A stretch of 59,026 nt of DNA, the filler included, from Basidioascus undulatus (Eukaryota), in assembly GCA_000826855.1 (NCBI GenBank). It is 4 parts of 4 records of this genome, joined end to end, with 100 filler letters (N's around TTAATTAATTAA, not from the genome) between each part and the next. Parts side by side here need not be neighbours in the genome. Positions count along the whole stretch, not along the records: positions 9,753 to 39,555 come from JTLS01000123.1; 3 more parts are not named here. One strand, written 5' to 3'. The position numbers and the translations under genes were made by a program. Every line of letters starts with the position of its first letter. Within the stretch, counting starts at the first letter, position 1. The notes below the pieces were generated by a model, which saw only the letters and a list, made by a program, of their open reading frames with translations, made no database searches and was not told where the DNA came from. Below, piece by piece: positions 1 to 59,026 of this stretch.

Positions 1-467
1 CCCCCTCCCCAAGCCCACCAGCCGCATCGCGCCCCGACTCACCGAACGCGCAGCCGCGCAGGGGGGTATAGCAATATCCGTCGCCTTCCACCGCGTGCTT
101 CTCAAATCGGTAATCTACCAAGAAGCGCTTAAAGCGCAGCGGGCGAGCAAGGCGGAGATGATGAGGGTGAGGTGAGAGTCGGGAACAAGACACGCGCGCT
201 CGCTGGCGGCGCTTGGGTGGGCCGACGTCTCACCCTCTTCGACTTACCAACATTCGGTTCGATTCAGACCGTCATCATCGCCCTCGTCCTCTCGCACTGA
301 CCTTGCTCAAAATGGTGTTTACACGCGCATGCTCACCTACTTGATCATCCATCTCGATTGAATTCATAATCATCGATCATGGGCGCTGTCTCCTCGAAGG
401 ACTTCGATCCTTGTCCGTCTGATCTCCTCGCGCTCCTCTCCCTGCACGCAACCTCCATTCTCACTAG

Positions 468-1117
468 GGTGGGGGGTGGCCCACAGCCGCCGTCTACCTC
501 GAGCCCCCCTCGGGGTATACGACCCCTCCCTTCCCCTCCCTGTACAACCCCACCAACGGGGGCTTCTACATTTACGAGCCCTCCGGTCCGCCCTCTCCCC
601 CTTTCCTCCTCCCTCCTCCCTCCTTTCCTCACTCATCCCTCCGCCCTCCAGTGATCTGGCGCTACACCGTCTTCTGGACCCTAATCTTCTTCGGCTGCGT
701 CTACGTCCCGACCTCGCTCTGGGGGTTTCTCTGCCTCTCCCTCCGTCGCCGCTCCCAGCGGCCCCAGCGCGCAGCCGCGGCCCTCCTCCCGCTCGTGTTC
801 GGCGCGTTCGCCGCACTGACGGCCGTCGTCAGCGCCACGGCTGTCGGGTTCGCCCTCGCGGCCATCTATAATGCCGGGTACTTCTCGATGTCGACTTGGG
901 TGCCGTTTTTGTATGGCGCGGCGCAGGCGCGTGCACTCTACGGTGGTTGTCTATCTTTTTGAGAGGAGGACTAATGAGGCGTGAGGTGGTCCAGACCCTC
1001 GTGGTGATCGTCGCGTACGTGCTCCCTCCCTCTCCTTCGCCTACTCCCGAATCCCTAAACACTAGCGCTCGCGTGAACGCCCACAGGAGTTACTCAACAA
1101 CAGCGACGATCCTCTAG
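468..1117 (+). CDS. TMEM170-family (Tmemb_170-like) integral membrane protein; start exon uncertain (candidate ATG 379)
   Basis: Spliced translation YTTPPFPSLYNP..IYEPS|VIWRYTVFWTLIFFG...AAIYNAGYFSMSTWVPFLYGAAQ|TLVVIVA|SYSTTATIL* matches the fungal TMEM170 pattern; GT..AG introns with branch sites. Confidence 0.75.
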
Positions 1118-1977
1118 CGCTCCACTCTTCCCACCGTCCCCATCCCGGCTGTTCCCCTCCAGCACCTCCTCAAACCCCACCCCACAACGCCCCATTTCGC
1201 CCTCATAATCCAATGCACATCCTACTTCACATATACTTCCGCCGCACGCAAACAGGCACTCAGTAGGATAACGTCCCACGATCGCTTTCATATGCACATC
1301 CCCAACCACGTGCTCTAATGTAATCTCACGTCCTCGCATGCACGCCCTTACGCACGCATGTGATCAATCTGTGTGCCGCTCACTACTCGCTCAGCCGTTT
1401 ACTCCTCCTCCTTCCATCGCGAGCTTCCTGCGGGGCTGCAAGCCGACCGACTATCCTGTCTCCTTGGCCCCCTCGCTCCTCGCCCCCATCACACGGGCAT
1501 CAGCACCGGCAGAGTAAATTATGAACGAAATAGACTGGCAAGGCTTCATGTACAAATCATCAACTGCCGACCGCGCTCCCCCACCTCTTCCAGTTCCTTT
1601 TTAAACAACACTTTCACCAATATCTCGATTCCTTCATCCATCACAGAAATCATCACGTCAGCCGCATCCGCAGCGACGCTGCCCAACAGCCACCACTTAC
1701 CAACATTATCAGCCCCCGCTTTCAACCCCTCCCTCCTCAACTCCCCGCACCCGCTTGAAACATCCAACTCATGCGCCCAGATACGACAGTAAAACTTGAG
1801 AAGCGCCTTCTGCACTTTCTGGATCTTGTGGATGCCGAAATAGCCGGCGCGCAGCCCCCTCCCTCCACATGGCGTCTACCACGACCGCAGGCTTGTACGT
1901 CTGGAGGGGTGGAAGCCCCTATGTTCTTTTAAAGAGCACAAAGATCTCCCTCATTAATTATCCAACCTCTTTTGTAG

Positions 1978-2323
1978 GTCGTGGACCTCGAGTCGCACCT
2001 GCCAGGCTTCAGCTACACCCTCCTAAGCACCCTCCGCCACGATATCTTGTACAACCACGCGGCCGCATTCTCTTCTCTCCAGGGCCACGGAGCGCTGACA
2101 ATTTGGGTAGATTATTTCCTTCCTTGAACTGTGGCCGAGTTGGCGGAACGATATTGAATGCTGGCGCGTAGGGAACTGCGGACAGCACCGTCCCGTACGA
2201 GACAGTCCACCGGATCAAGAAGCTCGTGCAGGACGTGCAGCTCGTCACGCCGAAAGGTGAAGAGCACGACCTTGTGGCGGATCTGACGGAAGAGGTTGTA
2301 CAGGCGCTTGTGGGCTTCTTGTA
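1978..2323 (+). pseudogene. C-terminal remnant of an alpha/beta hydrolase
   Basis: VVDLESHLPGFSYTLLSTLRHD...LTIW|GTADSTVPYETVHRIKKLVQDVQLVTPKGEEHDL...FL* contains the IWGxxDxxVP (Asp) and HD (His) motifs. No upstream GxSxG exon or clean in-frame upstream exon was found. Confidence 0.6.
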
Positions 2324-4053
2324 GAGCTCGGTGGAAGTGAAGCGCGGATGCCTGTATTCAACCAACTCAGCGTGCCAATTTTCCATTTTCGTCTCATGTT
2401 CTGCGGTGTCGACCGATCGCAATTGCGTGCAATGGTCTGAAACATATCACGGAGATATTCATTCAAGATCAAACTGTCAGATGATCAAATTTGCGGCCGG
2501 TGAGGCTCGCAGAGTGCGAAGTTGCTGGTGCTGCGCATACTGGACTTCAAGGGAGTGTAGTCCTGCCACTGACCTTTCTTTTGACATTCCCGCTCCCCCT
2601 TAGGTGCTATGTATAAAGTCTCCGAGTTTTTATAGTTCAAGATGGGCTTTGCTGATGAGCGTAAATCACCGAGCAGGGCAAGCAGGGCAGCAGTGCTCTT
2701 TGCTCGCCTGAGTCGGCTGCTGCAGGGTTGAACACACAGAAGTTACACAGGACGACGCGTACAAAATTTCAGGGGTGTAACTCTTGACAAAGGCGGTACT
2801 GGGCACTGTGCAGCGTTTACAGGTATCAGACAAAGTCCTGTTGGTAATCGGCGGCGCAGCTGCACGGGGCCAGCCATCGCCGCACAGATCACGCAGGTCG
2901 AAGCAAGATGTATCAGTAACGCCCAAAGAAGCACAGTATTTTGTTGCCGAGATACAAAAAATGCAAGCGCTCCTCATGTGCTCCTCTCATGTGCTCCTCT
3001 CTGCTGATGCACCTCTGGCAAGCCACCGCCCGACAATACCCTCCAGCTCCTCCTCCACCTCCGCCCATTCTGGATCGCGGGCCTGCGCCAAGCCTCGAAG
3101 AAAGGTCTGCAGGAACTGTGGCTCGCTTCGGAGGGGAGCGTGATAGAGTTCGGAAGAAGAGCGTCTCGATCCTGCCACCGCCGTTTCGACAAACGGCCGT
3201 TTGATCTGATCTTATCATTTGCGGGGGCTGGCTTTCCTTCCTATTCTCCGTCTCCGTTTCTCACGCAAACAACCCATTGCACCTGACCATGCGGCTCATC
3301 AAAGTAAAGGATCGCGTATGCCACCAATACATTCCTGAGACCCCAGCCCGCCCCACCGCCGCATGGACAGTCTTCTCGCGCACTCGCAGCAACTCCAAGC
3401 AACAGGCAAGCGACACTCTTGTGAAGGGTCTGCATGGTCACTTCACATTGAACACCTAAACGTAAGGAAATTACTCTCTTGTGCAGGGCATAAGGCAGGG
3501 TGTAGGTCCATCACGGATAGACAAGACGTCACCTTCGCATCGGGCCACCATTGTCCCTGCGCGACGTACATTCACTCTCCACAAGCTGATCCTTTGGCCA
3601 GAGCAGGATACTCCAACTCTCCGTCTCTCTTCTGCTGTTTTTAGAAAAGCGTATGGCTCGACACCTCGTACAACCCCTGCCACAATCATCCCATTCAGTC
3701 CTGGGCGGCGGGGACAGTTTCGTTAGGATGCTAGAAAGATACACCGGCCGTGGGGCAGGCGCCGCCTGCTCTGTCGTCCATGCATCCAAGTAGATCTTTG
3801 ATCTAATCTTATGATGTCGGTGTATTACTCTGCGGTTGCTCCGTCTCCTGCCGTTGTTTTCACATTCTGCACTGTCGGACACTATCGGCCACGAGGCCCG
3901 TCGCAGGAGCACAGCCGGTAGCATGGACATATAAATGAGATAACTCTATCACCTCCTTCTTGTCATTTTTCAGCCCTCACTCCATACCGTTATCGGTCCG
4001 CTATGCTCAACGAGGACAGGCCTGATCGACTTTGCTTTTTTTGTTCGGCCACG

Positions 4054-5062
4054 ATGCACACAGCTCAGCTCTTCCTCACCACTTGCGCCTTCACTGACAG
4101 CGGCGTGTTCTCCAGCCCCGTTCCGCTGGTAGGGCAGAGATCAACCTTAAGTGTACGTTTGATAATCGACATTCTATGGTTGACGATGGACAGTGGACTG
4201 ACTTGCTTGGAGTTTCTGTTCTTGCAGACACCCAAGAATGACACGCTCCTGGGTGCCCAGTTAGTGTTTCACAGGCCCACTGAATTTCTCTGCGATCTTT
4301 GGTTTCATCTGAACTTGCGTCGGTGCATTTTGCAGGATATCCCTTGGCTGGGAGGAGCCGGAGGAGAACGCCGTGGACAGCTACGATCGTCTCTTGCGTC
4401 TTTACTTGACCTGTAAGTCAACAATGTTCCACTTCAAGACCGAAGACTAATGACATCGAATATATTCCAAAAATTTGAAGACCCCAACGGCAAGCAGACC
4501 ATGCTTACAGGGACGCGGGACGCTACGCCAGACGAGTCGACGGAGAAGGAACACTGCCCTTGGGACCGGCTCGCAGTACGATGACATCATTGTTGACCTG
4601 ACGGGCACGTACGAGGTGAGTAGCAATTTATACCAAGTCGATTTTAATAATGAGGCGGCGCGGGAGGTGGTATCGTCTTTGCCTGTGACTGACTCTCCTG
4701 GACCCTCCTCCTTCGCCGCAAGTCTGGTGGAGCGGCGTCCTCTACTCGGTGTGTCGCTGCTCTTTACCAGACTAGTCTAGGAATACTGGACCCTAAACTC
4801 CTTATCCCTCCTTAAACTTGCAGCGCCAGAGAACCGATGCCAGTTCACATCCAACGAACTGCAGACCGAGTTCGAGTTCAAGCGCTGGTTCACCGTCAAG
4901 AGCAGCGACGCCGCGGGCACTCTGGCCAACCTCAACGAGGAAAAGACGTCGGACCCAGTCAAGGACCCGTCCGGCGTCCAGAACGGCGCGCTCTCGTACG
5001 CTGTCACCAAGCCTGGCCTTGCTCTCGCTGGCGTTGCGGCCGCGGTTGGGCTCGTACTCTGA
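4054..5062 (+). CDS. Putative small secreted, GPI-anchored protein (multi-exon, internal exons uncertain)
   Basis: N-terminus MHTAQLFLTTCAFTDSGVFSSPVP is signal-peptide-like; the last exon ends ...PSGVQNGALSYAVTKPGLALAGVAAAVGLVL*, a typical omega site plus hydrophobic tail. Confidence 0.55.
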
Positions 5063-5657
5063 ACAATGGGAACTGGTCCATTTACACTGTGAATGTTCTA
5101 GGCACTTGTAGCCAGCCTATGCTCTCTTTAATTCCGTGGTACCCTCTTGCCCTACTTTGTCTTGTGTGTGGCATGTAAGGCAGCGCAAAAGCCTGCGCTG
5201 TGCAATGCTGCATTTTCTGTCGCAAAGCAGTGACTCTCCGGGGGTTGACTCGATCTCAAAACAAACACACGTAGAGAGAAACTCTAGCGATGTTTGGTAT
5301 GATATGGCGCTGAATCCTGGGGAGCTGCCATCGTCGAGCGTTGAGTCTGCTTAAAGCCACGCTTACTTCCTGTGCCCTCTTGTCCTGTAGGCAGCACAAA
5401 GCGAGGTACTGTCTAAACCGAGGCTCTGCAATATGCATCTGACACAGGGCTTCTTTCATACTCCAAGTTTGACGCACAGCAGTCATGCAAACTTCACGCA
5501 GTCGCATACAGGGGTTGCACATGCGGTAGATGCTGTGATGCGTCGTGAAGCAACGAAATTGAGTACATAATCCGAACTATATGTCAAAGTCTAACAGCGT
5601 GATGTAGAATCCCAGTATCTGAAAGAATTGTTAAATAAAGGTCCCCTCCCTCCTCCC

Positions 5658-7580
5658 TCAAGAAGCGGCGGGGTAGTAGCTCCGCCCGTCGAACGGGCTG
5701 ATCGCCGTCGGGTGCGGCGACATGCCTAGCGGCGCGCCGTACTCGGTCGTCGCGCTCAGCTTGCCCTTCCCCAGAGGCGGGACGGGCTGGTAGTCGTCCC
5801 ACGGCGCGGTGCTCCAGCGGGGATGGGACACCCAGTGCGGCTGCGCGGGGGCGGCCGAGTAGGGCGAGGGCGGGCGCGTGGAGGGGTCCGCGGGTGCGGT
5901 GGAGTATGGCGCGGGCTGCTGAGGAGGACAGTGCTGCGGTTGCGGTTGGGGAGGAGGCGCGTAGGATTGCGGGTACGGCGGGGAGAAGCCGAGGTCGTCG
6001 GTTAATGCGGGCGTGGGGGAGCGGTACGTCGGCGAGGGCATGGGGTGGCCGCCTTCGCTGCCGGGGGGAGGGACGACGATGGACATCGGAGGCGGCGGTG
6101 CGTGCTGCGAGCGCGCGGGCGAAGAGGAGGCTGAAGAGGAGGGAGGGAAGGTCGCGGAGAGGGGACTATCCATAGGCGGGAAGGACGGCGTGCGCGGTGA
6201 GGGGTTCGGCGAAGTCGTGTCGACCGAGGAGAGCGAGGGGGTGTTGCGGTGTCCGAGCAGGCCGGACGTCGAGATGGAAGGTAGGGGCGGCGCAGGCGTG
6301 TCGGACGTCGCTGAGTTTTGCCGGCGCTTGTATCTGGAAGAAAGAGAAGACAATGTTTGAGTATGCGGTGGTCCGGGATTGCAGGGGAGGAAACAGGCGA
6401 AAAAAAGACGCACCCTGGCAAAGGACCGCGCTTCTTCTGTACTCGCGTGTAGCAGCATTTGATGCCCGCCTTCTTACACCGACTGCACGGCTCGGCAACG
6501 ACCATGGGCGGAGCCGCGGCCGGGTCGCCGCCCGCGGGCGTGCCCGAGAGGCTCGGAAACGCAGGGGTAACGACCACGTCGCAGCGGAGTTTCTTCTGTG
6601 TGCAGCCGTCGCAGGCGCGAGTCACACGCGAGATGGGTGCGCGGGCGGGGGGGACGACGGACGAGCTCGAGAGCGCCTTGACCGGCAGCGGCGCTAGGGG
6701 GAGGGACGGCGACGGGCCCTGGAAGGACGGCGTCCGCGTGGGCTGCTGCAGCGGTGTGGGGGCCGGTCGCGGAGGCGGCCCGCCGGTGTACGAGTGCCGC
6801 GTTTGGAGCGGGTACGGGCTGTACCGCTGCGAGGGGGCCGGCTGCTGCTGCGCGGAGTCGTAGGAGTAGATTGGGGGGAGGTGCTGGCGCTTATGAGGGT
6901 GAGGTGGGTAGTGGGATGGAGGAGGCGGCTGCATCGGCTGCGGCTGCGGCGACAGTCGCGACGGCGGGCGGTCGTACACGACTGGGGGGGGATAATGGGG
7001 AGGAGGAAGCGGAGGATGGGGGTGGTGCTGCGCGAAGGAGGCCTGGGGATCCATGAGAGAGTGTCAGCGCTGTAGGGTCGATTGTGTGAAGATGAGTGTT
7101 GTGCAAGAACAACGCCCAAACAGCCAGCCGACTTCGCCCGGCGGCTCACAACACCTTATGTCCGGCCTCACTACATGCAGAAAAGCATAAAATATCTGGC
7201 GAATGCAGCAAAGTGCACCGGGGCCCGCCTGTGCACGCAGCTGCTGTGGGTGGTAGCCATGCTCGTCAGGCCCAGGCCCGAGGCAGGCCTAAGCGCTGCA
7301 ACGAGCGATGCAGTCGCACCGTTCAGCACAAGTCCAACTTGCTGCCACTCCCACGTAAGCCTAAGGCCTCACCACGAGAGCCGAGGTGCAGAAAAGAAAG
7401 CAAGAGCTGCCAGACAGAAACGTAGACGGCCACACTCACCTGGGCGTTTTGGTGCTGCCAGCTTGCCTCTGCCGACGTGCTCCATCGGCGCCAGGACGCG
7501 TGGGACTGGGGCGGGGCAGGCGAGGGGGTGTGGTGGTGCTGGTGGTGGTGCTGGTGCTGGATATGCGGATCGGATGCCAT
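5658..7580 (-). CDS. Zn(II)2Cys6 transcription factor, Pro/Gln/His-rich, without a recognisable middle-homology region
   Basis: RACDGCTQKKLRC-x31-CSRCKKAGIKC then KKRGP. Intron 6334-6413 joins the two ORFs. Upstream exon (ATG 7580 in AAAAATGG context, donor GTGAGT 7439) splices in frame at 7043; alternative ATG at 7054. Confidence 0.85.
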
Positions 7581-8440
7581 TTTTGGCACGGGTAGTACGA
7601 CCTGGGCGCGTTAGGCTGTTGGACGTGGGAAGGAATGGGTGGGGGGGCAAAGGAAAACGTGGGCTGCTTCTGAACGAGCGAGACTCGAACGAAGGAGAAT
7701 GTGCTGGTAAACGAGCGTGGAAAGCGAGCGTAGTGTGGGTAGTATTCCGGTCCGCAGGTCTATAGGAGAGGATGGAGTGGAGATGGAGATGGTGCTGGGA
7801 GGAGCTCTTGAACGGTCAGTCGTACAAGACGCAAGGAGTTGCACGAGCTGGTCGGTCTCCCAACGACCGCGACCGTTCTTGGGCGGCTGGGCGCAGATCA
7901 GTCGGACGTCAGCTTCAGGAACGCCCCTTGCACGCGAGGCACCGAGCATGTGAGAGACACATTTCATTTTGCAATTAGGGGTTGGGGCATATGTTTCATA
8001 TAAGTACACGCCAGACGCAAGTGATCGGCGGTCGTCTTCGCTCTCATTCTCTTCGGCTCCTCTTGGGATTAGAGTTTCGGAGTGGGGATGTCTGTGCTTT
8101 TGTGCGCTTTCGAGGAAACTTTCGTCCAGCAAGTTGGGCTCGAAAGGGAGGGAGGCCGAGAAGTTACAGTTTTTGGCTTTGTAGAGGATGACCAGCTATT
8201 CCCAGCACTGGCTCTGTTCCTACCAGTGTGAACTTAGCGCTTACGCGCGGCTATCTCACGCCGCCCGCCCGAACGCAGCGAGCCAGCAGTAGTCAGCGAG
8301 CAAGCGAGCGCGGGCGGTGAGTGGTGTTCTAGAACAGATGTGCTCTGTGCTCCCCTTACGTAGCCCGCAGCGCTTCGCTCTGATCCTTCTTCCCAAGCAC
8401 CTGTGCTGAAATGATGCACCAGATCATCATTTTTAGGGGC

Positions 8441-8480
8441 GGAAGTGTGCCCCGGAGCGTGGAAGTGTGCCCCGGAGCGT
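8441..8480. repeat. Perfect 20-bp tandem duplication GGAAGTGTGCCCCGGAGCGT x2
   Basis: Read directly from sequence. Confidence 0.9.
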
Positions 8481-9652
8481 GGGCACCAAGTACCAGTAGT
8501 ACGAGGTCGGATGTGACATGACAGCCTGGCAGCGCCTCATGTTGTTCAGTCGTTGTCGTCGGTCAAGAGCACCATGTGGAATAAGCATGTCAAACCACCG
8601 ATATGAGCGTCCCGGAATTGCGTAACTGCTGTTCGCAGCCACTGCCTCTCCCTCTCACCCTCTCAGGCTGCCTCGGCCAGCGCAACGACCACCCACTCCG
8701 ACTGCCTACTCCCAAAGCCCCCACCAGTCCCCCATCTCCCCCTTCTCCCACAAAGCATCCCATCCCATCCCATCCCAAGATAAGATTGGCATCTATGTTA
8801 CCCTCTTCCTCTCCCCTCTCCCAGCACCCTCCAGCGGAAAGCAGACACCCTCCTTTGGCAAGATAGTCGGTTCTTTGACTCTTGTCGGGAGGCGCTCGCG
8901 TGTCCGTCTCATGGCCGCCACAGGCATGGCAGCCACGCACGTAGGGGCGCGTTTCTCCGAGGGGGCTTGAGGGCTGCGGCTCGGCCGGTTGGATCGGCTG
9001 GTTGGGACTGAGATAAGCTTCTTGGAGGGCTGGAGAGTGCTGGAAGAGGTTTGGTCGCGCTTGATCGTTCTCACGGATGAGGAGAGAGTGCTTTTATGAG
9101 TTTTGGATAGCGGGTGGTTGAAGGGGAGTCAGTGGGCTCGGACATCAAGTTGCGCACTGGCAGTGATGCGGGTGATACTTTGCACGACTGTTGCTTCTCG
9201 TCCAGGAAACATGAATGGATGTCAGTTTCAAGGCTACGGGGGGTAATAACGACCACTAGTCGTGGAAGTGGCACGGAATGCCGGGCATCACTGAGTGCTG
9301 CAGCTGTCGGGTGAAGTCGCGCTGCTGTGTACCGTGCTGAACTGAGTCCGCGCAATACTTTGGACACAGCATCGAAACTCATGTGCTTGACTACTAGAAA
9401 ACAAACAGAGCTCGCCCGCCCGGGCTCCGCCCACCCAGCGTAGCCCAACCCGCACCCTCAACCCACTCCGCCCTGCACAACCGCCTGGCCCCAGTCCTGT
9501 GCTAGCGGGCTCACTGCACCAAAAGGGGCATGTCCGGAATTGGTGCACCCCGCGGCGCGATGTGTAGTAACCAACTGCAAACAAACCGCGTGAGCCACCC
9601 AAGTTGAGTCGGAGCGAAGCGCCCAAAACTACCTTACTCTCCTCAGAACCCG

Positions 9653-9752
9653 NNNNNNNNNNNNNNNNNNNNNNNNNNNNNNNNNNNNNNNNNNNNTTAA
9701 TTAATTAANNNNNNNNNNNNNNNNNNNNNNNNNNNNNNNNNNNNNNNNNNNN
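9653..9752. other. Assembly gap with TTAATTAATTAA six-frame-stop linker
   Basis: N run with identical embedded linker in all three gaps. Confidence 0.98.
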
Positions 9753-10288
9753 GTGTGCGCCGCGCTGCGCTCGAGGCGAAGGAGAAGGGCGAGCTCCCCA
9801 TCGCTGTGCACGTTACCGCCCCCCCGCCGTGGCTCCCCCTCCAGCCGGGCGTCCCTCCTCCTACCCCAGGCATCTCCGCTTCCGGGCACGACACGCGGAC
9901 ATCCACGGCCCACCCACTCCGCCACGCAGTCTTCAACTGCGTCCGCGCAGTCGCGTGCATCCGCTCTGCCTCCCCAACCGCCACCATCAGCACCTCCTCC
10001 GCCCCCGGCTCCGGGCCGCTCCCAACCCAGAACGGCGCCGAGTACCTCTGCACGTCCCTCACGCTCTTCGCGACGCACGAGCCGTGTGTGATGTGCAGCA
10101 TGGCGCTCGTCCACTCGCGCGTACGCGAGGTGTTCTACATCGTCCCCGCGCGCGGGACGGGCGGGTGCGGGACCGTCTATGGCGTGCACGAGATGAAGAG
10201 CCTCAACCACCACTTTGAGGCGTGGCGCTGGGTCGGCGGGGAGGGCCTGGAGGAGGGGCTGGAGATTGATGAGGGCGTTAACCCGTGA
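9753..10288 (+). CDS. TAD3: tRNA-specific adenosine-34 deaminase non-catalytic subunit Tad3/ADAT3, 5' part lost in gap
   Basis: HPLRHAV (Val replaces the catalytic Glu of HAE), YLCT...THEPCVMCSMALVHSR, LNHHF. Confidence 0.93.
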
Positions 10289-11038
10289 GTGGGTAGGTGG
10301 GGAGGGGAGTGAGGGATGCTGCGCAGGCGTGCGCTCTGCTTTTCATGGATTTCCTCGATGCGAAGAGGGCGAGGTGTTGCTGCCGCTGGCTGTCGCCGAC
10401 CTTGTCGCAAGTCACGACTGCTCGACAGGCACCTTGGATTTGTTTTGTTTTGACTCTATCTTCTGAATATTTTCCTCCTGTACAAGTCCTCACTTGACAG
10501 CGTGCTCGCTTTCTGGAACGTCTGTTCAGTCGAGCTTTGGAGCTGATCGAGACTCGGGGCCGCTCGCCGCTGCGGACTCCGGCAGCTTGAACTTCTAGCT
10601 GGATCTTAGCTGCTCCTCTTTTCCATTTCAATGCTTCTGCACTGAAGTACGTTTTACATATCATCTTCGGGACATGGATGCCAGGCCAGAGCATAGAAAC
10701 TGGCAGAAGCGAGGCAGTCGCATTGGAAGTCAGGCCCACGTGAAAGAACGCAGGCTTGGAAAGTGAACGCGCCGACGCGCACCCCTCGCCCTCGTACCTC
10801 ATCATCGCTCTCCACCCTCACGAGTCGTCCCCAATCGGCGTTAAATCTACGCGGTTCTTTGCTCGAATAGAGCGCATTCAGGACGGCCTTCGCTCGCCTC
10901 GTCACCGATAGCGGTTCAGGTGAGCGTTTGGGGCGCGGGAAGAGCGGGTGCGCTCGGATGGTGCTCAAACCGCCGAGATTGCGGCAACCACATTGACTCA
11001 TGTTCTGCCCTTCCCTCCCATTCGTTCTGTTATACAGC

Positions 11039-12290
11039 ATGAACGCGGCTGAGCGTGCGACCCTCCGCGGTCTTCTCGACCGCGATGTAATCGACAAAGC
11101 CAACTCCCTCTGTGCCCGTGCGCGCAAGGCGACCGCGCCCGGAGGCGGGCACGAGCTTCGTGCGGGGGAGACCGCGATTCCTTGGGTCTGTGCCGCGTTG
11201 GCTTGTGAGAGGTACGCTCGACTTTCCAGACATCGGGTCGCGAACTGCAGCTAAACATGGCCGCCGCGGGCGCGTCTCCAGTCTGGGGCAGGCCGACAAG
11301 TTCACCGAGGACATGGCGCAGAAGCGGTCTGCCGTCCGACCAAAAGACTTCAAAGAGGTTGTCCGCGTCCTGCGCGTAGTCCTCGCGCCCAAGCCCGCCG
11401 CGCCGCAACCGGTGGTGGACGGTGACGGACCGCTCACGTACGAGTGGCTCGTGCGCGACTACGCGGTGCCGGCCGTGCACCTGCTGCACATGCGGGAGAT
11501 CTGGGCCGAGTGCAGGGACAAGTGGCTCGCGGTCGAGCCGGGCGCGAAGCGGTTCCTCGGCGATGGGACGAGGGATGAGGTGGTGGGCGCTGTGTTCTGG
11601 GTAGTCTGTTCTCATCTCAACGTACGTCTCCCCCCTCTTTCTTTAGGACGTAGAGGTCTAGGAAGGTTGACGGATGTATGGAGAACGGAATAGATTCCGG
11701 AAGTGCCGGACCTCACGCAGTTCTGCTCGGACTGGCAAATCGACCGCGCGAAGGTCGACAAGGTCGTCAACCAAATAGAGTACAACACGCGCGAGACTCT
11801 CGCCAAGGTCGTAGCGTCCGCTGCTCCCGCCCAGCCTGACAGCCCCTCCTCATCCTCTTTCGTGGTCGCTTCTCCCGAAAAGAGCAAGGCTAGTTCCTCC
11901 GCAGTCGTCAAGTCTGCCGGCACGCCGTCGAAAAAGCGCGTACGTGAGGACGACCCGAACCTGCAGTTTCTTCTCGCCAAGCGCACGCCGTCGAAAGGGA
12001 CGCCGAAGAAGGCTCGCGCAACCTCTACCGCTGCGCCCTCGCCAACGCCCACGCCGCGCAGACAGCAGTCGCTGCCGCCGACACCGACGCCGAAGCGGCG
12101 GCGGGTGGTTTACACGCAGGACATGAGGGAGGAGGAGATGGACGAGAGGGAGGGCACGATCGACGGGTTTGTGATGCCGGAGAAGGAATGGGAGGCGCGA
12201 TGGAGGGAATGGGAGAAGTGGAGGAAGCGGGAAGGCAAGAAGTTCTTAGGGGACGAGGCGGAGAGGAGGGGCGGGGTGGTCGGATCGTGA
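11039..12290 (+). CDS. ORC6: Origin recognition complex subunit 6-like protein
   Basis: N-terminal TFIIB-like segment DKANSLCARAR...GETAIPWVCAALACE, S/TP-rich basic middle, C-terminal W-rich helix (WEKWRKR); introns about 11212-11281 and 11622-11693. Confidence 0.65.
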
Positions 12291-12549
12291 GGGCGGAAGA
12301 GAATAGGAGGACGCTGCTTTGACCACTTGCTACAAGGCTACGGATATATGCTACGGATTTGCCCAACGCACATGCACTACTGTCGAGTGTGCTTATAAGC
12401 TGTGCGTGAAAGAACATATAGCAGTACCTAGCACCCGCAGTTTCCCATGGTCGAACGGGTCGCCTTCTGTGAGAAAAGGTGCTCGCTCAGGTTTTGCGGA
12501 CAGACCGGGTCCCCGTCACGCCTAAAAGCCGCAACAAGCCGCGCTATGC

Positions 12550-13754
12550 GCACAAGCAAGCGCTGCCGACGGAATGGCCCGCCTGACGGGCTGCTCTGTG
12601 GGCATCTTCCACTTCGCAGGCAGCCCTCAATCGCCTGGCATGGTTCGTTCGATCTGTAATTTTTTCCAGCAAGCTGCAGAGGCAGTCGTGAAGCGGCGGG
12701 TACAACAGCGCGGGCAGGGTTTGAAAGCAGCAGGCCGTGTGCGCTGACGGTGCCAGTTCAGACAGATTTCGAAACGTGTATCATGCCCATCGGTATCTCT
12801 CGTGGCTGCGTTTGAAAGGGTAACAGAATGGTAGGGAGCGGGAGCGCCAAAACCTCAGAACATCGAATCTCTACTGAATGTGCATGGACTCGTGAGTCGT
12901 AAGCAAACTGGCACCACGTGAGGACCTGACCGACACAGGTAACGCACAAGCACTGCCTCAAACAGGGTAAAGCACTTTTCCGCATGCACTGAAAGAAACT
13001 GCGTAAGTGATTGCCGTGTTTCAAGCCTTGCGAACTGACCGCGAAAGCGTACTGGTGTATGTGCCTATCTGTAGAATAGGGAGATAAACACCCTAGTCTC
13101 CGCAAATTCCTGACAGGAAAGGCAAAGTGGGCGGAAGAAGCGCACCTTTCAAGACGAGCAAGGCCATTCTCGAGTCTGTCGACGTCCGCCGCGAAGATAC
13201 TCACGATGACTGTCAAGATATTCAGGATGACCGTGAAGATGTACACGATGGTGGTGAAGACCATGAGTGCCACACATTAGACCTTATACCGCTGCCGCGA
13301 CGGCAACGGCGGCTTACGGGGCAAGGGTCTGCGGTGGTCGGAGCCGGCGCGAGCACCGCGCCTGAAACGGCATCCACCAAGTCAACAACTTGAGCGTCCA
13401 TGCGAGCACGCAAATATATGCGCTTTATGACAAAAGTGACCTGGAAGAGCCTGCTGCACCTCCCGCAAAAAGTTGAGCGCGCCGACAACGAAGGTGCTCT
13501 GCGCCTCTGGTCCAGTCCGAACCGTCAACCCCGAGCACTCTCCAAAGTGCCACGAGAGAAGAGTTGTTTACATACCCGCTGGGGGCCCCCAAGCTCCAGC
13601 TCTGAGGCAACTACATGCAGATAGAGCTGGGCGGCGGTGAGGTCCGCCTTGGTCGGAGGGAGGACGACTCCGGCAGCGGCTAGGTTGGCCAAGGTGGCGT
13701 CCAGCGCGGGGTGAATCGTGTTGGGAAGCGGAATGGTAAGAGAGAGGATTTCAT
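12550..13754 (-). pseudogene. Mug135/DUF1773-like gene, copy A (decayed; 3' end approximate)
   Basis: ATG 13754: MKSSLTIPLPNTIHPALDATLANLAAAGVVPPTKADLTAAQLYLHVVASE then donor GTATGT; later VFTTIVYIFTVILNILTVIVSIFAADVDRLENGLARLE. Clear nucleotide and protein paralogy with 16045-16422; family name is inference. Confidence 0.5.
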
Positions 13755-15254
13755 GGCTTTTAGGAGGCGTTAAATTTCCTGCTTAATGGAAGGTAGACGA
13801 CTGGCTTTGACGAGCGGACAGAACTGAGCGTGTGGAAAGGGGGCAAGGGGGTGCATGGGCTAGAGCGGAAGTCCGCAATCCGGTGAATGCAATGGTTACG
13901 CGCCGTCTTGTTCAGGCACTGCGACCACTGTAGTGTTCTGCGTTTTTCAGTGTAAATAATTGTAGGTCGGGTGCAGTAGTACACTGCTAATTTTCTCAAT
14001 AGGGCACAGGTAGTTCGCCAATTCCATCCGTGGGCACCCTTCTTTGCACATAGTCATCTTGCCAAGGCCCTAAGCAAGAAGATGAACCTTGAATGCTGTT
14101 ACAGGCCTGCAATGTCTTAGAGAGGCCCACAAGCAGACACGATGCGGTGCACAACCGACGTCAAGAGGCAAATGCCGTGCACGCTTGACTTCGCGATGTT
14201 TGGAAGCCCTTACGCAATGTCAGATTGAATTCAAGTCGAAACACCCTTGTAGCTAGCCACAAGAGATACAGTGGAGATGAAGGCATGATTGCGAAGGCAG
14301 ACCTTCTCTTCAGCTGACCTGAGCACGCCAATTCTCACATCCGGTTGAGATTCTAAGCGGACGTGCCTTTTCAATTTTTTTTGATAAAGTCGGAGACCAT
14401 CGGCACCCACACATCTACACTGCAGTGGCACCCTGTGTCACCCAGCAAGCTTGTATCGTTACCTCTCTTGTCTCTAGGAATCCATTGTACAGATGGGACG
14501 CCTTTGATAGAAAAACTCATATTTTTACTTACGCATTGTTTTCTGTGGATGCTCTTATGGAGAGGGGGAGCCGTGCAGGTGAATGAACATCTTCGGACCA
14601 CTCTCTTAACACAGCGCCGCATACGCATGCTGTTGCTCAGTTGCTCTCGTTTACACTTCCTCATTGCAGGCAACAGTGTTGTGCACAGTAAAAGACACTG
14701 AAATATTCAAACATTCCCGGCTAGGATATTGACTGCTCCTTGAAGATGGGCGCAAGAGGGATGAGAGCAGAAAACTGATTTTATAAACCATTTCATTCGG
14801 ATGGGTCTCAATGAGCAGTGTTTCTTAATCTTTGACGTAGGTCTCCGGCCGGAACGTGTGGCAGAATGCGGAATATGCTGATGTCTTCCTTATCGTGGTG
14901 CAACCGGGGTCTGAGCGCTCATGAGGTCTGTTCTGTCTACAGCGCGGCCAAGTATCACAGGAAAAGAACCTGTGTAGTATGGCGCGTCTGTGGCGGACTT
15001 GGGCTTAAGCTGTCAGATTTCATTTAACTCCTCATACGTACTCATATGTTCTAGAAAACATACCATCTCGCTCCCTTCCACGGAGACAAACAGCTAGCTG
15101 AGGCGGGAGGCGAAGCGACGCGCGACGGAGTGAAAGCAGCAGAACGCCAGGGCGGCTGTTCCAGCCACTCTCGGTGCACATTTCATGCAAATTATAAGCC
15201 AGACATTGCCCACAATTCTTTGAGGAGAGGGAGAGTAATGCAGGATCGACTAGC

Positions 15255-16422
15255 TCAAGACTCCTTCATGAGGCTGCGTGTCCGCGGAAGATCTGGTTGG
15301 GCGCACGCGCGAACCAGGCATTGAGCTGCGAGTTTTCTTTTTTTTTTCGGGAACACTACAAAATACATGTGTGTGTTCAAATTGTTCTGATCTAGGCTGT
15401 GGGAACTGGCCGCAGGAGCCTGGGTGTTGGCAGCGTCGGCAGCGTAGGGGTCGGGAAAGCGATGGGGCAGGCCGAGTGCCGTGCTGATCGTGTTGTCCAT
15501 CTGCATAATCATAGGTCAGTAAGCGTAGAACTCTTCCCATAATACTCTAGGGTAGGAAACTGGGCGGAATGCGCGTACGTACCCTTGCTTTAAAACGATC
15601 CAGCTGGGTCCCCATGCGGTGAACGCTGATCTCCAAGTCGTTGACACCGATAGCCAGCTTGTTCGCGGCCTCATCAAGCTTTTGCAACCCTTGAATCAAA
15701 GCAGCAGCCCACGGGGGAGTACCCTTTGGGATCGGAATCGACACTGTACCCATCTCGGCTGGCACACAGGATGTAAAGTTAGTGACGTGGTCGCTCATGT
15801 GGATACAAATACCCAAAAGCTCCAGGTCAGTAGCATAGATGGATTTGGTAGTATAATAGATCTTAATTTATGTGTCCGAGCCTGATATATTGATCCCACG
15901 AAGTCCTGCGCGTAGACGAGGAAATGGTGTTTCTTTGTTGGGACATTTGGGAAATCTCTCGATGGTTAATGGTTTGTCGCGCAATCGCGCCAGCCTCGTC
16001 AGATGTTGACATAAGGGAAGGTGTTGCTCACGCGCAAATTATGCATCCTCTGCGACCTCAGCCAAGTAGTGCCACACAGCCGTAAGATCTGCGATGGTCG
16101 GGGGGGCTTACGACCCCCGTAGGCGGCATGTTGGCCAGGTGGCGTCCGGCGCCGGCGTGGATAGGGTTGTGAAGAGGACGGTTAAAAACGGTCCATCTGT
16201 CAACCACGGGCCTCCTCAAGGAACACGAAGAACGCGCTGCCTGTCACTGGAGAACTCACCGTTCGGCGGCAACCTCCATCAGATAGAGGTACGCGGCGGT
16301 GACGTCCGCGTGGGTCGGAGGCACAGCGACGTCGGTAGCGGGCATGAGTCGGCAAGGTGGTGTCCAACGCTGGTGTGCATCGGGTTACGAAGAGGCAGAG
16401 CAGTAAGAGCAGGGGATGCCAT
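15255..16422 (-). pseudogene. Mug135/DUF1773-like gene, copy B, with two tandem N-terminal PPTxAD modules, both frameshifted
   Basis: Module 1 PLRNPMHTSVGHHLAD/fs/MPATDVAVPPTHADVTAAYLYLMEVAAER; intron 16197-16259; module 2 PLHNPIHAGAGRHLANMPPTGVVSP/fs/PTIADLTAVWHYLAEVAE; then GTPPWAAALIQGLQKL..coiled coil..LDRFKAR|IMQMDNT..LDQNNLNTHMYF..KKKRKLAAQCLV. Confidence 0.55.
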
Positions 16423-17367
16423 GGCGTTCTACGTTAAGAAAGAGCTGTTCTCTGCGAGGGAGTGGCGAACACGCTCAGCCTCGTAGCTGCGAGCCGATTT
16501 GAACCCGCCTCCTGCCAGGCCCGCCACTTTCCAGGTTGACATGCTCAGGCCACCATTCTTCTTATTCTTTCCGGCAGATGGACCTGTCTGCGCCGGCTGG
16601 ACTGTGACCTGAGGACGAATCGCCTGCGGTATAATACATATTCCCGCTAATGAGGCCTCCCACGGGCGTGACTGTCAGTTGGTCGCGGACCGCACCAACA
16701 AAGACCAGCAGCTTCACTTACAGTACAAGGGTTTCAAGGGCCGACAAAACATCATCTGTATATCCTTGGATGTCGACGACAGCTTGGGTCTCCGCATCGG
16801 ATGGCACAGGCTTCAAGTCCTCAACCGAGGATGGAGTTGCCGACTCCTAGGCTGGGCCCGCTCACGTCGTAAACCAAAACGTCGAGTGATATAGTGAGGG
16901 ATGATTTGAATGGTTCGTTAGGCATAGATGGTTACGAAGATCATGATGATGATGAGGACGACCGTGTTGGTGGGAAAGCAGAGATAGATGAATTGTAACC
17001 TGTGCTTGGACGGAAGTTTTGTGAGAAAAAGGTTAGTTCAACATAGGCTTTCGGATACTTTTAACCAAAGCTTCCTCTATGAAATCTGTACAATATTGTA
17101 CGGGACCTGCATATTGGGAGAGAGGAAGGTACGTTCCGAGTTGAATGGGGCATTTGGGCTGCGGCGCACGGCGGCCCGAGGCGCCGAAATGAACGTGCTG
17201 AGCAGGCTACTGATCCAGCCGTCGACCGCATCCTCCTCAACTTACCACTTTCCACCCTTCCAATCTTGCTTCCAACCGACACGCCTCTTGATTACGACAT
17301 TCACGACTTAACACCGGAACCAGCTCCCTATACTCTCTCGAACCTATCGATCACGGTCGGGCCCAAG

Positions 17368-18985
17368 ATGGCCGCCTCACCGGCTGACATCGTGCCTCCT
17401 CTCGACTCGCCGCCTCTCAAGCCCCTGTTCGGCGGCGCCGGCCCAGACGTCGATAGGCACTCATGCCGACTCCTAGGTCCGCCGCTTCATCGGACGTTGC
17501 TTGGGCGCTGGGTGCTGTGGTCCTGACGCGGAGGACGCGTTGGGGTGCAGGGCCCGTCGCGCTCGTCGTTCAGGGTATCATGGGCGCGCTGGTGCTCGGC
17601 TCACTCGTGTACAAGCGGCACAGAGAAAATCCGAGGAGGCCGTGGAAGATCTGGTGAGTCAACGTTCTTTAAGGAACCCCTGGCGCGGGGGACAGTTGGT
17701 TGGTGTGAGGCGGAGAGATTGAAGCCGCTCAATGCTCATCTTCCTCGCATCGCAGGATATGTGACGTCTCCAAACAGGTGCTTGGGCAAGGTACGTCTGT
17801 GAAGGGACCAGGGGAGCACTTTATACTGACAAGCCTGCTGTGGGGCAGCATTCGTCCACGGCGCTAACGTTCTCGTGTCCGACCTGTTCGCGCTGCACGG
17901 CGGTCAGAACGCATGCAGCGGTGCATCTGCCTCTTGCAGTCTACACTCCCGCATAAGATACTGATACATCTTCACGTCCAGGATACTTCCTCAACATCAC
18001 GATCGACACGACAATCGGCGTGGGAATCATCTTTGTTATCCTTAAACTCTTCAGCTACATTTTCGTCACGGTTCGTGCCGGATTACCTTCGCGGTTGTTT
18101 TACCACTATCTTAATCACCTCTCATTCCCTCTCAGAAACTCAACTACCAACGCCTGCGATCAGGCCAATACGGCTCTCCGCCGTCCTTCCTCTGTGCGTC
18201 TGGCGTCTTCCAATGCACATTCCGCCCTGACGCAATCTACCCTTGACCAGCGTGGTTCCTCCAGCTCATCGTCTACATCGTGGCGATTACCGTCATGAAG
18301 CTCTTCGTCGTCGCGCTTCTGGCGGTGGCGCCGAGCATCTTCAAGTTCTCCGACTGGGTGCTCTCCGAGCTCTCCGAGGACGCGCAGGTCGTCGTCGTAA
18401 TGTGCCTCTGGCCGCTCGTTATGAACATCCTCCAGGTATGCAGCTACCATAGTTTCCTTTCGGCGGTCATCGCTTAACTGACCGCACCGATCGCCTCTTT
18501 CACAATGGCAGTTCTGGCTCATCGACTCGCTCCTCAAGTCGAAGTCTCAGCCCACGCCCCACGCGCACAAGACGCTCGAGGACGACGACGCGGACGACGC
18601 CGACCGACCCGGCCCTTCCTCGTCGCCTCGGACCGGCGAGCGTGAGCGCTTCCTGGACGACCATGATGGCGATGCGTACAAGGACAATGACGAGGGTGAG
18701 GATGAGGAGGCGGAGAGGCCGGCTAGGGATATTGAGGAGGGCCGCGGAAAGGCGGTACGGCCGGCGAACGATGGGGAGGAGATCCCGATGGCCAACCTGG
18801 GAGGACGGGGTCTGAGAGGGGGCACGCCGAGGGGGAGGGACGTGGACAGGAGGGTCAGGATCGTTTTGGGCGCCGCTGGTCGGAAGCGGACACTCCCTGG
18901 GAGGTGGTGGCCGCTTGGTGTGGGGATGCGGCAGCGCCCACAGCCAGGACTGGCGCCTGTTCCGGTGTCGGTCATGACCCGATAG
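17368..18985 (+). CDS. STIMATE/TMEM110 (yeast YPL162C-like) vacuolar membrane protein
   Basis: CRLLGP|VALVVQGIMGALVLGSLVYKRHRENPRRPWKIW|ICDVSKQ..YFLNITIDTTIGV..QVVVVMCLWPLVMNILQ|FWLIDSLLK, the family signature motifs. Confidence 0.9.
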
Positions 18986-19879
18986 TGGACGATGACATGG
19001 ATTTGCATCATTTGGAGATCGCGGCCCAGCCATAAGGGCCACGCGTATACGGCGCTGTGAAGAGTGGATGGCAACGCCGACTTGTGAATCTTAGAACGCT
19101 TTTTCGGAGCACTGTTACCCATTGATGAGATAAGGATCACCCACACGTATCAAACACTCGGTGACAATTAACCAAACCTGTGAGAATGGTCGAAGAGGCC
19201 TCTTGAAGCAGTGGCAGTCGACCGCCATTCGGTGTCTATTCTGCCTTTCGCGAATTCCTGCTGTTCGCCCACCCTGCAGGAACGGTGCGGGATAATCAAG
19301 TTCATCAAGTTGTTATTGGCGATCAGGGTCAGCCATTCTCGACGTCATGGACGAGCACGCTCGCGTTGGTGCGACGCTGTGCCTCGTTTTCAGTGTCAAC
19401 TTCAACGTCCATCCTCCTCCAAAAAGCACTTCTACCCGAAGTCTCGTCACCTCCCTTGCTCTCCGCCATACACTCGACACAAGATATTCCAATGTTTAAT
19501 GAAATAAACAGTCACTGCATGCTGGCGGTCGAGTCGGTGGATCTTCCGCGCTTCCGCCGACCTGCTCGTTAGTGCGACGCGCAGCTATCGCGCTCGCTCA
19601 CTCATCCCTTGGTCGCGCTAGCGTGATGCTTAACCGCCTCATCCCTGCCTCGGACAACACCCTCCCCATGCTCACCGGGCAGGGCAAGCAGACCCGCTCG
19701 AAAGCTCCCTGACGCCGGCGGCGCTGCCCTTGCTCAGCAGCTCGCTCGCTCACCCTCAATCCTTCCTCTCACCTAGCCTGCGCTCAAGATCCCACCACCC
19801 AGCCCCACGTGGGCTGTTCACGCTCATTTTTCTCGGCTCCAAGATACCCCAGCACGCTCATTCATCATACCCTGCCACC

Positions 19880-21550
19880 ATGCTCAGCACTCAGCATATC
19901 GTCTGTCTCTGTGCGCGACCTGCCTCCTCGACTCGCGCGTAGCTGCAGCTCCCCTCGGACTGACATTATCGTCTCTCCCAGCTCTTACCTCCATCTCAGC
20001 CCTCGCCCTCCCCGTCCTTCTCTTCCGCCGCACCAACCGACAAAGCCCGATCACCTGCGCTTTCCTCATCGCGACACTCTTTCATGCCATCATCATTATC
20101 CTCCCGTACACTTGCAACAACCCACTTTCGGATATCTTCAAATCTCCTGCCCGACCGGAGGTGGCCGTGTCGGAGGGCGGGCATGTGGGGAAGTTCGGGG
20201 TGATTGTGGCTTTCCTGTAAGTCGTTGCACACGGTGACTGTACGCGCAACTGAAAGGTCGGGAAATGCGCAGGTCCCGTTACATCGTAACCCTTCTCATC
20301 GGCTTCAGCTTCCCCTGCGCCCTCGCCCTCTTCCTCTCCGTCCGGCACGTTTCCTCACATGTTCCAAACAACGACGAGGCCCTCCCTCCGATCTCCACGG
20401 CCGCTTCGGTGTGTCTCGCTCTCGCTCCCTGGATATGGTCCGTCGCAGCGGTCGTCGTTCCTGCGGTCTTCGCAGTTAAGGCACCAAGGGACTTCCAAGT
20501 GTCTTATAACCCTGTGAGGACTTGTATCGAACTCCTTGAAGCTCAACAAGCCTATTCTTACCACGTTCTTACAGACAACCGCCCTTCTGAAGCTGAGCAT
20601 CTCGCAAGACGGCCTGCTCTCGCGCGATGCCGGTGCGTTCATCTCCCGCTCTTACCATACACCGCGATCTCACCCCCCTCTCACAGATACCCTTATCCTC
20701 CGCCTCGTCCCCCTCGGCCTGGGCGTCGTCCTCCTCTTCTGGGCGATCATCAGCGGAGGCTTCGCCAACTGCCGGCGAAGCCCTTACGCGCGCCTGGCGC
20801 TCGCAGCCCTGAGCTTGACGGCCGTCGGCGTCGTGCAGGTCGTGTTCGAGATGCGGGCGAAAAGCCCCGCACCAGATACGGTGCGGCCCGTTCCGCCCCC
20901 GGACATCACTGGTGACAAAGTACTGCCTTTGATGATGGGTGAGTCGCGCTTGTCCTTCGCGTAAAGAGGGAGCGAGGCAGAGATGCTCACGGACCACGAC
21001 GCGCAGCTGCCCTGCCTTTATGGATCGCGGCCATCTTCGTTTGGCCGGCTGCCCGCGGGGGAGTCAGGCCCGACTCGCTGGAGGCGGAGAAGCCTCGACC
21101 ACACTCGGGCTACTTCATCATGCTCGACCCCGACCCGAAGACGCAGCACCGCTCCGAGTGCGCCTCTTCCCTTTCCTTCCTCCTCGCCTCCACCCCGCTG
21201 ACATTCCATTCCATGAACGTAGCAGATCCCAAACCCTCTCCCCCCTCTTATCCTCCACCCCCAACCCGACCCTCCTCGCGCCGACCCCGCCTCCCAGGGA
21301 CGCCCTCACGCCTCCCCTCCTGACGACCTACGCCGCCCCAATCGCAGTGCACGCGCGCGCGCCACCCCCCGCGCGCACGCCTTCGCTCAACCTGCCCACA
21401 CCCTTGCACACCCCCTCTCCAGCGCCGACGTCCCCGCCCGGGCTGTCGCCGTATGACGCGTTTGAGGAGTACCCTGCGGAGGAGCGCGAGCGCAGTGACT
21501 CGAGGCCGCAATCGCAGTTGTCGCAACTGTCTATTCCCAGAGCTATTTAG
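19880..21550 (+). CDS. Hypothetical multi-pass membrane protein with S/P/T-rich C-terminal tail (5' exons uncertain)
   Basis: Several hydrophobic segments joined by canonical introns (YIVTLLIGFSFPCALALFL; LVPLGLGVVLLFWAIISG; LALAALSLTAVGVVQVV; LPLWIAAIFVW); GC3-rich codon bias; ends IPRAI*. Confidence 0.6.
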
Positions 21551-23485
21551 GCGTGTACCACCCGATCTTGCCGTCTAGTTTACATTGTTAGATAATGTAG
21601 TACCTATCTGTTCTTAGGCGTGTGCGGCCGCTGCGGTTGCGCAGATTGCGGTTGTGTGCTCACATTGGCCTGCGAAGTCTGCAGAGGGGGGCTTTCAGAC
21701 ACGGTCAGCCCAACTCCTTGAACTGCTTGCCTTGCCGTTATGTAGGGTCCGTCGCCTGCTAGCAACTTTCTCGAGAATCCGCGGCAGCAGTCGAAGGCAC
21801 CACCGGGGATTTCTCAGCACCTGACGCCCGCATCGCGTATTCCTTGAGCCCTGAACCCCCAAGAAACCCAAGTCAACAAGCTTTCCTGCTCAAGTGTTTG
21901 TAAGTAGTTGATCTCGAAGCCGGACGTGTCATCGCAGCTGTCAAGCTGCGCCCTCACCCGACTGTCAGGCTCAGGAAACGCAGAGAAGACGGACAGCCAT
22001 CGGCAGTAAGGGCCTCAACATGGCGTGTGTACCATGATTCCAACCCCCGGGAGTTCTCAGTTGAAGATGGTTATCAGCATGCCATCCCGGCGGTCGATGC
22101 GGTCTGCCAAACTTTTGCAATGCCTGACAAGCAAGTTGCTTAGCGGTACGCGCTCTCGGAACGACCCATCCCACCATACACTCATAAACTCGAGGAACCC
22201 CTCTTTATTTCAACCGCTCGGGACGGAAAGTTGAAGGAATGTTGGACTCATGCTCTTCCAGCAAGCAGTAGGGCTCAAGCGAGGCTCAGACGACTTCCCA
22301 AGAACTTGGCGGGGCCTTTCGCAATGTCATGTCGGCAATGGTGTTATAAAGGTTCTAGGCAATGACGCTTTCAATAATATTATCTTGGGCACGCTTACGC
22401 TGAACTGGAGGGCCAGAAAACACACTTCATGCGATGACACAGAGAGACCGCAGCGACAGGAGATGAACCTTTGTGCAACTCCTGGGTCGGGCCTCCGTGG
22501 TGGCGGCATGTGGATTCTGAAATAACTAGACGTCTTTCATAGACTCATACGGTGCAGAACTCACGGGTACTGCTATGGAAGAGAGAAGCGAAGGAGGACG
22601 CCACTGCACGCTGTCAGCTTTGAGGGGAAGAGGTTGACAAACGCTGTACTGGAGGATAAATGAGGCCTGGCGATTCGATAAACGTACATCTTCGATTCCA
22701 TGAAAGAGCGCTGATGCACAAGTCGAGTTCACAAAATCTTTCATGCATATCATGAAATACTATATGCACAGCGAGCTAGCGACGCGTCGACTCGGACGCG
22801 TCGTCCTCTCGAGCTTGGACCGGTAAATATGTTTGGGTGAGTAGACCAGCGTAGGTAATTGCAAAGTGTACGGATATGATAGTGGTTGCAGATCAGCGAA
22901 GCAAGGCAAGAAACTCGTTTCAGGGGAGCAGATGCTGTCACGAAGGCTCGCGAGTCCCGGGACTACCGCTGAGCGTCAACCACAGCGCCTGCTCGTCGCC
23001 CTTTGCCCAACTGACTGCATTTCCTGGCTCAATGAATGGTGTTCAGGTGTGAATATACTGCAAGCGTGGCGCCTTTGGTTGACAGGACGAGTGCATCGAG
23101 GCCTGTGAGTCGTGCAGTAAGATGCGGGGTTCGAAAGTCATGTGGACGTCGATATGCTTGGTTAGTTTCGAATCGGCGTCGAGTCGAGTGTTCTCGTCGA
23201 CGTTCTCGTCCGCAGAGCCACCTATTCACCCCATCGTCGTCCCCACCCAGACCACCGTGCTCGACGTTGGCAACGGCGAGCCGACCAGTCCCGACACGCG
23301 CACGCTCACAGCCAAGGCAGGCAGGCACCGTCCCCCGCCCCCCGAGCCCGCCGCCCCTCTCCCCGCAAACGCGTCTCTCACGGCTTCTTCCCCTCCCGTC
23401 GCCCTCGCTCGCCCTTCCACCGCGCCTCTGGACCGCGCCCGACCCACAGCCCCGCCCTCTCTTCTTCACAGTACAACGCAAAGCC

Positions 23486-25530
23486 ATGTCGCACGGCCCC
23501 ATTAACGGGGTTAAGATCAGTCGTGAGTGCAATTCATTCTAGGTGCGGAACGCGCGTATGCGTCACGAGGCCAATCGTTGGCCGAACCTCGAACTCGCCT
23601 CTCCTTGGGTTGCCTTCGCCCCACGCTCTACGCTCCTGCTCTTCCTTTCTGCCGCTCATCTGCACACACACATACACACGCGTCCTGGCTCCGCGCTCTG
23701 TCCGAACACACCCACACACACCGCGTCTTCGAGCGCCCCTCCACCAAGCACCCCGACCGCCGAGACACACACACCCCAGTCCGGAACCGAGCTCATGTCG
23801 GACCTGCCTCTGCCCTTCCCAGCGATCGACGACCCCCACCGCATCGTCAAGGTGACGGCGCAGGAGGGCAGGTCGGGTGACCAGCTCGACCTCGCCTACA
23901 CCAACTGCAAGGTCATCGGAAACGGTTCTTTCGGCGTCGTCTTCCAGGCCAAGCTCGTCCAGCCCGCCGGCGAGGAGATCGCCATCAAAAAGGTGCTCCA
24001 GGACAAGCGCTTCAAGGTGAGCTTCAGGCACGCTCCGAGGTCGCCCTTGTGTGGGGAACGTGCGATCGTAGATGGGCTCGTGAACGCGTCGGCTGGGGGC
24101 GCTTGGCTCGTCGCTGGCGCGCAGTTGAGACATCCCGCTCACACGCACGCCCCGTCTACAGAACCGAGAGCTCCAGATCATGCGTCTCGTCAACCACCCC
24201 AACGTGGTCGCGTTGAGAGCGTTCTTCTACTCTAATGGCGACAAGGTGCGTCTCCCCAAGCCCTCGACCTTCGCACGCGTCTTTCACTGGAGCTCACTCT
24301 CGGGTGTGGGCCGCGCACAGCCGGGGAAGGACGAGGTCTACCTCAACCTCGTTCTGGAATACGTCCCCGAGACGGTCTACCGCGCGTCGCGCCATTACGC
24401 CAAGCTGAAACAGACGATGCCGATGATCCAAATCAAGCTCTACATGTACCAGCTCCTCCGCTCCCTCGCCTACATCCACTCGGCCGGCATCTGCCATCGC
24501 GACATCAAACCCCAGAACCTCCTCCTCAACCTCTCCACCGGCGTCCTCAAGCTCTGCGATTTCGGCTCCGCCAAGATCCTCGTCCCCGGCGAGCCGAACG
24601 TCAGCTACATCTGCTCGCGCTACTACCGCGCGCCGGAGCTCATCTTCGGCGCGACCAACTACACCACCAACATCGGTGCGTTCCTGCTCTTGCTGAACCC
24701 GAGGCGTGGTCGCGGTGCTTGTCAGGCTGACGGGCGGTGAGGGCGATTAGACATTTGGTCAACGGGCTGCGTGATGGCGGAGCTCATGCTCGGTCAACCG
24801 CTCTTCCCCGGCGAGTCGGGCATCGACCAGCTCGTGGAGATCATCAAGGTTCTCGGCACGCCGACGCGCGAGCAGATCAAGACGATGAACCCGAACTACA
24901 TGGAGCACAAGTTCCCCCAAATCAAGCCCCACCCCTTCTCCAAGGTGCGTTCTTGCGCTCGTTGCCTCGCTCGTGTGGCGCGAGATGCTGAACTCCGTTT
25001 GGTTCTGCCTGCTGCGCTTTCAAACGCCAGGTCTTCCGACCTCGCACCCCCGCAGACGCGATCGCCCTTATCTCGCGCCTCCTCGAATACACGCCCGACG
25101 CTCGCCTGTCGGCCATCGACGCCATGTGCCACCCCTTCTTCGACGAGATCAAGCAGCCGGACGCGAAGCTGCCGAATGGCAAGGACCTCCCCGTCCTGTT
25201 CAACTTCACCAGGGAGGGTACGCACGCATTCTCTCAGTCCGGGGGCTTCTCATTGGGATTTCCCGCGAGGTTGGAGGCAGTGGGCAATTTGCTAACACAC
25301 ACGTATGTTGCGGTGATCGTTTCCAGAGCTGTCAATCCGGCCGGACTTGATTCGTAAGCTCGTCCCTCCCCACGCGGAGCCGGAGCTGCTGAACCGCGGG
25401 ATCGACATCAACAACTTCTCCCCGTGCGTTCCGATCTCCATTCCGTGCTATCGACCGCCTGAAAGCTGACTGTGGCATGCTTCGCCCGCGCAGAATACCC
25501 TTGGAGCAGCTGCGGCTTTCCCTGGACTGA
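23486..25530 (+). CDS. GSK3: Glycogen synthase kinase-3 (CMGC; Rim11/Gsk3 orthologue)
   Basis: [80 protein letters not shown]; intron 1 is 23523-23823; ends LRLSLD*. Confidence 0.98.
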
Positions 25531-25534
25531 GGGA

Positions 25535-25551
25535 CGCGCGCGCGCGCGCGC
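25535..25551. repeat. (CG)8 dinucleotide run just after the GSK3 stop codon
   Basis: CGCGCGCGCGCGCGCGC read directly. Confidence 0.9.
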
Positions 25552-26159
25552 CTGCCCACGCTGTTTGCGCGACGCGAGCCCGACGCCCTGCGCGCCGACG
25601 CCCCACTCGCGCTGCAGCCACCGAACCCGCGCCGCCCTTTCCACTCCCCGTCCGTCTTCTCCCTCGCCGCCCGCACCGCGTCGCTCCGCAATCCCCATCC
25701 CGCGCCCGCAAGCATAACTTTCCCGCACTCACGCAACGCGATCACCTCCTCCCCTGCTCTTGATCTACTTTACGCCTTTCATCTGTATCTACGTTTGTGT
25801 TCTACCATCCAGACCATTCCATCCGTTCTCTTTTCTTCTTACACGACGCACAGTTCCTTTTCTGCTTTTTTGCTGTTGATGTCGCCGCACGCATGTCTCC
25901 GCAGCATTTTCACTTTTCTCTTCTCCCCCTTTTTTCTGCAGATCCTTTCCGTCTCCTCAATGGTCGTCTCCGCGTCTCTATTGGCTTCCGCTTGGCCGCT
26001 TATCGCAATCATCAACGTGGCGTTGTACAAGTCTGTTGCATTGTCTGTCTATGTGCGGGTTTTGACTGTGAAGCATGAGGACGAGGCATCCGATCAATCG
26101 CACTGGTAGTCCGAGTAGTCTATGCGGCCGATCCATCCAGTTGCTCGGTGGCGGAGCAA

Positions 26160-27360
26160 TCACAACGCCGACCTCTGCTGAGCGAGGACCGCCTGGCGTA
26201 CGACAAAGTCCGCCGCCGCCTCGAGCATGACCGGGGGCGTTGCGTGCCCGACCCCCTCGAACACCTTGACCTCCTTGACACCCTTTGGCCCGACCTCGAG
26301 CGCCCCCACGAACTGCTCGTTGCTCGACCAGGGAACGAGCGCGTCGTCCGCGCCGCTAAGCACGGCGATGCGCTTGCCGAGGAACGGGTTCAGTGCGCCG
26401 TCGGAGGACGTGTACTGCGCTGAGGCGGGGTCTTGAGATGCCACGAGCGAGCGCAGGGAGGACGGGAAGTAGGGCCCGGTCAAAGGCAGGGAGTGCTTGG
26501 ACGCCCGGTGCGAGATGAGCGTTAGGTAATCCGGGCACCCAATGAGCGGGACGCCGATGGTGATGCGGGGGTCTGATGGGGCAGACAGTTAATCAGCAGC
26601 GACGCGGAAAGAGGAAGGGAAAAGGGCATGGAGAGAGCGATAGCGGCGGGGAAACGAGGAAACACGACGAACCGTTCTTGAGCGCTATCCAGGTCGCGTG
26701 CCCGCCGAGGCTGACCCCCGCGCAGATCCACAGGTCGACGGTGCGCTCGTCTGTGGGGAAGAGGTAAGAGCGAAGGAAGGAGATGAGGAAGGAGACGTCG
26801 GAGGCGGTGCCGGCTGTACAGGAAGAGGAAGAGGGGAGCGCTCAGCCTGAAGCGCAGACTGTGGGATATCAGGGAAGACGTGAATACTTTGGGTCGCATA
26901 CATGTCGATACTGCGAGCATACGGGATGCACCGTGAGCGTCATAAAAGTGGGATGCGGAGGAAGAAGCCAGCTCACGCATGGCGCTCGTTGAACCCGTCC
27001 ACCTTCCCCTGTTCCCAAGCGAGGTTCGCCTTCTTGTCCACAGTGCGCCCACCATGATTGCGTTGGTCCTTTTCCCATAACACTCCTCATCAACCTGCTG
27101 ACATCTCTCCCCATACACGCGCACGCAGCACGCACAAACGTAACGACAATCAAGTCCCGCGCTGCCGACTCGCGCGCCTCATGCGCCTTGCGCAGCGTCG
27201 CTTCGACGAGCGGGACGACCTTCTCGGACTTGCTCATCCGCCCGTGGAGGATGAACTCGACTGCGATCGGGCGTGAGGCGCTCGAGGGGGACAGTTCGTC
27301 CAGCCCGAAGACGCGGATGGGGAGTCCGGCGATAACGAACTCGCGCGATGAGTACCGCAT
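26160..27360 (-). CDS. Alpha/beta-fold hydrolase (esterase-like)
   Basis: FILHGR, TF|DQRNHG, nucleophile GVSLGGH, LSGADDALVP (Asp), FEGVGH (His); several canonical introns. Confidence 0.92.
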
Positions 27361-27946
27361 GGTGTAGAGCGAGAGCGGAAAGTCCGTTGACCGAGGTTCG
27401 CAAGGCTCGTCTAATGACTCGAAATTCAAGCTGTGGGTGAGTGCGTTGCAGTGATGGAGTGAGATGGTGGCACGAAGACGACCTGAAGCACCGGTCCGCG
27501 CATTGCCGTCTTGCCGTCGTGCCGTCCGGGGAGCAGTACTCACGTAACTTTGATTTATTTCGCATCTAGTTGCCATCGACGACGGTGTCGGAAATATTTT
27601 TTGTAGAATATTCGTCGTGGAATGCTTGATGTCTGTTGAAATTCATTGCTTCTTTGGGTTCACCAGTCAAGCCGAGGAGGGCACATCGGGCTGCTCGATT
27701 GGGCGCGTGTCCGTCCCTTGACTTTCGCTGCAACATCGCCCCGCGTTGCGTCGTCCTGTGATCCGCCTGCATCCTGTGACCACTGTAGATGAAGATAGGT
27801 ATGATGATGGAGCCTTGGAGTGTAGCCCTGTGAACATGGAGCAACTATGCAGCGGCCCGGTCCTCTGCAGATCCCGCCATGTTCAACACATTAAGACGTC
27901 CTGAACCCAGTTGCCTTTTGGCATGCCAAACAATACATCTCAAAAC

Positions 27947-30900
27947 ATGATTTTACAGGTCGTACCTCCCCTCATCGTCTACATTGCAACAGCGGCGGCG
28001 TTGCAGATACGCGGACTGCCGTCGTCGGGTCGAGCCCTCTGGTACACTAAACCGGCAGACAACTGGTTACGAGAATATCTTCCAGTCGGGAATGGCTTTA
28101 TGGGAGGTAAGAGATGTGGAGTCCAGCCGATAATATCAGGTTCTGAGAGTCAGCGCTTCAGGAATGGTGCAAGGCGGTGTCGAGCGCGATGAGCTGCAAC
28201 TGAACCTCGAGTCGCTCTGGACGGAGGGCCCTTTCGAGTACCCGGTCAGTCATTTATGGGAGCCTATGGAAAGCTATTCTAACCTAACTTCCAGACAGGA
28301 TTATACTGGCGGTAACAAAGACGAGGACGAAGCCCCTGCCATTGCGGACGCGCTTGCCGGATACCGCGCAGGGACGTTTGCGAACGGGACCATCGCCGGT
28401 AAGTCCACATCGTCTGATAATGATACCCCCGAGAACATGGAAACTCATTTCATTTCCTGAAAAGACCTCGACGCGCTTTCGGCTACTGACATCGGCTACG
28501 GTAGGCCGAAACGTTGCAGCTGCTTTACAGTCCACTGACTTGCTTCTCATCCCTCGCAGGTTCCTACGCTTCAGCAGGATCTCTGTTCGCATTACACAAC
28601 ACCAGTGCATCTTCGGAGAACTACACCCGCTGGCTGGACTTGGACGACGGCGTGGCTAGGTCGTCTTGCGTGGAAGGCAATAGCTCGTATCAGCGGTACG
28701 TGTGCATTGAGCTTCTTCTTTCGGCCGTCGCTGCGTTGATCTCAACTCAGTCCTAGGGAGGTATTTTGTTCCTTCCCAGCTCGCGCTTGCGTCTATCACA
28801 CTTCCACGGACCACCCCGTCGGCCTCTCGACCTCGTACTCGCTGTGGTCGGAACGAGTCAACGTCACGTCGGTTTCCTGCCACGACGACACCACTCTGAA
28901 GCTCCGCGGTCATGCCGGACTGGAGGATGGCATGGTCTATGAGCTGCTCGCTCGGATCTGGGCTGGCGCCGGAGGCAGCGCGAGCTGTGTCTCGACCCCT
29001 GGCAACGCTACGCTCGAAGCGACCAATGCTCCGGAAGTCACCGTCGTCCTTGTTGGCGACACCGAGTACAGCATCGACGCCGGGGATGCCGTGCACAACT
29101 TCTCCTTCGCCGGACCTGACACCCACTCCGAGCTCGCAGAGGGACTCGCAGCGATACCGCGGGACTATGCCGCGCTGCTCGACGACCATGTTCAGGACGT
29201 CTCAGACGGACTGCACAAGTTCTCGCTCGACCTTGGACAGACTGCCGATTTCGAAACGCCAACCGACGAGCTCGTTACCGCTTACAACTGGACGGACGGC
29301 AATCCGTACCTCGAGTGGCTGCTCTTCCAATACGGGCGCTACATGTGAGCTTGAAGGCGTCGTCGTCTCTGATTCTCGCATGCTTACTCATATGAGACGA
29401 ATGAAAGGTCTTTCACCTCATCGCGGGGCGTTCTTCCCTCCAACTTGCTGGGCCGGGTTGGCGTTTCTGCTTCTTGGAGAATTGCACAGTTGCTAACGGA
29501 AGGCGAACAGTGGTGCGCAGGTACACGCTGCGCATGGAGTGCAGATTACCATGCGAACATCAATGTGCAGAGTATGTGGCTCAGTTTTGATTCTAAGCTA
29601 ATTTGGGTCTCGCAGTGATGTATTGGGGTGCGGAAATTACCAACCTGAACGTGACACAGAGCCTGTGGGACTACATAGAGGCAGGAGCCTTCTCTTTCCC
29701 ATTTTATATCCTGCCGATCTCACAAGGACCCTCATTTCTCCCGTGCATAGAAAACATGGATTCCCCGAGGAACGGAGACAGCTCGCCTACTTTACAACTC
29801 CTCCGGCTGGGTAACCCACAACGAGGTGTGTCACGGCCACTGTCATTCTACTACTCAAATGGGTCGCTGAGCTTAAATTGACCAGATGAACATCTTTGGA
29901 CATACGGGAATGAAAGGTAACAATGCCTGCAACTGACGTTGCCTCAAAGTTGGGTTTGATACTGATGTATGCACTGCAGGCATCAGAGGAAATGCAACGG
30001 AGGTGTCGGCCGGTGCGTTCAATGACTTGATTGATGGGCCATGTGGTTCTAGTTTGACCGGATTTAATACAGGTTCTGCGAAATGGGCCTCGTACACTGC
30101 GTCTCACATCTGGATGGTATGACCCGGTTGCGCTATTGTGCTCCATCTCTGACCGAAATGCCCTCGCAGATGCTCCATGTTTGGGACCACTTCCATTACA
30201 CCGGCGATGTCGATTGGTTTGTAAAGCAAGGGTATCCCTTGCTGAAGGTACGTGGATCACCTTCGCGGTTGTCCCGCAAGTCGAGGCTTACACACTCGCC
30301 AAACAGGGCGTCGCGCAATTCTGGTTCGACAACCTGTTCCCAGATGGGCATTTCAACGATTCGACTCTGGTGAGTTTCTCTGACTTACTCTGGAGAGTCG
30401 AATGCCTAGTGACAACTTCTGACTACGTCTGCACCAGGTCGTCAACCCCTGCACCTCTCCCGAACAAACGACGATCACTTTCGGCTGCGCTCATCAGCAG
30501 CAGCTCATCTGGGAGCTGTTTGTCAACATACTCAAGGGCGTGGAGATCGCAGGCAAGACAGACACCGCCTTCATCGAGACGACACGCTCTGCACTGGAAC
30601 AGCTGGATCGTGGAGTGCATCTCGGGAACTGGGGCCAGCTGCAGGGTGAGCAGTGCTTGTCCCTAGTATGGTATCAACAAAGGCGCTGCTCACACCACCA
30701 AATGCTCAGAGTTCAAGATTGGTGCGCGTGTCGCGTTGTAGGAAACAGCTGGACGACTCATAATAGCAGAACTATCGTTATCCCTCAGACATCGACCAGC
30801 AAAACGACACGCATCGCCATCTATCGCATCTTGTCGGGCTGTATCCCGGCTTCGTTCTCGCCTCATACCCGGACAACGAGCAGTACAGCAGGTCCGACGT

Positions 30901-31738
30901 TCTCGACGCTGCTCTGATCTCCCTCGTTGCACGCGGCAACGGCACGGGCACGGACGCGGATTCAGGTGTGTCTTCCACGGAGGGGGAAACTTGAAGCTCT
31001 GCCGTTGCTGACAGAGAGTGAATGTAGGATGGGAGAAGGTACCCGCTATTCGCTTTCAGTCCCTCGCTGCATCACAGTCATCTAACTATACTTCGGCAGG
31101 TCTGGCGGTCCGCCCTTTACGCACAGCTCGGAGATGCGGAGACGGCCTACTTCGAGCTCAAGGTATACTTGTTATGTTGCTCAGCAACGCATGCTTTGAT
31201 GTAGGACAGCTTACTGAGAGTTGGCTGCACGGAGTACGCTCTGTACACGAATTTTGCGGGAAACCTCTTCTCGCTGTACACGGCCAGCAATACTGGACCT
31301 TTCCAGCCCGATGTAGTATTCCCCAATATCGTTTAATACCCCCAACCAGTCGCTCATCACTTGGCGTACACAGGCTAACATGGGCGTAGTCGGCTCCGTC
31401 ATCGTACGCTCCAACTTGCCTGTGAAAGCTCGAAGCTAACAGTGCTCTACCCGAAGAATCAACTCTATCATGCGCCCAACACCCTACACTCGGACAATGC
31501 GATCCAGCTCACCCTCCTGCCAGCCTTGCCGTCCACATGGCCGTCGGGTCACATCACTGGCGCTCGCGTCCGCGGCGGCATAGGTCTGGACCTTTACTGG
31601 TCGAACGGGGCCGTCGTCAACGCAACGTTGTATTTCGACCGTTCGAGTCAAGCGACGTCTGTCAACGTTAATTACCAGGGGCAGGTCATTGCGCAGATCG
31701 CTGGACAGCCTGGGTCGGTACATCCTGTTTTCGTTTAG
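27947..31738 (+). CDS. Secreted glycoside hydrolase family 95 (alpha-1,2-L-fucosidase-like), more than 20 introns
   Basis: Signal peptide; [90 protein letters not shown]. Confidence 0.95.
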
Positions 31739-32149
31739 CTGTCGGGTGAACGACGGGACGATTTCGAATGGGAATGCATCCATGTTACCCTTTGCATGAA
31801 AACTTCATCCTGGAAAAGCGACACACTGCATGTCCAATTAAGCAGTCGCGAGCCTGCGACCTTATGCACCTTGATGCCTGTGGAGTCTCGCAACAACCAC
31901 AACGTGAAGTCGGTGCTGGCAGCTGCTTGCGCTCACACGATGTCTGGTAATGTCTGGCATCGGCTCGATGCAAGCCCCGTATGCATACAATCTTCATCAA
32001 CGGCGGCGGCCATGTCGGGACTGAACCAGCCAGCCGCGCTCTAGAGGTTGACGACGTCTACCAGCAACAGCCCAATATTTGCCTGTACTTGCACCAGTTC
32101 GAGTACTTATGGGACACTCTTGAAGCGCATTGTTGGCCTTTTGGGTAAC

Positions 32150-33530
32150 TAAGCACACCAGCACACACAACGATTAGGCGAGTGACGACCCGTTGCATCC
32201 GGAGTCACACGGTCATCTATACACATACTACAACAGATAAACGATACAAAGAGGGGATGTCCCTTGCGTGTGAAGCGTACACTCCTGGGGAACGGAGAGT
32301 GCAAGACAAAAGCACGAGGTGGATCGTCTGGCCGCCAAGCATAACGGTGCTCGTGTGTAGGATGGACGGAGGTCCGCACGAGCCTCGAAATAACGATGGC
32401 TGAAGATAGGAAGAGAAAAGGGAAGCGCAATGCGAGAGCTGGATGGAAGGAATGAGATGGATGGTCGCGGTATGTACAGGTCTATGGATGGGGTGAGGTT
32501 AGGGGGTGGGTCGCGCTCAGGAGCGGGAAAGAAGACGCACCGAGAGGAACGAAAGAGAGCAGACACCAAGTCATCCAGCTGCTGACCTGCGGACCCACCA
32601 ATGAATAGTCAGTTCGCCGTATCCTAGAAGGCCAAATGATTTGTTCCGAGCGTGTGGAGATGTGGGAGGGGTCTGACACCCACCGATCCCACTGAAGAGA
32701 GACGGCGAGTTCTTAATCCCCTCCATCGTTCATCTTCGCCTAAACCCATTATCACTCGTCCGTCCGTGGGGCTGGGAGGAGAGTACTGTCTAGAAGGGGC
32801 GGTGTGGAGAAAGGAAAGGAAAGGAAAGGAAAGGAGGGACCTCGCGAGGGCGCGAGGGCGGCGAGTGCAGCGAGATGGAGCGCGGACTCACCGATGGCAA
32901 TACCGCTGTGATAGAAGGCCAACGGGATAGGCAAACGTACGAGACAAATGGGAAGGTGTATGGTGCAAGGAGTCACATTGGCGGATGGGCGAAAGAGGGA
33001 ACGAGGGGAGAGAAAACGAAGGGAGAAGACGAAGGGCAGGGGAAGAGAAGACGAGGGGCTACCCAAGGCGACCCTAACTGCCCACTTTCTGCGTAGTGAT
33101 TGGACCATTATTATTGTGATCCCCATAGACTGTATTAGAAGGGTTCGAAAACAAAAATATAAGCTCAAATTGTACAGATTTTTATGGGTGTAGGGGCAGC
33201 CAAGGAGAAATGAAAGAAGTAAAGAGCCCACAGTTTGGCGATTCATCGCTCTGCGTTTGGGAGAAAAGAGGAGTCTGGTATGAGTACGCTAGTCGGCCAC
33301 CCTCGCGCGGTCAGGTTTTCCTCTTCCCTTAGGTCCGGTTCCTCACCCCGTCAAGAAGAGTCAGTCCTCCTCGCCGTTGCGCCCTTCATCCTCACCATAA
33401 CTGACATTCTTTGTGTGTAGGGTGAGCTTTTGGTTCATTCGCAGAATTCCCGTTCTCGACGTACTCGTCATTGGCCGCGTCGTCTGGCACGCTCCTTCGC
33501 TGGGCGGCCTGTTCGACCACAACCCGGCAA
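32150..33530 (-). ncRNA. Candidate spliced lncRNA/snoRNA-host or microprotein transcript divergent from RPL26 (ends approximate)
   Basis: Five intron-like units on the minus strand (33251-33464, 33130-33231, 32906-33085, 32624-32891, 32482-32540) with 14-83 nt exons and no convincing ORF. Confidence 0.4.
32808..32835. repeat. (AAAGG)5 pentanucleotide microsatellite
   Basis: Read directly. Confidence 0.9.
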
Positions 33531-33534
33531 TGAT

Positions 33535-33554
33535 ACTGAGCGCATGCGCTCAGT
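33535..33554. promoter_or_regulatory. Perfect 20-bp palindrome ACTGAGCGCATGCGCTCAGT upstream of RPL26
   Basis: The sequence equals its own reverse complement; about 300 bp upstream of the RPL26 ATG. Regulatory role is inference. Confidence 0.4.
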
Positions 33555-33849
33555 TGGGCGTCTGGGGGGAGGCGAGGGGATGTGCGCAGGGTAGGAAGCT
33601 GGAGGGGTGGGCGGGAGCGCAGGGTGAAAAGCTGGGCGATGGGGCGAGCACACGACGAGGTCGACCGTTGATGAGCTCAAAAGCTGACTTTGCCGTCTTC
33701 CCCTCGCCCTCCCTGCCCCTCGTCCCCTATCCCGCCGCGGCCTCCAATCGCACCCGCTCTTTTCACGCACTTCCTCGGAATCCCATCTCTCACGTTCCCG
33801 ACTACCCTCTCCCTCTTCTCGCCCACACCCGGCACCCGTCTCCAGCAGC

Positions 33850-34517
33850 ATGAAGTTCTCCCAGGACGTCTCCTCCTCGCGCCGCAAGTCGCGCAAGGCG
33901 CACTTCGCTGCTCCCTCGTCGGTGCGCCGCAAGATCATGTCCTCGCCCCTTAACAAGGAGCTCCGGGTCAAGCACTCCGTACGTCCACCCCTACCCCTGC
34001 CACAAACCAACTTTGTCCCCTCCCTCGCACACCGTTCCCAACCAGACGCAGGCGCTCATGCTGGCGTTTGCATTTGCTATCGCGCACAGGTCCGGTCCAT
34101 CCCGATCCGCAAGGACGACGAGGTCCTGATCGTCCGCGGCTCGCACAAGGGCAAGGAGGGCAAGGTCACCCAGGTCTACCGCAAGAAGTGGGTTATCCAC
34201 GTCGAGCGCGTCAGCCGGGAGAAGTCCAACGGCTCGACCGTCCCCATCGGCATCCACCCGAGCAACGTCGTCGTCACCAGCCTCAAGCTCGACAAGGACC
34301 GGTGCGTCTGGCTTCCTCTCCTCGTTTCTCTGCGGCGCGAGGGCTGACGGGACCGCGCGGGTGCCGTGTTCAGCCGTGCCATCCTTGAGCGCAAGTCGAC
34401 GAAGAAGGAGACCAAGGACGTCACCATGGCTGAGGCCGTGCGTCTTTCTTTCCCTCTCCCCTCTGCAATGTCCGTAGCGGCGGAAGGCTGACATTGTGCT
34501 CTCGTCCCGAGCAGTAA
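33850..34517 (+). CDS. RPL26: 60S ribosomal protein L26 (uL24)
   Basis: [34 protein letters not shown]..|[48 protein letters not shown]; three introns; extreme codon bias. Confidence 0.99.
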
Positions 34518-35493
34518 ATCCTTTCTCTCCCTTCTTTCCGTCTTGATCGACCTCCATGCTTCCTCCACCACATGTACGCTACGCCGCATGCACACTCTCG
34601 GGCACACGCATCGCGGGCAAGCGTGACTGCTATCGGGAGACGTCTGGACATCTCTGGTGTGCTGCGTTGTCTGGATGTGAAGTCTGTGTAAGTGCTGCGG
34701 GTCGTGCGCAAGGGGGAGCGAGTATGGGCACGCGAGAAGTCCAAGGAATGCGGTGAATGGGACTGATGAGGTAAAGACTTGCTCGCACCTAATACTGGTG
34801 AAAGAAAGCCAGACCGTGTATAACTGCTGGGCATACAAAACAAAGCCTTCGGAAAGGGAAGGCGGAGCCCGTCGTCGAAAGCGGAAGTCATGATCTTCGC
34901 TCGGAACGACGCCGACTGACTTGTGCTCTGACCAATCTGTGGTTAATATTGCTGGTTCAGGTGACCTATTCCTGCTCAGATTCAAGAAGAGCAGTCCGTT
35001 TATCAGAGAGCTCTACGCGGACAACCTCGACGCCGTGCTGCTCGTGGCTGAACTCGGCTGCAGTCCGCAAGGTAAAGAGACTTTTGGTGGAGAATCATAC
35101 CAATTCAATTGAACAATGCCATATTGTTGTTTGGACTTTCAATATGGACCTGAAAGAGCTGAGAATCCCTGATGCCGTCGCTGCGGCCGCCCTGCTCTTT
35201 GTTCTCACTAACAAAGGGCGATGTTACCGTATAGCTTCTTAAAGACTCCGACGACCAACCCATCTGTACTTTTCATCTCAACTTCCTTCTCACTACATTC
35301 TTTCCTCTCTTGCATCCCTCTTGTACCCCTCATCTCTTCCTCGCGCGCTGGGCCGCGTCTTCGATCGGCGACCTTTCCGTCTCGCCCCGCTTTCTTGACC
35401 TCTCGCTGTCTCTCGACGGGCTGGCCCACGTCACCTCTTGAACGAACCCTTTACCTGACTATTATTCGACGAGTCTCCCGTCCACTCTCCATC

Positions 35494-37139
35494 ATGGACT
35501 GTCTCACCTTCATCAGCGGGCCCGTTTTCTCGATCGGCACCAACATCATCCGCGTTCTCTCCATCGGCGCGCTCATCGCGGTCTTTGTCACCCAGATCAT
35601 CGCCCTCAGAAAGTGAGCAGAGTTTCGTTTAGAATCGTTGTGTAACAACTGACCCCCTTTCGGAGCACAGCAACGCCCGCACTGTCACGCTCTTCACCGG
35701 CAGTGCGAAATCAGACGACGATGCAACCTCCTCCAACTCCACCACGACATGCAATTACCTGTTCGACACAGATGTAAGTCTCTCTTGTTTGTACTGTCCG
35801 TCCCCAGTGTTCTTCAAGCTCACATCCATGCGCTCGTGCAGGTCCCCGACTCCTGGATGTCCCCATTCTGGTCGCTCTTTGCTCGCGTCATGCTCATAGT
35901 GCAGACTGTGCCGCTGTTCCTGAGCGAACTCTGCTGGTTCAGCATGTGGTTCAGACTCTGGCTGCCCGTTCTGGGTCCCGAGTTTGGGGTGTAGGTCGCT
36001 GTTTCTTCTGTGAGGGATACTGGCGTTGGAGCGAACGATGCTGACTCGTGGGATGGTTGGTCTGCAGTTGGTTTCTGGGCGGCTGGCAGCTCTACCTCGG
36101 AGCGACAATCCTTACCCACTACTAGTGAGTTTTCAACAGACACGATTATCGGAAGCCTGTTATCATCTGCCTGAAGCTGACAGCTTTCGCTTCAATCGTC
36201 CTTCCCCGTAGCAACGACGACCTCACCAGCGCTTTCCTCTGCGGTTGGATCCTCGCTGTCGTCGGCTTCATTAACCTTGCACTCCTTGTCAGTCCCACTT
36301 TCCCACTTTCCCACCTAATATACTCTGTGGTTCACATCAACAAACCCCCCAGGGACTCTGCGGCAAGAAAGTCAAAGAGTGGCGCAACTGCACGTCGGCC
36401 GATGGCTTGCTCAACTTCCTTCCTCCTTACCTCGGCGGACCTGCGAAGGCCGCCCTCGCCGGAGGCCGCGCCATGCATTCGTGCGCGAACGACCGCAAAG
36501 ACCGCGTTGCCAACCCGGACGTCGAGAAGGGCTATGTCCAGGGCCCTACGACAGGCGACCGCATTGCCGAACTCGGCGGGCACCTCCCTGGGCCGGCGGC
36601 GAAGTTCGCGGGCTTTGCGGCGAAGGGAGCCGGCAAGCTGTACGAAATCCGGCAGGAGAAGAAGAGGGCTGCCGCTACCACTCCTCCAGCTGCTCGGGCT
36701 GAGCCTAATCCATTCGATGATTTTGAGGTGCGCCCTGGCAGCGTTTTCTCTTCGTGGACTCTTGTGCCGTCACTGAAGCTCATGGTTTGTTGGCCTTTAG
36801 CGCTCTGTTACTCCCGAGCACCAGCCGCCGCAGCCGACAGCGGGTTCGACGAGGGGTCAAGCTCTCACCCGCACCCTCTACAAGGCCGCCGAGCACTCGA
36901 CCGACTTCGTCCCCGACAAGTACGCGAAGCACGTCAATCGCGCCATGGCTGTTGCTGGCCCGCTGGGCACGGCTGTCGGTAAGTTTGACGCACATCGAGC
37001 CCGATCGAAAGAGTTTCGAGCTGTTGGCGCTGGTGCATCGGTCGAGTCCATGGATCCGAAAGGACAAGGGAAGGATGACGGCGGTCGGCGCGGGCGCGAG
37101 GTGGCATTTTCGACGAAGCGCGATAGCGTGATACCTTGA
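35494..37139 (+). CDS. Conserved fungal multi-pass membrane protein of unknown function
   Basis: NIIRVLSIGALIAVF..CNYL..VPD..FWSLFARVMLIVQTVPLFLSELCW..WLPVLGPEFG..QLYLGATILTH..GFINLALLGL; resembles a basidiomycete family with LSE..PVLG..FG motifs; canonical introns; ends RDSVIP*. Confidence 0.75.
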
Positions 37140-39555
37140 CACTCTTGTATTTTTCTTTTGGGCACATGGACTCTGCTTGAGTATATATGACATTCCGGCT
37201 TTGGCACTGAGCCAACGATCTTGATCTCATTTGGGAAGGAGACGAATTGCCCGCGCAGTGGCGCAGTCGCACGGTCTGCGCGATGGAGCCCTCGCGCGAC
37301 GTGCCGTTTGAACTCTGTGTTGTCGCACAATGATCCATAAAACTTCATTCGAATTGTCTTGGTCACCCTACTGACTGATTTCAAAATTGTGTCCAGTCCT
37401 ATGTATTGAAGCTGCAAAGAAACTGAGTGGGATAGGCAAGCAACGAGTTTGAATGCGGGAGCGTCTATTCCATCGTCCAAGGCGATACCTCCTTCAGCCT
37501 GTAGTGCTCCTCCGTGCCCTTTCGCTCTTCAAAGACGTCCCATAGCACATAGTCCATCCATCCCTCGTCCCTCTCGAGGCGCCCTTCCTTGACGCTCTCG
37601 GCACCCAGAACCCATTCCGCTCCGTCGATGCAAGGTTGCAAGGTTGCGTGGTCTATGCTCCACTGCCTCGTGGAGAACGGCGTACATCTCAAAGTCAGGA
37701 CCCGCTTAAGCACTGAGATATGAAAGTTACGGGAGCGTCTTTTTAAATATGCCATAGACTACCGCTAGAATCCTTTCAGCTTAGAGGTGTTGGATCTGCA
37801 AGTACGAGGTGCTCGACATACTCGGTCAGGCTATTCAAGATGCATTTCAGCGAGCGGAAGAAGCGTGCGAGCATTGCCGCGTTCAGCCGACATTTCTTCG
37901 ATCCTGAAAGATATTCAGACTCATAACAGCATGGTTTAGGAGAGTTGTGATGTTTCGTTGTGCAAAGAATCGAAACTTAAACAGACCCGCGGGAAGGCGG
38001 AGCTCGTAGTAGGTAAAAGCAAAAGGCAGGGCGCCCGTTGCAAAAGAAGCGAGAGAGTAGAGTATCCTTACTTTGGACAGGATAATATCTTATATGGGCT
38101 CATGGGTTCTGTAGGCAAGTGGATCGACGCGTAACCAAATCATCGATCGAGCTCGGTCGAGTGAAACCACGAAGGATTTCATAGGTAAGCGGTTCAAAGG
38201 TGAATCGACTCGACCGGCTGGAAGTACAACGCCGGGAAATGGCAAGTCGGAAGGGGCTATGATCAGCGGATGGCGGATACGGCTAGGATCTGGCAGCGCT
38301 TTCGCAGGCCCCACCCGAGCGTGATCGAGTTGACCCGTGCCTCGTGCAACCGCCAGTTGCGTTCAACTGTTCTAGCATGGCTAGCCGAGCCTTGAGAGGA
38401 AATATCATGTCCGAGACCATCGATAAATTTCTGGCGTCTCGATTGTTGGGTGTCGATACCGCCTGCCACAACGTGGATGGTCGGCGTGCGGGCGCACCCG
38501 AACAGAGGGTCGGGTTCGAGCTGTCGCTCTGACAGCGCGGATCGTGAGAGGCTCCCTGAGCATGCAGCACGACGCCCGCTCCAGCTGCCCGTGGCTCACA
38601 GTCGGGCACGTCGGCCGTGTAAGGGAGCGAGCGCCTACCCATGATCCCGCTGATGCGGAGACTGGGAGTCAGAGGGGATTGCTGTGCCGTCTGCGCTCCT
38701 ACTCGTGCCGGGAGCCGTCTCTAATCGCCTCTTTTCCGGAGTGCGCTGCTAGGGTAGGATTGAAGGGTTTTACGTTAGAGTTGAGGAGGAGTATTATGGT
38801 AGAGAACGAAGCTGTGCGCAGGCGATGGGGCGAGCTGGGCGGGCGTCGATGGGGACCGTGGGACCCGGGTTTCAGCGTTTCAAAATGCATCCGCTAGCCC
38901 TGCATCGGTGTCTCTTTTACCCAGATGAAACGGAATATTGATCAGTTAAAACTTTGAGCATGAAAAGGGCACGAGAACCTTCTTCCAATCGGCATGGCGA
39001 TACAAAGCACCGAATCGCGTAGGCGCGCAGGGCACTGTATGAACCTCGCCCGGCTTCTGTGCACCGCTATCCTACGAGATAGTTAAAAGCAACAGGGTTT
39101 CCTGATGTTGCAGACCCCGGGCCCAATGCACTCGATGAATGAAGAGCGTACATGGAAAAGTTTTCGCAAGTCGATGTGCAAGGGACGTCGCGGAGGAACA
39201 GGGCTGAAGGTGCGCTCCAGGCTTGATCACAATGTGCGGGCCCTCGTCTGGGAGTCAATCCAAGAGATATTTAAGTTTTCGCTCTCATCCTCTTGGAACT
39301 GAAACTAGCAAATTCAGAGGACCTTCCGGACGACGCCACGACATGTCATGATAACAGCGCCATGGAGCATGCTTTCCTGGATCAGGACCTACAGTCACTG
39401 TGCCTCTTTCTATGCCAGTTAGTTTGAACATGTTTTGGAAACGTCTTTATTAGTATACCGCGTGAGGAAGATAGCCTCCCGGGCGTGGTGAATCTCACCC
39501 CTGTTATCGCGACTCGCTGAAGCACTCTCTGTCACAATCACGCCCGATACGGACG

Positions 39556-39655
39556 NNNNNNNNNNNNNNNNNNNNNNNNNNNNNNNNNNNNNNNNNNNNT
39601 TAATTAATTAANNNNNNNNNNNNNNNNNNNNNNNNNNNNNNNNNNNNNNNNNNNN
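39556..39655. other. Assembly gap with TTAATTAATTAA linker
   Basis: N run with linker. Confidence 0.98.
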
Positions 39656-39789
39656 GGTACAGTACCAGCAGTATTTTGGCCTCAGCTCTGCAGGTGCGAG
39701 ACCTGGGATCATCCCCGCTCGGCATTCACACATTCTAACTGTGTACTGGGGTATTTTGTGGTTGGATCAAAAACCGGGATAGTCTTTGG
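39656..39789 (+). pseudogene. Inverted duplicate fragment of the sugar-porter gene (copy of 44124-44264)
   Basis: About 80 nt identical to the reverse complement of the source, then a few substitutions and a 7-nt deletion removing the splice acceptor. Confidence 0.9.
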
Positions 39790-39859
39790 GCGTACCTCCG
39801 GCAAGCGGTTCGGAGGGAGCATGTGGTGTAAAGTCTCCAGCGTGCACCGTGGCAAGTCC

Positions 39860-41540
39860 CGCTGCAGAATTTCTGCCTCCAGAAACTGTTGACGGGTGGC
39901 AGTTTTTCTTATTCCCCTCAAGAGAACTTTAATGCCACAAGTGTGAAGCAGTAAGGAGAATTCCCGGTGATGGACATCAAGAAAACTGCTGATGAGCAGC
40001 AGCTGTCGTTGCGAAACTTCCGCTGCCTGCCTGCAGGTCAAAAATGGAACCTTTGGCTGATGGCAGGTGAATTTCTGCTGACAGGCGTAGGAAGTTCTAA
40101 TTGTCAACAGTTTCTGCCAAGTATTCCGGGGGGGCAAATTTCTGCCGCCAGGCTGCGACACTCCTGCTGTTCAGATGCAGACTTTTTTCGGCTAGCACAC
40201 ATGATATCGATATGAACCGTCAGAATCTCTTTTAAACGCCTTCGTACCAGTCATTAACTAAGTGTCCATATCAGCGCCTTCCCTCACCCCGCACGCCTTC
40301 CGGGTACCTGAGGTTCCCCCCGCGGCAGGGCGGCGGCACGACTGGTGCGTCGCCGGTGGAGATTGAGTTTGAAGTACAATGCAAGCGATTCAGTAATAAA
40401 CACGGAAGAAGAGAGATAAGAAAGACCTGCGCACCTTGCTCTTCCCTTCGACTTCTTCTTCTGCTGCCGCTGCGGCTCGGGCTCGGACTCCGGGTCGGGC
40501 TGGGGAACAAAAAGGAGCCGAAGCGGGAGGCACAGAGCAGGGCGCCAGAAGTACTTTGTGGGGATGCGGGGGATCAGAAAAAGGGGGGCGCACCTCAGCC
40601 TGGTCATTGTCGCAGCTGTGAATGCCAAGACTGTGAGCAGGGATGAAGAGCGGGTGAAAGGGAACAGAGATTACGCACCTGCGGCCTTGCTGTGCATGTT
40701 TTTGCAGATCCTGTGGGGGAGGGAAACGGGAGGAGGAGCGGAGGTGAGCACATTGTGGTGAACGGATGTGGAGGGTAGGAAAAATGGGGAGAGAGCAATG
40801 GGGAGAGGCAGCGATGAGCGGGGGGTTGATAAGGAGGGGGAATGATGAGAGGGGGGCGAGTAAATATGGGGTAAAGCAGATAATCGCCTAGAAGTCAAGA
40901 CACAACCCTCGCTGTTCTCCGCCACAGTCAGCCCTGCGTCCACCGCCTCTTCTGCCGCCCCAGCATTCTCCTCCAGTACACCCTCTCTAGCCATGAGACA
41001 CGTACGAGGAGCGCGGGGGCGGTTGTTATCTTTGCTAAGTAGAGCTACTGTGGTGGTCATGTGGGAGGTGGCGGCGAGCGATGTGAGTGGGTGGCAGTGG
41101 CGAGCGACAATGGCGACCGAGCGCATGTCGGACGGGTCGTGGCGGCGCCGAGAGAAGAGAGGTGGTCGTGGAGGTGAGAGGTAAATATAAGAAGTGGTGA
41201 ACAAAGGGGGTAAGAAGTCGGAGGAACGGGCAGAAAGTGGATGCAGGCCGAAGACGAAGATGGTGGACGGGGTTCAAGAAGGGAGAAGAGAGCGGGGCGG
41301 AGTGGTGTATGCTTGCGAGAACAAAGAGATGAGCCTGACCCAGAGAAAAAGTGTTGTGAGTTGCAGAATTTCTGCTTCCAAAAGACTGTGGATGGGCAGC
41401 AGATTTTCTGCGCCACACCATCCGCAGATCTGGTGAAGTCTTCCTGTCGAGCAGCAGACTTTCCACAATTGTAAAGCTCCTGCTGCCTCAAAAACTGTTG
41501 TTCGTCAGTGAAAGTAATATTCTGTTGTCAGGTAGCAGGA
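39860..41540. mobile_element. Degenerate TE-like segment bounded by diverged direct repeats rich in (A)TTTCTGC motifs
   Basis: GCAGAATTTCTGC at 39864 and 41363 begins two similar blocks of about 200 bp; further TTTCTGC copies near 40072, 40111, 40139 and 41405; no intact ORF or transposase motif seen. Confidence 0.4.
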
Positions 41541-41730
41541 TCTCCTCCAGCCCAACTTGCCACAGTGGTACCGACATCGCGCATCCTCATATCCTCACGC
41601 TGGTCAAACGTCTCACACATTCAGTCACATATGCTCTCGCTTCTCCGTACAGGCCCACAAAAAGACATCAAAAGCTAGTAGTTTACAACAGATATTTGAA
41701 AAGCAGCAAAATCGACGAACGCAGACCGCC

Positions 41731-44700
41731 TCACTCTTGCCGCTGGGCCTTGACGGCCTTGAACAGCTCGGTGCTGTACTTGCGCGGACGTGGAGCGTTG
41801 AAAACAGCGTCGAGCTCCTCCAACGTGAGTTTCTGAGGTAAAGGTTACCCGTGTTAGCTACTGCAGGTCCAATGTTCGGCGAGGAAAATGTGTGTTTTGC
41901 TTGGTAGTACCTTTGTCTCGACTGCCAAAAAGTAGATCACGACAACGCCGAGTATACTGCAAGGATAAAGTGTTCAGAAAGACGGTATTAAGTATTCGCT
42001 GTTTCGCTACTTACTCGAAGACTACGAAGATCAGATAGGCTGTCGGTGGAAATCCCTATCAGTTGAAAATGACGCGGCGCTCTCCCGGACAGAGACGCAC
42101 TCTTCCAGGCGATTCTCTCCAGCGCAACGGGCATGGCGAATGTGTTGATACTGAAACAAACGGTTCAGTGACTAATCTTTGAATGAATATTGTTCGGACT
42201 GACCAAGACGACGCTTGGACTATGAGGTTATAACAAGCGAGGCCTTTCGAGCGGGACTCGTATGCCAGCACCTCTGCTGGGTAGAGAGCTTGCCTACACA
42301 CATCGATAAAGTCAGAGTCAGAGATCTCAAGTAAGGTGAATTTTGAAGGTGAGAATGACGTACATGGGGGTCCAGCCGAAAGAGAAGAACACCTGATGTT
42401 CAAGATCGTGAGCTCTTGTGTAGTTCATGCAAAGGTGTATTGCGTCTGCAAGTATTTACCATGAAAAGGTAGATAAAGGAAATCCCCGCCGTCGCGCGCA
42501 TTTGCTTTCCAGTGATGTCGGAGAGCAGACCGGCAATAATGGACATGCCGATGCAGCAAGAGACAGAGGAGATGAGCAGGAGCTTGCGCCGTCCAACATG
42601 ATCAACTATCGCGGTCCCTGTGAGGGCGCCGATCATAGAGGTGACACTGTTAAGGACTTATGAGCTTCACAAATAATTCTATCATTAGAAAGCGTGGTCC
42701 TCATACCTGTTGACAAAGTTGAGGACGCGTTGACGATCGGGGCTCCTGAGGACCAAGGGCGAGAACTGAGACGAGAGTGAAAATTGCCGATCTATTGGAG
42801 ACATACGTAATTCCAGCTTGCTCCAGCAGTACGGTCAGGAAGTAGGTCACGAGACCGTTTCCAGAAAGCTGAGGAGCAAACGTCAGGAAAGAAGACAAGA
42901 AGGGCGCAAACTGTTTACCTGTCCCCAGATTGCGACGATTGCCCTGCAGGAGGAAGACGTTCCGCTCAGACATGCGAAAAATGCAGCGCTGGTTTGACCA
43001 CTCACACAAGGACCATCCTGTACCGCTCGGCTGCGGTTGAGAAAAGGGTGCGGAAATCCCACCAGCGTTCTGAGGCGCAGCAGAGTCAACCGCAGTACAG
43101 CATCAGGGAGAAGGGAAGAGCACATGCGCACTGTCGGCCCCGTTGAGCGAAAGGTTTTCTTTGATCTCCTCGATCTCGAGGCGAACGAGAGGCGAGTTGA
43201 CATCGGCATCACGGGAGTGCAGGTTCGCCAGGATCTGGGTAGCCTTCTCGGTATGGCCCCAAGAGTACAGCCAACGGGGACTGAGGAATGCCAATGTCAG
43301 CCTGCTTCCTCAAGGCATTTGTTGGAAGCCTTCACTCACGACTCGGGAAGGAAAAAGACGAAAAAGGCGTTGACAGCGGCGGGCACGGCCTCTGGTAAAC
43401 GAGGACCGTTTTAGATAACGTACGTTGAAGAAAAGGCAAGGCCTGACATACGGATGTATATTGGCAAACGCCAAGCCAGATCGGAATTGTAGCGGCCTGT
43501 AGCGACCGACATGCCGCTCGCTGTGAGTTGACCTGTTTGAGGCCTCAATGTCAGAGACTGCTCTTGGTATATCAAATTACCATATGTGTAGCTTACCGAC
43601 ATAGTAGCTGGAATGATATAAACTTCAGTTTTCCTGGCCCTGTTGGATTTTCAACGGGGAATTTACTCACAAGGAGTTCAGCAGTCCAAGCCAACGACCA
43701 CGGCTGTTGGGCGCGGTGATCTCGACAAGATATGACTTCGCAGGGGTCGCTGCTGTCGAACATCCAAGACCTAAAATAAATTTATTAGATTTGGTTCCAG
43801 TAAAAGACGGTTCATGGAGCGTACCAGTCAAGAACCGCCCGCCAATGAACATCGACGAGCTTGTCGCGTTGGCTGCACCAAGGCCTGCGTGAGCTCTACG
43901 TGCTACGGTGCCACATGTTTTGTTTTTGAAATGCACCGGTAATCATGGCGCCAATAATTAGAGTCATGTTACCAAGGAACATGCACCACCGCCGGCCGAG
44001 CTTGTCGGGAAGGTATGCCGTCGGGATGAAAGCGGCGAGCTGCAGACACCTCGCACAAGCGGGTTAGCATGGGACCCTCTCTTCCATAGTATCTGTAAAC
44101 TCCCCTGGCCTAATGTGTATGCTCCAAAGACTATCCCGGTTTTTGAGCCTAATTTCAACCGAAAAATACCCCAGTACACAGTCAGAATGTGTGAATGCCG
44201 AGCGGGGATGATCCCAGGTCTCGCACCTGCAGAGCTGAGGCCAAAATACTGCTGGTACTGTACCATCGAATTGATTGCGGACATCACCGTAGAATCGAAC
44301 CCAGAATCGCCAGAGCCTGAGTGTATGTCAGAAAGATTTGTTAGTGTCTGTAACCTACACCGTCGTCGCGTCAATCTGACGGCACGGCGACATCCTCTGG
44401 GGCGTCGAGGTAGATGGTGGTATGCAGACTGTACGAAACTCACAGCAACAGATAACTAGGACCATGGCCAACATCTTCATCCCACGCCGGGAAAAGGCCG
44501 GGTATCTAATACGGAGTCGTCACAGATGAGCGCAACCACAGCCGGAGACAGAAGCGGCACTTCGTGCTTACCCGGGATCCTCATCCATTGCCCTCTGAAG
44601 AGCAGCTTGTCTCTCAGCGCTCCCAAGCTTCTCGGTCGAGCTATCGACCGTTCCATATGGCTGGGATTCGTCGGCGAGCTTCTCGTCGATCATGAGGTCG

Positions 44701-44747
44701 GGGTGAGGTATCGCGACCGCCCTGGACGGTTGAGCCTTCTCGGCCAT
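41731..44747 (-). CDS. MFS sugar porter, lactose permease/cellodextrin-transporter-like
   Basis: AALQRAMDEDPG, GFDSTVMSAINSM, PDKLGRR, YLVEITAP..RG, WRLP, PE|SPRWL, GQ|LSGNGLVTYF, VDHVGRRKLLL, YPAEVL..RSKG, VETK|KLTLEELD; about 19 introns. Confidence 0.96.
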
Positions 44748-45507
44748 GTCGTTGACGTCGTTGGTAGTACAGGCGTGAATAGAGAAGGAGATGATAGGGG
44801 GCCGGAATTGCCGATGCAGCTTTCAGACTTGTGATGTCCAGATATGTGAACCGTGAGGCGCAGTCGGTTTCGTAATGTCCGGCGTGACTGCCTGCGACAG
44901 TCCGCCTCCGCATCGGCACTCCTACGATTACCGCGTCTTGCCGTTGGGGACAGAAAGCCCCATAAAGCTGAAATGATCCCGTGATCCTGAAGCCGAGAGC
45001 CGAAAGTTGGGTTGCAATGCAGTTGCAGACACACAGTGAGAGCTGGCGAACGGGCCGGAGCTCATTCGATTGCAGCGCCCCACCGACTGCAGGCTTCGAA
45101 GGCGCATGTGACGTTCGTTGCTTCTCTTTGCAACGGGAGAAGCGGCCCGGCAAATGTTTGCGTCGAAGGTGAAGGGCACATAGAGCACCAGTTTTCCTTG
45201 GCTGCCAAAAACACTGTGCGCGGCGTTGAGTGCGTTCGACGACGCTGGCCGCCAACAGGTCTGCTGACCTCCTCGCCATGCGTTTCCTTTTCGGCTCATC
45301 CCCGGCCCTCCCAGAGTAATCCCTCCGTCCGTATATCCGTCGGGACACGGCCTTGCGAACGGTTGGAAGCGGCAAGATCCATCTTGGGCAGAGCCAAATC
45401 GCCATCAGCTCGGCTTCTTTTATCAACCCCGTCATCTTCACTTGTATCTCCTTTCGAAACTTACCTCTCGCTTGCGCCTGCCTTCCACAACGTATCAAAC
45501 TTCGACC

Positions 45508-47181
45508 ATGACTATTAACCTTTCCTCGACTCTCCCATCCACCAAGTCGGACGCGCCGTGGCTCGAGTCGCTCAAGATAGACGGGTTCGCCGTCATCCCG
45601 AGCGTCATCCCGCAGGAGCGTGTCGATCAGTATATCGACTCGGCCTTCAGTTGGCTCGAGAAGTTCCCCTTAGGCTTTGACCACAACAATCAGAGCACTT
45701 GGACCGATGAACACCTCCCGGTCAGCAATAAGTGAGCCTATCCTCGGCTTCTCGCGCCGTGAAGTTTGCCCCATGCTCAGGCCCGTTGCGACTCGTAGGG
45801 GTGGCTTGTACAACCGCTACAGTGTCGGACACGAAGATTGGGTGTGGAAGATCCGCAGGTGAGTCTTGCCGTCTCCCTACATCGACCACGGCTGCTAACT
45901 ATGAGCTTCTCCAGCGAGCCCGGCGTCATCAAAGTCTTCGCAGAGCTCTGGGGGACTGACCAGCTCATCGTCAGCTTTGTGCGTAGCGCTCTTCACACTC
46001 CATTACAACTGCGACACATGTCATCTGATCACCATACGTTATACCAGGACGGAGTGAACATCACCCAGCCGCACGGCGAGCACGGCCGGACGGACATCGA
46101 GCTCACTCCCCCGTGGCCGTAGGTTCTACGACACGATGTCTTTCGCGTGTACTACTCGCTGACGTCAAGCTTGAACAAATAGCCACCAAGGTACTTTCAT
46201 CTTCCGCTTGCTGTTTGGCAGTATTACCCTAACATGAATTTCTCAACAGACCAGAACCCTCACAAGCAGAACTTCGAACTCGCCCAGGGCATCGTCGCTC
46301 TGTCTGAATCCGGGTAAGTCTTACAGCTGCTATCATTCCCTCATCTATACTCATGACCTTTTTGGGCTACCAGATCCGAAGATGGAGGCCTCGTCGTGCT
46401 CAAAGGCTCGCACCTCATGCACGCTGCATACTTCGCCGCCAACGGTGGAATCAACGAAGCGCAGCGCCGCGGCTTGCTGAACTCGTTAGTCATCTCAAAA
46501 AACAGTCGGGCAAAATTCTAAAACAAAAGCCTCTTTAGATATCTCTACACCGACGAGCAGGCCGACTGGTACCGCTCGCAGGGCTGCGAGGAGGTCAAAG
46601 TGCGGTTCTTCGTCGCTGTATATCTCGCCCGCCGTTCTGACTGATCTTTGTGTGTTCAGGTCTGCTGTCCGCCCGGATCGGTCATAGTATGGGACTCTCG
46701 GTGGGCAATCAACTCTCAGTCTATAAGCTCATTAACTGACTTTTCGCTCTCACAGCCTCATCCACTGGAACCGCATGCCGACTGGGAAGCGCACGCGCGT
46801 CGCGACTTGTACGTCTTCCCTGGTATTCTCCTAATATTCTCAGTACCTTGCGCACCCTTTCTCTTCCACGAAGATGTCTGCTACTGCCCAGCCAGCTTTG
46901 CGTCCCCCGAGGACCTCCGCAAGAAAACGGAAATCTTCAAGAACCACCAGTGCACGACTCACGTATGTTCCTTCTCCTCTACTTCCGTTATCTTCTTGGA
47001 AAACTCATATAGATTATCCGGCTGCTATATCCAGTGGCCGGCCCTCAACGACGTACCCATCCTCCAGTCCGGGCCACCCCAGCGCAACGGTGTTACGGAC
47101 CCGCACCATCGCGACAGTCCCTGGGACGAGCCGGATTTGACGCCGGTCGTGCTCCGCCTAGCGGGAGTCGAGGCGTACTGA
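45508..47181 (+). CDS. Phytanoyl-CoA-dioxygenase-like (PhyH) Fe(II)/2-oxoglutarate oxygenase
   Basis: DGFAVIPSVI, FAELWGTDQLIVSFDG, WPHQDQ (HxD), DGGLVVLKGSH, GSVIVWDSRLIHWN (distal His), YVCYCP, TTHWP. Confidence 0.92.
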
Positions 47182-47566
47182 GGAAGGTGTTCTTGAGGTG
47201 CCAACATGATCGAAAGTCGTGATAGTATCCTCGAGCAAGTGTTGTATGATTCGTTGAAGCTTGGTCGTTCTTAGCACACCGCCGCCTTCGGGTGTCAGGC
47301 ATGCATTCCTCTCATGGGCTATAATGGAAAGGGTGTCATTTCGGAAGCACGAACAAAATGTAGAACAGGCAGCACCTCCGAGGATTGACGCGAAAAAAGA
47401 AAACGCGAAAGCGACCTTCATTTGCGGCTCGCGCTTGTCGCGCCGGACGCGTCGCTATGCGTCTTGTTCCCGACCGTCATCGCGCCCTCGTCCCCCGAAC
47501 CCCTCCCATCCCCCAATCTCTCCATCTAATCCCATCCACCCGCACCACCGCCTCTCTATCAGCCCC

Positions 47567-48358
47567 ATGCGGATCCAGATCCCCCTCCATCCCCTCCCCG
47601 AGCGCGTAACGGCCGCGCTCGTCCAGCCGGCGGCGTCCAAGCCCAAGCCGCGCCCGTCCTTCCTCCCGGGGGGGACCAAGACGCCCGCGGAGCACCCGCT
47701 CGTCCAGCTCGGGGACGGCGAGTTTGTGTTGCTCGACATGCAGGGCGTCATTGAGGTCGAAGGGGACGTGGCGGAGGGCGTGGTGGGGAAGCTAGACGTG
47801 TCGCGGGCGGTGAGTTTGTCGCTCGCATTCAGTAGGAAGATCGAGAAAGGAGGATGAGGTTGGCTGACACTAGAAAGGGGGAGGGAGCAGGACCGCCCGG
47901 TGCTCTTCATTGGGTTCCATCGGATAGAGGGAAATCTCGTCTCGCTCCAGAAGCCACTTGCGATTCTGCGGCGAGCACAGCCGGCTCCCGACCCCTCCCC
48001 CACAAAGTCTGCCGCCGCAAATGTAGAAGTGGACGACGACGACTCAGACGCGACGGACATGGACCTCCCACCGTCTCCGGTAGCAGGCCGCAAGCGACGG
48101 CGCGCAGGGTCCGACGTCGGCCTAGCCGCGCCCGCGCCGTCCAGCAGCCCCGTGCCGCCGCCGCGGGCGTTGGCGGACTACTCGTCCGATGCGGAGGGGA
48201 AGGGTGGGCAGGGGGAGGGGAAAGGGAAGGGGAAGGGAAAAGGGAAGGGCAGGGACGCGACGACGGAGAGGACGAGACAGTACGATATTGTCGCGGTCGT
48301 GAGGAGGAAGGTCGTGTTCAGCAAGCGGCCGGGTCCGGCCGGGTCGAGGACGGTTTAG
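47567..48358 (+). CDS. CTF8: Chromosome transmission fidelity protein 8 (Ctf18-RFC subunit)
   Basis: VLLDMQGVIE..VVGKL|..VLFIGFHRIEGNLVSLQKPLAILRR..YDIVAVVRRKVVFSKRP. Confidence 0.92.
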
Positions 48359-48719
48359 AGGATAGATGTGCGCTTCAGATTCGTCGTGCGTGCAGCAGTG
48401 CGCGGACTTGGGGCAGTCGCGGCTTCCTCATGTGAGGCGGACTGCCAGGCCATTGCTCGACGGCCGCAGAGAGAACACGCCACACTGCTGAGCGACACAA
48501 GTGCGTCTTTTCACATGCATCATGACAATCATACCTTGACGAATGTACACAACAGATATAAACGAAACGCCAGGCGAAAGATCAAAAGCGAGCTCAGCGT
48601 TTCGGAAAGAACCAAGGTCATAAGAACAACGAAATAACAGCCGAGGGAACAAGAACGAGCGAGGTACAGGCAGGGATTGAAGAAGTACAGAGGCAGTTTG
48701 GACGAGAACAAACGAGCTT

Positions 48720-48747
48720 TGTGTGCGTGTGTGTGTGTGTGTGTGTG
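48720..48747. repeat. (TG)n microsatellite
   Basis: Read directly. Confidence 0.9.
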
Positions 48748-49144
48748 ATGCGAGCGTGCTTGTGTGCGGGTGCGGATATGTGGGGTATGCGGGTGTTGTT
48801 GTGGAGCGTGCAAGAGATGAGTGTGAATGTTGGGTGTGCGGAGATGGAGAGATCAAGACGAGGAGGGGTGATGGAGATAGACAGATATGGCCCTACGCGC
48901 TGCGGTGTGCAGCGGGCCTTTGGGGTGGCGCGGCGGCTGACGCTGGGCGACTCGGAAAGCGGCGAAGTTTTGGATGCTGTGCGATGTGCTTGCAGTCGGG
49001 TACGGTGTGAAACGGTTCGAAGCGAGTGAAGTCGTGAAGTCGAAGTCGTCGTCAATGTAGAAGAGGGCTAGTCAAGCGAATTGCATCAGCCAGCCTTCAC
49101 CTCAAACACCCCAGAGCAAACAGTGGAACGGGAGACGCACCCGC

Positions 49145-49299
49145 TCAGAAAGCCCCCGCATCAAAGCTGCCCCGAAGCATGCGCTCGCCCATCGGGCTGA
49201 CCTTGCGCTTGTTGCCGGGCGAGCCGGGCCCTAGCGAGTCGCTCTTGCGCCGCACGCGCCCTCGCCCGCGCCGCCCGGCCTGCGGCGGGGTCGGCGCCT
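49145..49299 (-). CDS. C-terminal fragment of an unidentified protein (5' part in gap); not chorismate synthase
   Basis: ..GEGVRRKSDSLGPGSPGNKRKVSPMGERMLRGSFDAGAF*, followed by a GTGCGT..TAG intron in the 3' UTR. Confidence 0.55.
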
Positions 49300-49399
49300 N
49301 NNNNNNNNNNNNNNNNNNNNNNNNNNNNNNNNNNNNNNNNNNNTTAATTAATTAANNNNNNNNNNNNNNNNNNNNNNNNNNNNNNNNNNNNNNNNNNNN
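49300..49399. other. Assembly gap with TTAATTAATTAA linker
   Basis: N run with linker. Confidence 0.98.
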
Positions 49400-49682
49400 A
49401 GAGTGGGGGGAAGGGAAGGGGATGGGACGGACGGGAGTGGTGAGGTTGGACTGGCCCGGGCGGCGGCGGGAGAGCTGGGTCTGGATATCAGCTTCAACGA
49501 GAGGGAGGCCCTGCGATAACCCCCAAGCAAAGCGATGGGTCAGAGTCTCAAAGCATGGATCGAAGGAAGAGAGAAGGCAGTCGTCTGCGCACAGGAGGGA
49601 CGCCGTCGACGATGCAGCCAACCGACTTGCAGTGCGACTCGCCGTACGTCGTGACGCGGAAGAGCGTGCCGAATGTCGACAT
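49400..49682 (-). CDS. ARO2: Chorismate synthase, first two exons only (rest lost in gap)
   Basis: [56 protein letters not shown]. Confidence 0.97.
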
Positions 49683-49932
49683 TTTAGGTTCACAAAATAA
49701 AGAAAGGGAGGAGGAGGGGATGAGGATGAGGAGAACGGAGGAAGACACCAGGGGAGAGAGAAGATCGGTGAGTCCGCGCTCGAAATGCGCCGGGTGCATT
49801 TTCCGACGGTCCGAATCGCCCGAGCAGGCCAAGGGGCAATCCGTGCAGCTGCTTGCGCTCCATCTTCCCCCCGCTCTTGCTCGCGACCACCCACGATCAA
49901 CACTCTTCTTCCTCACCCCCCTCACACACGCA

Positions 49933-50755
49933 ATGCCGCCTTCCCACAACAGCGCCGGAGCAGCCTCCAACGGCGCCCACGCGTCGACCTCAACGAGCAA
50001 CCATGCCCACGGCCACGGCAAGGGCCGGGCATCGCTCCCCCCGCCCGCGCCGCCCCTCCCCGCAGAGTACGCTTCCTCCACCCGCGTAAAGCGCAAGCGC
50101 GTCGACGACCCGCATAGCAAGTCTGGTGGGCTGTCTAGCACGCCCAGGGGAGGCGCGGGCCAGGGCCAGCAGAATGGGGTAGGGAGCAATACGGTGGTGC
50201 GTTCGCGTCTTCCCTGGGAGAGTAGAGGGAGGCGGGCCGCTGATGTGTTTGCTGTGGGAACCAGCAACTGGACCTCTCCGACCTCCCCCCCTCCGCAATC
50301 CACAAGTACATCGCAATCCATTCCCTCGCCCCGCACCTCCCGCCCGTCCCAAAGACCTCCACCGCCTCCGCGACGCTCCCCTTCTCCCTGCGCGCCTCTC
50401 CCCCGCCCCCGCCGGCGGACCCGCAGCCGACGCTCTCCGCCGCGGGGCGCCCCGTGCGCGGGACGGGTGCGGACGCGTCGGAGCGGGAGGATGTCGACTA
50501 CTGGGGCGCGGGCGACGAGGAGGAGGAGGCAATCCTTGCGGACCGGCACGAGGTGCATGGGTTGCTTAGTGGGATCGTGGAGAGGCATTATCGGGAACAG
50601 CAGATTAAAGAGGTCGAGACTGTTGTGAGCTTTGTTTATGCGCTGAAGGCGAAGGGTGCGTGGGCTTCCTTCCTCCCCCTCCCTCCGCCCGAGATCATGG
50701 CCTAACGCACCTCCCATCCGCAGATCGCGCCCTCAAAGTCGTTCCGCCTCAATAA
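49933..50755 (+). CDS. SAP30: SAP30-like histone deacetylase complex subunit (Sin3-binding domain)
   Basis: [14 protein letters not shown] and C-terminal [28 protein letters not shown] fit the SAP30 Sin3-binding pattern; basic NLS-like KRKR; two introns. Confidence 0.75.
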
Positions 50756-51294
50756 ACTCCCATTACCCCTCCCCTGCTCGTCTCGTCCGCATACATCTAC
50801 CCGAATCTGCCTCGCGTCCACCGGCCACCCGCGTGCAGCCGGGCGGCCCCTCCGCGGACGCCGTCCGCCCACCGGTTGCTAAGGGCAACCTTCTCCTTTC
50901 CCCTTTCTCTCTCCCTTCGCATCGGGCCTCTTTATCAGAACATTCAAAACGCAAACGAAACCAAACGCGCCCATTATTCCACGGGCTGAGGCGTTCCACT
51001 CATTTCACGCCCCTGCCCTGCCCTCGGCTTCGCACCCCTCACCTCTCGCTCGCTCGCTGGACTCGCTCGACGCAGCCCTCCTCAACTCGCCCTCTCACCC
51101 CCTCATCTCCCAAACGTACTCACCCCCCGAAAGCAGGTCTTTCTCGCTCTCCCCCCTTTCTCGCTCCCCCTTTTCCATCTTCGCAAGGGGTCGATCCCCG
51201 CCCACCGCTCGCGCGCATCGCCGCTCTTTCACTGCACCCTTCGCCGCAGCTCTCCTCCACACCATCCCCTCTCCGTAAAGAACACGATAGCAAC

Positions 51295-53599
51295 ATGCGC
51301 TTCCCCACCACTACAACCATCCTCTTCGCAGTTCTAATCACCGCCGCTGTCCCGCAGCGCGGGGGGCGACAGAGTGCGTCTCCCTCGCGCTTTCTCTTGA
51401 CGGTCAGAGCGTGGAAAGAGAAGACGGCTGATGCGTGGAGATGGGACAGATGGAGGCGGGAACCAGGGAGGGAACAACAGGAACAATGGGAACAATGGGG
51501 GCGGCGGGAACAACAACAATGGTGGGGTTTCTTTCTTTGTTTTCATCATGGAGGAGAGAGCGCTGCTGATATAAATGTGGAACGGAACGAAACGACAGAC
51601 CCCCAGCGGTCCCTAACGCTCGACCCGGCCGTCGTCCGTACGTCCCCGCCCCCCCCTGCCCCTTGCCTTGTCCAACCCGCTGCAGGCTGTGGGGAAAACC
51701 TTGATCTAACGGCGGGAGGTTGGTTTGCGACAGAGCCGGGGCTGAAACAAGGTGCGCTTTCCACTTCCGCCCATGCGAGGACGGAGTGAAGAGCTGACGA
51801 GGTTGAATGCGTGGGTGCGTGGGTAGACGGCCAGCAAGGCGGTGGCGAAGCGGGCCAAGTCCCGTCCCTCACGTCCGAAAACAACTTTATCGTGCATCTC
51901 TTCCCCTTTCCTCCCGTTCTTCTCCCGTTCCCTCCTCCCTCTTCCCCTCCTCCCTACCCCTCTCCTTATCCCTTCCTCGACCTCCTCCGTTCCCTGCTTT
52001 CGAGGTGCTGATGTGGGAATGGGGGTGAAAGAACTTCTGCCTCACCCAGCCCGACCTACCCCTCACCAACGGCCAGCAAGTCAAGGACGGGAGCTGCAAC
52101 CAGACGCCGATCGGCGTCGTCGCGGCGCAGAGCAAGATGCCGAGCTGCAAGTTCGTGCGTCCCCACCTGTCTTCCTCTGCCCCTCCACCACTCCCGCTTC
52201 CTCCGCTTCCTCGAGCTTGCCCCATTTTCGCAATGTGCGGAAGTGCGGGGTCCTGACTCGGTCGGGCGCGCGGCGGGGACAACAAGTGAACCGGAAGAAC
52301 GGGGGGACGATCGTGCGTCTTCTACGGTGGGGACGTGAAAGGAGGAAGAAAAGGCAAAGTGCCGAGAAGATGGACGGTTGTACAGCCGTCCAACCAGGAC
52401 TTCACGATCCAGATGGCGGTGAAGAATCTGCAGACGGGGAACTTCGTGAAGTGGGTCCTTCTTTCGTCGTCCCCACTCCCCCCTCATCCGGGCGGTGCTT
52501 TTGTATCGCACTGCATCACAATGCATTGCTTCGCGTTCCATCGCCTCCCACCGCCTCCTCACCACTCCCCGTCACTTCCTCATCTCTCGCCATCGCGTCT
52601 TACCCCCCCCCCAAATCGCCTCCCCATCCCTCCCAAGCATCCACACAACGTCAACTGACCTCCCTGACCCTTCAACAGCCCTCAAACTAATTACTTTGCG
52701 GGTGAAAATTTCGATTATGTGACGAATACGAGATTAGGACAACTGAAACTCCGCTTGCATCTATCTGTCAGGTCCCCAGACGGTTGCGAATGACGGCACG
52801 ATCATCGGTCAGTCCTCTCCCTCCCGCCCTTTCTTTGTCCGAGCTTGCGCTGTATCTGACAAACCCACCGCGACGCGCAGGTCATTCTCACGTCGTCGAA
52901 AAGATCGCGTCGATGGACTCCATCGAGCCTCTGAACCCTCAACAGTTCGCGTACGCCCCTGCCCTGTCTCCACTGCCATCGAACCGCTCTGTGCTGCGCC
53001 CTGACGCAGCGGCCAGGGGCGGGGACAGGTTTTTCAAGGGCCTGAACGAGGCAGCGCAAGGCGGGCAGCTGCGCGCGGACGTGGCGGGCGGGCTGCCGGC
53101 TGGAACTTATGTGAGTTTGCCTCTGTGCGCCAGAGATGCGAAGGATAATAGGATTCCTGAACTTCGACCTTTGTTTCGAACAGCGGATGTGCAGCATCAA
53201 CAGCTCGGCGAACCACCAGCCTGTGATCGTCGCGGTGCGTTTGGCCTGTTGTCTGGCAGCGTCTTCGCGAGAGCTGACGGACAGAGGGAATGCAGTCGCC
53301 CAACATGGTTCCTTGGACGACTGCGTCTACGTGAGTCTGGCAGTGCAGCTTAGCGTTCATCCCTACCCACTCCATCTTCTGCGGGCCAAGCTGACGCACT
53401 CTGCGCTGCGGGGATGTAGTTCACTTCCGAGAACGGCGGCGGCAACAATAACGGCAACAACAACGGCAACGAGAACAACAACAACAACAATCAGCAGCAG
53501 CAGCAGGCGGAGCAGCAGCGTCAACAGCAGCAGCAGCAGGGCGGTGGGCGCGGGCGCGGGCGCGGGCGCTTCGGCCAAGGGCGCTTTGGTCGATTCTGA
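51295..53599 (+). CDS. Secreted Cys-containing fungal protein (conserved family often auto-labelled 'ribosomal protein S17') with N/G-rich and N/Q/RG-rich tails
   Basis: Signal peptide MRFPTTTTILFAVLITAAVP; DPQRSLTLDP..SLTSENNFI|NFC..TNGQQVKDGSCNQTPIG..MPSCKF..GHSHVV..FFKGLN..GGLPAGTY|RMCSINSSANHQP..QHGSLDDCVY|FT. Confidence 0.85.
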
Positions 53600-54481
53600 T
53601 CGGTCCCATCCCCGCGTCTCTCATTGCCTCCCTCGTCCTCCCTCCTTCGGCACCGGTTGTCTTGACTCGTCGCTGCGTGACGCGTTCTTTGCCTTGTTTC
53701 CGTTTGTGCCTGTAACGCCTTTCCGTATCTTGTACTTTCATGAGACGTCCTGCTGCGCCGGGTGCGTGGGGGACTGTAATCTTACGACGCTTGAGCCTGA
53801 GCTTAAGTTTGAGTGTGCGAAGAGTGGTGTGGTTGACTTGAAACGGCGGAAAGAGAGTGGACGTGAGTTCGGGGCGAGGGTAGACACCCACCCGTAAACG
53901 CGCACAAATGAATGAAGACTACGTTCACAGCGAGTTTCAAGGCTATATAAAAGCGAAAACGCGCCTGCGCATGAATGGAAACGCCCCTCCAACCCGTAGA
54001 GGAGCAGTACCTCATACATGCAAGTATCGCGGGTGATGCATAGCGTGTCACTCGAGGACTATCCGCAGCGACGCGAGGGTGCGCTGCGTGTGACTCGCAC
54101 GCTTGAAAGGGACGACGACGACGAGACGTACGTGGAAGCGCGATGAGCATTGTGTCAGTGGAGACAGGTATCCAATGAAGCGACGGAATGTCATATGAAG
54201 ACTCCGAGCGGAGTGGACGCGAACTGTGAACTGGCGCCTGGCCATCACGCCCGCAACGATGTGGGCGGCGAGGACTTCAGCCTCTTGCGTGTAAGCTGTT
54301 AGAGAGCCAAGTGCGCAGCTGTGCGACGGGAAGCGATCGAGAGGGACTTGGGGGATGCGAAGTTCCGACGAGGAAGCGCTGTTGCGGGCACCGGCTCTCC
54401 GCCCGCTGAGTCTATAGACAGGCCAAGCTCTCGTCCTCTGCTGTAAGTCTAAGTGGACGCCAATCCCGAAATGTGTCTATT

Positions 54482-55707
54482 CTATGCGTGCCCCTCATCA
54501 TCCTTGGCCGGCGCCGTCCCCTGCTCATGCTCTAGCTGCTCAAAACGCCGCACCCTCGCCTGTACGACAGGCCATGTCAGCCTCGCCTTGCCGGAAGGAC
54601 GCGATTTGCATAGGGGCACGCACCTCCAGCGTCTCTAGGTAGTGGTCCCGACTCTCCGGGCATAGCAGCCGCACGTGCTTGACGAGGTTGTAGAGATACT
54701 CCTGCGAAGTTGGGACGTGGATGGTGGGATATCGTCAGCAGTAGGAATTAGGGGCGGGGTCGAAGAGTGGAATGGTGGGAAAAGGACGCCTGCTCACCCT
54801 GTTGGGGCCGGATGGGCCGGCATGCGTGAGGATGTGCCGCGCGAGCTGGTCGAGCGGCTCGGGCCCGACGAACGCCGGGTTGTCGAGCCTGCCGACATAG
54901 ATCTGCCAGATCTCAATTATGAGCCTGGACAGGCTCAGCATGTCGGGTCTGAACTGTCAAGAGACGCACGAGAACCTTGTGATTATTTGAACCTGTCAGA
55001 GAGTTGGTACGAGCTGACGCTGAGGAATATTGACGCACATCGCGGAAGATGACCTGCTCCTTCCCATCCACCATCCCGTACACGTCTACCCTGTCTTCTG
55101 AGTACCCGTTCTTCTCCCGGTAGTCTGCGCGCCCACCAGTCCTGTCAGTCTCCCCTCCCTCGCCCGTGTTCGTTCTCTCCACATGCACCCAGGTACGCCT
55201 TGACCTGTGAAAATGCACTGGACCATGAGTAACACTGATGTATTAGAGTCAAAAAAGCATGGAACGAACCTCAACTGTTTTCTCCCTGTCGATTTCGTAC
55301 ACCGTGCCCCACACCGTCTGGTCCTCCGGGAATGCGTCCGCCGCGCCAGCCGGATGCGTCGCCGCAAACTCGTTCCATTCGTTCGCGTGAATGATCGTCA
55401 CCACGCGCCCTGGGTCTTCGGGCGTGCCGCGGTGGTCGTTTGAGGACTGCCTGGAGGGGGCGTCAGTCCCGGCAGACCGGGAGGGGGGGGAAAGAAGGCA
55501 GAGAGGAACGCACGCGAAGCGCCGTGCGAAACCTTTGATGTAGCCGACGTGCCGTGCTACAGCGTGAGGGGGGGCCTGGAGGGTTGTATCCACCGCGTGA
55601 GCAAGTGTGAGCAGACTGAAGCGTCCGTTTGAGAAGCCATCGAGGACCGAGTGCACCTTGAAGATCAGACTCCCGTAGCCAAAAACTCTCAGCGGCTCCC
55701 CGGACAT
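54482..55707 (-). CDS. GCG1: ChaC-family glutathione-specific gamma-glutamylcyclotransferase
   Basis: VFGYGSLIFK, GFARRFA|QSSNDHRGTPEDPGRVVT, L|DYREKNGY, NPAFVGP, GPSGPNR|EYLYNL. Confidence 0.96.
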
Positions 55708-56020
55708 GATTATGTGGTATTCGAGGCAAATATTTTGTAAGTCCGAATGGGAGTGTTATTCCTGGGTGAGTGCAGTGTGGTCGAGCGAGGATGGCGTGGT
55801 CGAAGGCCAAGATGACGACCGGGCTTCGCGCTTCGCACTTAGCGGCGCTTCCATCTCCGGATCCGCGGGCAGACCGGTCAGCGTGTCCCCGCTCGACTTC
55901 GTGCATCTCGGCGAATACATCCAATCTTGATCTGCAACCATCAGCATCTTTCTGGCTTTTATAGACATCAGACCGCATAGAATCACAGTCACTCCCCTCC
56001 GAACCTCCAACGCCAAAGCC

Positions 56021-57733
56021 ATGAAGCAGACTCTCACCGACGCGAGTGTGTCTTGACGTGTCTCCCCCCCTCGAGACCTCCATTAACATGTATCCTTGGG
56101 CGGCAGACTTTCCGCGCACTGCTGAGGGGCGAGTGTATCATGTGGGCATGGGTTTCATCATCATTGCTTATCTGAGCTGACGCCCTATCCCCGTTGCTGT
56201 AGCTCGGCTTGAAGGCCGGCGAAGTCGCAAACCGGATCGTGACGGTGGGCGATCCTGCGCGGGCTCGCACTATTGCGGCCGCGTTTGACGAGCCCCCGTT
56301 CGAGCTCCAGAGCGAGCGCGGATTCGTTACCCTGACTGGACGGTAAGTTGTCTGGCTCCGGCGGGATGGCTCAGCAGCCGTGGTCCTGAAGCAGAAGGAA
56401 CGCCAGGTACAAGGGCGTGCCGATGTCGGTGGTCGCGATAGGGATGGGTTTCAGCGCGATGGACTTCTTCGTGAGTTGTCTCCCTTGTGATATTTATCAT
56501 CTTCTTGTTCAAGACTGGCGGCTTCTCAGGTACGCGAGGTCAGGGCGTGCGTGAGCGGGGACATGATTATTATTCGGTGCGCCCTTCCTCCTCCCCCATC
56601 CGCTGTTATGGTCTTCATACCGAAAATTTTGACATTAATTTACAGCCTGGGATCATGTGGCGCTCTCGACCCGTCTATCCCAGTCGCGTCTGTCATTGCC
56701 CCGAAGGCTTCCGTGCGTCACGTATGCTACACCGCCATCGTTGAGGCAGTCACTCACTACTCTGACAATCAAACAGTGCGCGATTACCTCCAATTACGAC
56801 TACTTCACGCAGGACGACGGCGTCCAGCGCGAGCCGTACCTCATAAGCAAACCCGTCGCTTCGGACGACAAGCTGCACGGCGAGGTTCGCTGTCCCCGCC
56901 GCGTGAAGTGGACAAGCCAGAACGCTCGCTCACAAGCCCCTTCACTCTCTAGCTTCTGTCCAAGCTGCAAGGCCAGACTCCTCCCAGCGTCAACGGCGTC
57001 GTTCTCGGTGACACGGTGAACGCCTCGGCCGATTCGTGCGCATTCTCCGTTCCTGAGCAAGTGCCTCTGCAGAGCTGACGGCGAGTTCTCGCTTGTGGAA
57101 TTGGATGAACAGATTCTACTCCTCGCAAGGGCGCACCGACCCCTCCTTCCTCGACGCGAACGAGACCCTCCTCCAAACGCTGATCAAGCGTGTTCCGGGC
57201 ATCGCCACCCTGGAAGTAAGCAACCTTGTCCTTTCGACCCTAATGACAGCCATTTGGATGCTGAAGCATTCTGCGCTTTCAGATGGAGACGCACCAGCTC
57301 TTCTTCCTCGCCGCGCTCGCCAGGTCAGTCCTCTCCCTCCCTCTCTCCCAGCCCTCCATCCCTAATGTCTTCCTCTTCCCCCGCACAAACAGCCGCGACA
57401 AGCCCCCAACGACCTCCACGTCCTCCAGCCAAGCGCCCGCCTCGTTCGACACGACCGTCAGCCCGCGCGGGACGATCCGCGCCGCGGCGGTGCACATGGT
57501 CTTCGCCGCGCGGGCGAGCCGCGGGTTCATCACGCCCGAGGAGGTGCGGAGCCTGCAGGAGTGGACGGGCCGCGCGGTGTTGGATACGCTGGCGGCGACG
57601 GAGATCGGGAGGGAGGTGAGTCGCGTGACGGCTAAGGGAGCAGAGGTACTGGATGCAGGACGTGGTCGCTGATAGTGGTGAGGCGGCGCAGCAACTTCAC
57701 CCGGAGGAAGACACTGTGTGGGCGAGCAAGTGA
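56021..57733 (+). CDS. Uridine/purine nucleoside phosphorylase (PNP_UDP_1 family)
   Basis: GRVYH|LG..IVTVGDPARA..RGFVTLTGRYKGVPMSVVAIGMG..IIR|LGSCG..FYSSQGR..LE|MET; ends VWASK*. Confidence 0.95.
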
Positions 57734-59026
57734 GGCGTCAAGAGAGATGGCTGTCAGAATATAGAGCGCGACCATCGCTGCGATCAAACGGTGATAATTT
57801 CAAGTGCTTGCGAGAACGACCCGGGCGGCCGCGCGATGCTTGCGACGGTCTGACAAGTCTGCCTGGATGAACGTCGGCGCATCTTCGCCGCGATTCATCA
57901 CGCCGCTCGAAGTTTTCCCTCCAATGATGTAGTTCTTAGACATCGATGATGTCGCTTCAGGAAGCGAACAGGTCAAATTGCAGACTCAGCAGACAAACGC
58001 AGTCGAGACAACATGTTAAAACAGTAGATCATGGGAGATGGCCGCGAGGCGATACAAGCCGACTACAAGAGAAGGTGAAGCACATAATTGACGGACAATT
58101 TTTGCAGAAGTCTTACAACGATCGCTTCATATGCGTACAAGTACAGCAATCAACAGCGAGTCCCGTCCGAGTTCGGAAGAAATGCAGCCGTAGAAAGACA
58201 GAAAGCGACATCTACAGGAGGAAATGGTCCATTGTTCGCAAGTGCTCAGACATCAGAGAGAGGGACAAGGTCCATGGAAACCGTAGCTCATGCTACGCCC
58301 GCGTCCCAGGCAGAGAGCGTGGGCCTGCGGGTGGAAGCCACAGGTGCACCGCAAAGAACGCCGAGGAGGTACGGGCCGAGGTAGGTGTCAAGCGTACTCT
58401 CGTACATCGCCGGCTCGAACTTGCACGAAGCGAGGCCCTCAGTGTGTACTTCGAGAATGGGCAGTGTCATAAATAAGGGCAGTGTCATCAACAGCTCGGA
58501 AGTCGTCGACTATCTGTTCAAGTAGCCTGCAACTCGCAACCACACACAATCATTGAACAAAGGAGAAGTCTCTTGAAAGAGTATTAGATACCACCAGGAC
58601 GCGAATGTGCAGCAACCGCGCATCCGCATCCAGCGGACGGGGGGGATGCCACAAGCTGAAACGCGGTGCACGATGGAGTTCAAAACGCTGATCGATCACC
58701 TTGCCTCCAGGCTAGATGGCGTAATACGTCGAGAAACGCAGAAATACATTGTTACAAAGAGTGCAAAACACGCTGGACGAGGGGCACCTGTACGGAATGC
58801 GGAAAGGCTGCGAATGCTGTTGCTGTGCTACAAGGAGGACGAGAGTGCCGAAAGAGGAAGGGGGAACAATGCGATAGGGTGCGAATTCTATGCGAGAGAC
58901 AGTGTTTCGAGAGAAAAGATGCTGCGAAAGGAGGAATGCTGCGAGAGAAAGATACTAAGAAAGGAAGAAATACTGCGAAGAGACGTATGAGCATCATAGC
59001 TTTGAAAAAGTAGTGTGAGGCACGCA

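Follow-up and report, generated by a model that had tools for sequence, protein, structure and literature searches.

Within the window, the whole 59,026-nt stretch of Basidioascus undulatus DNA analyzed here, a minus-strand island carries two dead four-exon genes that hold three copies of one N-terminal module: gene A (13754-12758) and gene B+C (16422-15255), the latter with its first exon in duplicate. The bases of the island are identical in two DNA runs. A preliminary description placed the island between ORC6 and a STIMATE-like gene. The right flank is indeed STIMATE (profile search, PF12400, E 7.6e-15), but ORC6 on the left reached only 16.2 bits with PF05460, over one exon only and below the cut-off of 22.2. 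The features are as follows, where X3 denotes a run that resembles a transcript assembly.

12758..13109, minus strand: exon 4 of gene A, a putative C-terminal domain in decayed form; homology reaches to about 12900
13146..13361, minus strand: gene A exon 3, decayed linker (two stops, frameshifts) followed by a 21-nt heptad coil; placed by position
13441..13506, minus strand: exon 2 of gene A, a short helix; the frames disagree at the first acceptor
13576..13754, minus strand: exon 1 of gene A, the N-terminal, Z-domain-like module, recognized by homology and spacing motif; X3 contig 13576-13849 stops at the donor
15255..15500, minus strand: exon 4 of copy C, a putative C-terminal domain in decayed form with an 81-aa open frame; acceptor seen spliced
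15583..15758, minus strand: exon 3 of copy C, with an open frame over the PPW linker and heptad coil; donor seen spliced
15873..15932, minus strand: copy C exon 2; X3 joint 16032-15932; out of frame at the observed splice
16032..16196, minus strand: exon-1 module of copy C, with a frameshift near 16105 and a stop at 16041-16039; donor at 16031 spliced in X3
16197..16259, minus strand: predicted 63-nt GT-AG intron joining B to C in frame; kept unspliced in the RNA-like X3 contig 16032-16342
16260..16422, minus strand: copy B of the exon-1 module, which has an ATG of its own and a single frameshift near 16346
16561..16972, minus strand: upstream transcribed stretch with the second hydrophobic segment; spliced intron 16647-16721; lacks an intact frame, and its homology to the family is unproven

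The three modules are homologous at the places first reported, with pairwise local alignments scoring z of 12-18.5 against shuffled sequences. They had been counted as three paralogous copies; the modules stand, but the copies amount to two genes, since gene A possesses the full set of four exons and the predicted intron links B to C in frame. The short second exon (15932 to about 15873 in copy C, 13506-13441 in gene A) was overlooked in the first reading. It is homologous between the two genes (protein z 4.8, DNA z 6.2), and its 3′ boundary in copy C is approximate, no canonical donor being seen there. The exon with PPW and coil (15758-15583) was confirmed, as was the tail frame (15500-15255), and the intron that joins them (15501-15582) is spliced in X3. 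The fourth exons of A and C are likewise homologous (DNA z 4.9, protein z 4.9), that of A being preceded by a predicted 36-nt in-frame intron. Exon 3 of gene A was assigned by its position between homologous exons, as its alignment to exon 3 of copy C is not significant (z 0.4). For the tail, a shifted frame after a poly-A run was also considered and given up, since it is in the frame originally proposed that A and C align.

Decay is more complete than the “at least two” frameshifted copies first reported. All three modules are frameshifted and the ATG of gene A at 13754 is out of frame with its module. With a fourth copy (D) on contig C782, a frameshift occurs in 4/4 module copies found. Over 35 codons, dN and dS were 0.39 and 2.04 for A-C and 0.27 and 1.10 for B-C, with no clear selection signal for A-B (0.39 and 0.45). 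The modules were thus formerly under purifying selection at the protein level. The copies arose by local duplication, gene B+C holding its first exon twice, and were protein-coding under that selection before frameshifts and stops accumulated. Local duplication and decay of paralogues, as first proposed, are borne out by the homology of the modules and of exons 2 and 4, and by the frameshifts in every copy. The island very probably represents a pair of pseudogenes from a small fungal gene family that has four exons and is restricted to its lineage.

Three spliced joints occur in the island in X3, and the island still seems to be transcribed into spliced RNA. Two copies of a hydrophobic heptad segment had been described. 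The one at 13190-13235 is a true 21-nt repeat and forms the coil of gene A (identity 0.59 at lag 21 versus 0.26-0.41 at other lags). The other, at 16920-16966, is present and matches the first at 27/45 nt (codon-shuffle p 0.015), but the match extends to neither side and the segment has no 21-nt period, leaving a common origin of the two unproven. A candidate 3′ half of a further copy at 16720-16850 was unsupported by alignment or profile.

The genes could also have been the accessory or captured cargo of a transposable element, copied along with it and then left to decay. The spacer at 13900-15200 has a lower GC content (0.49) and a CpG ratio of 0.79 versus about 1.05 in the flanks, and the fourth copy on C782 is dispersed, as such cargo might be. 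This origin is nevertheless improbable. The preliminary description had named a known transposon reading frame as evidence against itself; no transposon family was detected in three spacer frames or in 57 long frames at four other loci, and no long terminal or inverted repeat bounds the island. Furthermore, island DNA has no other genomic copy beyond its left edge, the genes are intron-rich, and exon 3 found no relative in viral contigs (0/22 candidates).

The order of parts recalls a known group of fungal proteins. The tdk family of Schizosaccharomyces includes tdk1/mug135, tdk210 and tdk203, and the identity of mug135 with tdk1, together with its PF08593 domain, is in print (PMC11551393), as first stated. 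Like tdk genes, the island seems to encode a Z-like N module, a PP linker, a heptad stalk and a small C-terminal region. A Z-domain spacing pattern was written from four Tdk Z-domain rows (PMC12930445, Suppl. Fig. 3e). It matches modules A and C, with four other matches in 190,796 six-frame positions, and appears in shuffled modules at rates of 0.0005 and 0.00015, a chance level of roughly 1 in 1000. In its strict form the motif fails by a single residue on B and D, and it is also absent from the two Mug135_C-like genes examined elsewhere in the genome (contigs C898 and C30). All motifs were picked post hoc, with the island and Tdk-type sequences both already seen. The PP motif of Tdk sits between N module and coil (PMC12930445); in copy C, PPW at 15717 lies between exon 2 and the coil, and in A the motif is decayed. 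PPW alone is common, with 17 matches in the same 190,796 positions. A repeat-bearing stalk is indicated by the 21-nt period of the coil exons (A 0.59, C 0.42), from which helix and oligomer state are predicted. DUF1773 starts right after the coil in Tdk1 (PMC11551393), and exon 4 of the island genes likewise starts directly after the coil, with IPR013902-like start motifs in both C and A (at 13105 in A). The start motif has a second match, on C2032, but there it falls inside a decayed, unrelated gene and was set aside as background.

The AlphaFold2 model of the N module is a helix, PP turn and helix (pLDDT 62) with no PDB fold match at Z ≥5; the solved Tdk1 structure lacks this region. A single-sequence AlphaFold2 model of copy C exon 4 gave one helix at low confidence (pLDDT 56) with no PDB match.

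At least three further Mug135_C-like genes occur in the same genome, on G000:C898, C30 and C2032, and that on C898 has five exons and is apparently intact. These genes share with the island a first exon that spans about 55-60 aa and has a PP-helix motif, a short exon 2, a coil exon and a phase-0 intron before an Asn at +3; in island exon 4 this Asn is held in common with C898 and C30. In contrast to the island, they have five exons, a recognizable C-terminal domain and no PPW linker. Alignment between the two groups is borderline: exon-matched comparisons gave p of 0.037-0.31, and hhalign gave a probability of 1.3% for exon 1 and <1% for whole models and exon 4. With the module profile, exon 1 of the C30 gene ranked top among the non-self frames of 3089 (7.1 bits, E 0.86), while a profile from the C-terminal exons of C898 and C30 found no match in the island. 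The domain PF08593 (Mug135_C/DUF1773) itself matched 0/26 island frames at the curated cut-off of 23.8 bits, and its single candidate in the genome lies outside the island. Its sensitivity is low, and the blank is a weak test, since the last exons of the three Mug135_C-like genes scored 22.1 bits, 14.8 bits and not at all, the clear homologue on C2032 being missed.

No relative of the island family was found in any database searched. Word-based protein searches gave 0 hits from 595 candidates for module A, 0 from 12 for the PPW exon and 0 from 20 for the last exon of the C898 gene. HMMER with the module profile, run on 1.84 billion representatives, returned three matches, all long repetitive proteins aligning via their repeats. 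The best ESM Atlas scores were 0.90 (CitG fragments) and 0.86 (unnamed), with both queries below the recognition mark, and the one 20-aa match in metagenome contigs lies on a prokaryote-like contig and was judged chance. PDB sequences gave no relative either, a blank that is uninformative since Mug135_C-like control queries likewise missed Tdk1.

A rival account is a small-protein family peculiar to this lineage and without kinship to Mug135/Tdk, subject to normal birth-and-death turnover, whose look-alike layout came from turns at Pro-Pro, short helical segments and a heptad coil. The PF08593 blank, the borderline or null alignments and the lack of a fold match all suit it, yet it is the less probable account: the Z-domain spacing would arise by chance at about 1e-3, start motifs follow the coil directly in two paralogues, and PF08593 fails on the C2032 homologue too. 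Kinship of the family with the Mug135/Tdk (IPR013902) superfamily, as a remote branch of it, is probable, the case resting on motif spacing and layout. Of the resemblance first claimed, the order of parts is supported. The profile or structural similarity to DUF1773, whose lack had been named as a refutation, was not obtained, in tests of poor sensitivity. The whole explanation, a remote Tdk/Mug135-like pseudogene pair, is given a probability of about 0.6. By analogy with Tdk1, the ancestral protein would have been a homo-oligomer in which a Z-like module for self-assembly was joined by a PP linker to a coiled-coil stalk, followed by a small C-terminal domain.

Copy number and decay also fit a remote Tdk/Mug135-like pair. 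The tdk genes likewise occur in several copies per genome, and 49/93 of their loci are pseudogenes (PMC12930445); here at least four module copies are all broken, and one of the three Mug135_C-like genes is apparently intact. The island differs from Schizosaccharomyces tdk in having no PF08593 match, a tandemly doubled N module in B+C and no unbroken copy, and its protein would be about 200 aa with introns, compared with 357 aa for Tdk1. A 2025 preprint lists 371 IPR013902 proteins in 107 basidiomycete species, some proposed as drivers (PMC12930445); 369 of the 371 are in Agaricomycotina, where this intron-rich genome probably also belongs, with A0A067M6Q6 and A0A067MU88 of Botryobasidium botryosum as examples. 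By published description these have a Z-shaped N region, a PP motif and multiple copies (PMC12930445), features that the island seems to share, but they are defined by an IPR013902 match that the island lacks.

The locus today encodes no full-length protein and has no ability to drive. That it still functions, either as spliced non-coding RNA or through short N-module peptides acting as antidote or suppressor against a cognate driver, is highly improbable: the three spliced joints and the protection that truncated or killing-dead tdk alleles can give (PMC12930445) would allow it, but in every module a frameshift precedes or falls within the Z-like core, the genome search found no intact subfamily member to protect against, and X3 is not on record as RNA. 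Past meiotic drive is doubtful. The ancestor may have been a toxin-antidote driver encoded by one gene, or else a resistant allele, and may have decayed on losing its advantage; among fission yeast homologues tested, 2/21 showed clear drive, the other 19 being negative or marginal (PMC12930445). Similarly speculative is the notion that the island, in a basidiomycete, records a second and deeply diverged tdk-type subfamily of killer meiotic drivers, with the self-recognition module doubled in one gene. Such a subfamily would be invisible to PF08593 and hence missing from current surveys.

IPR013902 genes outside fission yeast have been proposed as an ancient driver superfamily (PMC12930445). 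Since the island consists of pseudogenes of probable kinship, it adds circumstantial support only. A decaying tandem cluster missed by domain searches would mean a superfamily of greater size and faster turnover than current counts suggest, and a doubled N module would bear on the origin of new, mutually incompatible drivers. The apparently intact C898 gene is the practical lead and a better test subject than the island; if a second driver subfamily does exist, the island and that gene together would make drive in basidiomycetes directly testable.

The 4.4-kb island between the ORC6-like and STIMATE-like genes is a real pseudogene cluster, and it consists of two genes:

13754-12758, minus strand: gene A, four exons, beginning with module A
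16422-15255, minus strand: gene B+C, containing modules B and C

The three minus-strand modules of the preliminary description, which are copies of a first exon, all lie where it placed them, and their homology is well above chance, with z scores of 12.0, 13.2 and 18.5 in pairwise local alignments against 1000 shuffles. Over 35 aligned codons, third positions are the most divergent in the A-C and B-C pairs (dN/dS 0.39/2.04 and 0.27/1.10), an excess that is not clear in the A-B pair (0.39/0.45; 35 codons). The excess in the first two pairs indicates that the module family formerly coded for protein.

Exons 2 and 4 of gene A match exons downstream of copy C in both DNA (z 6.2 and 4.9) and protein (z 4.8 and 4.9), while the third exons show no significant alignment to each other (z 0.4). 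Exon 3 of gene A carries a 21-nt heptad repeat. This bears out one of two hydrophobic heptad copies proposed earlier, but the other, at 16920-16966, is without demonstrated homology. Copies B and C stand in tandem, and a predicted 63-nt GT-AG intron joins them in frame, which suggests a single gene with its first exon doubled; such a join has a one-in-three probability by chance, and the sole contig across the predicted intron is unspliced.

The frameshifts reported for at least two copies are real, but that count was too low, as every copy is broken. Gene A has its start out of frame and stops in exon 3, copy B has one frameshift, and copy C is frameshifted, contains a stop and is spliced out of frame. 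The present island copies are unable to make a full-length protein. A fourth copy, on another contig of the genome (L006:1433-2199, G000:C782, plus strand), is likewise frameshifted. Its exons 1 and 2 match the island copies, and by eye a later donor shares its context with C exon 3.

Within the island, no departure from the window is listed for sequencing runs X1 or X2, which makes window errors an unlikely cause of the breaks, although the window DNA may itself come from these two runs. A third run, X3, carries the label "DNA?" and is not recorded as RNA. Among the matches listed, it crosses five GT-AG joints within the genes on either side and, on the minus strand of the island, a further three joints (introns 15501-15582, 15933-16031 and 16647-16721) that are absent from X1 and X2. 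From these joints we infer that X3 is a transcript assembly and that the island yields spliced RNA. The copies were duplicated, were once under coding selection and then decayed, with residual splicing probable.

The right neighbour is STIMATE (PF12400, E 7.6e-15), as first described, but the ORC6 assignment on the left has only a sub-threshold score on one exon (16.2 bits). At 11841, in the ORC6-like gene, the window has A and all three runs have C. A relic of this locus about 72% identical to the window (L017:6951-7610, G000:C2656) joins 10459-10729 directly to 12094-12509, retaining both ends without the middle. A gene with a cytidine/adenosine deaminase domain (PF00383, 30 bits), presumably Tad3-like, occupies 9755-10285. 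The spacer between the pseudogenes (13900-15200) has a GC content of 0.49 and a CpG ratio of 0.79, where the flanks have about 1.05; this is the pattern that methylation-linked decay should leave. Elsewhere in the window, 39656-39789 and 44124-44264 form an inverted pair (141 nt, 92% identical, 4.3 kb apart, one at a contig end), possibly terminal repeats from a DNA transposon that has since decayed; Pfam matches were found in 0 of 14 frames between them. N runs around an AT linker at 9653-9752, 39556-39655 and 49300-49399 are joins between contigs.

The genome has three Mug135_C-like genes elsewhere, clearly homologous to each other. The first (L010:530-1534, G000:C898, plus strand) has five exons encoding 202 aa, one GC-AG intron, and is apparently intact. 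The second (L012:666-1638, G000:C30, minus strand) is seemingly frameshifted, and in the third (L023:1444-1656, G000:C2032, minus strand) stop codons precede the last two exons. Near two of these genes lie related decayed genes with 73% identity (L014:5634-5972 and L024:789-1130), which gave no match in a Pfam search and which we take, by eye, to start F-box-like.

We put at about 0.65 the probability that the island family descends from the Tdk/Mug135 superfamily. The island copies are not classed as PF08593 members: the proposed membership found no backing in a profile search, with 0 of 26 frames matched, a search of low sensitivity on split domains. This blank is weak evidence, since the last exons of the C898, C30 and C2032 genes, homologous as they are, score 22.1 bits (as an exon alone), 14.8 bits and nothing. 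A profile of the Mug135_C-like C-terminal exons found nothing in the island, hhalign of island models against these genes gave probabilities of 1.3% or less, and structure models of island parts were of low confidence with no fold match. Exon-matched alignments of A and C with two of the genes were borderline (p 0.048, 0.076, 0.31 and 0.037). No relative of the island family was found in the databases searched, and the alternative of a transposon origin has little support.

The layout is where the proposed Mug135/Tdk likeness holds up. According to PMC12930445, Tdk proteins comprise a Z-shaped N domain, a PP linker, a helix and IPR013902, with Z-domain and IPR013902 alignments printed in Suppl. 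Fig. 3e,f. The pattern [PI]P-x4-[LIS]-x5-[FY]L, built from four Tdk Z-domain rows there, has 6 matches in 190,796 six-frame positions, two of them in modules A and C and the other 4 at unrelated sites. Module B and the C782 copy are one residue short of it, and a relaxed pattern, tuned afterwards, covers all four copies plus the C30 gene. AlphaFold2 models the module as helix, PP turn and helix (pLDDT 62). In C, the module is followed by PPW, a heptad coil and exon 4. As in Tdk1, where DUF1773 begins at the stalk end (PMC11551393), exon 4 begins at the end of the stalk; as in the C898 and C30 genes, a phase-0 intron precedes it and its +3 residue is Asn. Chance figures for the motifs are too small, these having been chosen after both sequence sets were seen: 0.0005 and 0.00015 for the Z pattern in shuffled modules, 0.0009 of shuffles for N-x6-G-x-P at the start of C exon 4, 0.035 for K-x-x-LA in its tail, and 1 other match in 190,796 positions for LRR-x-G...PY in gene A exon 4. 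The island is probably a diverged Tdk-like subfamily missed by domain searches, with the N module possibly doubled in B+C.

Tdk1 is held as a non-toxic tetramer by its N region, which also joins oligomers into toxic assemblies; its stalk forms a coiled coil, and its C region is the part that binds the host target (PMC11551426). The ancestor of the island copies may likewise have been a homo-oligomer. That it was a driver seems unlikely. In PMC12930445, drive tests are of fission-yeast genes only; 2 of 21 homologues drove clearly and one marginally, and 49 of 93 fission-yeast tdk loci are pseudogenes. The same source counts 371 IPR013902 proteins in 107 species of Basidiomycota, with as many as 17 in one genome, and puts forward the idea that IPR013902 genes form an ancient driver superfamily. 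Intron-rich genes and the taxonomic range of this family suggest that the present genome, too, is that of a basidiomycete. Among the matches listed in a literature search whose coverage excluded most subscription papers, no title concerned a tested basidiomycete driver. A driver role for such genes has already been proposed in print (PMC12930445), and from the island this proposal gains no more than circumstantial support.
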